A program made the translations under genes and the position numbers. Positions 1 to 64,000 of a stretch of DNA of 64,000 nucleotides are shown piece by piece. The stretch is from Trichosphaerium sp. ATCC 40318 (Eukaryota > Protista > Tubulinea), in assembly GCA_038496445.1 (NCBI GenBank), contig JALMLS010000017.1, forward strand, positions 186,001-250,000, written 5' to 3'. How positions within the stretch are numbered: the stretch's first letter is position 1; each line of letters starts with the position of its first letter. The notes beneath the pieces were generated by a model that had not been told where the DNA came from, ran no database searches, and saw nothing but the letters and a program-made list of their open reading frames with translations.

Positions 1-413
1 TATGGTATGCTTCAAGAAGGTCATTAAGGAGCTTTTTGGTAATGGGTTTTCTTGTTGAACGATCATAGACGCCATACATTGAACGGTGCGTAGAGACTTT
101 AGTATATCATAGAATCTAACCAAACCAAGCTCATTCGAACCGCAGGACCTGATTCCAGTACCAACATTAAGGAAACTATATTGCAGGTATTATACAGACG
201 TTCGTGAGTACCAGACAAAGTTTTATTTTATTTTCGTTTGATATACATTAACCGACCTCCGTAGGCCTTAGTAATTGATGGATTCAGGTGGGACAACTTT
301 CATTAGGTGCGCAGCATGTTTTTACAGTAGACACAGAAAGCTCATGGAGATGGACGAATTTTACAGACGCCCATAGTAATGTAACTGTAGTGGACATTGT
401 CCAAAACTTGTAA
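1..413 (+). CDS. Possible 3' end of a spliced gene entering from the left edge (unknown product)
   Basis: GT..AG intron-like segments and an open frame VGQLSLGAQHVFTVDTESSWRWTNFTDAHSNVTVVDIVQNL* ending at 413, followed by AATAAA at ~432. Splicing could not be resolved unambiguously. Confidence 0.3.
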
Positions 414-414
414 C

Positions 415-1890
415 TCACAAACTGTGTATTAAATAAAGTGTATTTTCTGGAATTGCAGGTGTACCATAAGTAGGCATAAAGTGGTATATAAGAGTGGTAT
501 ATACCATGAAAAACTGGTATATAAAAGTGGTATATAACTGGTATATACCTAAAAAAAGTGGTATAAAAAAGTGGTATATTTTTTTTTTTCTGGTGAAAAA
601 AAGTGGTATATTTTCTGTTTTTATACCTGTTTTTTTTGGTATATTGTTGGTATATTTGGTCAATATACCACTTTTTTTGGTATATTTCGGTCAAAATATA
701 CCACTTTTTTTGGTATATACCATAAAAAACTGGTATAAAAAAGTGGTATAAAAGTGGTATATACCAAAAAAACTGGTATATTTTTTTAGACCTGTATAAA
801 ACATATTGTAAGCTCTTAAGTACTCAGCTTGACATTCCTGTCCAGAATAAATTAGCTTAGCACTTTTTTTTTTTGAAGTGTACTTGTGTCGTTTCAGTGC
901 TGACAAGAGAAGTCCATCTCAACCCTTGATACTTTTTTTTATCTTCCTTCCAAATGCCTTGTTTAAGAAATTCTTTTTCATATAAGCTGCTCCAAAAATA
1001 TTGACGCTTAGGCAGTACAGGAAAGCCTTCTTCCAGATGTGATAAAGTTACAACATGTCCTAGTATCTATGTCAAAATAACCTACGCATAGTTTACTTGC
1101 CTGTGCTCTTACATTTGTATGGAGAATCTGTTATCTCTATAAACTGTCCATTTTGAACTTTAACTGGACACAGTTTACGTAGTGTAGCTTTTAATCGCCT
1201 TGTATATGCATCAAGAGTTTTCTAAAAAATCCAATAAGTTTTGTTGTGGTAGTCAAAAAGCATACTGTCCATAGCCATGGCGCTACTCCTCTTATGACAA
1301 TGTTTATTATGTTATTATGGTATGACAACACAATGGTATTTTCATAAAAATCAGTCAATACAACCAAGTTTGAAAACCATTGAAACTCTTTGTTTCGGAA
1401 TTCTAGATTGCTTGTAAAAACAAAAAAATTGGTACTTTGACATACTTTGTAAGTGTTTCTGCAAATTGTTAAAAACACTTGTTGCAGGAGTGTATAATAA
1501 CCTTATCTTGTATGCCAAGAACTTTAACTTGTGACGCATTATCTCATATTTAGGAGGAAGTACCTTTAACAAAAGTAAACTCAGAATAACTTGGACTAAT
1601 TATTGTCATATGGGTTTTGTTTTTAAAGGTACCACTTTTTGAGAAGTCTTGGCTATTGTATCAACGACAGTTTTTGAAATATTGTTATCCATTGTGTGTA
1701 CATATGACAATAACTTCCAATTTGTTGATGACTTGTACAAACGAAATACTTGTGGCAAATCACCTTGTGCAGCTTGTGTTTGTTTAACTAATGTGATACT
1801 TTTCTTTTGTTGAGTCAACGGTGGAAAGTAAAACATATCAGCCTTAGGTAGTAGTGATATGATTAAATATCCTTCAGAACCATATATTGC
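415..1890 (-). CDS. Multi-exon hypothetical protein (start upstream of 1890 not resolved)
   Basis: Exons that join in a plausible frame: AIYGSEGYLIISLLPKADMFYFPPL..., VLPPKYEIMRHKLKFLAY..., NLEFRNKEFQWFSNLVVL...IRGVAPWLWT, GHVVTLSHLEEGFPVLPKRQYFW...TETTQ|ECQAEYLRAYNMFYT|ENTLYLIHSL*. Confidence 0.5.
456..794. repeat. Degenerate TGGTATA/TATACCA repeat array bounded by CAGGT...ACCTG; possible MITE/transposon remnant
   Basis: About 20 copies of TGGTATA in both orientations separated by A/T runs. Internal direct duplication (~494-580 vs ~711-787). 5-bp terminal inverted repeat at 456-460 and 790-794. No target-site duplication seen. Confidence 0.75.
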
Positions 1891-2017
1891 CTAACAATAA
1901 AAGTCAACCTCTTGCTTCAAAACGTGTACAATAGTTTTACAAAAATTACAAGATGGATGTGCCTTGAGTACTACATTAAAGCAGCGACCGGATGAAAGGA
2001 ATAGCGCATTCAGACCT

Positions 2018-2417
2018 ATGCAAAATGCTAAAAGTTTCAAAGCTAAAAAACGTGCTGAAAATGAGTTCAAGAGTAAGTTTTTTTTTTTCTCGCTTACTTG
2101 TTCACTTACGTTTTTGTAGCACACTTTTTTAGCTATGTAAAACTATTCCCTGCTGGTCTATCATTTGATGAACGAATAACTAAACAGCCTTGGAAGGTTG
2201 AAAGAAAGACAACTGGTACTTTAACAAATGACTTTTATAAAAACTAACTTAAAAAAAAGGTCGTTCTATTCGAGATAAAAAGCGTGGTCGCAAGCAACCA
2301 AAGAAAACCAATTTCAATCGATTGCAAAGGCGCCAGTATAAAGAAGCGGTGGGTAAAGTTAAACGTTCTGCTTTGCGATCTGAAGGTAGTAAAGCAAAGA
2401 AAGCTTACGCCCTATAA
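2018..2417 (+). CDS. Small, very basic 3-exon protein (missed by the ORF track)
   Basis: MQNAKSFKAKKRAENEFK|THFFSYVKLFPAGLSFDERITKQPWKVERKTT|GRSIRDKKRGRKQPKKTNFNRLQRRQYKEAVGKVKRSALRSEGSKAKKAYAL*. Introns ~2073-2119 and 2216-2259 keep frame; the start could lie further upstream. Confidence 0.6.
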
Positions 2418-2541
2418 TTGTATTTTAAACTAATAAACCTGTCGCTTAAAAAACCAAGTGTTTGCAAGATTTTGGGCCAGCCCTCAACTGTAAACAACCT
2501 GCCACGTGCTGGATTAGTATCAAACAGAGCTCTACATATAT

Positions 2542-5500
2542 ATGGGCCGTTCGTTGTTGAAGAAACAGTACTTTGTTAAGTCGGACCATGTGACCAAGAA
2601 AATTCCATGAAATTGCAAAACAACAGTCAAAGGAGGTACAAGATTCTTTGTTGATAAATGGGCAGCTGTCACCTATAATGCGTTAAGTAGCGAAGTATGT
2701 CATCACCACAACGAAATAAGCGTACTATTGAGGCAAATGCCTTACAAAACATTCCATTGCGATTTGTCTTTGATGAAGAGCTTATTGGTGGTGACTCGTC
2801 CTCTGAGTTATCTTTGGCGTGGTTTTGGTCAGCGCACAGCATTTACATATTCGACGCCTACCGCTATGAGCTTATTCAAAGCCATCGCTTTGAGGAGGAG
2901 GTACAGCGAAAAAAATTCAATTTTTAATTTATTTGGCGGTAACTGAGCGAATAACAGATTACTTGCGCCACAGCGAGCTACAAATACATCGTGGTGGGTG
3001 TTTGCACCACTTCAGGGTAAATACACTGTAAAAATCAGAAAAACCTAACACCAATACCAGAAATCTACCCGGTGGATCATTACTTATCATTTCACACAAC
3101 ACATCAAAGCTTGTATCGCGTATTCGTCTTCCTGTACCACCAACTACTTTGATGCCATTAGTACGTTATTTTCTACGCGGTTACGCGTACTAGACTATTT
3201 TTCTAAGCGTTTAAATAAAATAGGGAGATTCATTACACTTGGACGGATTAAAATTCTTAAAACAGATGCAATGCCCAATGGCCGTTGGAACACATCACGG
3301 GCATACTATTATAATTGACATTGACGTTGTACCCGGAAAATCCCTTAACGAATCTCTTATAATCAACTGGGACACTAGCAATGCTGCTTACCCTGGAAAT
3401 GCGCTTGGTAAACATTGCTACGTGGACGTATCGAAGTATTCTGTTGCGCAGCCAGGCCGTTTTCTTTATGGAAGAACTGATGGCACTGTAAAAGATATAA
3501 CACATCAAACTTGGGTAACGTGTATATACCCTATGCCAGAGAGCGGTTACCTGGCTATTGGATACTCATTTGGTGGTGTACACGTTTACAACGCGTTTAC
3601 TAGTGAAGTTGTATTTGCGTTGGATTACAAAGGTACGTTGAATTATAAATGACATTTTTGGCTTCGATAAGAAAACAATTGTTTTAAGTTTTATGTCGTT
3701 ATGAAGATTGTAACTAATCTCGTATTTTTAATAGACATTGGTTCTGTTCAAAGCATAAGCTATACAAAACCTTCAAAGACAGTTCTAAGTACAGGACTTT
3801 TCTTTGTTCTAAAAGTATCAGAACCTTTAGATTTAAACAAAAAGTAAGTGTTTGTTTTTTTTTGTATTGTTGGATAGTTTTTTTTTTGGTCCAACTACTT
3901 ACTTATCGATTTTTTTTTTACAGATCTTGTGCTTTGTTAGAGATATTCAAGAGCGTCAATACAGGAAATGCAACTCATTTTCTAGATTCAGGAATGGGAA
4001 GCCTAGTATTGAAGACATACGAGAAGGCGAGCGGACAGATCTTAAGTAGCTTGACTTACAGTGGTGCTTTTATTGTTATTACACTTGCTGAACATCAAGA
4101 TGCCCTCCGTAAACCTCAGATACATTATTGCTTTCTAAACGATCTGGAACGCGTTCTTGTAGACCTAGAAGCAAATGTACTGTCTACACGAAGTGCAAAA
4201 AGTAGTAGCATGTTCGGTAGCTTATTCTCAGAGACTACTATGGCAATGCCAACTATAACATCACGGATAGTTGTAAGAAACCTTTTTTATACTACTGTTT
4301 GTTTTACAAAGATGACACTTATTAGATATCTAATGTGGCTAATTCTGCTGGCACAGAGTTTCCTCATTGTCATATTATATCTGCACGTGCAGTAAGCGTA
4401 ATGGAATTCTCTTCAACTGCTTGGAGAACTCTTGCTGATCTCGGAAGATATGGGGCTATATCCTCTGTTGAAAATGGTAATTTTGGAGGCCTTGTGGAGC
4501 GATTACAGAAAGACTGGGGGTTATATGCGCCTGAAGGCACTTTAGATCGTGGATTTTTCTTTTCGTTGTTCGACCTAGCTCTAGAACAATCGTTACTAGC
4601 CTCGCTCTCAGACTGTATCTTTTTTGGTTTTTTTTCGTATTGTAGTCTAATTTATTATTTTCTTCTTGACATTACAAAGACGTTATTAGCGTTGAAAAAG
4701 ATGAAAATTTTATGGAAGATGGCAACTTAGTACCTATATACTGCCTTACGAACCCAGACATGATTTTGGATTGGGCTTGGAGAAAGTTTAATACAATAAC
4801 TCAAGACGTTGACAGACTAAGTAAATTTTATTTATTTATTTTTGTTAAACTCTTTTTTTTGACATGTGATTCTGTAGTTGAAACCAGTTTGGGTGGTGGG
4901 CATGGAAGTAAACAAAGAGCCTTGGAAATCGGTCACAAACATGTTGTGCACCTTGTAGATATAAACAACCTGTTCCAAGTCCTCATTGACCGTCAAGACA
5001 TTACCGAAAAAGGTCGTGCTTCTCTAGAGCAAAAACGTGAGCATGCACTTGCTGTGTCCCAGGTACTGTCTTTACTTTTTTAGCCTTAAGTTCACTAAAA
5101 TCTTGATTTAGTTGCTTGAACTTGTATTATGGATTATTGACAATAACATTGATGTATCTATGGATGCCTTTGCACGTGTCAGGAAGAATACTGATAACCA
5201 GAGAAATTGTAGGGAGTCAGCAAACAGCGAAATGAAAAGCCTTCGTCCAACGACAATTTCTTTTGAGCCTGCACTCTTTATAGATACACTTGCCAGAAAC
5301 TTATCTAGTGAGACTGGTATGAGTGGTATCTCGAGGTATCCACCAAGAGACTTATTGGAGCTAATCACTGGATTGTTTAAAAACCGACCTGATTTATTGC
5401 AATACAAACATACATACTTTTTGTATTTCCTCATAGATTTACAACGTACTTCATCGACTGGTGTGACTTATCAGCATATTTTATCGTATAAAGAGACTTT

Positions 5501-7890
5501 TTTGATGACTGATGATAACTTCCATCTCGTCAAAGCGTTACGGATGTTTGACAATCAACATTTTTCGGTAAGTTGTTTAAGCCCCAAAAAAAAAAGTACT
5601 TTGTTTTTTGTTTTATTCATTTTTCTGTTTCTCTTTTAGGCAGCAGTTACATGTTTGGCTTGTGCTAAAGTACACCCTGTATGGCCTTTGGATCAAATTT
5701 TATTACTACTCTATGATTTCAAGAGACGTTCAGAAGCAGTTATGTTTATTTGGCATCATTTTAATGGTACGTTTTCTACTTGTTTCCATGAGCCAATACA
5801 GTGTTTTCTGATATTTTTAAACAGATTTAATGACGTCTGAGTCATCAGTCCTTCTCATATTCGATATACTCCTAAAAAGCGACAAATTGTTCCCTTTGGC
5901 GTTCACTTTATTGCGTTCATTGAAGCATAGCGGAGACAACAAGAAAATGGCAAACATGGGCTCTGAACAGGCTGAAATGCTACATCGCACCTTTTTTCAA
6001 AAAGCAAACGATCATAACCGTATTGAAGAAGTATTAGCCCTTCCTTTCAACCATGAAGAAGAAGCCTACTTATTAAATCAACTATCTGGAAAATCAAGAG
6101 AAGATGATTTATTATTTACATTCTTGTTTCATTTATCACGTTCAAGGCTTGGTGAAGCAAAAGCTCTTGCTAGTAAAATGAAACGTGTTTGCGCTACATC
6201 TAAAAACCCAAACATTAGTCAAGCGATACTACTCATTGACACATTATTTCCAGATGGCACAGAAATGGTACGACACCGTCTTCCACCGCATGTCTTTCTT
6301 TTTTTTTTGCAACTACCAAAAAATACTAACTTTCTTGTTCTTTTGTAAAGCACCTTGACGAGCCAATGCCATTAGTTGTTGAGTACGGAAACTTGAGGTA
6401 TATTTGATTATGTTATTAACGCATTTGTAGGTCTTCTATGGAGTCACCAAGAAGCTCTCGTAAACGTTCAAGTGCTGTATTTCGTGCACCTGAACCAACT
6501 TGGAGTCCTTTCAAGCCAAATCATGGTACAACCACACCTTTCAAATTACCAGGTGGTTTCCGTACACCTAGGACACCAAGAACAGGTAGTAAGAAAAAGG
6601 GACGGGTGAAGCAATCTCCACTTGTTGCTATACGCGATTCTCTAAGATCTTATCGTAACGTTCAATCACCTGCTAAGCCTGTTGATATTAAACAATTACC
6701 TGGTAGCGTCACTCCACGTAATAGCTTCCAAGAACCAAGAAGCTCTGTAAAATTAAGCCAAGGGTCAAGAGTATCATTGAGTAGCACGAAGAAGAAGGAT
6801 GGTAAATCAGAGTTAATGGAAGTTGATGCTGTAACAAAGTTAACTTTCGAAGATAATGATATGAATGATCGTAATATTATGGGTGATGATGAAGAAGAGG
6901 GTAATGAAGGTGATACAGGTAATTTACATAATGACGGACTTGGTCAAGCATTGTATGTTCTACCTGGTGATAGTCCTTCTCCTAAAGGTAAAAGTCGTCA
7001 CAGGAAACGTGGATTCTCTGAGACTCAGAGGAATATTATCTTACAAGACATTGATGATTTTACTGCACAACAAGATAAGGGAGATAAAAGTAAAGAAGCT
7101 TTCTCTCTTAGTGAAAATACACCTCAAGAGGACCTTATTAATGATGGTGAAGATTTGATAGATGGTCCAGATGATTTGATAGGAGAACCAGAAGATGATG
7201 TTATGGATGACGTTCAGGAAGGAGGTGATTTGATGGATACACAAGATGACTTCCAAGACGCAAACTCAGCGCTTGGTGATGCTGAAGAGGGTAATGATAT
7301 GATTATTCAGGATGCTGAAGGCGACGATGAAGCCTTTGCAGATGCTCGTAGTAACCTGACTGACAACGATATTAAACTTACTGACTTGGCTTCTGACGAT
7401 GAAGTTGACGCCAGAAGTGACGCTGAAGGAGACGCTCAGGATAGTGTTGATAATGGCGAAGTTAAAGAAGACAGTGAAGATGCTATTGAAATAAAAGACA
7501 GTGGAGACGAAGCTGATGAAAACAGCGAGTCAAAAGGAGCTTCACTGGATGAGAATGCTGTATACAACGACATTGATCTTGGTATGTCTGAAGAAGATGT
7601 AAACGAACCAGCTGAATCAAAAGATGAAGCTGTGAACAAAAAAGAGCCTGAGATTGAAGAAGAAGATAAGGAAGAGCCAGAGGTAGTGGATGAACCTGAG
7701 GATATTCTTCGTACACCTAGAAGAAGCCAGAGATTGAGAACTGTACCTAAAACAAGTACGCTTAGTTTTTTTTACTTGAAGGACTTTTTTCTGACTTTTT
7801 GTTAAAGACTATGCCTTGTTGTCTACTGGGAAAAAGTTACGTAGAGGTAAATCTTCAAGAGGAGGGACCGATAGCCCTTCAACTTTCTAG
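2542..7890 (+). CDS. ELYS/AHCTF1-like nucleoporin
   Basis: N-terminal beta-propeller-like exons. Helical ELYS-domain motifs (FLMTDDNFHLVKALRMFDNQHF; EEVLALPFNHEEEAYLLNQL; FHLSRSRLGEA). Long acidic, SP/TP-rich disordered tail ending in basic RTPRRSQRLR. Start approximate. Confidence 0.75.
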
Positions 7891-8131
7891 AAGGCGTCTG
7901 AAAAGAAAAAAAAAATTTCAAATAAACTGTACCATTCAGATAAAATATGTCTTCATCTTTCAAACCAACTTTCCGGATTTCGGGTTTTGCTAGCAATTAG
8001 TCATTACCAGTCAAATTTTATTTGTTTGTTACCCGATCCTACAGTGAAATGTCTCTTTGGTACGTATTTTTATTGATAAAAAGTGTATGTAGAAGGCGTT
8101 GTTTACCCGAAAACCAGCTAGCCCAAAAGCA

Positions 8132-9556
8132 ATGTTGGGTTTTTATAAAATACGGGCTAATACAGTTCTACAGTAGCACGGCAAGCTTCCTACAGCTAGC
8201 GATAATTTATTGGTTTGTGTTGTTAGCCAACGCACAACGTACGGAGAGAAAACAAGGTCATTGTGAGTACTCACATATTTAGAGGAACAAAACGTTACAA
8301 GTTTGCCTGTAGTCTGGTTCACGCAAATTTTACGTGTTGATCTGAGAGCAATAGACTTGGAGGGAAATGGTCAAAAACTGCACTTAAATGTCAAAACAGA
8401 AGGCGCTGTACGTACTGTACTCTTTTTTCCCTTTGACCAAATGTTGGTCAATGGGCACGTGCAATAATACTCTTTTTGAAGTCATCTAACCTCATTTGTA
8501 GTTTGTGAGCGAGTATGATGTTTATGCTAGATACGATGCAATGGTAAACTACAGCACTTCTGATTTTGATACAAAGTGGACTGCTGAGCAAGTTTCTACG
8601 CTCGTAGTAACACTTGATGAAGAAGTAGATGTACGTGTCAATAAAGCAAGTTATAGTGATCTAAAACATCTGTAGTGGTGTAACTCGTTGATGAAGAAAG
8701 CTGATGTGATGTATCTTCAACACACGAGAATGGGTTTTGGTCCATTTCTCAACACCAGTTCGTATTTTTTTCCTGTTTTTTTCAAGGTCAAGGACTCATT
8801 TTTCGTTGCGTTGTAGAAGAGAGTAATTACAATACATCTAATGTAGTTGATCCAAATGGCGATGGTTTATTACTAGCTAATGATTGTCGTGCATCAAAAT
8901 ATTTTTGGATAAGAGACATACCAACAAAGGATAATTTTGAAATGAAGTTTATTCACAAAGTACAGTTTAAGCATGTTGCAAGAACATTCGATCTTAAGAT
9001 ATACAAAGATGGCTGTGAAGGAAATTATACACAGACACGCATGAGTACACTTGATAGCTCATTTTTTGCAGACAAAGGTATTAAATATTTAGCTATACTA
9101 TCAAGCCGCTTCGCTTTTTTGACTTACTTTTTTTTCAAGGTGACAACGATTGGTTCGTTGAAATCTTTCCTGCTGACAATGGTGAATTTTTTTGTAGTAC
9201 AAGAAGCTTGACTGTGTCTTTTTCTTGCGATGGAGAGCGGTGTGATAAACCCTCTTCAAGCTTAGTAGGTACATCTGAGAGAAAAAATTGAAAAAAAAAA
9301 TTAAACCAAGTTGTAGCTGTGAGTCTAGGAGGCGCGCTGGGAGCTTTTTCTCTTGTAATTTTAATGATAATAATTGCGATTGTATTATACTTGTTTGTTT
9401 TCAAGGTACAATTCTTAAAAAAACAAGAAAAAAAGTTTTAACCACTGTCTTAGTCTTCATCGTCTGGAGGAGCAATTGAAGACAATACCATGAGGAGAGA
9501 TGCTGAAATGGAGGTAGCCAATGAAGAAATAGTAGAAGAGAGCCCATACGTCTAAG
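8132..9556 (+). CDS. Single-pass (type I-like) membrane protein, unknown function
   Basis: Spliced exons with several N-glycosylation sequons and Cys, a TM segment SLGGALGAFSLVILMIIIAIVLYLFVF, and a tail ending EESPYV* at 9556. 5' end uncertain. Confidence 0.6.
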
Positions 9557-9612
9557 AATGCTGTCTGTTATAATATTTATAAAACAAGTACAATCATTAA
9601 CAACAGAGAAGT

Positions 9613-11650
9613 TTATTTTTCTATTTGCGCTTTATAGGTATCTGGATCTTTCCACGTTGGCGATAACCAATAACTAAAATCCCATACAACCACACCGCTA
9701 TTTAGTGCTGCAGTAGCTAAACGAGCATTAGTTAAGTCGAGGAAAACCCGCGTTAAGTTTGAATGAATAACTTACCATCCCAACCCTTTACACCACCAAT
9801 AAAGTAATATTTACCTTTGCCTATAGGTGTGCATGTACCCAGACACAATTCTAAAGGCACCATTAGAATCTAAGCGCTACAAGCAAAGGTTTAACTTACG
9901 TTTAGAATTAAATCCTTTGATCCAAACCAAAGTATCCAAGTCAAGAAACCAAACATCATCAAGTATAAATACACTAGTAGATTGTCCTTTTTCAACTTTA
10001 TGATAAGCACCTCCATAAATGACAAAGTATTCATTGATCAAAAATGAAACACTTTGACACCTACACCAACATCAAAATAAAGAACAAAAAGCTCAAACTT
10101 CGCTGTTAAGTTGGGTTTTTTCGAAAATAAAAGATTTAGGTTCTGTTTGACAGACTGCTCACCTAGGTGACGGAGGGCTCGTGTTTGTTGTGATATGAGT
10201 CCAATGCCAATTTTCTAAGTCTAGAACATGGAGATCGTTAAAAAAAGTGGTTTCTAGCCAGTTCATTTTCCCTTGTTTATCTGGTGCTAAATTATGCCAT
10301 CCACCAAACACATAGAGTTTGTTTTTATAGATCTGTCCCGATGCCGCGTATCTTGGAGAAGGTACGTGACCACTTGTATCTAAAAACAATTATTATATTA
10401 TTACAATATGGCGAAGAAGAGTCACCCCTCATCCTCATATGAACGTAAAGAAATTTACCTATTTTTTTCCATTGAAGTGTTTTTGTATTCAGGAGCCATG
10501 TATCATTAAACACTTCACCTCTACAGTCTCTACCAGCAAATACTAATATATTATCATCTTCAGTTAGTAGTGTGATAGAAGCCATTCTGGCACACGGGGA
10601 GTCTACTTAGGAATTAGTAAAGTGCCTTTGTTTTTCAGGAAATTATATCTCTTTGTCACAAAATCGAAGAACCATGATAAAAGTCACTCACCTTGCTCTG
10701 CTAGTTTCAAATTCGCCCAAGCACAAGCATCTGGGTCATACGTCTTTATATCAGTGCTTTTATGAGCCTCAGCACGACCACCTGAGTTGATCATTAGCGA
10801 CACATACTCTTAAAAAACAAGAAGTATTAAATACCACCAAACAGCCACATTTTGCCATCTATAGCTAGAGCCGAATGTTGCCACCGAGACTTTGCCCATA
10901 AAAGTTCCTGTATGAAACGTTAAGAGGTATGTACGTTTGATTTATAGTAGAGGTTTTCATACTTGGTTAGGCGCTTGTAGATCCGTGGCGTACTCAAACG
11001 GAAGACCAGCCCATGTGATTTGACCATCTGTAAATGGGATTCAGTTAAGTCATCCTAAAGAACTAAAAAAACACATTTGACATACCAGCTTCCATCAATA
11101 AATAGTTTAGCTCATTGGTATACGTACTGAAAAGAGCATAAGAGGCAAGAAATAAAAAAAACGTTTTTCTTTCCGCAAAAGTGTCGCTTGTGACAACTTT
11201 TCTTGGGTGTTTGTGTTGCCAACAATGCGTACGTATCATCTTCAGCTATCATACCGCCAAATGTCAATATTAGGTCTTCAGTAGGAGAGTGGTTCGGAAA
11301 GTAACAGGCAGAGTGACCTGCATTACCAATAGGCTGGTCATCATCTTGTATTGTACGAATAGACAAGAAATTAGGGTATTTTATCAGCTTGTAACCACGA
11401 TTGACTTTGCGACGCCAATTGCATACCTACAACAGTTTTTAAGTCCTTCACACGCGCAAGTATCCTTTTAGCGTACTTTTCTCGATGTTATAGTGGTTTT
11501 GTGTAGAGAACAGTACAATGCCTTCCAAACAGACTGAGATTCACTACAAACGCGAAAATGATGATTAACAATAGTACAAGTCATGATATCGCTGACATCT
11601 AGAAATTCCAACACATAAATTAGCACATCCGTCTCTAAAACAATCTCCAT
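9613..11650 (-). CDS. F-box + Kelch-repeat protein
   Basis: N-terminal F-box (LETDVLIYVLEFLDVSDIMTCTIVNHHFRVCSESQSVW). Kelch blades (GHSAC..ILTFGG; ILVFAG..FNDTWLLNTKTLQW; PSPR..LYVFGG..FNDLHVLDLENWHW). Confidence 0.9.
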
Positions 11651-11800
11651 ATGATATTGTTTATGTGCGCGCTGCGCTAGAGCGTTTTAGTCAGAATAAC
11701 AGGCAAGAACACCCTTGACCACTCGAACTCAGTCATTTCACATAATAGGTTTCCTCGTTACGCCTTACCAAACCACAATTGTGTTTATCTTGCATTGGTC

Positions 11801-12208
11801 ATGGGTTTACTATTCTCTAAGCCCATAGACATTGCGCATGAGTTAATGTATCTAACTGATGGTGGCCAAGGCGCCGTTTATGCTATATATAACCAAGAAA
11901 ACCCTTTACCAGATTTTGTACATGCATTTGTAAAACAGGGGGTAAATACTACTAGCTTTCGTACAGCTTCCTATGACGCCACAACAGCGATAGATGGATG
12001 GGAAAAGAAGTGCAGAATGTATGGTATTCCAGAGAAGCTAAGTTTACCAATCATTGTATTTTGTGGCACTGGAAGATTTTGCGCACCTATTGATAACTTG
12101 CAAGGCACCGACGTAACTGAGGAACGCTTTAAATCTGACTTAAACAAGCATTACGAGAACCTACGCAAAGATATTAAAGTCACACTATCTAAATGGTTCG
12201 ACGTATAA
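11801..12208 (+). CDS. Intronless small protein with probable N-myristoylation site
   Basis: 135-aa ORF starting MGLLFSK (MGxxxS); AATAAA shortly after the stop. Confidence 0.7.
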   Translation: MGLLFSKPIDIAHELMYLTDGGQGAVYAIYNQENPLPDFVHAFVKQGVNTTSFRTASYDATTAIDGWEKKCRMYGIPEKLSLPIIVFCGTGRFCAPIDNLQGTDVTEERFKSDLNKHYENLRKDIKVTLSKWFDV

Positions 12209-12465
12209 GGCAGTACTTGCGACTTGGTGCCAACAAGTGTTTCTTTTTTTTTTTCATCTATCAATAAAATTATTTGTTCACTGTATACCGTTACTTGATA
12301 ATGAATGAACCTATACTAATAGTGACTACCTCTATTAATCAAGTTCGAGCACACTGAGACTGACGGATTGTTGTTTGTACTGTCAGTCTTGGCATCACAA
12401 TATTTTTAATAGTCAACTTAAAATTTGACGCACAACGAACACTCTCTACTTTTCATCTTCCCAAC

Positions 12466-15400
12466 ATGCAGTACATCATATTGCTAATAATCACGTGTCT
12501 TTCGTTGCAAGAAGCCACTGTAGGTGCGAAATGAGTAATACAATCTAAACTACAGAATAGGCAAATGAAGACGGTTTTTTGGACGTAACAAAGGCTCCTT
12601 ACAATGCAGACCCTACAGGCAATAGCGATTCTACGTTACCAATCCAAAAAGCAGTAGAGGTGCGAAAATCAACTTACAGTACATGTAATTCCAGTACTAA
12701 CTGAGAAAGCAGTACGCTAGAGTAAACCGCCTGATTGTTTTCTTCCCTAAAGGTAAAAAATAAGAAATATATTGTAGATCACGTGCTAGTTGGCTTTTCT
12801 TCCAAGTGTTTTGCACAGTTAAAACCTAGCCTACTTTTCTCACTTCACATTATACCATAACACGTGATTTAGGTCAATATGTTGTAACCGATACAATTAA
12901 TTGTACCAGTGGAATGGCTCCTAATAACCCGCCCTTAAAGTCTCGGTTAGTAGAATAGTTGAGATCCTTCTTTCTAACGCGCGGAAACAGTGACTTTCCA
13001 AATGTTTTAGTAGGACAGGTGCCAACATCTGGCAACGTTGAAGACAGGCCTAGTCTAATAGTGAAGCAATCAACGCCTGGGTTCACTAGTGTGGATCTCC
13101 CAAAATATGTCGTTCATTTTTGGACATACGGTAATGCCTGCTAAAATCACATGTTTCTTACAATGCAAACAAAAGGGAATACTAAAGATGTGCAACCAAA
13201 TATAAACTTCAATCAAATATTTCAGGGCATAAACATCAAGTATGTACATATTGTTCCGTTAGACAAACAACCTTAAATGCCATCAATATAGAGTTGAGAA
13301 AGGGAACTATGGAGCTATCGGCATTAGACACAGGTACATATAACTAACTTTGTACAGTTTAAACACTGTTGTAGAGCAGCTCAAGGATCAAGCGTCCAAG
13401 ATGTCTTAATACAATTGGAGGATGGTACAGCAGGTCTACAGGTACGCAAGTAGTGATTTACCACTAGAATAGACTAATAACAACAGGGCGCTGCTGGAAG
13501 TGGTGGAAGCCACATTGGCATAACTGTACATGGAGGTAGATTTGGGCTTGATTTGAGAGAAGCTCAGCCTGGTCCAACAGTGGGCACCTTGCGCTATTTG
13601 TTGTGCTCAGTATTTTTGTAGATAACAGGGATGACACTTGTCAACCAATCATGCTCTGCCTTGTTATACGAAGGTAAGAAGAGGTGTAAATAGTCTGTCT
13701 GAAACGGTTGATAGGTTTGCAAACTCTTTCAGCAGTTGGAATTAAAATACAAGCACGTGATTGAAGACGACTTTGTTAACGTTAAATATCATCTCTAGGT
13801 GGGTTCGCATGCACTTGATGAACCTGCTATTCGTATCATTACTGAAGACACCATGCCTGTAGATCCTAAATGTGCAGTTCCTGCCACAAATAATCCTCAA
13901 GTACAACCACAAACTTTTCCTGTAGTAAACTTTATCTAGAAATCTCCACCAGCCCTTTCAGGGCAGCTAAGCCTTGTGGACTCTTCCATAGAATATCTTC
14001 AATACGATAAATCATGTGTTAGTATAATTACTGCTCGTGATTTGTACATGCAAAATGTGTACATTAAGGTACGCGCCACGTGTTGTTTTTGCTTAGTTTT
14101 ACATTTATAGAATTGCGAAAACTTGGTATCTATCCCCACTCTCAAGTACATTGCAGAATCTAAGTACCCTGATTCTTGGACCAAGTGAGCTTTAACTCTT
14201 ATCTTTGAAATAACTTGTCTAACTACTTGAAAGGGTTAATGAATATGCCAAAGGAGTTAAACCTCCAATATACGCTACAAAAGGCAAAAAGTACTTCAAA
14301 TTATAATTTCAAAAATTGTTAAATGAGCACTTACAAGAATAAGATTTCAATACGAGTCTCCAACTTACTTGAACGGAAAACGTTCGTTTGATGAGATACG
14401 AGACATATTATATAAGAGCGAGCCTCCATCAGATTTACAAGTACTACCCTTAAGGTTTTGAAGACCTAAGAAAAATTTAGGAACAACATTTGTGGAACTT
14501 TGCTACTTTTCCGTCTTTTCAGAGCTCTTCGGTTGTAAATGTCAAACTTCCTCCGTACAATGCCAAAGGGTACTAGCTAGACTGTAAATTTTAAAATGGC
14601 TTCTAAGAAAAGATAGGGATGGACTAACTGACGATACCAAAGCGATACAAGATGCTCTAGATCAAACCTCAAATGGAATCGTATTTCTTCCTAAAGGTTC
14701 ATATTCTTAGCTTATTGAAGGCTTACTAACCAAATACATGCAAGGTTACTACCGTATTTCTAAAACTCTTAAAATGGCACCAGGACAAAGCCTCATTGGT
14801 ATAGGTAGGAAAGAACCATATATATTTGTTTAGCAACCTTACCAACTTCAAAGCTCGTCATCTTACATTCATTGCACCTGTAACAGAAGGTGTTGGTGGA
14901 GCAATTGTTGAAACCAGTAATTCTCAAAACATTATCGCTTTCTTGTCAGTGAAGGTAATGAACGTAGTGCATCGTACGTATACTCACTATGGACTATAGA
15001 CGTATCAGCATCTAAAAACCGATTATGCAATCCACTGGTTGGCGAAGAGGTACGAGTGTGTACAAAAAAAAATGATAACACGTGATTAGCGATCAATCTA
15101 TTTACAGACAGGCTCATACTGATCGTGCTAAAGAGTGTTGGGAATTGATGGATATACTTAAAATTAAAGTACCTTGCAAGAATGCAACGAATATAACAGT
15201 ACCTTTGAATTTTGTTTCTGGTCAGGTTTTAGATTTTTTCGAATGATGTTTAACGACCTCATAGGGAGTGGACGTTTTTACAACTTTTATCAAGAGAATT
15301 GGCAATACCAAGTAAACCACGTGATTGCAAGATATCGATTATAATATTCCTCTTAGGATCCTGGTTCTCGACACTTACAGTTGGTAAATGCTTCGAATAT

Positions 15401-16100
15401 AAGGTAGGTGACGAGTTTAATTTAAGTCATTTCTGATATCTGAGACGTTCAATTAAATTAGATGCTATCAATGCAATACCGAACATGGAAGAGGAGATAC
15501 GAATTTCGAAATATCTAATTCTCACCACATTGATATTTATGGAGTAAAGAGCGAAGGCAATTTCCCAGTAAGCACCAAAACAGCATCCAAAAACAAAAAA
15601 AACAAGTACGTAGGTGCTTTGGATAAAGGACAGCAACTTTGTAAGTGTTTATGGATACGGTGGAAATGCTGCTGCTTTACCTAACAATACTCACTACCCT
15701 CCTGGATACTCTATGATAGCACCAACTTTATTTCGTGTCGAGAATGTAAGCCATTTATTGCAAGTGGTTTTTATTTATGGAGTTATTAGACACCAAACTA
15801 CCTCTTGGCTAATTTATGGGATTACGGCCGTATTGACGGTGGTAATTGGTTCACTTTCCCTGGGATCGGTACAAATACATATTCGATTTGGTGATTGCCA
15901 CTAACTAGGTGTAGGTGTAAATCCGAAACTTTGGAACATTGCAGTTGATATAAACAATGGCGACGAAATTGTAAATTCTTTACATCTTAAACCCAGCTAA
16001 CATCACCTTCTAGGTACCCGCATGTCCGTCGCCCCACAAAGGAGAACTATTTACTTGCGTGCTCGATCGCCCTGTTGTAATGAAACGTAGTACAAGCTAA
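12466..16100 (+). CDS. Secreted Pectate_lyase_3 / GH55-like right-handed beta-helix carbohydrate-active protein
   Basis: Signal peptide MQYIILLIITCLSLQEA. Two copies of the cap motif (FLDVTKAPYNADPTGNSDSTLPIQKA..VFFPKG.Y; VVNVKLPPYNAKGDGLTDDTKAIQDAL..VFLPKGYYRIS). Roughly 25-30 short introns. Confidence 0.85.
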
Positions 16101-16134
16101 TGTAACTGAATTCTATGCTATAAACTGAGTTCCT

Positions 16135-17817
16135 AATAGTTTTCCTTCGTTTTCTCATTTTGCTTCTGTGAATTTTGTTATAACTCCATGATTCTTTTGC
16201 AAGTGGTATTCTATTAGCAATAAGAAAGATGTAATCACGTTAAATAACATGTAGTGTAAAGCTCACCACTAACATGAAGCCAATTGTCGTGGTAGCCAAT
16301 CTTGTCTACTCTGGTGTAGTAAAGTTGCTTAATCTCGGTGATGTATGTTCTCAAAGAGAAGTAGTAAGCTCGGCATGTAGGTAACCACGACCACGAGGTG
16401 GTTTTGTTGTATTAAATACAATCTCACCAATGAACGCATCAACTTTTTGAGCGCTACCTCTCCGTTTGTATAATTCACCCATGCATTGTATCAAAGCCCT
16501 ATCTACGTTTTAAAATTCTTCTCAGAAATGATACGTACCTTTGTGTTGCTTTCTTTGACATAACAGGGAACTTATTCCATTGCCAAGTGTATCCTGGTTC
16601 CAATAATTGTAATACTTGAGGGTAATACTGTAACATAGTATGGCCACCATTACGAGAGATTTGAGAAAGAGAAACACGGTACCTATACAACACATTAAGT
16701 AATATAAGGTATATGTAACTATTACTCACCACATGTCTGGTCGTGTAATTTGTAAGTCATCCGACAATGTCCTTAGGAAATTAACTTGATTTCTTTTGTC
16801 TATCCAATAGTTCGCAGGTCGAGCTTGCGCGAAACGCCAACTATAGTCTGGGAACACTTCCTTAAGTACATTCGATAGCGATCCTTTTTGACTATGTCAA
16901 GGTAAGTAAGTGAAACAATCAACACCTTTGGTACGCGTACATAATATCGCCTCCGCCAATTTTCTTCACATCCAAGTGTGTAACAGAATACCAATCATTA
17001 AGCGCCTTTAACCGTAAACTCTCACCAACGTAGTTGACGCGGTTGCATAATTGCTTGAACCATTTGCTGAAATAGAGTTAATTTAATTTCAACATACAAC
17101 CCTCAATAGATGACATACTCGAACAACCGAGGATCCCATTCGAAGTCAGGGTACAGAGCTTTAACTGTGTTAAATACTGATCCTCCATATCTACTATGAG
17201 TTAGAGTTATTCGTCATTAAAATAAATACCTATTTAGAATACCACTTCCTCCATGTGCAACAATTTTATCCCACGTGACATGGTACCATTTATGAAGATC
17301 TGTTATACCAAGCTTTTCTCCTATTTCGTTCCACTTAGCTCGTTGGTTATCTTCACTACTCCAAAATCGCGTAGGCGCCATACTTGAATAGTTTTAGAGT
17401 TATGTTTGGTAAGGGCGTTTAGAATCATGTTGGAATGTGACACTTACGAAAATTTCCATGGACACCAATCGAAATTGGGATACAACGCCTCCAAAGTCTT
17501 TGATGCTGAATTACCGTGCCTTTGGCGGTTAGTTTTACTTTAATTATTATTGTTACCTGTCAACTATGCCTCTACCACCATAACGCTGTAATTTATCGAT
17601 CGTTACGCTGTACCAAGCGTCTAAAGTGTATACTTGGAGAGCTGGTGCGATGATAGAGTCTGACAAACGTTACAACTGTATATTACATGCAATACGCACC
17701 AAAATGCTCTCTTTGACTTTTCACATCACTCCAACGCGTTCTGGTACCTATCAAATATGTAAAAACGATACTATTCAGCAGTTATGTACGACGTAGTGCC
17801 TGCGACGTTATGTTCAT
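16135..17817 (-). CDS. Trp-rich ~70-aa tandem-repeat protein (paralog A, ~4 repeats, no recognisable nuclease motifs)
   Basis: Repeats such as APTRFWSSEDNQRAKWNEIGEKLGITDLHKWYHVTWDKIVAHGGSGILN-RYGGSVFNTVKALYPDFEWDPRLF. 3' end uncertain (16135-16350). Confidence 0.8.
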
Positions 17818-17929
17818 GACAGCAGCTGTGTTAGAATACAACAAACTTAAGATCAACACCATTCAACTTAACTGACGTACAGGCACAGCCACTACTGTAA
17901 CGGTACGGTCAGCTAATAGCATAATCGCC

Positions 17930-19515
17930 ATGCGCTTCAAATACAGCGCAAATGCGCGAAAGACTGTAATAGACAACGCAGCCCGGCAAATGGCCATTAA
18001 AACAGCTAGTGATTGGTACAATGTCACATATAATGACATGATACACTGTAGAGACGTAAAGACGCTAGCGTGCGCACCAACATGAACCTGAACGCGCTGT
18101 AACCTCGTTTCTAGAAGCCAGCACAACAACTCCCTACTTCAAATCTTACAAGCGACATTCACGGACTATGATTGGGATCCTTGCAAGTTCAGGTGCCAAA
18201 AACAACTTTTTGACATTTCAGTAAATTTTATTCAAGCCGTTGCCCAGCTGGCTATTGGAATAGCTTAGATAATCAACGACAGGTGTTCAACGCCCTGGCA
18301 GAAGAGTTTGAAATCAAAGAGCTGGATGGATGGTATAACATAACCTCTAAGCACATTTCAAAAAGAGCTAGCTTCTTAGCGTACAAACAAGTTTATTCCC
18401 CGTGATTACTAAACTAACAGTTTATTATGAAAGAAAGGACTATGGACGATCTGTTTATAACTGTGTTTCAACCCTTTACCCTGACCATAACTGGGCCAAA
18501 TGGAACTTCTCGTATGTTGTTATACTCTATGCATTACCTAACTTATAATAGACACGTTCCAACTAATCATTGGGTTGGTATTGATGAAAGAAGGAACTAC
18601 TTTAACGTACTTGCTGAACGCATAGGGCTTAAGCACTTGGACGATTGGTATAAAATAGAGAACTCAGATATAGAGGAAGCTACCACCATATTGTAACACT
18701 CCATTTGGAAACTTAGTTTAACATAAATTTAGAAATATGTACAATTTCTCACTTTCTGCTTGTTTGCAAGACCTATTCAGATACCACAAGTGGCAACCTT
18801 GGAAGTTCAGGTAGCTATAAAATCCATTAAATCCATTCCCTTATATAATTCTAGGCGTACGCCTGCACATCACTGGGACAGTATGTATCACCAGAGAGAT
18901 TTCCTCGCAAACATTGAACAGCAGTTGAACATGAAAACTCTCGATGAATGGTACACTCAAGACTATAAACTTTTGCACAAGGATGGTTTGGCTCTCGTTA
19001 GAAGGTGCACAGCATTCTACACTACGACGAAATTGATTGGATTTTAGGTACCCCACAACGCCCCATGCACTCAAAGCAATCTATCCCAACTACAACTGGC
19101 GTAACAACAAATTCCGACCTTACTGGCTTCAGAAAGAAAACCAAGTAGCTTTCTTACACTCACTGAAGACAAACCTACACATCACTAGTCCTGAGATGTG
19201 GTACGTATTCTTGACAACATTGTATCCTCAACCTGTTAATATTTTCAAAAAAAAAGGTACCAAGTTTCGCAAAGGCAGCTCATGACTTTTGGTGGCGGTG
19301 GTTTATTCAAAGTATGGCCACGTGTTCTTGAAAATTACGAAACTGAGTACAACTTCAATTGGAAACTATTTCGTACACTTCAAAAGAACACACAACAGAG
19401 GTACTGCGTTGTATACATGTTTACCTGATACAAAAATAGGATGCTCACAAAAAACCTAAAAAATATATTCAACCACCGTCTACGCAAACGAATCTCACGT
19501 AGTATACGCTCTTAA
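17930..19515 (+). CDS. Trp-rich ~70-aa tandem-repeat protein (paralog B, 5 repeats, truncated before the nuclease domain)
   Basis: Repeats such as CPAGYWNSLDNQRQVFNALAEEFEIKELDGWY... and TPAHHWDSMYHQRDFLANIEQQLNMKTLDEWY...YPNYNW. Ends QQRMLTKNLKNIFNHRLRKRISRSIRS*. Confidence 0.85.
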
Positions 19516-19545
19516 GTTAACAAGTTGCTCGACAATATAAAGCTA

Positions 19546-21238
19546 ATGGAAGGGGAAGACTACGTTGATCCTAAGATGAAGTTGAAATACTTACAAGAAA
19601 CAGTTGAATGGTAGAAGGGAATGCGCTCGTACTATTATTTTGACCGTAGTCTAGGATAGAAAAAGCTCTTCTACACGAAGACCAGAAAGAATTTAAAGTA
19701 GCTGTGCCAGCCTATAAAAACGCTGAAGAATCGATTGGGCATTGTTTACGTACACGTTTAACAAGAAGTGAAAAGGTAGCAATGCAATCAATGCTGCTTC
19801 AATCCGCTAACATTTTAAGCGTTCGATAGATTTGTTGCGTTGGATAGTTAAATTGCGCCAAGCACAAGCAAATTCCCACCTACCAAATTCAGAACCAGAA
19901 CCAATAACAGAAATACAACAATATAACGAGCCACAAACACCAACAGATGATGCGACTACTCGAACAACTAAAACAAATCCATCACTTTTCACAAGTGTGA
20001 TTGGACTACGTGAGGCCAAAAATGCTCTGCTTGAAGCTTTGGTGCTCCCACAGCGCTTTCCAGAATTGTTTGTTGGTAACAGATCTCAAGGGAACATATG
20101 TGCTAACTAGCTACTCAGGTTCTTTACAGCGCTCCCAAACGATACTCCTGTATGGGGTGCGTGTAACCGTATTTACAGTCCTAACATCTTCTAGCCTCCA
20201 GGTTCGTTGGTAACTAACTAGCACTTCAATCAAACAGTTTGCATAGGCAATGGCAAAACTATGTTAACAACTGCTGTGGCTGCAGAAGCTTCATTTAAAC
20301 TGATTACCATTACATCATCTAATATCGTTTCTATGTGGTTCGGTCAATCCGAACAGTACGCGCGCCAGTCTCCATCCAAAGTATAGGACTTACAATTGTT
20401 AGAAAACTTCGGAAGTTATTCGAAGAGAGCGCTAAGCAAGCTCCTGTTGTGATATTCTTAGACGAGATTGATGGACTGGTGCGACAACGTAATCAACAAG
20501 AAGATGAAACAACCCGAAGAATAAAGACGGAATTTTTACGTTGGCTAGAATGTACAAAGCACTTTATAACTGCCTTCCTAATGCATCTCCTGTAGCTCTA
20601 CCAGAGGGAGTATATGTAGTAGCTGCCACAAACGTCCCTTGGGATATAGACAGTGCTATCTTACGTAGATTCGATAGACGCCTGTATATCCCACTGCCAA
20701 GCGCAACAGCGCGAAAGGAAATGTTTTCAGTGCTGCTAAACAACACATGGTATTCATGTCTCTAGTATACACATTTTAAACAAAACACTCTGTTGTAGGC
20801 AGGATGATAATTTTCTCGAAGAGCTTAGCCTCCTATCTGAGGGATTTTCTGCTTCAGATGTGCGCTCAGTATGTAAAAGAGCTCTGTTGGTATGTTTTAG
20901 TGATGCTACGGCTTAGTATTAACTATCTCTTAGAGACCTATAGATAGTTTATTGCTTGTCAATCATTTTGTAGTTTTTTTTGAGAACTCCATAAAATACT
21001 ACACCCCGTGCGCAAAAAGTAATCCAGATAGCATTGAAATACGATTAATGGACATACACGATGGGAAAGTTAAACCACGCAAGCTTACAAAGGTTTCAAC
21101 GGACGATTTTCTAAAAATGAAAAAAAATCTAAAACTGTGTAGGATGACGTTCTTTTGAGTGTCAAGGAATACACTAGGACAGTTACCAATGCTCAAATAG
21201 AACAATACGCCCATTTTTGTGCTGGTTCTAAACCATAA
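19546..21238 (+). CDS. MIT-domain AAA+ ATPase of the VPS4/katanin/spastin clade
   Basis: N-terminal MIT-like helices; VIGLREAKNALLEALVLPQRFPELF; Walker A LLYG|PPG|NGKT; Walker B VIFLDEID; ETTRRIKTEFL; AATNVPWDIDSAILRRF; Vps4_C-like YTPC... Confidence 0.92.
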
Positions 21239-21528
21239 TCAGACAAAAGAATTGCTGTACTCAAAGATTGCTTTAACAGCGTCCATATAGCGTAAAATAA
21301 ACAAACAAAACATCGCTGGGGTCATTGGTGTTTGATCAATTACACCAAAAATACTCACATGAAATAATGTAAACAATCATGCGTATTTTGCAGAGTAGTA
21401 AGTTGCATGAACTAGCGGAATTGTGTGCGAGTTTTTATTTGAAAGAAGAAATAAATAGCGTGAAAAAAAAACAAAGTCAAAATAATTTTTTACTGGTCCA
21501 AAAACTCCACTCCCAATAGCTCCAGCAC

Positions 21529-22680
<1,152 letters not shown>

Positions 22681-22821
22681 ATGCCTTACCCAATACTCAT
22701 ATGCTGCTTATAGCTGTGTTAATAGTTAAATAAATTGATTGTAACAATCTGTGAGCGGTTTTTTTTACTTATGGCTTAACTTCTATCGCTTACCACAAAC
22801 CGCAGAACAAGAAGAAACGAA

Positions 22822-23154
22822 ATGAACCGCATTGGATCAGGTTTAGGCACTCGTGTGGCATACAACGCAATTCGTAGAGCAAGACTCCCACGTCAACCAG
22901 TGCGAAATATGGGCGATGAAGGCGATGTTGCTCCTCTTAAAACCTACTTCGTAATGGCTACACCTGTACTTTGGGCGACCTTTTTTTACAGTATGATGGT
23001 AGAAGGACAAGCAAACCACGCAAGAAGTAAATTAGAGTACCCTCACATGAATGTCGCTAATTGCGAGTTCCCTTGGTTCGATGGAGAACTCAGTCTGTTC
23101 GATGGTATCGACAAATACTTTAACTTTGGCTTGGTTGAACACGATGAAGATTAA
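22822..23154 (+). CDS. COX6A: Cytochrome c oxidase subunit VIa
   Basis: Arg-rich mitochondrial presequence, one TM helix, then YPHMNV..EFPWFDGELSLF matching the COX6A FPW.DG...LF motif. Intronless. Confidence 0.8.
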   Translation: MNRIGSGLGTRVAYNAIRRARLPRQPVRNMGDEGDVAPLKTYFVMATPVLWATFFYSMMVEGQANHARSKLEYPHMNVANCEFPWFDGELSLFDGIDKYFNFGLVEHDED

Positions 23155-23954
23155 AACAACCACAAAAACACAAAAAACTATTCGAGCATTGTATAAAGCA
23201 AAAAAACACTCAGCTATCCAAGTACTTCAAACCACTACCATCTAATGTAGGGAAGAGTACAAATACAATTTTATTACCAAACTCTGCGTAATCTCTTTCA
23301 TAAACTGGCCTTCTAGGTGTACGGCTTGTTTATTTTAACCCTCTAGTAGATAATTTAGCAGTATTCGAAGGCTGCGAGTGTTAAGAAAGCTTGTGGCCTA
23401 ACCGCGATTTTTTTTTGTAGACGCGTAAAGAATTGCTTATATAGCTTCCTAGCCGTGTTTCGAAAGCGCAATAGTGCTACGTCACTAGTAACAGTGCTCA
23501 TTCAACCCCTTGCGTACTCTGTGAGCCTTTTTTACGTAAAGTTAATTTTTTTCAAAATGTACTTCAATACAATTTGAGTTCTTCGCTACGGTAACACCCC
23601 CTGATGCTAGCAGCTTGTAGGAGGTAGTTTTTCTTAAATGTCATCTTTTCGGACAATGCGATACTTCCAGAATAGTGACACGCTTCTTTTTAAGTCTACT
23701 TGCTTTGCGTACATCGTGGTTGCGCAGTTATTGGCACAGAGCACCGAAAAGACACTAGTAACTTGAAAGGCTTTTTTATTTTGTTTGAAGAGTGCAAAGC
23801 GAGAATAATCGCTTGGTGATTGCTTGGTGTCTGAATATATAAAGGCGGGCTTTGGTCCTAAGTATGTAAGAATAATGGAAGAAACCTGGATGTACCTCAA
23901 ACTATATAAACCACTGTACAATACAGGCAACTTGTATTCAGTAGTGGTAGAGGT

Positions 23955-26900
23955 GTTAAACACCGTTTTCCTTGTTGCAAATAGTAGCTAGGACGAAGTT
24001 GCGTGCTTTTTCTAGTCCACAGTCAATGTAGATTGCACCAGTTAGGGAGGTAAGTAAATGGGCATTCATCTACGTGTTGGTGAGAAATGTATACAAAGTA
24101 GGCAACTTACTATTGTTGCTGTAGGAGTAGCGTTGCACGTCTTTTTCTCAGTATTTGAACGCACTGAAAGCATCTGTTGGCGCATGGTATGAAGCTCAGA
24201 AACCGTGGCTTGAGTATACGTATTGTATAGGTAGTTCTAGGAGCCAAGTGAATACGCATAGTTTTCTGTAGTTTAAACAAAGAATGCAAAGAAACCGTAC
24301 AGTAACGTAGAATGATGCGATGGCATTTCCAAGGAATTGGGTTCTACTACACTTCAGTTTACCGTTGGCAATGGTATTGGCTACGCATTCATGCTCAATG
24401 ACTCCCTCAAGAGTACTCTAAACGGTAAGCTATAACAAACATGCAAAAGCTTGCCTTGTGGAGTCTAAGAGCCGTCTCGAAAGTTTCAATTGCCGAAGCA
24501 GGTGCTGCTTCGCCATCTTGGCTAGCATCTCTTGTAGTGCCTATATATCTGTTAATAATAGCTAATGGTCGTAGAAATACCCTGTTTGCAAACACTGTCA
24601 TTCCACAAGTTGTAAAACAATGCGCTATGGTGTTCAGAGGTCCTCTTGAAAAAGTTGCAAGCTGCTTCAAGACCACTATCGAGGTAGATTGCGCCTATAC
24701 TAATTATGTGGCTGACATAGATGTAATACGATTAAGTACCAATGATAGCCTCTAGAATATCAGCTACTGTCTTTGCTTTTGAGATTTTTTTTTCGACATC
24801 ACCGGATAGTGTAGCCAAAAAATTATTCTGCTTGCAAATCTCTGAGAGTACAAGATTCGAAGTAAAGTGCTTTCTGCGAACAAGTGAGAATTTGTGAAAA
24901 AATATGGTGACATACTTAAGTTGGCTCAGTTGGAGTGCACATTTCTCGTTTGCACTTTCGTATAAGCGAGTTGATACCACTAAGTTTATTAAAGCGTCTC
25001 CAACGAGTTCCATATTCTCATGAGTTGCGGGACCTTCCTTTGAAGTGTGAAAAATAGCAAGAAAAAAAAGAGAAAGTAAAAAAAGGTTCAGAAAATCTCA
25101 ACTTGCATCTTGCTTTCCAAGCGCAAAATTTGCTCCTTGATCAGACACAGGTATCATAAACGCCTATGAAGTAATTTTAAGACGTTGTAGTAATTATATT
25201 GAACGAACTTTTTCGAGTAGTGCCTTGTTGTTGAAAACATGACCCTTTGGGTTTGCTTCGAATACGTTGCATCCAAGACATAGTTGAATGTGTTTAAGAA
25301 TAGCTGGGTACGTATTACACATAAAATACTTAATATCTCTATCAAAAAGAATAGTAAACGCATTGTTAAGTGGTATTGGGAGAACATACTCGGTGAGAGA
25401 ATAGAAAGTGACATTCTCTGGAACAAAATAGCGGCATGTTTTAGATCGTGAGAGCCTGCTCTGGTGTTCAATTTCTGACGAGATATAAAGACCAGTATCG
25501 AACAAGTCATATTCGCTGCAAAACGAAGTACATTCACACGATTTAGATTGCGTGTCGCAAATATTTGCGGCCTTCTTTGGATCTACAAATTTTAGTTAAG
25601 TTAAAACGTAAACTCAAAGGCAGCTTATTGTAAATGCCGTAAATGTAATGTAGGATGAGTACCGCGCTTTGGAGAATCACCAACAGATGCATCTAATCCA
25701 ACGAATTGATTCTTAGGAACAAAACCTAGGTTGAGCGCAGTAGCTGCTTCCTGAGCAACACTTAATTTTGCCAATTTTGAACTTCTATGAACACCAGCAC
25801 ATGTGTAGGTTACATTTTGCAGTGTAACTGACGATATCCAAGTATCATCTTCAGCTCTCCTCGATACGTTGTATTGAGGTTTCTTCCCAATCGAGTCACC
25901 ATATGAGTTAATCAGGGACACGTAAGTATTTCCAGGACTAGCATGAATACAAAACGCAAAATCATGCTTTGTTTCAATAACATCAGAACATTTTCTTTCT
26001 CCATCTTGTGGAGATAGGTTCGCGATGGCAATATCTGGCTTCTTTCCTTTGTTGATATTATACTTTGTAAACGTTGCTTCTATCCACAAGTTGAATCTCC
26101 AGCATGTCAAAATACTCTGAACCTCTTTATCGTCGTTGAAATCAGAAGATGATGTCAAAATATCGCTGATATTAGACTTGTTTGAAATAGGCCTTCTTAC
26201 GCTTGATGCGCTTATAAGTGGGCAGTATGGCCATTTTGTTAAGGATACAAGGCATAGTTGTTGTGAAATATGGTGGTGGGATACCAGAGTGACATCGACA
26301 CCTTTTTTTTCTTTCAAGTAAGCCTTTGTTGATGTCTTTCCTGAGTTACTACAAAACTCAGTAAAAGATGATGTGCATAGTAATACATCTATTTAAAACG
26401 TTGTGTGGTGTTAGTTCTCATTTAAAAAGAGACGAAGATCAAAGTTATCTTAAAATACACTTACCTCTCACACTTTCAGTTCTATTAGATGACTTGCTTT
26501 CGAAGAGTAAACCATTTAGTGCACGTTTTAGCAAGTAAGATAGTTGACAACTTTTTACTTGTTTTTCGTCTATTGGCCTAAACAAGTGAGGATTTTTGTA
26601 ATTTCAAAAGAAAACTGGGTACTTCGGAGCATCAACGTTCTCGGTAAAGAACCTTAGTACTTCATCAATTCCGTTATTCTAAAGGGACAGTAAGACGTGC
26701 TTGTAACCGGCTCTTGCGCACGTTGAACATTTCCACAATGTAGGAAACAGGTGTGGAATAGACACCAGTGAAACCATCAAGAATATTGTTAATGACATCT
26801 TGGTACTCCTTGTACGATATACCAACGTCGTTGGATAGTTGGACGATGTAATCTACTGCTGCAACACTTTTCAAAGCGCTTTTTATGTGTTATTAGTTTA

Positions 26901-27404
26901 GTAGATCACGTGATTGTAAGCGTACTGCTCGACATGTGCAATACTCTTTTTGCAAAGAGCAACACATCCATTACTGTCATCAACATCAACACTCTCATCG
27001 CTGTAGCAAGGGACGAGATACTGCGACTCACCGCTTCTAGTTGCTTTACGCTTTGGTTGATTCAATGCGAATTCCCAAAAGCGATCACAAACTTCCGTTT
27101 CTTCTTGGCTCAAAGTCTATTGAAATAAGATGTTAAGATTAAAAAAATGTGTAATTCAAAAAAAAAGCACGTGGGAATTGGTTTCCAGAAAATCGTAACA
27201 TACTATTTGCCCCAATTTGATAAACTCCAGGTGTTTGACAGGTGAGAAGAGCTTAATAGGTGATAAAGTGGAGTTTTTGTCCAGTAGAAGAAAAAAACCG
27301 CGAAATTCTTTACCATCTTTTAAAAAAGCTGGCGTAGTCGCCGTATCATACGCTGTATTGCGTTGAAGTGCAATTGTTTCGTCAATGTAGTACAACACAT
27401 TCAT
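23955..27404 (-). CDS. Dicer-like RNase III protein: platform/PAZ-like region, internal dsRBD, active RNase IIIa, degenerate RNase IIIb, no helicase
   Basis: dsRBD YVSLINSY..KPQYNV....WISSVTL..CAGVHRSSKLAKLSVAQEA (~25730-25930). YFVPE connector. RIIIa HENMELVGDAL...TVADILEAIIG. RIIIb SRTQFLGNAI..NYLY..ELHTMRQ...NAHLLTSLTGAIYIDCGLEKARNFV. The 3' end could extend toward ~23250 by further splicing. Confidence 0.85.
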
Positions 27405-27536
27405 ATTTTGTAAACTTGTGTAATAGTAACCGTTAAACACTTGTCTTACAGTATCTATTGCTGTTGGATACACTAAAACAGCAGTCAACTACGTTCAAAT
27501 ACAATTTAGTTTGTATAACAATAATACTTGGTCGCA

Positions 27537-29147
27537 ATGGCTTATATTGGCGTTGGCGAGTCTTTTTATGATATTAGTAATATAATTGAGGATTTAAAGC
27601 ACAGGTATGAATTACAATCGGTTTTTTTTTGGTTGACGCTCGTTTTAGTTGGTACTTTCGTATCTGGACCGGTCTCGCGTTTGTAGCGGTCGTATTTGGT
27701 GCGTTTTAAACGGAGAAACGATTATTGTACTTATTATTACAAGGTTTTGTTGCTCTTATTATCCTTGGATCACGACAGAACGGTTGGTGTCACCCATACT
27801 TTTACGAAAAACATTTTTTTGAAAAGAAATGTTTAACGATTTCTCATATACGCGTAACTAGGTCCTTTCTTGCGTGACTATGTTATTAAAAGTGAGAAAA
27901 TACTGTTTCCACCGTTCTCTTTGAGCTATGCTGGAGAACAGTCAAACTTTACCTTCTCTGCTGTTGATTGCAAGTTCAATAACGATTCCATAAAGCAAAC
28001 AAACTGTACCAGTATGTTTTTAATGAATCTTCTTTTAAAATCGCTTGGGCTAACAATGGATACTAGCCGAGGGCAACGAAACATGCCTACAATTTACTCC
28101 GGACGTTTACGCAGTCGTAAATAAGAAAGGTATGGAGAACTACTGTTTTTTTTTTGGAAGCATGACCATTTGACTCTATGTAGAAACCTACGCGCTCAAA
28201 TGTAATCTGGGCTTTGAACAAGCTGAGCAAGGTGACATGATCGCGTACCAAATCAATGGTACGTTCCCTATTAGTAGTACGGTTGCTTTTGTAACCTTGC
28301 TTAGGCTTGAAAGAGCTTGCTGATTACGGTGAGGAGGAAGTTTATGTTTCAATAGGCCAACGCGCTTGGGTACAAACCTTTGTTTATTTTTTCTTTTTTT
28401 TTTTTTTTTTTCTTTTTTGTTATCCATTTGACATATTTTTTTTGTAGATCTACCTGCATTTGACAGTCTTTTGGAAGTCTGATCAACCAACAGTGCGTGT
28501 CTCCTTTATGTTTAAATTATTTATAACGCCGTTTAAGGTCGAGTATACGCGTAATCTTGTGTACCATGGAGCAACGGCTGATCTAACATCAATGGAGCTT
28601 GAAGTCCATATTTCTTCGTTTAAAACATTCAATTATGTTGAAGCCACGTGGTATGATGGTTGGTCTAGCAACGCTGCTATCGGTACGATAAATTACAATT
28701 TTTTACTAAAAATTTAGGAGCTTTTTTTTATTTTATTCACAACTGACCTAATAACCGCTTTGTATAGGTGGTTTCTGGTGTTTCATATATTTCTTTTTCT
28801 ATTTATGCATGATTGGTGTTGGTTTTGTATTTGGAAATAATTCCAGATTCTTGAGAGGTAAGCAAGCACATGTGACAAATATTTCTTTTTTTTTGGGTGA
28901 TTTTTTTTTTAACCTTTTGAAACAAGGCGGAAGCGTTAAAAGAGCCCATGATGAGCATTATCAACCTATCGCACCTCAAACCGCTCAACGCACTGCTGGT
29001 GAAAATGCTCCTTTGGTATCTGCTGCACCTGTCGCTGCTGAACCTATTGTACCGCTTGATCAAAGTGAACAGCCAAGTGAGCCAGCCAAAAAAAGTTCCA
29101 CAACAGCTCCTCAAAACCAGACAAGCCCTGACTTTAATCAATTATAA
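27537..29147 (+). CDS. Two-TM membrane protein with a large extracellular loop (ENaC/DEG-like topology)
   Basis: MAYIGVGESFYDISNIIEDLKHSWYFRIW + TM1; post-TM1 ILFPPFSL; Cys/N-glycan loop; YVEATWYDGWSSNAAIGGFWCF + TM2; Pro/Ala/Gln-rich tail. Confidence 0.7.
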
Positions 29148-29431
29148 TCAAAAACATAAAATAAAGTTTAACAACTACTTGACACTTGACTGCTTACATT
29201 TCGTATGTCAATGTTGTAAAACAAAACAACTGGGTAAAGCAATAGAGTAGCTCTGGCGCACTTGTGCGATAATAACGTGAACTTCAAAAACAAAACATGC
29301 TGACTTAACTTTTTTTTGCTAAGTGCCCTTGTTTGGCGCGAAACATTGAAAATATAAAAACTCAGTCGTGTAGGCGCTGTTTGTAAACAAATTATAAGCA
29401 AACCGCTACAGCGCATGAAAATAGAGTAAAT

Positions 29432-32400
29432 ATGAGTACAGTATCAAATAGAATAAGACGACGACGTCCAGTTCGTGCAAAGGAAAAGGTATTGCCTCCA
29501 AAAACGCTTCGTAGGTCTTTTTTGATTTGTGGTGGTTGTTTTTTATTTTTTCTGTTTGCTTTGCCACCGCGTCAACGAGCCTTCCACAAGCATCCAAATG
29601 TTAGCAAAGTGTAACGGTAAAATAGTTTACGTTAGAGAAAATCATTGGCACTACGTCGAGACACAACTCCGCACTTGCCGTGCACCCAATAAGCGGTACG
29701 ATTTTTAAATTAAAACTTTTTGATTTGAAATGCTAATCCTCTCAAAAAAAGGCGTAATCGCTTTCGCGGCTGGCTGCGTCATTGTGTCATATGACCCACA
29801 AATAAACAAGCAAACACGCTTTTTCATGGATGTGAAAAAACCCAAACCAAACGCCATTTACTCTTTGGCTTTCTCTCCGTACGACCAATAGCACCTATAT
29901 GTACCCTTTATTCACCCTCAAATAGAAACGGAAGATACTTGGCAGCTGGAGAAATGGGTCACAATCCATCTGTTCTTATCTTTGACTTTAGCACTCAGAA
30001 GGTATAGATTCTATACTCCTATAACTTATTATTATAACGTCAAGTGTTTATAGATTGTTTAGGTTATACTTGATTTAAAAGGACATCAATTTGGTGTTGC
30101 TAGTTTGAAATTTGATAGCAAGAGTAAATTGGTAGCTAGTGCTGGATTCCGACACGATAAGTTCATCTATGTATGGGACTTGCGTACTGGTAAAGCAGTT
30201 GGCAAGAGTACAACAAAATCCAAGGTAACTACCGTGCTTCTAATCTTTGTGATAAAAACACTCATTTCCTCGTACTGTTACTCAAATACGTCATAGGTTA
30301 ATGCTATTGCTTTTTCTGAAGATAGTTCATACTTCGTCACCTGCGGTGTACGTCACTTGAAATTCTGGTCTCTAGAAGGCTCTAGAGCATCAAAATCAGG
30401 AGAGAAAGTACGTTTGAGCGTCAGAGTGGTTCTGTTCATGAAGAACTTATGTGAATTGTTTGTAGAAATTCAAAGGATCAGATATTGTGGTTCAAGGACG
30501 TCCAGCTTTGCTTGGCAATTATCTTGATCACACATTTACAGATGTTGTATGTGGTCTAGGCAGTGCAAAGAACAGTACCCTTGTAGTATCTGACAAAGGT
30601 GTACTATGTGTTTTCAACGCCAATACGCGTGCTGTAGAAAAAACACTAAATCTTAGGTAAGATCACCCTTTTTTGTTTGGTTTGTGCACGTATTAACCTA
30701 GTTGTAGAACACGTAGAGCAAATGCTATAAGCGCCAGCGAGAGCATTTTAGCTTGCGCCTGCCAGGACGGTGTTGTGCGATTGTTTAATCCGTCTACACT
30801 TGAGTATATCGCTACACTACCAAGACCTTGTCCTCTACCAACAGCTACAGGGTATATAACAAGCTAATTATTGTTCACTCTTCTTACAGTTACTTCTAGA
30901 CTTCAATCTGCTGGAACTGAGTTGCTTTACGGAGACGCCATTGCTTGCCGACAGTCAGCAGATGGTACACGCTTGACGTGTTTATATAGTGATAGAAGCG
31001 TATTCCAGTGGGATATCAAGAATCCTAAGAAGATTGCCAAAACACGATCGTTTGTATCACATTCTGCGTGTATTTGGGATGTTAAACCTCTTCCAAATGA
31101 TCCAAGCGGGTTTACTACGTGCTCTGCCGATGATACTATTCGTATTTGGGGTATTGAAGAAACAAATAGACGTGTGACGTGTAACAGCCTTTACACACGC
31201 GATATGCTTTCTTGCATCTCTGTATCAGATCCTATGGACAGCAAAACTAAAACTTCTACTACTGCGAACGTTGAACGCCTTGATGTCGGTCAAGGTGGCA
31301 TCAGATCTATTGCTCCTAGTCTGGATGGTCAATTCCTTGCTTCTGGTACGTGTTACAGAAGTCTGACTTCGAGTTTTTTTTGACTTACTTCAAAAAAAGG
31401 TGACAGCAAAGGTAATGTTCGTGTGCACGCGCTCCGCACCTCAAAACAAGTTTGTCTTCTCGAAGCTCATGATGGTGAAGTATTGAGTCTAGATTGGACT
31501 CCTTCTGGACGCCCTTTGCTTGCTACTGCCTCAAGAGATAGATTAGTTCATGTATTCGAACCTTGGTACGTCTAGTGCACCAGCAAGATTACCTGAAGTT
31601 ACTAATTGTTATTCCCAAAGTGAAAAAGCCGATGGTTCTGTTACATTCCACCTTCGCTCTACGCTTGATGACCACTCTTCGTCTATTACTGCTGTACGGT
31701 TTACAGACGGCGGAAAAGGGCTTGTAAGTGCTGGTGCAGATAAGTCCATTCTTTGGCGACAGATCGAGGTATGCTCTTGTTTTCTTTCTTATTACTGAAC
31801 GCTCTCGTTGACTCTACCTTTTTAGTCGCCTACTGAAATTACTAGACGTCATCAAAGTGTTATGACGAATAGTGTATACGATCTAGCTATTGATCAGAAC
31901 TCTTCAAAGCCAAGAGTATTGAGTGCAGGTAGCGATAAGCGTGTTACTATTTGGGATCATGATAATCCTGGTGTAAAGCTTGGAGATCTCGCTGGAAAGA
32001 AGGAGAATGATGATGCCAGTTCTGGGTCTAGTAGTGATTATCTTTGCATTGCTATTGATCCTTCTGGTGGATATCTAGCAGCAGGCTTATCAGATAGATC
32101 AGTTCAACTATGGAATTTGAAAACCAAGGAATTAATAGGTAAGACTGAAAGATGGATGATTATCTTTAATACTCATGTTCTTTAGGTCGTTCTGCTGGAC
32201 ATTCTGAGCTAGTCACAGCACTTGCATTTACCTCTGATGGAAAGCGTGTAATATCTGTTGCTGGTAAGTTGTGGTTGGACTTTTTTTTGTAAACCTTTTA
32301 ATATTTATTATGCTGACAATAAAACTCTCAGGTGATGGATGTATTTTTGTATGGCAGTTATCTACTGAAATTACAACAGCCATAGCTCGCTCTTCACCGA

Positions 32401-33880
32401 AGGTTATCGATTCTACTCCTACATATGCTTATCGTAGAGAAGATGATAGTAACAAAGCACCAAGTGAACAAAAAAGACAGTCACTTGTTGGACAACAAGC
32501 CACCAATACAAACTTTGTTTACGACGAAAAGTACGCACAGCTATTTTGGTTTTCTGTTGCTGACTCTTTTGTTAAGAGCTTTACCTTACTGGGCAACTAC
32601 CAAGAAGGGTAAAATAACCGAAGCATCGGAATTGTTGGCCAAACCTCTACCACCAAAGGTACTGCTTTTTTATGCTTTTTTAAAAGTGGTTAAAGTCTTT
32701 TTAGGGTGCATGGAATACACGTACTCCTAAAGAACCGTTCAGTGTTTTTGGTGTAAAGTGTTTACCACAACAAGCCAGGCGTAGATACACTGTTCAAGCG
32801 GGACTAGAGGCCTCAGATGTTCAACAAGAGGAATTACATGATTCACCAATTTTCTTGCCTCAAGAAGATACCCAAGAAGGAGACTTTACTGTTACGAAGC
32901 AAGCTGCAGAGCCTGCTGGTGATCAAGTACGTAGTATTACTTCTCTTGTAGGTCTTAGTTAATGGTTATTTAGGACGAAGACGGTGCTCTACCTGCGCAG
33001 CCAAAAGAAGAAACTTCAGAGTTACCAAAAGGAGAACTAGGCGCCGGGCAAGCTCTTGAAGCTTCTACTGGTAGTGAAGATTCTGATGAAGTTATGTGTG
33101 CTGGTAGTGATAGTTCAGACGATGATAAGGTATGTTTTCCAGACTCCCGTGTAGTGATGTCTTACATTGGGTATTAGGAGAATCCTGACTCGCTTAACTC
33201 ACGCCGTATTGAGCTTAAACGAGAGGTGGAGAAAGCAAGACAGAGATTACAGCAAATGTATCCAAATATGAAGTCAAAGAAGGCTACAGCTGGCGCGGGT
33301 GTTGATGATATTGAAAATCAAGAAAACATGGTTGCAAGACCAGTAACGGCTCCTTCGTCACCAAAAACAGCTAATGAAGTTGCTCGTGCCAAAGCTTTAT
33401 TGGCTAAGATGACTGGCGAGGTTGAAGATACACTGGCTGCTGCTAAAAAGGCGAAACGTTCCAAGAGGCATTCTCTACCACTTGCTGAGACTAAGCCATT
33501 AGACCTAGGAGACGTACGTGGCAACTTGTAGCTCATAAAGCTCAAAAAAAATCCGAACTAATTTTTTTGTCTTTTAGGATTTATCCGATTTTGTTTTGGA
33601 AGAAGGTGATGATGTCTTCTCATCTAATCAAGTCATTGATGACTTGCTGTTGTCATTTGATCGTGCTATGACTCTTTTCGATAATGGCGCTCGGTCTAGA
33701 CGCTTAAATGATGCTCTGTCGACCATTGCAGGCCGGTTACAAGCTAACGGTATTGGATCAAATCAAGCCGTTGCACCAAAGGCTCCACCTGTTGATATGG
33801 ACCGTATCATGCGTGAATATAGTGAGCGGTATAGTGAGCACTTGATTAGTGTTTTTAAAGAGAAAGTAGACAAGCTATAA
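29432..33880 (+). CDS. WDR62/MAPKBP1-like WD40 protein
   Basis: TLEKIIGTT..., [95 protein letters not shown]; C-terminal [11 protein letters not shown] helix. Confidence 0.92.
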
Positions 33881-34032
33881 GCCAAACTCTGTAAAACAAA
33901 AAAAAACTGTACAATAAGTCATTTCATTCTATGTTAAGTGTTTGTTTAATTTTCTGCCTTCGCTCTTCGTAAGATTTCGTTCCAATTAGGCAATACTACC
34001 TCTTATTTGATCATTGTGTTATCTACATTACT

Positions 34033-36903
34033 ATGGTATCGTTTGCAGCTCTACCTAGCGAGATAAAAAAAGAAATCTTTTTATTGTGCTGGGACGTTGC
34101 TGACTTGGTGTCAATCATTAAAACATGTAAAACGTGGCAAAAGATAGCGGATGAGGTATAAATAAGTGTTTACGAAGGCGAAGCGACAACTTACTCGTTA
34201 TAGCACGGTGTATGGCTAAAGGCGCACAAACACAATCTAGGACCACGGAAATTCGGGTTTTACGCATACGAAACTATACAACGGTTAAACGAGTGGGAGA
34301 CAAGTTTCTACGCTTGGAAAAGTACTTTAATTGATGTATTCTAGCGTTTTAGCTAATTTAATTATGTTTAGACACTACGAATTGGAAAGAACTAGTTTTC
34401 GCTGTTAATCTTGGCGCAGTACCTACACCACAACATACTGAATCTTTAAAAAGTGTTCAACAAAAATTTTGTTCGATAAGGTCAGAGTAAAGCACATGTG
34501 TCACGTGGCAATTCTTTTTGTTAACTTTTTGTACCTTTAGGCATCCTAAAGCAAAAGAAATTTTATCGAAACAATTAGTGTCTATTGAGGAAACATTAAA
34601 CACATTCGAAGTCATGACAAAGAACGAATTTATTAGACTGTATATAGGCACGTGATATTGTGTTGATTTACATTTATTGATAAATTCACCATTAGCATAC
34701 ATACGCTTGGGGTACATTTTGAGTTAAATTTGGTAAATCGTTTTTGGTAATCTTTCATAGAATAGAAAATATGTTGGAAGCTCGCACTGACATGGAGGTA
34801 CAGTTTTCTAGTTGTTGAAGATTGTGGTGATGGTAATGTATTCCTAGTGTTCTTGTGAAGCGAATCATGTACATAATATATCAGAATCGATACAACGAAC
34901 AGTAGAATATCCATACAGAGCGCAGCACAAAGGTTCCTAACTCAATTTTGTTTTCTATTTTGTTGCTTATCGAAATAGACTACTCATTGAAAATAATGAG
35001 GCGTAATTACTTAAATAATGGAGTTGTACAAGATCATGCTAAACAGCGCTTCAAAAAATTATGGAAACTTATGTTTAAACACGCTCACACGTACTTATTT
35101 CTTCTTTAAACTCTGACTTAACCAGAGTGTTTGGTTTTTTTTGCTAAAGCAAAAACCTACTAGGTATGACTTGGTATTCCACGTCCACCCTTTCCCAAAG
35201 CCACAAGGTAAAAATACATGACGCGTGTATTGAGTAACGATCTAAATAAGCTTGTAGATGACAATAGTAGTCGATTTGGCAAGCTACACCCAACGAACAA
35301 TTGGAATCGATGGACACCTCAACCAAAGACTCCTATGAAGTATTTTATAGGCTGGAATTCAGGAGGTGAGCACCATTGATAGTGTATCCACAAAAATAGG
35401 TATCTTATCATTTACATAGATGACATATGTAAGACTGTTTATGCTTTTGGGCAGCGTAAGTATTCTTTTTTTTTCTGGTTTGTATTCACCCTTTGACTTT
35501 TTACATAGGTGTTGGGGCAACACCTGAGTGGTGTGAACAGAATTACAAACATTTACAGAAATCTATACAAACTAAATTGTACAATAACCTTTTTGTTTTT
35601 CTTGGTTTTTTCGGATTTTTGTATTAATTTACATTAATTGTAGAGACTCAGGATTTGTTCCAGGCATCGAACAGTTCCACCTTCCAACATTCAATTTTAC
35701 GCCTTTCAAAGGTTGTTACATAAATAGAATGATTTAGTGACTCACCTTGATTATATAGGCCCCTATGTTGTATATAAGTCAGGGAGAGTACCTCAAATAC
35801 TAAAGACATTGATCTCTTTCAATTCAAAAGTTGACCAAAAAATTGCACTTACACTGCCAGAAATCAACCATTTAGAGTCTTTATGTACATTGTTATTAAC
35901 TCACAAACCTGGTATTCGGTTAAAGTTTTCAGAAAAGCAGCTTGATGTTGTTCTAAAAATGTTACATTGGGAACAAGCGCATGTGTGGCCAGGTGCGAGT
36001 GCCTACTATCCTATCAAAGTATTAATGTTGTGGTAGCCATCGACCTTGCAAGATTACTTGTACTACATCCTATTGCAGCATCTTATTATTTGGTACTATA
36101 CCACGTGCTTTGTTGGTAACTAAAACTAATATTTTAATAGCATGCTGAGTCCTTTAAGTGTCATTTACTCCGATTTACATTCATAACTGCAAGCGAATGG
36201 GAGACATCGGACATGTTGCGCATGCTATGTGTCAAGCTCATTACTAACATGTTTTCTACGTACAGGATATTAACTTCTTGCTTTTATTGATACTTTTAAA
36301 AGGCCTGTACTCCTCCAAGAGATTAAAGATAATCCAGAGTTGGCTATTGATGTACTTACATTTATTTTCACATCACCTTCAGAGCTAACTATGCAATGTG
36401 TACCCAACTTACTACTAAAGTACGTCACTCCTATCCAACTACTATGTACGATCATTAATATGAATAGCTTTTCTTTTCTTTACAAGGACTCTATTGCAAG
36501 CAAATGCCCACCAAAAGTTCTTATCGCCAAAGCAGTTGTGAAATCGGTACTTCGCTGAATTTCTCATTTTTTTCACTTTTTTTTTTTGTTTTTTTTTTGT
36601 TTTTCACTGCTTTTCTGGTTTTACTTAAAGGGTTTTTTAGATACTCTCGTATCATAAGAAGGAAGATACATTATTTCGCTCAATTGTGTCTCTTTCTACG
36701 CTTTTATGGAATGATTTAAAGTTGTACTCAGAAATTAGATCAGAAGCATTAAAAGGGAGCCTCAGCGGTAACAGAAACTCAAGCCCGTACCTCACTGTTT
36801 GCTTACTACGTTTTTAGTTGTTATGCAAAGATCAAATACTCTCAAATTAAGTAAGGCAGCAGGAGAACTTGTATTTCTACTGGATTTGAATAGATGGCAA
36901 TAA
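34033..36903 (+). CDS. F-box protein with C-terminal PUL (PLAA/Ufd3/Lub1) domain
   Basis: F-box FAALPSEIKKEIFL..DLVSIIKTCKTWQKIA..W. PUL motifs QILKTLISFN, KMLHWEQAHVWPAIDLARLLVLHP and MLRMLCVKLITNMF. A frame-consistent splice path links the two. Confidence 0.7.
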
Positions 36904-37101
36904 AACCAAGAAAGTTGTGTCAGATTTGTTACAAGCTTTGTTTGACGTTTCAATCTATCGCACAAACGAGGAAATATTGTCATAGTCATGTACTCCATCC
37001 ACTTCAGTACGCTTGTTTATTACAAGATCAAATGTTTGTTCAAAAGAAAACTATGCTCTAATCACTTTATTTTATTTTACAATGTTAGTGTCATCCACTT
37101 T

Positions 37102-39355
37102 TACAAGTAGCCTCGTATGCCTATAAACTCATTTGATCAGGTCTCATTAGCATATTACCTCTGGTCAATGGATCAACTTCTGATAAGACTCTAGCATGTT
37201 TTGGTACATCCAAATCAAGATCTGGTCTGTGATGTTTTAGTGTTGCTAGGAGAGAATCTTTATCACGTGAATCCCACCAATACGGTATAGGAATGAGTGT
37301 AATACCATTACACTCACATTGGTTCTTCTTTTCATTATCTAGATATTGCTGTCTCGTAAGATTATGCGGTTGAAACACCTCGTCCAAGAAGTGTTGTTCG
37401 CCTACAGATAATATTATTGTTTGCACGACATGGAGAAGAAATCACGTGTTCCTTTTTTGGTAAAAACCCCACGTGCTCAACACTTTTTTTGTGTTTCTCA
37501 GTCCACCAAACTTACCTTGATACTCAATGCCGATTGCATGAGTAGAGATGTAAATGTCTAATGTTATAGCCACAGTCGAATGCTTATAAATACCAACAAC
37601 ATACTCTTCTACTAAAATAGCATCTTTGAATATTTTCTGAAGCATGCTCATTAGAGCCCTAGTGGTATTAGATAAGATTCATTTTACAACAAAGTAAGTT
37701 ACTTTTGTTTTGAAACTCTCTTTTTTTCTTTAAAGTTACTCCATATCCATGGAAAGTGAGGTTCTATTGATTGCAATGCTTGCGGCCAATACTTTCTTAT
37801 GCCTCCACCACCGATATCCAGAAGTTGAAGAACTGATACGCGGTACCTTCAAACGGTTGAGCATACAAGTTCGACAGTGTTTCTGAAAAGAAAAAAAAAT
37901 CAGTACCATCCTTCAGCGCTAGTCACTGAGAGCTCCTTTTTTGCCTTTTCTAGAAACAGCATCCTATTCTCTTCTGTTCTCCAAAACCGTTTGTTGTACT
38001 CAGCAAGTCTAACATCATCCCAATTATGGTCGGGAAACACAGTCTTCAAAGCATTAGCTCTGGACTCATACCTTTAATCATATTAAAAAAAAGTTGCTAA
38101 GCTAGTTTATGTACTTGGTATGCAGTGCACCTTCAAGGTCCAGTTTATCTAACGCATCATACCACTCATCTAAATACTTAACATCATGAATTTCAGCAAG
38201 TGAATCGAAATAATCTCTTTGGTTCTGAATACTATCCCAATAGTTTCTGGGTGTTTGACTAGGAAACAGTTAAATTGTAAGACACTTAAATACATGTCCC
38301 ACAATATCAACGTACGTAAAGTACCAGTACTTCCAAGCAACCTCAGGGTAAATTGAAGACAATGCAGCGGAGATATTGCTATTATACATGTTTCTAAAAA
38401 TAGCAAACTTAGAAGCCTAAAACCCGAAAAAACCAAGAAAATTTTGGTGTACGCTATATTTACTCCTCCATTTATCCTTACTTGAGATATACTGATATTA
38501 TACCAATCATCCATATGTTTAATATTAAGTTCTTTCCCTATTTTATCAAGAGTATCGCGTTGATTAGATAAGCTCTGCCAATAACCTTGTGGGGCAGCAC
38601 TGTAAAATCAAGTTAAACAAAAGACTAAAACCAGGCTGAACAACTTAACCCAAATGACTGTGGATTCCACTCGTGATCGTGATACACGTTCGATAACCAC
38701 GTGTATAGAGAATAGTTATAATGTTTCCTGAGTACTTTATTAGAGGTTGTTACAATAAAGCAAGAGAGCAAATATAAATGTGGACTTACAGTGCACTTCC
38801 ACCGCCATTGGATGAAACAAGGTCATTTGAAATAGAATACCAATCATCAAGTTCTTTAACATCAAGGCTTTCAGCTATTTGTTCTAATCTATCTCGGTGA
38901 TTGGCTATCTCATTCCAGTAGTGAGAAGGAGCTGCACTAATACATAAAATAAGCTCTGGAGCTAAAATAAATGTATTGCAAGTCAATTGCTGAATTACGT
39001 GAATGAAGAGCGATCCCATTCATGTTCAGGATATACTGCTGTTAGACAAGTGGCCAACGAGTTTCCGTAACGCTTTCTGAAGTAAAGTTAGGGAGATTCG
39101 GTTAAGGAATACTGACAGAATGCCACCAGCGCCGTTGTCTACTAAGGCGCTTGATACTACATTGTACCAGTCGCTCCTCACTTTTACACGCAATTTAACG
39201 CTCAGACCATCAAAAAAGTGACGTTGGTTGGTTATATCGCTCCAAAAGTGCTTTGGAACCCTCCTGGATGTCTTTTAGATTCAATTCGTTTTTACGCCGC
39301 TAGAACACCTACATTAGCCACTACTATCGCCACAGTGGTTGATGGTCGTCTGTCA
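37102..39355 (-). CDS. Trp-rich 5-repeat protein with C-terminal Vsr/DUF559/RAP-like PD-(D/E)XK nuclease domain (paralog C)
   Basis: Five ~70-aa repeats, then ALMSMLQKIF..EEY..TLDIYISTHAIGIEYQG|EQHF...LDNEKKNQCECNGITLIPIPYWWD. First exon and stop position approximate. Confidence 0.85.
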
Positions 39356-39452
39356 TTGCGTTCAGTGGTTTAATTTAACTGTTGTGATGAACTGGAGTCA
39401 GAAATAGTAAACAACGGAATTGTTTTACGTTACGGCAGGCACGATTATTTAT

Positions 39453-41858
39453 TTATCTGAGTGATTGTATTATAGCTGAATTAAGGAGGCCAGCCTCTTT
39501 GACTGTCATTTCGAGATTTGTCAAGGGTTTACGTGGGAAACTGTTCATTAGTACTGTTGTCTTAGAAGGTGGTGGAGGTGCCAGGCTAGAATCAAATTAG
39601 CACCATACCTTCGATGTCAGATCAATAAAAGTACCTTTCTACATGGCTTTGAATATCACTAATGGTATGACTATGGTTTACTTTCAACCTCAAACGCTTC
39701 CCTGAGTGCAAACTGACACGGATGGTCGTTGTATCAGCGGTTTCATCAACAACCTTTAAAATCGTTAGTAAGAACAGTTATATCACGGTGTATGTTGTTA
39801 CCAATTCTTTAACAGGAACATTCGCTCTAGGCTACATAAGACAACAATCGAAGAATCTCAACAAAAAAAAAAACAGAGAAGAAAACGTACGATGTGACAG
39901 GCTTAGGAGATGTAACACTTGCTTCACTTGATGTAGATCCCAATTTTTGACCAGAACCAGCATAAGCAGAGAACTTTGGACTGGTTTCCTGAGCTTCTGT
40001 GTCAGGCATTAGGTGTGCAGGTATTTGCCCGCCACCACCAGTTCTACGCCTCTCTTCTATAGCCTTTTTTCTTTCCATTGATAACTTCATCATTATAATA
40101 CTTTCAAGCACAGAGTATAAGCAATTAAATAGTAATCGTTACTACGAGTTACCTCAGTTTGCTGGTTATTTCAGCTTGAGAGAATCCAGCAACTTCCATG
40201 TCTTCAACTAATTTATCAGGGCCTTGTAATTGGAACTTGGTCATCATGAGCTGTAAAGTCCAATCTCGCTTACTACAACAAAAAAAAAGATACGATTAGT
40301 TAAGTGTATGTAATAAATCAAAGTTAGCCGTACGGTGGGCAAGCATCCTGTAGTAGTTCACGTAAAGCCTTACGAACGGGATCCTCTTTATCTTCATAAG
40401 GTTCTTCTTTTTCTTCTTTGTATCCACTAACAAGATGTAAACTCTCCAAAATAAAAATTGTACTGGATTTCTCTTGAAAAGAAAATTTAATGGAAAAGCC
40501 CAATGTACCTGTCTTCACTTGCTTTTTGGGCTGCATCTTTGTTCACATAAGTTACCTCACCACCTCTCATAATTGGCACCATCTTAAACAAGAAAGTAAA
40601 ATAAAAAGGTAATACTTGAAGTGTCACTAACATTTGGGTTTTTTCTTGGAGATGATGAACTACTCATTGTGTTTCTAGCAGATTTACGAGCTGACATACG
40701 CTCAAGTTTATCTAATCTTAGACGCTCTTTAATCTCCTCTCGATGCTTCTTATCAGCTTTCAAGGCATGTTAGCGAAGTTTCTTGTAATAATGCTAATTT
40801 AGTGGATTACCTAATTTTTTTTGTCGTAGAGCTTTTCGCGCTTTTTCAGCTTCCACCTTACGTTTTGCTTCGGACTCTTTTAATTCCTTACGTTCCTTCA
40901 TGTAATATTTAGAAAACCTGTAATGAAACGAAAGCTATTCCACGTACAGCATCAGTAAGGCTATTTTGTTTTGAAGGTTGTCGTTGAGGTTGTGTTGATA
41001 ACTTTGGCGTTGAGCTTTCCGCTATGTTGTGTCAATGCTAACAATGACAAAGGAAACATAACCCAAATGAAGAATAAAAAGGACATACATGGAATAAACG
41101 TTTTTTCTCTTCTAGACTTTTCAGCCCTTACTTTTTCTATGTCTACCGTTGCTACTTTGGTGATGATCTAACAAAACAATTAACAACAACGCGACCATCA
41201 GTGTACACTCACAGAATTTGCTATGGAGTTACGCATGGTTAAATCCACGCTCAACGAACCGTCATCAAGGTTATGCTTGGCAATAAATTCTGCTGCGACA
41301 CTGTACGCGTTATCTTGGGAAGTGAGTGTTAACAAGAGGCTTTTTTAATTGTTTTTGTGGTTTTTTTTTCTTTTTTGGTTACCTCCTATGTTATACCCAA
41401 GTAGTTTCTCTCCTTTTGGCGTAGGTATACGAAAGATCAAGTCGTGCTTTTCATACATATCAAAAAACTCTTGTGACGCAGTCCTGCAATTTTGGTTAAA
41501 AATTATTTATACTTTCCACCACTTATTATTATACATACCAGTACCCGTTTGGGGTCGTTTGAACATTATTACCTTGTAAGCTTGCTGTAGGGGTGTCCGA
41601 ATCTAGATCTGGAACTGGTGCGCCTAAAGCTAGGCGTCAATAATATATGGGTGCATTGCGCATCAGGAAACGTAGCGAATAGTATTATTTTTCACAGAAG
41701 AACGTTAAAACATCTAATTGCGTTTTTTACAGCGCAAGGTTAAGAAATAACATAGTTACAAACGTACTTTGAGGTTGACTAACAACGGCTGGTGCTGAAT
41801 CAACGTCGTCCCCAAGGTCTAATTCCATCATGTTATCCCCTAAGTCTAATTCCATCAT
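39453..41858 (-). CDS. p97/Cdc48 cofactor-like protein: PFU-like domain, coiled coil, SHP box, p47-type UBX
   Basis: HDLIFRIPTPKGEKLLGYNIG|D.AYSVAAEFIAKHNL (PFU-like); KFSAYAGSGQKLGS (SHP box); TTIRVSLHSGKRLRLKVNHSHTISDI...MNSFPRKPL..MTVKEAGLLNSAIIQ (UBX). Confidence 0.85.
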
Positions 41859-41861
41859 GTT
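41808..41861 (-). repeat. 27-bp tandem duplication spanning the start codon (NMMELDLGD x2)
   Basis: AACATGATGGAATTAGACTTAGGGGAT followed by AACATGATGGAATTAGACCTTGGGGAC on the minus strand. Confidence 0.85.
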
Positions 41862-42087
41862 GTTAGAGTCATTTTGCCACTGTAAAGCGTTAGTAAAAAA
41901 TAAAAAAACAATATTGCGGTACCGCCATTGCGAAAGCAGTGAATATGAGATAGGCTTTAAAGTGCTGTCGTTGTGGTGAACAAAAGCGCAACGATAAGCA
42001 AGAATGTTATGACGCTTTAAGCCAATCCAAGCATTCTTGTACAATTCGTAACGAGCAGACACCAGTAGTACATACTAGCGCTACAAC

Positions 42088-43969
42088 ATGGCAGAAAAAA
42101 CCAAAACAGTTGAAACAACAAAACTTCCTGTCACAGTCCTATCAGGTATGGTTATTCCGTTTACAAGTTGTTACAACAACATAATAGGATTTTTGGGGGC
42201 TGGTAAGACAACTATGCTACAACGGGTTTTACAAAACAGAGAGGGCCTAAAGGTTGCTGTAATAGTAAATGACATGAGCGAGTGTACGTTTTCGATTAAA
42301 AAAAAAAATAACACTTTACACCTGTTTCTTACGCTCTGTCAAGTGAATGTCGACGCTAGATTAATTGCAAACAAGGACGTTAGCCTTTCAAAGACAGAAG
42401 AAAAGTTAGTGCCAATGCAAAATGGCTGCATTTGTTGCACATTAAGGTATGATATTCAGTTGGCGTGTGGTGTTTTGTCTACCGTTTCTTGGTTTGCTTG
42501 TACATATTTTTTAACGTTTCATTCTCAGAGAGGACTTACTGGAACAAGTCGCTGCTTTAGCAAGGGAAAAAAGGTTTGATTACCTTCTCATTGAATCTAC
42601 AGGTACTGACATTGTTGGTTAATACTCTGCTCATATGATTGTAGGTGTATCAGAGCCTTTACCAGTAGCTGAGACGTTCACTTTCAAGATACCATTACCA
42701 GACAAATCAGGTAAAAACATTCATTTAAAAAATTATTATTAATGGCTTCAGGCACTGTATCAACCGAAACTTTGAGCGATGTTGCACGCCTTGACACAAT
42801 GGTATCTCTTCTTCCTTAAATAAATACCAACAAATGTCTAGGTTACAGTGATTGATGCACACGCATTTTTCAATGATATAAAATCCGTAGAAATGTTATC
42901 TGAGCGTCATGGAGAAGGTATGCACCCTGACATTTAAGGTCCATTGTATAGAAAGTACTGACATTCTTTTTATAGATAAAGTAGCTCCAGAAGATAATAG
43001 ATGTGTTGTAAACTTGCTCATAGATCAAGTCGAATTTGCTTCTGTTATTGTTATCAATAAGATGGATCTTATTGACCAAAAAAAGCTTGAAAGTATCAAA
43101 GCTGTTTGTTTAAAACTGAACCCTAATGCTAAGATACTTACAAGCAAATATTGTGATGTACCATTAAAGGAGCTATTGAGCACAGGTACAGAGAACTTTA
43201 ACATCAAAAAATCCTCTGGCTTTGGCACTAGGCAACCAAATTCTGATACTCTGTAGGCTCGTTTGACTTTGAAACTGCGTCTCAAAATCCTGGTTGGATG
43301 CAAGAAATACGAGGCAACCATACCCCCGAAACTGAAGAATATGGTATCTCTTCCTTTGTTTATCGCAGAAAGAAGCCTTTCCATCCAGAAAGATTATATG
43401 TGAGTGCTTTAAATTTTATTGAAAGATCTAACCTGGTAACAGGAACTTCTTGAAGAAGGTATCGATACAGTAGTACGTTCCAAGGGTGCATGCTGGTTAG
43501 CGTCAAACATGCATACAGCTTTGGAATGGAGTGGTGCAGGAGAAATTTTTCAATTTAAAAATGGCGGACTTTGGCACGTGATGTTTGTCTGATTGTTAAC
43601 GTGCTTACTCATATTTAGGTTGGCTGCTATACCAGAACCAATGTTGCCACCGCAACCTGAAGTTAGAGCAATGCTCAAAAAGCAAATAGAGGAAGGTGGA
43701 AAGTACGGAGATAGACAACAAGAGGTAAGACATTTATGATGGGCGCTTCTCTTTTTGTTAAATTACCATAGATTGTCATCATTGGCCAAGATATGAATGC
43801 AAAGGAAGTAGAAGCAATTCTTGATGCTTGTTTAGTGACAGATGAAGAATTTGAGCAAGGTTACGAGCTATGGCGCACGTACAGTGATCCAATAGCTGCT
43901 TTGGCTGGTACTGGGCAACCAAATATTGAGCTAAGGAAAGAAGAGGATGAGGGCGACGACAAAGCCTAA
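42088..43969 (+). CDS. CobW/COG0523 G3E-family zinc metallochaperone GTPase
   Basis: [94 protein letters not shown]. Confidence 0.95.
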
Positions 43970-44124
43970 ATTTGGCGTTATTATAAACAAAAGTTGTTGA
44001 AGTGTTGTTAATAAACAGTTAAAGCGTTTGCAACTTATATCGTTTTCGTACTTGCTTAAAATAAGTTATGGCTGTGTTGCCTTAATATTTTATTATAATT
44101 AGCCCAACCGTTGCCTCCGTTAGG

Positions 44125-47100
44125 ATGTCAACTGAATGGAGTGAACACAAGACCCCAGAGGGGCAAACATACTATTTTAAAGAAGCTACAGGCGAGACTC
44201 AAGTGCGTTTTTCTTCTCGTACGCTGTTTTACGCTAACTGCAATAGTGGGAGAAGCCAGATGAGCTTAAAACCGAAGCTGAAATAGCTGCTGGCGATGTA
44301 CGTAAACTTGGGCTTGCGTCTTTCGCTTTATAAATAACAGCAGCACAGTCACTGTCATTATTACCCACCTCAGCCTATATCTTGACTGACCTTAAATTAG
44401 AGCCAACTGGTTTGGATTCCAGACGAAAAAGAAGCCTTTGTACCAGCGTTACTTATTGCAGAGGTACGAAATTTTTCGTTATGAACCGTAACTAACTTCC
44501 TTCAAGCACACTAGCGCTAAAGTATACGAAGTACAAACTATAGGAGGTGAAAACATCTACATTCCGCTTGACAAAGGTAACGCGAAGCCAAAAAAGAAAA
44601 TGGTAAATAAACAGCTTTAAAACTAACCTATACGCTAAGGCCCTCTCATACCACTAACACAAGACCAACTTGATAAATCTGTTGATGATCTTGTTCTTTT
44701 GGATGACATGAACGAAGCACTTATAATGCATAACTTGAAGGTTAGATGCCGACAGAACCAAATATACGTGCGTAGAATGACCTATTTTGGTATTTTTTTT
44801 AAGCACTTGTTTCGTCAGTGACTGATTTTCTATCGTCTTTAGACAAACGTTGGCACTATTTTAATAGCTATAAATCCTTATAAAATGCTTCCACTGTACA
44901 CACCATCAATGATTGAAAAATACAGAAACAGAGGCGAAGTTGAGCTTCCACCTCATCCTTTCGTTATTGCTGATGATTGCTACAATGATCTATACGAAAA
45001 CGATCAAAATCAGTCCATACTTGTATCTGGTGAGTCTGGAGCTGGAAAGACTGAAACTACAAAAGGTGAGTATAAAACAGTTGATGTTTTAAGTAGTTTT
45101 TTTAACCACTTTGTAGTCATTTTGCAGTATCTTGCTGAAATCGCTGGAAGTACGTCAGGCGTAGAACAGCGTATTTTGATGGCGAATCCAATTCTTGAGG
45201 CGTTTGGTAATGCCAAAACTATCAGAAATAATAACTCTTCTCGTTTCGTACGCATCTAGCTTACGTACATGATGTGTTTCTCATATTGTTGGTTCTTAGG
45301 GTAAATGGGTAGAGATTCATTTCAACAAAAACGGTCAAATCTGTGGTGCTCGTAACAAGAACTGTGCGTACTCGGTGATGTTTCATACTCGTTGCTTAAT
45401 GTTTAATTAGACCTTCTGGAAAAGTCTCGTGTTGTTGCAGCAGCTGTTGGCGAGAGAAACTTTCATATCTTCTACCAACTTTTGTGTGCAGAAAGTGCTG
45501 TTAAAGGTTTGTTTGCTCATTAATTAACTTGTGTGTTAAAAAAGTACATAGAGCGCTATCTCTTGGGTGGTATGGATGCTTCTCACTTTAGATATACCAA
45601 TAGCTCTCAGTGTATTGCTGTTGAGGGTATGGATGATGAAAAAGAGTTCAGAGATGTCCAAGTATGTCGTTATTGTAACAAACTATTTTAACCTATTGGT
45701 AGAACGCTTTTAATGCTCTTAACTTTGAGCAAGCTGAGCTTGATGAAATATACGGGACAGTATCTGCAATTCTTCACCTCGGTAATATTGAGTTTTCTGG
45801 TGATGACGCTAGTTCAACAATCAGCAACATGGATTCTCTTAATACTATGTCACAACTTTTGGGTTGTGATCCAGATGCGCTAAGTAAAGCACTTACTAGC
45901 CGCACAATGAAAATTCGTGGTCAAGACGCAACATTGATACCATTGAGTGTAGATAAAGTACGTTATTTCTTTTTTTCAAAATACTTGGTTCTTACTCTTT
46001 ATAGGCTACTGATGTACGGGATTGTCTGGCTAAACATTTGTATTCTAAAATGTTTGATTGGTTGGTACTGCGCGTTAATGAATATTTGAGTGAAGACATT
46101 GGCAAGACAGAAACTAAGATTATCGGTGTTCTTGATATTTTCGGTTTTGAAATTTTTGAGAATAATAGTTTTGAGCAATTGTACGTTAATTGAGTTATAT
46201 TGTAAATGTAGTGTAAATATTTATTCTCTTGTATAGGTGTATTAACTTTACAAACGAGAAGCTACAACAAAAGTTTAATCAAACAACTTTCAAAGAAGAG
46301 ATGGCTGTTTATAACAGCGAACAAATCGATTATGAAAAAATCGAGTTTATTGATAATCAGAGTGTACTTGATCTTGTAGAAAAGGTACGTACCAAATCCG
46401 AATGATGTAGATTTAAACAACTAACACTTTTTTTTCTTCAGAAACCATCTGGTTTGATGGTTATGCTTGATGAAGAGTTGAAAATGCCACGTGCTACAGA
46501 TAAGACTTACCTTAATAAGCTTTGTCAGACACACAAGCAAAATGAGCGTTTTAAGAAGCCTCTTAAATTAAGAGAGCACTTTACTCTTACTCACTACGCT
46601 GGTGATGTGACATATGAGGTCACTGACTTTTTAGTAAAGAATAAGGATAAGATGTATGACGATTTAGTCGTTGTAGTTAAATCTAGCTCTCGTCCTTTCA
46701 TTCAAACACTCATGAGTCAAGATAATGTTGATGCTAAGAAGCGTATCACTCTCGGTGGTCAATTTAGAGTATGTTCTGTTAACAAAAGAAACTTTCATTG
46801 TTCTAATACCACTTTTAGAAACAATTGACAGCGTTGATGGAAACTATTAACTCTACTTCACCGCATTACATTCGTTGTATTAAACCAAATAGTGTTCGTC
46901 AACCCTCAGCTAAGGTAATGATGATAAGCGAAAGTATCGGTTGTAATCTAATGTTATTTTTTAAATAGGTACTCGATGCACCTATGTGCTTGAGGCAATT
47001 ACGTTACTCTGGTGTGTTTGAGGCAGTAAATATTAGAAGAACTGGTTTTCCATTTAGATACAAGTTTGCACAATTCGCCAAGAGGTATGCTTTACCATCA

Positions 47101-49843
47101 ACAGCGCTTTTTTTGTTTGTTTTGTGGAGACTAATATAATTTCAAAGATTTCGATGCATCAATCCAAACAATGCAAACAATGAAACAAAAGACGGGTGTA
47201 TGACACTCCTTAATGGGTTTGGCGGTGACTGGTCCACAGTACGTGTAGGAACATCGATGATATTGTATAGAAGTAAAGAGCACAAGAAGTTGGAACTTCT
47301 TAGAAATGTTGCTATCAGAAAACTTCTTATTAAAGTTCAAAAGAGTACGTGGCTTGTAGTGGTTCTCTTTGTCTTTTCTGATTATCTCTTTAGACTATCG
47401 TGGTCACAGAGCACGTGTACTGTACCATAACATTAAAATGATGAGAGGAAAGGTTGCTACTGCAACAACTACACGAACTATTGAAGCACTTGATGTTGTA
47501 CTTCAAGAGTGCGCACAATTGCTTTGGTTTGAACCAAAGTTCGTAGAAGAAGCTAGGAAACTACGCCATTACCTAGAGAATGAGAAACGTGTATTGGCTC
47601 TTGTTGAAGCTGCTTTGCCTAAGTGTAAAGGTACGCTTAACTTCAATTTATGAATAAGTATCTAAGCGGTTTCTTTAGCTACCAAAAATCCATCAGAAGC
47701 TGATAGATTGCAGCTTACAGCTGCTATTAAGGAGGCTGATGAGATTGGCATGACATTGCCTATCGCTGACGAATCTAGAACAGTACTAGAGGCGATTAAT
47801 AAACGTATTGAGGCGAAAGAGCTCATGGAGAAGGGTGTTGAAGCACATGATGAAGAAATGCTGCGTAAGGCTGTTGCACTTGGACAGCAGTTCGATATGG
47901 ATATGAATGAGCCAGCATTGCATAAGGCAAATGAAGAGATTGCTCGTTTAGAGCAAGAAACAGTTCATATAAAGAATTTGCAAATGGGCCTCTCTATGCC
48001 ACCAAATTCTCTTTACCCTGGTGTTGTCATTGCTCAAGACACAGGTGATGTCACTGTCACTGATGAAGCATACCAGTTCCTTCAAAATACTACTCAAGAA
48101 GCCATGGCAGTACGTTGTGATTTTTGGTGCTTATAGCAAAAAAGGGATTTGTTTTATTAATTGTTTGTAGTTCGAGATGAAAACAGCGGAAGGTCAAAAA
48201 TGTGTTGCCACTTCCAGTGTTATTGCTTATATTCGGTATTATGTTGCCCAAGATGATTGGGACAATGTTAAAGAGCATATCACCAAGGCATATAAAGCTG
48301 ATCAAGAAATTTACGCTCAAGAACGAGTGCCTGAGATTCAAGCAACTTTCTTGGCTGTACGTTTAATTCATATACTACTTTATCTTATTAGTTTATAATA
48401 GTTATCTCTTCGTGCTCAACTAGCAGATGTGCAAGCTTCCATGTATACAGCTGCAACTGAGTTTAGTGCACCAGATTTACGTATGCTCATCCCTCAAGCA
48501 GAGCAACTTCGTATGGAAGAGTCTGAACTCACTTGGTACAAAGGTATGGCTCCAATGCAGACTGTAAATACCATGAGATCTAACCTTATTATAAAGAGTT
48601 CCTTACCAACTTGGACGCTTGTACAGCAGCTGCAAAGGATGCTATAGAAACTGTAGATTTGCCAAAACTTAACCAAGTATTGGACTACGCTGTACAAATT
48701 GGAGAGTACAACGGTCCAGAGATTCAACAAGCACGTGAGCTTAAACAGCAACTTGATGCACTTGGTGCCGAGCTTGCAGATCAATTACGCATTATTCCTG
48801 AGCTTCCAATCGTACGGATAGTCATGGTCTTTTATGCCTAACGTTACAACCATAGATGCAAGAATTACTCTCTAGGATCAACGCAAAGCGATGGGAGACT
48901 GAGGAAACCAAGGAACTTACGGGTTTGACTATGCTTGGAGAGCAAGAATTAACAAAACGCCAACTCAAGGCTGCTATTGCTAGTACGTATTTTTTTTTTC
49001 TGAGTGTGTTTTGTTGTTTGTCCTCTTGTATTAATGGATATTTTTTTAGATAAGGATAAAGAACGTCATATCGAGAAAACTATCCAAATGAAGGATTTCT
49101 TCTTTGCTGCTTTTGGATCTACTTTCCGCTTGGCAGATTGCAAGCATCTAAAGAGTCCAAAGGAATTTGCACAGTCACAAATGTTCGGAAAAGATAAAGC
49201 TGCTAAGTTGTACTATCAATGGGTTAAACACCCAATTAGCACTTCTCTGACACGTCTCGAAAAGCCTTATGTTAAGGAAGCTTGTAAAGTTTTCAAGAAC
49301 ATTCTTGGTTGGTGTGGAGAAAGAAAGGTACGCAACCAACACCTCCATGTCATTAATAACATTCTATTTAGGTCAATTATCCTGCTACTGTTTGTCGAGA
49401 AATATTAGAAGTAGCTGGTGGGCAAGAACCACTCAGAGATGAGGTCTATGCACAGATTATGAAGCAACTTACAGAAAATCCAAATCCGTACGGAAATCCT
49501 TGTTTTTTGTTATTCTTTTTGCTGACTTTGTTAAAAGAACGTCTATCCAACGTTGCTGGAAGCTTATGCTTGCTTGTTTGAAGCAATTTCCTCCAAGTCA
49601 CGAATTTGAAAACTTTGTAGAGATGTTTATCAGAAACAGTTCTCCAAAAGAAGGTACGTTTGCAGAGCGTTTGTTATTATTAGACACTGTTCTTGTTGTT
49701 TTGTTTGTTAACTTTTTTTGATAGATACCGAACGGCTACTCAAGTCATTACATCATACTGTTTTCAGAGGAGCTCGCAGCAAGTTGCCTTCCCCAGAAGC
49801 TATCTTGAAGTACCTAACAGCAAAGGGATTAGAACTTGATTAA
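44125..49843 (+). CDS. Unconventional myosin with N-terminal WW domain and C-terminal MyTH4 (class IV-like architecture)
   Basis: WW: [19 protein letters not shown]|WEKP. Motor: [45 protein letters not shown]-like motif, helical tail, and MyTH4 ([28 protein letters not shown]). Confidence 0.95.
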
Positions 49844-50249
49844 GTGTACTTTTTTCTAGTACACATCATACAATTGCGTGTAAATATTTTCATAAACCAG
49901 TCATTTCTACTACCCTTGTTACAAGCAACTTGTTTATTTGATATACTTCACACTTACTCTGTAATGACATTTTGATTTCTTAGCATACTAAGCGAATACT
50001 ATTCTAAACAACTAACAAGATTATTTATTTGTACATTTAATATCAATAAGCAAATATGTTAACCTACACGTGTTTTTTTTCTATTTTTATTTTGCTCTAA
50101 AAGGCAAATGAACACTCCGATGACGATCGAAAGCTTCATCTATATATCCTATGGCGTTCTACTACAATTAGTAACAAAAGCTATGTAGTACTGCACTGAG
50201 GTACCATAAATTTACACTCCAATAATACAACTCCATACACTCCAAAACA

Positions 50250-51080
50250 ATGTTTTGTTTTGGTATTGTACTTCTCTTCCTTCTCGTCGTCCGTAGCCAA
50301 CCATCTCTCAAATTTGTTGATAAAGAAGTAAACAGTGATGTATTGGTTGCAACAACCAAGTCTGGAACACGTGTACTTGCCAGGTATACCAAACACAAAG
50401 ACAAACCGAAGAATTGGCGTAAAGAACAGAAACAGAAGCTGAAGACGGAAAGAAGAATTCAAGGTCTGTTCGAATTTTGTCCTTACATAGCTCCAGAACC
50501 AAAGCACTTTAGAACAAAAACACTCGGATACACAATTTACTACGAGAAACAAGTAACAGCAAAAGAGTTTTGTTTTGCTAACGAGCGTGATGACGCATGG
50601 GCGGCTGGTGTTCTCTCATCGGTGCTAAAAGCTGTAGAACAACTTCAGGAGGAGGGTATTGTCCACAGGAACATCAAAGGCGAAACGATAAACATCCTTC
50701 CTGACGGTCGAGCACAACTTACAAACTTTTCGAACGCTAAACACGTGTCTGACCTCAATTCAAAAGAACCATTCTGTGGGACTCCAGGATACGTAGTACC
50801 TTATAAAAACAATCAAGTGAATGGAGATATGTATGCAGTAGGCACTCTCGCACTTGAACTCGCTCTCGGTATTGATAACACTCCTCTCCCTTTCTCGTCC
50901 AGATTACAATTTAATCCGATGGATTGGGTCGTTAATGAAATGGAGCGTGAACGTATGGAGGTGGAATTCGGCTCTGACGTGAAGAATAACATGTTGTTAG
51001 ACTTCGTTAAAGAATGCTCGAAATCCGATGCCGACGTTAAGGTACTGATGTCACACCCTTATCTCTTCACTCTCGAATAA
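50250..51080 (+). CDS. Intronless protein-kinase-fold pseudokinase with putative signal peptide
   Basis: MFCFGIVLLFLLVVRSQ leader; VHRNIKGETINI (HRD changed to HRN), LTNFS (for DFG), CGTPGYVVP, DMYAVG, LMSHPY. Confidence 0.85.
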   Translation: MFCFGIVLLFLLVVRSQPSLKFVDKEVNSDVLVATTKSGTRVLARYTKHKDKPKNWRKEQKQKLKTERRIQGLFEFCPYIAPEPKHFRTKTLGYTIYYEKQVTAKEFCFANERDDAWAAGVLSSVLKAVEQLQEEGIVHRNIKGETINILPDGRAQLTNFSNAKHVSDLNSKEPFCGTPGYVVPYKNNQVNGDMYAVGTLALELALGIDNTPLPFSSRLQFNPMDWVVNEMERERMEVEFGSDVKNNMLLDFVKECSKSDADVKVLMSHPYLFTLE

Positions 51081-51136
51081 AAACATCAAAAAATGTATAA
51101 ATAGCTATTTGTAAAATAAAAAATTATGACGTATTG

Positions 51137-51775
51137 ATGGTAAGAATTGCCACCACGTGGCGAAAAGATGTTTCGGAGGTTGGTGGCTTTTGTTTAACGA
51201 TTTAAAAAATAGTACATTTTAAATTGTGCATTGACAACAGGTCATATTAATATCTTACAATTCTCGCATTGTTTCCCTTCGTGTTTTATCCTGTTGAGAA
51301 AACTGTAGTTTAAATACAGGTGATTTGAAGTATCAACAAAACGGTTTAAAACAAATACGGTTGAGTTTTTAACCACATGTGCACCGTTTTCTTGTGCCAC
51401 CACACCTGCGATTGGACGGACGTTAGAGCTAGCGCTACGTTGAACGGAAACGTACACGTGTGACTTTTTTTCACAAAGTACGCTTTATGTCTCTAGGTGT
51501 TGCTACTACGTCACGTGACGGACAGGTAAAGTTGGGTATTTCTTGTTTTCAATACAGAGTCAGTTATGAACAGGGACATATCACAAATACATGCAGCTAC
51601 CCTCATACGATACAGACGACACTTTTATCCGGTTAAGCCAATAAAGACTGTTTATTTTGACGTAAACTTGTGTTGTGCTATTTATCCGCTAGAATACCAA
51701 GCACAGCGTCAAAATATCGTTGAGTACCGGAATACTAAAACCACTATCACACCCGATAAAGCTTGGCGAGAATAA
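51137..51775 (+). CDS. Possible small multi-exon hypothetical gene
   Basis: Six GT-AG introns can be removed to give one frame, MVRIATTWRKDVSE|VILISYN...|VLLLRHVTD|RVSYEQG...|EYQAQRQNIVEY...KAWRE*. No recognisable domain. Confidence 0.35.
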
Positions 51776-51805
51776 GGGTCTCTTTACCAAAAAAACCCAA
51801 AAGAT

Positions 51806-54359
51806 ATGCAACAAACGTTTCTGATCGCTTATACGTTGATATTACTTATCAGTGGCGCAAACAGCGTAACAAGCACGTGATATTATCCACAAAAGCATGG
51901 ATTTAGCCCAAAATCGACTGACAATTGTTGCTTTAGTTACTACAAACTTAAACGGGCCTTGCGGGAATGATATTACTTGCTATATAGAGGGAGAAACAAA
52001 CATCACTGAAATTGTATTGGGACCTTTTAATCATACCGCACAGTCCCTTACAAGGTACTCTATGACAGACAACATTGTCATACGATCAGGTAGAATTAAA
52101 CAAGATAAAAAAAAAAAAGGCAAGAGCCGCTCTTACGCCTTTTTCGTAGATTCTCCACAAAGTATCACGTGCGCGGACATTACTTATAGTATAGAGTTTA
52201 CAGCAAACGCTTATGAAATGACATTTACCAATATACTTTTCGAACGTTGTAGATTGACCATAGCCAACGTAGGCGATGTTAATATTCAGTGCGTGTTTTC
52301 AGACAAAACGAAAAAAGAAAACCTTTTTATGGATTTTATCCATGATTTTTTTTTTTAACGCTAGTAACTAGAAATTGCTCATTTACTGGCGCGCCGAATG
52401 GTCAACGGCCTGCTCTTAGTATTTCTATTGGGTACGAATTTTTATTACTGTACTTGCACGTGATATTGATAATCTTGTTGTACTACAGAAAAGTTATCAG
52501 CATAGACAATACTGTATTTGTAGATAATCAACTTGTTTCGGCCTTTGTCTCAACAGGATCAGCATTCAGGGCAACAACAATCAACACTATAATAATGACG
52601 GATACACAATTTCGAAACAATTGTATACTAAAACCAAGAAACGAAGCTCAAGGTGGTGCTGTACACATCAATGGAGCCACAAGGGTACCCAACAAAAAAA
52701 AACAGACGCAGCTAATTTTCTTTGAAGCTTGTGATTGACAGATGCCTTTTCGTTGATGATAAGATCGATTCAGGTATTACAATTCACCATCTCAAAGTTT
52801 AATAATTCCTCTTTATTACATAGACAGTATTGCGGATATTCGAGGCGGAGCAATATTTATAGTAGCATCAGAAACAACGATCAGAAATTCAGTTTTCAGA
52901 GAAAACACTGCCGTAGCAACGAATGATGGAAAGAGAATAGGTGGAAAAGGTAATATTATTGTTTGAATTAGGTTATCTGATATTGTCCAAGGATGTGCTG
53001 TATACGTGGAACAGTTATCGACTTATGAAAGTGTAGTATTTTCAAATAACTGCCCAGGTACTTCAAAATTCTACCGCTCTTTACAGTTTCTAAGGAAGCT
53101 TTTTAAATGAATGCCCAGGTCAGTATGATGAGCGAGCTGAAGGAACTGCTATTTATAGTGCGCATAGAGTAGTATTGAGGTATTCTGTACCCTTTTTTCA
53201 TTCGCCAAAGTTTGATTTGTAACTGATTTGTATTAGAAACACAGCATTGAAAGAGTGTATGTAGTATATTGGCAGCTTGGTTTTAAATAATTTTTGTATA
53301 GCAACAAATGGCCCAGATGTTTTCTGCCTTGGAGACAAGTCCGATTTAAAACTGGAAGGAACAGTATTGTATTGTGATGGTGTACCAATTAATACAAACT
53401 GCCCAATCATTGGTAACCATCCAAATACTTACTACACCATTACTCACTCTTTTGTCATCAAGGGGACACTTCTAAGTGTGATTGTAACAATACTCTTTGC
53501 TGCACAAGTACAAAGCTCTTTTAATGAAATTTTTTTGTACTAACAACGACCTGTAGTCCCGAAAGATACACCCTTCGACCCTAAATATTCGACTTGCCCA
53601 GATGTGGTATTAAGTCATGCTCCAATACGCCAAGTTGCACGTGCGTTAATATTGACGTCAACGGGTTATATAACTATGACAACAAAAAAAACTGTTCCTT
53701 TTTGGAAGTAATGTTTTCTTTTCCTAGGCGTATGTACCAACTGTTCGTGTTTGGTGTGTCCTGCAGATATACTACTTAATAACACATCGAATCGTATTGA
53801 CGTTGTAATGAATGATGGATCATGGGTGAAAAAGGATACAGTAGCTATAATTACAAAAGACGTGGACAACCCAGAGTATTACTTTGAGGGATGCTTCACA
53901 AATCTTACAACTGGTACTTTTCATGTTGACGTCCAACAAGTCAATCCGAATATACACGACAGCCTACCACAAATTCTTTTATTGTGTGAAAACCCCCAAG
54001 TCCAACTCGAGAACAGTCACAGATGCCACACAAGTACTAGTCAAATTTCAGAAAAAGTGTACGTCAGTAAAAAAAAAACAAAGACACAAGTTTTTCTTAA
54101 TCTTGTCTAGGTTAATTGTCAAGTTTGATGAAAATGGAAAATGCAATACCAACAACTTCCCACTTGCTATCATAATTACCATGGTTGCATTAATAGTACG
54201 ATACTCTATCTTTATTGGGTGTTTTAACACGTGTTTCATGTACTAATAATCAACCAGGTCCTCGCAGCTGTATTGGCTGGAATAGCTTGTGCAGTACCAA
54301 AGATTCGTAGCTCAATAAGTGCAAACGAAGAAGTGACCCAATCAGATCACTCAGAATAA
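51806..54359 (+). CDS. Cell-surface protein with beta-helix (GGA[V/I]/FxxN, Pmp-like) repeats, Cys-rich linker and C-terminal TM
   Basis: Signal peptide MQQTFLIAYTLILLISGANS; FRNN..AQGGAVHI, GGAIF..FRENTA; TM FPLAIIITMVALI|VLAAVLAGIAC. Confidence 0.75.
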
Positions 54360-54659
54360 AATAAATACATTTAAAAACCAACCACGTCTACGCGCATTGA
54401 CAACTCTTTAACATGTACAACACCAAAGAATGACAAAATACTGTTGCTTAACTTACGATGTTAAGTCATCGAGCTCGGCCATTAGTATTTTCGCGATCGT
54501 TGTTTTTGAAAAAAATACCGTTTACCGGTAAGGATATGATCCAGCACGCGAAAATCCGCTATTAATGCTGTTTTTCGGTCGCCGCTACTTCGGAAAAAAA
54601 CAAAACAGCGAAAAATCGACCGGTTTTCCATAATCAGCAAACACCCCAAACACAACAAC

Positions 54660-55469
54660 ATGGCACAACAATTCGAAGGAAAACTATACCACAAAGCCTT
54701 TTGGAGCTCTAGCCGCCCAATGCAGGTACTTTGATTTTCCATTTTTCGTTCGCTTTACCTACGCGTAAACGCGTTTTCTACGCGTAGAGCAACCCAATAC
54801 TTACTTCTTTGACAGATAATCAACGAACTCTCACTACCAATCGAAATCGTACCAGTAGATAAACCAGAGTACTTTAAATCGGAAGAGTACCTCAAACTCA
54901 ACCCTAATGGCACCTGCCCTCTTTTCATATCTGCTGAGGTTACTTTGACGGAATCAACCGCAATATGCTTGTACCTACTAGACAAGTACGACAAAGGTAC
55001 TGACTAACATATCTTAATGTCTGCTTTCTAAAGTACCTTCTAGAGTTCAAGCTACAGCCTAAATACACAGATGTCGTTGCTAGAGCATCATTCTACCAAT
55101 GGGTAGCCTATGGACCTGCCACAATGTATCACATTTCAACACCTATTTTCGAACAGAAGGAATCAAAGGAGCCAAACCAAGCTATTGTTGAGAAGTATTC
55201 AAAGAAATGGACAACTACCTGTGGTCCAGTACTAGAGAAAGCTTTGGCCGGGAAGCAATACTTGCTAGGCGAATTCTCCGCTGCAGACATGGTCGTTGGG
55301 TATGCACTATTCACTACAAATCGAAAATTTCGTGCTTACCTCAGTTAGATTTGACGTATTTGCTGCGTTCTTCATTGAGATAATTGATCCAAAGGTACTC
55401 CCTAATGTACATGCATACATGCTTCGTCTAATGGAACGTGATTCATTCAAAAAGACGTACCCAATGTAA
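54660..55469 (+). CDS. Glutathione S-transferase
   Basis: LYH..WSSSRP, EYLKLNPNGTCP, LTESTAICLYLLDKY, YLLGEFSAADM, PNVHAYMLRLMERDSF. Confidence 0.93.
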
Positions 55470-55651
55470 AAAAAGAAACCAATCTTGAGATGTTTTTCGA
55501 AGAAAATAAAATAAAATCCAACTCTACAAAAAAAAGCATTCTAAGGTAGCACTTTATTTAAATTTACATGCAATCCGTGCAATCAATTGCGTAATAAAAA
55601 AATACAAGAAATCAACAAAACGATGTTTGTTTTGGGGGGTTTAGAGACTCA

Positions 55652-58600
55652 CTACTTCTTGTATGAACTGTTTTGAAAAAATGAAGTTAGAGATAGTTGT
55701 TTCAAAATTCCAGAGGTGACATTCGCAAGTAACTTATGTCTCTTTTTTGGTGGTACTGCGTCATCTTGGCGCTTGCGCTTTTTAGCGGCTTGAACCTCTG
55801 GGGATCTTATAGGAGCTTGAACGTCTGGGGATCTTATAGGAGCGGCCAACAACGGAGGAGCAGCATCTGGGAGTATTTCATCGTCAATATCGGTTGAAGC
55901 ACCTGTCTCAGATACCGGCGAAGGAACAGGCGTGGTAATGGGTACAACACCTTCTTCTGGAGGTATTGCCGCTACATGGAAGTTAATAAACCAAAAAATT
56001 GCTAAGAATTAAGACGTACCTGCTCCAACAGGTAGTAATGCAGGCTTTGAGCTCTCTGGCATGTACAATCGCACGCGTTTCAGGTTAGGCATGTGAAAGA
56101 AGAAAAGCTTAACACGTTTAAGGTTAGGCATTGTGATAAGAGGCTGCGGCTTCCACCGTGGCGACTGCAGCTTTCTTTGTATTCTACAAAAGTTTATTAA
56201 CTTGGTTGAACTGAAACAGCTCTTAAACGCGTACCGTGACCTAGACTTCTTTGCTGTTCGAGATGAAGTAATAGGGATACTACTCCGTCTACGCCTCTTT
56301 TTTCTAAACCTTCCTTCATCAATCCATCTCTGAATATCGTACAAAGGCGCCTGCGGTTTGATTAGTTACAGTAAGTGCAGAAGTCAAACGGTTTTTTCTC
56401 AAGAATTAAAAAAGTCTTCGAACCTGGAATATTTGTTGCATGTTGGAATACACCTTTGCCTTCCACTTCTCGCGCTTACAAACCAAATCAAGGATTATTC
56501 TCGCTTGCTCCAACTCAGCACGTAAACGTCGCATAGCGTCAGCTTTTTGGTCTCCTGCTAACCGCAATAGTTGTGTAGAATGCTAGAAAAGTCAGAAGCC
56601 TATTATCACAAAACCCGGATGACAAATAACAAGCATACCTTAGGGCCTTGGCGTGGTTTTTTTGCGAATTCTTCTTGCGCTAGTAGCACTTCCAGACTCC
56701 GCAAAAGAGGTTTCTTCCCCTCGTTTTTTTTCCACCTCCTCTCTTTCCAATAGTCCACCACAGCTTTAAAATCCTGTGGACTGACTTCCTTGCTCATACG
56801 CGCGGCAATAAATTCTCGCGTAGCGGCACTGATAAACTTTCCCAAAACCACCTCACCCACTTCATTTTTCTTTTTGTGAACTAATTCATTCCGCTTTATC
56901 TAATGGGATAAAAAAAATAAGCGCCAAACCCCACAAAAACAAAAAAAAAATAAGAATTAAACAAAACTACAACATACCGTAGAATGGTAGTTACAGAATG
57001 TACAAGCTTCACCAGTTGCTTTTTTGGAGAGTAAAGGACTTTCAACATAATGACCATGAACTTGAGCGCAAGTTATGTGATACGCCTAGGAAACATCGTA
57101 AGTGACGTTCAAAACGATTTACAAAAAAAAAAAGAACAAGAGAAAAAAAAATCTCAAATAGGATTTCTTAGCACATACACCAAGACATCGACCATAAGAG
57201 CATTGAATACATCCACCACCTACACCACATATCTCACAAATAAGTCTCGACCTTGATTTATTCAATCGCGAGGTGTCTATCAGGCGCTCTTCCGTTTTGA
57301 GGTTTATCTCCGGAATGTAACGGGCACATTGAATATGCATCCACTTTCCACATGTAGTTCGTTGAACAGCACCACCTGGCTGAGGACACAGCTATTTAAT
57401 CATTAGTAATAAAGAATGTCAAGTATACTCCTAACCATGCATTTGAAAGCTTTACGGATCTTTGCAACGTCAAACTTATCGTTGCTTACTTTCACTTCCT
57501 ACGGAACAAAGAGAGTGAATACAAATTTGTTGGGTATCCTTGCAAACCTTTCTATAATTTTCTCCAGGATCAACAGTTTCAGTGCTTTGTTCATCTTCTG
57601 TACCAAACAGTGTTTGAAGTTGAGTTGCAGATAACCCTGTAAAACAATCTTTAATCACAACGTACTTTTATCAAAATATACATACCTCGTTCCTTAGCTA
57701 ATACATCACACCGATCACATAGCCAATCATCACTTGGTATTGTTTCGAGACCAACACAAACTAATTGAAAACTCGTCAAAAAAAAAAAAATAGCCGGCTT
57801 GCTTTTCAAAAAAAATGCTTACGCTGATGAGCAGCTAAATCACATCCATCACAAAACAATATCAGATTGTCTTCATATTGCTCACCATCATTACAAATCT
57901 GTACAACAACTTTAGAGAAGGAAAGAAAAAAAATAAAAAAAAGACAACAAAAATGTCAAATTAGCCTTTTTGCGTACTGTGCACGGTACATCGTCATCTT
58001 CAGGTGCAGGTTTATCGCTTTTTGTTGGTGATCCCTTACGAATATGGCGTTGGGCAAATTCGCGCTGTTTGAGGAGGTTTGTTAAACAAAGTTTTCACAT
58101 AATCGTGGAAAGGTTCAATAAAACGTTCATGTTGCTTACGTGTAAGAATGAAGTGTGCTCAAAGTAATCGAAACAAGTTTCTACCAAATCTTCATCAATA
58201 GTTGTTGTCTCATTTTTCTTTTTGTAGTCTGAGTGTATATTAGGTATTTGAGGTTTGTAATAGACGTAATAAACGGCAAAAGGATTTTTTTTTTAAACCA
58301 ATTCAGGAACGTATTTTTCTGGAATAGTTGAAAGGTGACTGTACCTTCTATCCAACGTTCGTCTTGCGTATTAACGTGGTACTCGACCATCCCATTCCAC
58401 TTTCCCATTAATGCGGGTTTATGAGTAACGTACTCGCTGGGCATTTCCCACGTATCAGAGGAATACACGGAACTGTAATCAGCAACTTCTCGCACACCTG
58501 GAATAAAAATGCAGTCTGTTGCTTGTTTCGGCTTTGTCTTCACATTCTCTGTCTTTTGAACGCTATCTGTGTCCTAAATCAGAAGTAAATAGCATAAAGT

Positions 58601-58719
58601 ATGGGTGGGATTACATTTGTTTCAAGCCATTTTATTTGTAGCGGTAAATCTATGTTAATCGGTCTCTCTCGTATATTTCTTTCCACAGGGCTTCGAAGCC
58701 GCGTTGCTTTTTTTTTCAT
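55652..58719 (-). CDS. BRPF/Nto1/JADE-like chromatin scaffold (EPL1-like N-terminus, PHD, extended PHD)
   Basis: RERPINIDLPL; VEYHVNTQDERW; C.IC.DG....DNLILFCDGCDLAAHQ.CVGLETIPSDDWLCDRC; LCPQPGGAV.RTTCGKWMHIQCARYIPE; CEICGVGGGCIQCSYGRC..YHITCA; VVDYWKERRWKKNEGKKPLL. Confidence 0.9.
55790..55845 (-). repeat. 27-bp coding tandem repeat (APIRSPDVQ / APIRSPEVQ)
   Basis: TGAAC[C/G]TCTGGGGATCTTATAGGAGC repeated twice. A second internal duplication (MPNLKRV x2) lies at ~56070-56132. Confidence 0.8.
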
Positions 58720-59228
58720 CTGAAGCGAGTTTATGTTTTTACCCTCTTTTTTTGAACTTCAGCCCACCAAAATTGCTGCTTGACAGCCCTGTTAAAAGTT
58801 TGCAACGGTTACAAGATAAAACAATTCAATGCAACTTTTAATCGTTTGCAAGTCGCACCAACCGATTAAACAAGCACTTGGCTGCACAAAAACGAGTTTC
58901 GCGGTTAATTTTCTAACAACGCTTTACTACAGTTGACTAAAGGGCATTCAAAGCCCGCGCATATTATTGAAAACTGCATGTCGCTGTACTACATGGCACA
59001 TATCACTAAAACCACAAGTCCGGCGCTAATAATGGCGTTTGAGAACGCTTTCACCACGCTACAGAGTTAAATTGTGAATTATAGTGAGTGACGTTAGCGT
59101 CTTTAACGCCGTACGAGCAAAAAATGCAAACAAACATGAGTTTGCCATGTGCACGGCGATTGATGCTTATATCTCGCTGAGATTTGTACCACTTAACACA
59201 TTGTACCATAACTATACACGACAAACAA

Positions 59229-62200
59229 ATGCAGCGCGTCTTGTTATTCATAGCCTTGGTAGCGTTGGCATTTGCCCAACGCCCTTTTAATGTTATTGAT
59301 ACCTATGAAGTGGCCAGTCGAGTAATAGTAACACCTGACGACAGAGAAAGCAACGTAACGCACCAATCCGACTCTTTTATTGGCGGCGAGAGGTTCACAC
59401 AGGCTACCTTTGTATCCGGTAATGAGCTTCAAATGCGCTGCGCTGTCACTCCTTCGCAGGACCCTATGACTATTGGCAATGTTTTTTCCATGTCCAGTGA
59501 TACTGGATTCATTGGAAGTTGCAGTCTTTTATATTCTGCTGTAGGAGGAGGTCCTTTTGACCCTCCAGAGGATTTTGTACAGTTTGGTGGAGGTATGTTT
59601 GTGTTTTATTTATTTTTTTCTTCTTTGTCGCCTGCACTAAAGCGATTTAATCACGTGCGAAAAAATCCTTTCTGGTTAAAAAAAATCGCCAAACGGAGGC
59701 TTCACAGTTATTAAAATCTGGAAGGAGATATTCTTTTTTTTTTTTTTTTTGAGTGGGTAACAAAAAAATCTCCACAAAAAAGAAGCGCTTTAATCATATT
59801 TTAACCACACTTTTTTTTAGATTGCTGGCTGATTGTTGTTGGTGAAGCTGATAATGAGAATACTATCTTTATCACCACAAGGACTCCTGCCGGTATTAGA
59901 TCAGTACAAACCTCAGAGGCAAGGAACATCCAACGCGGAGAAGAACGCTTTTGTTTACCTGCTGCCGGTGACCTTGAGGAGTACCGGAATGTCACTTCAT
60001 TTGAGCTTAGTGCTCGTGGTACTGGTATTGGTAACTCTGTAGATCTTCGAATCAATTTGGTTTGCTTTGCTAGTCGCGTGTCGTGTTGGCATGAGTTTTC
60101 TTTCCCTGGTATTAATGATCCTCCTCAGACAGGTATAAATTTGTTTGTGTACTATAAAGTTAACACTAGATTCAGGTGATGACGTAATGGTCACTCTCAT
60201 TTGTGTTAATTTAGCTTCAAATGCTACCACTTATGATATCGATTTCCCATTCCCTTCTGCTAGTGGCAATATTACATCAGGCTCATGTTCCGGTGGCGTA
60301 CGAACATTCCCCCCGTTTAAAGCTTTGACACTAACAATACTAGAATGCTGCTTCAATTGTCGACAACGCTTTAGTTGCAACCGATATTACACTTGCTCCG
60401 GATGGTATGATAACGTGTGAATTTGATGTCGTTCTCACAGGTAACCCATGTCGTTGACGAACTTGAGCTTAAAAAGACAATAGGAGAGGGCAACACCGGA
60501 CCAATCCAAGCAAACATCTTTAACCAAGATTCCACTGCTACATCTAGATCACATGGAATGGGACAAAGGTACCATTTAATACCTGTAGAAATGTTCAATC
60601 TCTAAACAATGTTTTTAGAGAAGGGGTACAACTCTGTGAGGACGGAGTACCATCCAACTTTACAATCGACCCAGCATTCTGTCCACCTTTCGCATTTGAT
60701 CCACTCGTCACAGCCAACTACAGGTTGTTGAACTCCCCTGATGGTGTAGAAAGTCCTCCTCCATATTGTCTCCGTCTTGACCATATCTTGCATGACGGTG
60801 CTGTTACACCACCAGGCGTACGTTAACGCGAACAACCAGTTAAACAAAAATCGTCTAACAAGAAAAAAACATAGGCTGTCCTCTTTGATTGTACTACCGG
60901 AACTGGCCTCGTTGTAGGTATCAGTGGTATGGACAATGCTGTACGCATCTCCGGATCTGTAATGGGTGGCGAGAAAGATCCTGATACAGGTGTTATCGTA
61001 AATCCATCTCTTCTCACTGTAGACATTGTCTTCAGGTACAACTCAAACACAATGGTTTATTCTTCATCATTATTAACAACCGTTTGTTTAGAGATTTTGT
61101 CCCTTCTAATGGTGGCATAGCTACTAATGATAGTCAAGCTATTGGTACTATTATGTTCCGTGGCGAAACATGGTTTATCAGAGGAAAGAGTGGCCCACCA
61201 GTACTTTACATCAGACCTCGTGGAGCTGGTGGTTCAGATATCACATTAGCGTAAGAACCTATTTTTTCTATTGTTAGTTCCTTTACCGTTGTCTAACACG
61301 GCATTTTTCCTAGTGGTTGGCTTGAGTTCTCTCGTAATGATTTCGGTCCTTACACAGCTGTATCTGTCAACGATTTCCTTGGTCTTATTGGAGAGTGTAT
61401 TGATACACGCGTTGACATTCCAGATCGCGCACCTATTGCTGCACAACCTACAATGGCTGTACCTACAGGCCCACCTACAATTGCCCCAACGGCGACACCA
61501 ACAACACGTGCACCAGCACTCGTTGCTAGTTGTCCTATTCGCTCGTGCAGTGACTGCAGTTGTTCTATGTGCCCACAATGCGCAAATGCTGCTTGTTCAA
61601 GATGTGATTTCGATAGTCCTGCATGTGAAAGAATTCTTACTAACTCTGGTAAGCTTGACTTTGGTTTTCTTTTTTTTTTTTACGTTTACTCTACGATGTG
61701 ACTAATTCCTTCTTAAAGGTGATGTTCAAATTGGACCTTCAAGATGTATCATCGTTTCTATGAGCGCAGTTGTTGGAGGTACAATTTTTTGTTTTTGGTG
61801 AATTGACACTTTGTATTTGTATACTTACTTTGTATCCGATAGATATTACTGGTACAGATGGAGATGATTGTGTTAGAGTTGAAACTGGTGGTGTTGTTAG
61901 ATCCATTGATCTCGGTGATGGAGACGATTGTGTAGATGCTCCTAGCGCAATTGCAACTACCGGTGGTATCCGAACAGGTAAGTGGCTTCATACAAGTCAT
62001 AAATAAGTAAAAACGTATCGTTTGCTTATTGTTTTATCAAAAAAGGTGATGGTAATGATCACGTCCACCTCATCACCCCATTGGAAGTCGCTTCTGTCGA
62101 TACAGCTGAAGGAGACGATTGTGTAGAGATTGATATGAGTGGTGATAGTAATACTCAATTATTAACTGGAACTGGTGATGATTGTGTCCGTATGGTCGGT

Positions 62201-62906
62201 GGTGAATTTGGTGATATTAATACGTCATCCGGAGATGATTGTATCGGTATCATGACAACTTTGGTCACTGGATCTATTAATTGTACGTTAACAACGTCAA
62301 AAAAACCCTTAGCTTCTTATTTCATTCTGTGTTCCAACCAACACAAAGACTAGACTGTTTTCGTATTTTTTTCCTGAAAACTAACACTTTTTTTTTTTCA
62401 CAGCCGATGTCGGTTCAGATTGTCTTGTTTTGGGCGGTGGTAGAGCCGTTAATGTCGATACCGGTGATTCTGATACTGGTGATACTCTTTGTGCCTCCTT
62501 GGTAACTCTAAGTGGTACAATGTCGACTGGAAACACCAACGGAGAGAATTGCGTCATTCTCACAAATACAAACATGCAGTCATTCTCAGGTGGTGAAGGC
62601 GATGATGTTGTTATCATGACAAGAGCCAGTTCAGCTGTAGGCGATATCGATTTGAACGGAGGAAATGATTTCTTAGCCTTTAACGTCTCTTCACGCGCCA
62701 ACACGCTGTCTGGTGGTGATGGAGAAGATATTATCATCGCTACAGGCTCTATTTTCAATAGCGCTGTCGGAAATGACGGAAACGACTGCTTGGAAGCTAC
62801 ATCTAATACTGGACGTATCAGCGGAGGCACTGTTAACGTAAACGGTGGTGGTGATATTGATCTATGTGTTGCTGATTCCACTGCACGTCTTTTCGATTGC
62901 GAGTAA
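59229..62906 (+). CDS. Secreted multidomain protein with mucin-like PT linker, Cys-rich segment and RTX-like GDGDD calcium-binding repeats
   Basis: Signal MQRVLLFIALVALAFA; PTGPPTIAPTATPTT; C-rich CSDCSCSMCPQC; repeats TGTDGDDCV, LGDGDDCV, TAEGDDCV, TGTGDDCV, GGEGDDVV, LNGGNDFL, GGDGEDII, GNDGNDCL. Confidence 0.85.
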
Positions 62907-63593
62907 ACAAAGGATCGTTTACATATTTCAACAACCTATTATTACTCCTTAAAACCCTTCTTCTCATTTCACAACTCGAGAAAATCTGATAGATTGTATT
63001 TTTTGTCCTTTTTTGTCCTTGTTCATAAGACTTTTACTATTTGGACATAAAGCATTAAAAAAATACATTTAAAGAATAGTTTAATATCGTTTTCGTTTAC
63101 TTTGGCTGCTGAGCATTTGTATTTTTGGGAAAGCTTATCGTAATAACCCAACACCCGCACTAAATGTCTAAGCAAATGTAATTAAGAGTGTTGCAGTGCT
63201 TCTCGCTTGTCCTTTTCCTCTTGGAGCGCTGTTGGCCAAATAAGGTGAAAACAATTTCACAACTTACACAAGCAACTGTATCATAAGGTTTACGCGTGTT
63301 CTTAGTTTTCTACATTGTGCAAGTCACAAAATCTAAAAACCTTTCTTTAACTTGCTGTACAGCAAATTTCAACCATCAGATATGTACCAGCAGTACACAA
63401 GAATCACTATGGCACTGGAAATCTAAATACAACGCGTCAATCTAGAAAAAGCAATTTGGAAGTTCGTATTACGTTAAAATACATTTATTGTTATAGGTGT
63501 TACATGGTGTGTGATGTTCTAGCAATGGGTAGCGCTATAGTGGGTAAACCCAAATTGCGTGAACACGCCATTAATGTTCAAGATGAGCTTTTT

Positions 63594-63942
63594 TTACTTT
63601 CTCTTCTTAAACTCGGCTAGTTTGGTTTTAAGGATAGCCTCAACAGCTTCGAGTGCGTTATCGAATACTTTTGAGTCGAACTTTTTCGCGTCATACGCTA
63701 CTTGTAGGAACTGAACCTCTTCTGGTTCCAACGTAAGAGCACCGCTTCCGCAGTTGTTGAAGCCGAAATAGTGTTCGCACAATTTGGTAGCGACTTGCGT
63801 GGCGTCACCGCCTGATGCGTTCTTTTTGTAGCTTATGCTATCCTTGTAGAAGTGAAGGTTCTCTTCTGCGAAGTCCTTAGAGAGGAACTGTTCGAATTGG
63901 CTGTAAGCGTTCGAATCCGCGAGAAGAGATTGAAGATTAGCT
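63594..63942 (-). CDS. RGS-domain protein, last exon (5' part lies outside the window)
   Basis: LQSLLAD...FEQFLSKDFAEENLHFY...LCEHYF...VFDNA. Upstream ACTAAC branch point plus CCCAG acceptor; the nearby ATG is out of frame. Confidence 0.9.
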
Positions 63943-64000
63943 GGGAAGGCGCTGTTAGTAGCTTTTTTCTTTCCATGCAAACAACCACAAAATTTGACCC

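Follow-up and report, generated by a model that had tools for sequence, protein, structure and literature searches.

A predicted Drn-type Dicer-like protein in Trichosphaerium with one intact and one substituted RNase III domain

In Dicer and Drosha, the two RNase III domains of a chain come together as a single processing centre, with one strand cut by each domain. The interface of an RNase III dimer is made up of the signature helix together with the C-terminal GAIYxDxG helix. The effect of losing one half is illustrated by human Dicer, in which each domain likewise cuts one strand and hotspot mutants of the DICER1 RNase IIIb domain lose cleavage of the 5p arm, as outlined in PMC6695490 and bioRxiv 10.1101/005686. 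A reduced architecture is found in DrnA and DrnB of Dictyostelium discoideum, in which a dsRBD stands ahead of two RNase III domains and the PAZ, DUF283 and helicase domains are missing; dead catalytic residues are not reported for either protein (PMC4894637, PMC5056781). In Dcl1 of Paramecium tetraurelia it is the second RNase III domain that is mutated, according to the citation of Lepere et al. 2009 in PMC5871716, and because this account gives the protein no known function it offers a precedent for the half-dead state and not for a mechanism. In the trypanosome editosome the endonucleases KREN1-3 are thought to pair with KREPB4/5 such that the mRNA is cut and the guide RNA spared, and the degenerate RNase III domain of KREPB4, which has a conserved glycine, has been proposed as the non-catalytic half of a strand-nicking heterodimer (PMC5648035). 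KREPB4 and KREPB5 are separate proteins that act in trans within a large complex and carry U1-like zinc-finger and PUF motifs (PMC5648035).

A live first domain combined with a dead second one is therefore already known among Dicer-like proteins. These precedents (Paramecium Dcl1, KREPB4/5 and the DICER1 IIIb mutants) make the dead-IIIb state of the locus described here less surprising than was claimed in a preliminary description of the same DNA, and the case is not unprecedented. What appears to be particular to it is that all four acids are replaced, in cis, in an orphan protein with the predicted layout of a Drn-type minimal Dicer.

Gene model and domain layout

We analysed a 64,000-nucleotide stretch of Trichosphaerium DNA (the window), the G+C content of which is 33-42% and mostly 36-40%. 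Both strands contain many short open frames with small GT-AG gaps in between, as is typical of eukaryotic genomes that are compact and have short introns. A spliced model built by hand places a Dicer-like gene of 14 exons and about 882 codons on the minus strand, running from an ATG at 27404 to a TAA at 23956. The coding region of this model (model A; 23956-27404) is a single open frame with a lone terminal stop, assembled from exons at 27404-27204, 27116-26926, 26878-26697, 26569-26465 and 26388-25663 (exons 1-5), at 25582-25209, 25163-25103, 25033-24916, 24873-24740 and 24694-24581 (exons 6-10), and at 24540-24455, 24417-24301, 24236-24111 and 24069-23956, the last of which includes the stop (exons 11-14). 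The 13 introns are between 37 and 127 nt in length, 12 being GT-AG and one GC-AG, and all 13 have usable splice sites. The 5' exons (27404-26465) are the least certain part of the model, and an alternative version (model B) has an extra 30-nt mini-exon at 26652-26623. From this hand-built model we predict that the Dicer-like gene is a real, intact and intron-rich protist gene.

The predicted protein opens with some 375 residues in which no domain is recognisable, followed by a dsRBD, a Cys-rich stretch of about 135 residues, RNase IIIa, a linker of about 65 residues and RNase IIIb. The dsRBD (residues ~377-445; 25733-25939, minus strand), which lies ahead of the nuclease domains, was called from its Pfam and PDB matches: dsrm at E 7e-4 and 20.5 bits, which is under the curated cut-off of 23, and dsRBD1 of TARBP2 as the closest PDB match (E 2.2e-4 over 69 residues). 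It was undetected by a home-made dsRBD profile of 5 sequences only, and the call does not draw on that profile. Pfam returned no PAZ, helicase or Dicer-dimerisation (DUF283) match on the exons preceding the nuclease domains at E values up to 1-10, in a search run exon by exon from which strongly diverged versions of these domains might escape. Zinc-finger and PUF motifs also found no Pfam match in the protein, and Pfam detected no C-terminal dsRBD after IIIb, a canonical feature of Dicer and Drosha; the protein ends about 10 residues past IIIb, with the stop codon at 23956-23958. The largest exon (241 amino acids) gave a pLDDT of 33 when folded alone by AlphaFold, and all scores from an ESM Atlas look-up of the exon preceding IIIa were below 0.8.

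The presence of two RNase III domains on one polypeptide places the protein with the tandem (Dicer/Drosha) class, in which both domains have catalytic acids; IIIb is without them. The label 'Dicer-like' used in the preliminary description holds in the reduced sense of DrnA and DrnB and fails in the sense of a canonical Dicer, for which PAZ, helicase and DUF283 would all be expected, and the sole dsRBD precedes the nucleases. With a dsRBD, two RNase III domains and no PAZ, DUF283 or helicase match, the predicted protein matches the Drn type. This likeness is drawn from the published domain descriptions of DrnA and DrnB, not from sequence; the layout is the same, although the dsRBD of the Trichosphaerium protein lies ~375 residues in and not, as in DrnA and DrnB, at the very N-terminus.

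The two RNase III domains

RNase IIIa (residues ~582-716) is encoded by four exons at 24639-25244 on the minus strand. It was detected both by Pfam (PF00636, E 9e-7) and, at 76.5 bits, by a home-made RNase III profile, which comprised 66 domains from 40 fetched RNase III proteins and was searched against the spliced model. The top PDB match is the Campylobacter RNase III 3o2r, and the nearest solved relatives in the PDB are bacterial RNase III together with plant and insect Dicers. Direct reading of the minus strand and the spliced translation locate the motif HENMELVGDAL at 25019-24990, with E622 at 25010-25008 and D626 at 24998-24996, and the motif VADILEA at 24767-24747, with D691 at 24761-24759 and E694 at 24752-24750. 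All four metal-binding acids claimed for this domain lie on the catalytic columns of the profile alignment, and the neighbouring E619 is also present. IIIa holds every residue required by the two-metal RNase III mechanism and looks active.

RNase IIIb (residues ~784-872; 23989-24360, minus strand) was recognised by the RNase III profile, hhalign, BLASTP and Pfam. Its coding sequence is divided among three short exons, and two acids are missing from the signature motif. The profile matched it twice, collinearly, at 19.2 and 11.6 bits, and the region as a whole scored 39.2 bits as against a maximum of 9.4 among 2000 shuffles. An hhalign comparison returned a probability of 97.3% (E 1.8e-11), BLASTP aligned IIIa with IIIb at E 1e-8, and Pfam detected the domain in the last exon alone (PF14622, E 7.5e-5). 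Taken together, these comparisons identify IIIb as a genuine RNase III homologue and more than a chance resemblance.

In the profile alignment, S788, Q791, N795, H849 and T852 of IIIb stand on the columns where IIIa, like most of the fetched RNase III domains, has E, E, D, D and E. Q791 (CAA, 24339-24337) and N795 (AAT, 24327-24325) belong to the motif SRTQFLGNAI, and H849 (CAT, 24060-24058) and T852 (ACC, 24051-24049) to the motif NAHLLTSLTGAIYIDCG, both located by direct reading and in the spliced translation. The motifs quoted earlier for the two domains were found at the places given, and the reported losses in IIIb (E>Q, D>N, D>H and E>T) were borne out, with Q, N, H and T falling exactly on the four catalytic columns. 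IIIb is thus predicted to be a pseudo-nuclease domain in which every metal-binding carboxylate is replaced. D-to-N and E-to-Q changes at the equivalents of Aquifex D44 and E110 are classic mutations that leave RNase III dead for cleavage and competent for binding.

The fold and interface residues said to be kept in IIIb are indeed kept: the profile and hhalign alignments contain the glycine of FLG and the GAIYxDxG motif, and the domain retains FLGN with G794, the C-terminal GAIYIDCG helix and, within the signature helix, the pattern of hydrophobic residues. We considered whether the domain might be heavily truncated and ruled this out, Q791 and H849 being 58 residues apart as compared with 69 for the corresponding interval in IIIa; the apparent gap in the profile alignment of IIIb is mostly due to long inserts in other eukaryotic Dicers. 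An alternative IIIb exon bearing canonical acids was also ruled out. The six-frame translation of the window contains no other RNase III signal, and so there is no hidden exon with canonical acids to replace IIIb.

In these respects IIIb resembles the pseudo-RNase III domains of the KREPB4/5 type, in that QFLGN keeps G794 and the acids are gone, and the editosome pairs likewise combine a live with a degenerate RNase III domain in which the glycine is kept (PMC5648035). Unlike in KREN1-3 and KREPB4/5, the live and dead halves of the Trichosphaerium protein lie in one chain with a dsRBD, so that the dead domain is present in cis and not in a separate zinc-finger/PUF protein in trans. The DICER1 hotspot mutants, to the extent that they are described in PMC6695490 and bioRxiv 10.1101/005686, lose the same four metal-binding positions of IIIb and have a IIIa that still cuts. 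In those accounts the mutations are somatic, arise in disease and affect a full-length Dicer with helicase and PAZ, whereas the present case is the germline state of a free-living protist and its IIIb is otherwise much more diverged. Paramecium Dcl1 belongs to a different lineage and has no detectable sequence relationship to the Dicer-like protein.

Possible action and relatives of the protein

We propose that IIIb would fold back onto IIIa and serve as its non-catalytic partner in the usual pseudo-dimer within one chain. This would leave the Dicer-like protein with one active site in its processing centre, so that a single protein bound to dsRNA would cut one strand only, the one facing IIIa, and small-RNA duplexes would form only with the help of another copy of the protein or of a different nuclease. 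We give this arrangement, with its single active site and one strand cut per protein, about an even chance of being correct. The further idea of a nicking enzyme, which we infer from it, is plausible, being mechanistically reasonable and having precedents; that the protein is a naturally selected nickase of dsRNA or hairpins, feeding a small-RNA or RNA-processing pathway begun by one-arm cleavage, we regard as doubtful.

Live RNase III domains may also pair in trans, as in bacterial RNase III and budding-yeast Dcr1. On this model double-strand cuts would be retained, with live IIIa-type domains pairing between two copies of the protein, or with another RNase III encoded by the same genome, while IIIb serves as a structural or RNA-positioning module. 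The complete site on IIIa alone speaks for such an arrangement, as does the fact that homodimers are the working form of single-domain RNase III enzymes (PMC5648035), but IIIb keeps precisely the FLG glycine and the GAIYxDxG motif that would be expected for pairing in cis with IIIa, and we consider pairing in trans unlikely.

The Dicer-like protein may instead be a paralogue under relaxed constraint or in decay, or a dsRNA binder that does not cut (a decoy or regulator), in which the acids of IIIb were lost by drift. Several observations point in this direction. When 1.84 billion representatives were searched exhaustively by phmmer with the IIIa piece, a single weak match was returned, P0001, at 29% identity; both RNase III domains of P0001 are live, and it is not an orthologue. 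The 241-residue exon found no match in a word-index protein search, and two metagenome locus scans for the gene were likewise without a match, such that the predicted protein is a sequence orphan in the collections searched. Three of the four substitutions in IIIb need one nucleotide change at the first codon position (GAA to CAA, GAT to AAT and GAT to CAT), which fits a recent loss or decay, or else merely the shortest mutational path. Finally, in a FastTree of 64 RNase III domains IIIa and IIIb lie near each other on long branches in no clear class, the IIIb branch being very long; the tree fits an ancestral tandem and a local duplication alike. Against drift, the frame of 882 codons is intact over 14 exons with all splice sites usable, all five acids are present in IIIa, and IIIb retains its hydrophobic core and its interface residues, making this explanation, in our judgement, rather unlikely.

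The pairing of a live IIIa with a non-catalytic IIIb can also be viewed beside other tandem enzymes. We compared the catalytic columns of 22 fetched tandem proteins in which both RNase III domains could be fully mapped, and four of these (P0020, P0022, P0023 and P0024) have non-canonical acids in IIIb. The columns read K, E, D, K in P0022 and in P0023, an NCBI hypothetical protein of Willaertia magna, and K, E, D, E in P0024; in P0020 the first of them is R. P0022, P0023 and P0024 share with the Dicer-like protein a live IIIa and altered acids in IIIb, but the substitutions are different, some of the IIIb acids are retained, the RNase III scores are far stronger, and the tree indicates no evident close kinship to the Dicer-like gene. 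Since all four proteins combine a live IIIa with an altered IIIb, the half-dead tandem RNase III seems to be recurrent across lineages. Indeed, the Dicer-like gene, Paramecium Dcl1 and the Willaertia-type proteins together suggest a repeated origin of this state in protists. If the dead IIIb is under selection, the protein would carry in the germline what the DICER1 IIIb hotspot mutations bring about, would unite in a single chain the kind of enzyme/pseudo-enzyme RNase III pair found in the trypanosome editosome, and would provide a simple natural system for probing the use of a Dicer with one active site.

Splicing into IIIb and the genomic setting

The join between the linker and IIIb is formed in our preferred model by a 37-nt GC-AG intron (24418-24454, minus strand; AAG/GCAAGC...GTTTAG). 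The preceding exon (24540-24455) is without any GT, so that joining it in frame to IIIb needs this intron, and retention of the 37 nt leads to a stop after ...RLEYS. The GCAAG donor is consensus-like, and the other 12 introns of the model all have GT donors. Alternatively, a canonical 200-nt GT-AG intron (24580-24381) keeps the frame with a loss of 41 residues of linker, and the IIIb motifs are identical under the two joins. It counts against our main reading that the translation of IIIb rests on one or other of these, the unusual 37-nt GC-AG intron or the alternative 200-nt intron. The frame through IIIb, which had been described as staying open, is open once spliced in the hand-built translation and is not open in the unspliced DNA. 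The want of a GT donor in exon 24540-24455, the stop that follows retention and the rarity of GC-AG introns in most eukaryotes could be taken to mean that the join is wrong, the product having a single RNase III domain and the IIIb exons being untranslated relics, but this is improbable given that AAG/GCAAGC matches the usual GC-donor consensus, that the canonical join at 24580-24381 also enters IIIb in frame, and that each of the three exons of IIIb is open, in the correct phase and flanked by GT-AG sites, with a stop just past the domain.

Upstream of the Dicer-like gene, a divergent plus-strand gene apparently starts at about 27537, with exons that extend to about 29100 and a first exon that reads MAYIGVGESFYDISNIIEDLKHR. 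Only ~130 nt separate this start from the Dicer-like ATG at 27404, a spacing which suggests that the two genes share a bidirectional promoter. A run of about 35 nt that is A-rich on the minus strand, and T-rich on the plus, lies at 28380-28420 within the region of this neighbouring gene, probably in an intron.

The two longest ORFs of the window are both on the plus strand, at 50250-51080 and 6438-7805. The latter (455 amino acids) has zero Pfam matches. The former encodes 276 amino acids with a protein-kinase domain (Pfam E 1.2e-11), and a word-index protein search found no relatives for it. On the same strand, and judged by eye, exons at 20335-20765 have the look of an AAA-type ATPase (VIFLDEIDGL, NVPWDIDSAILRRFDRR) and those at 22134-22508 the look of a small Ras/Rab-type GTPase (ETSAKDN).
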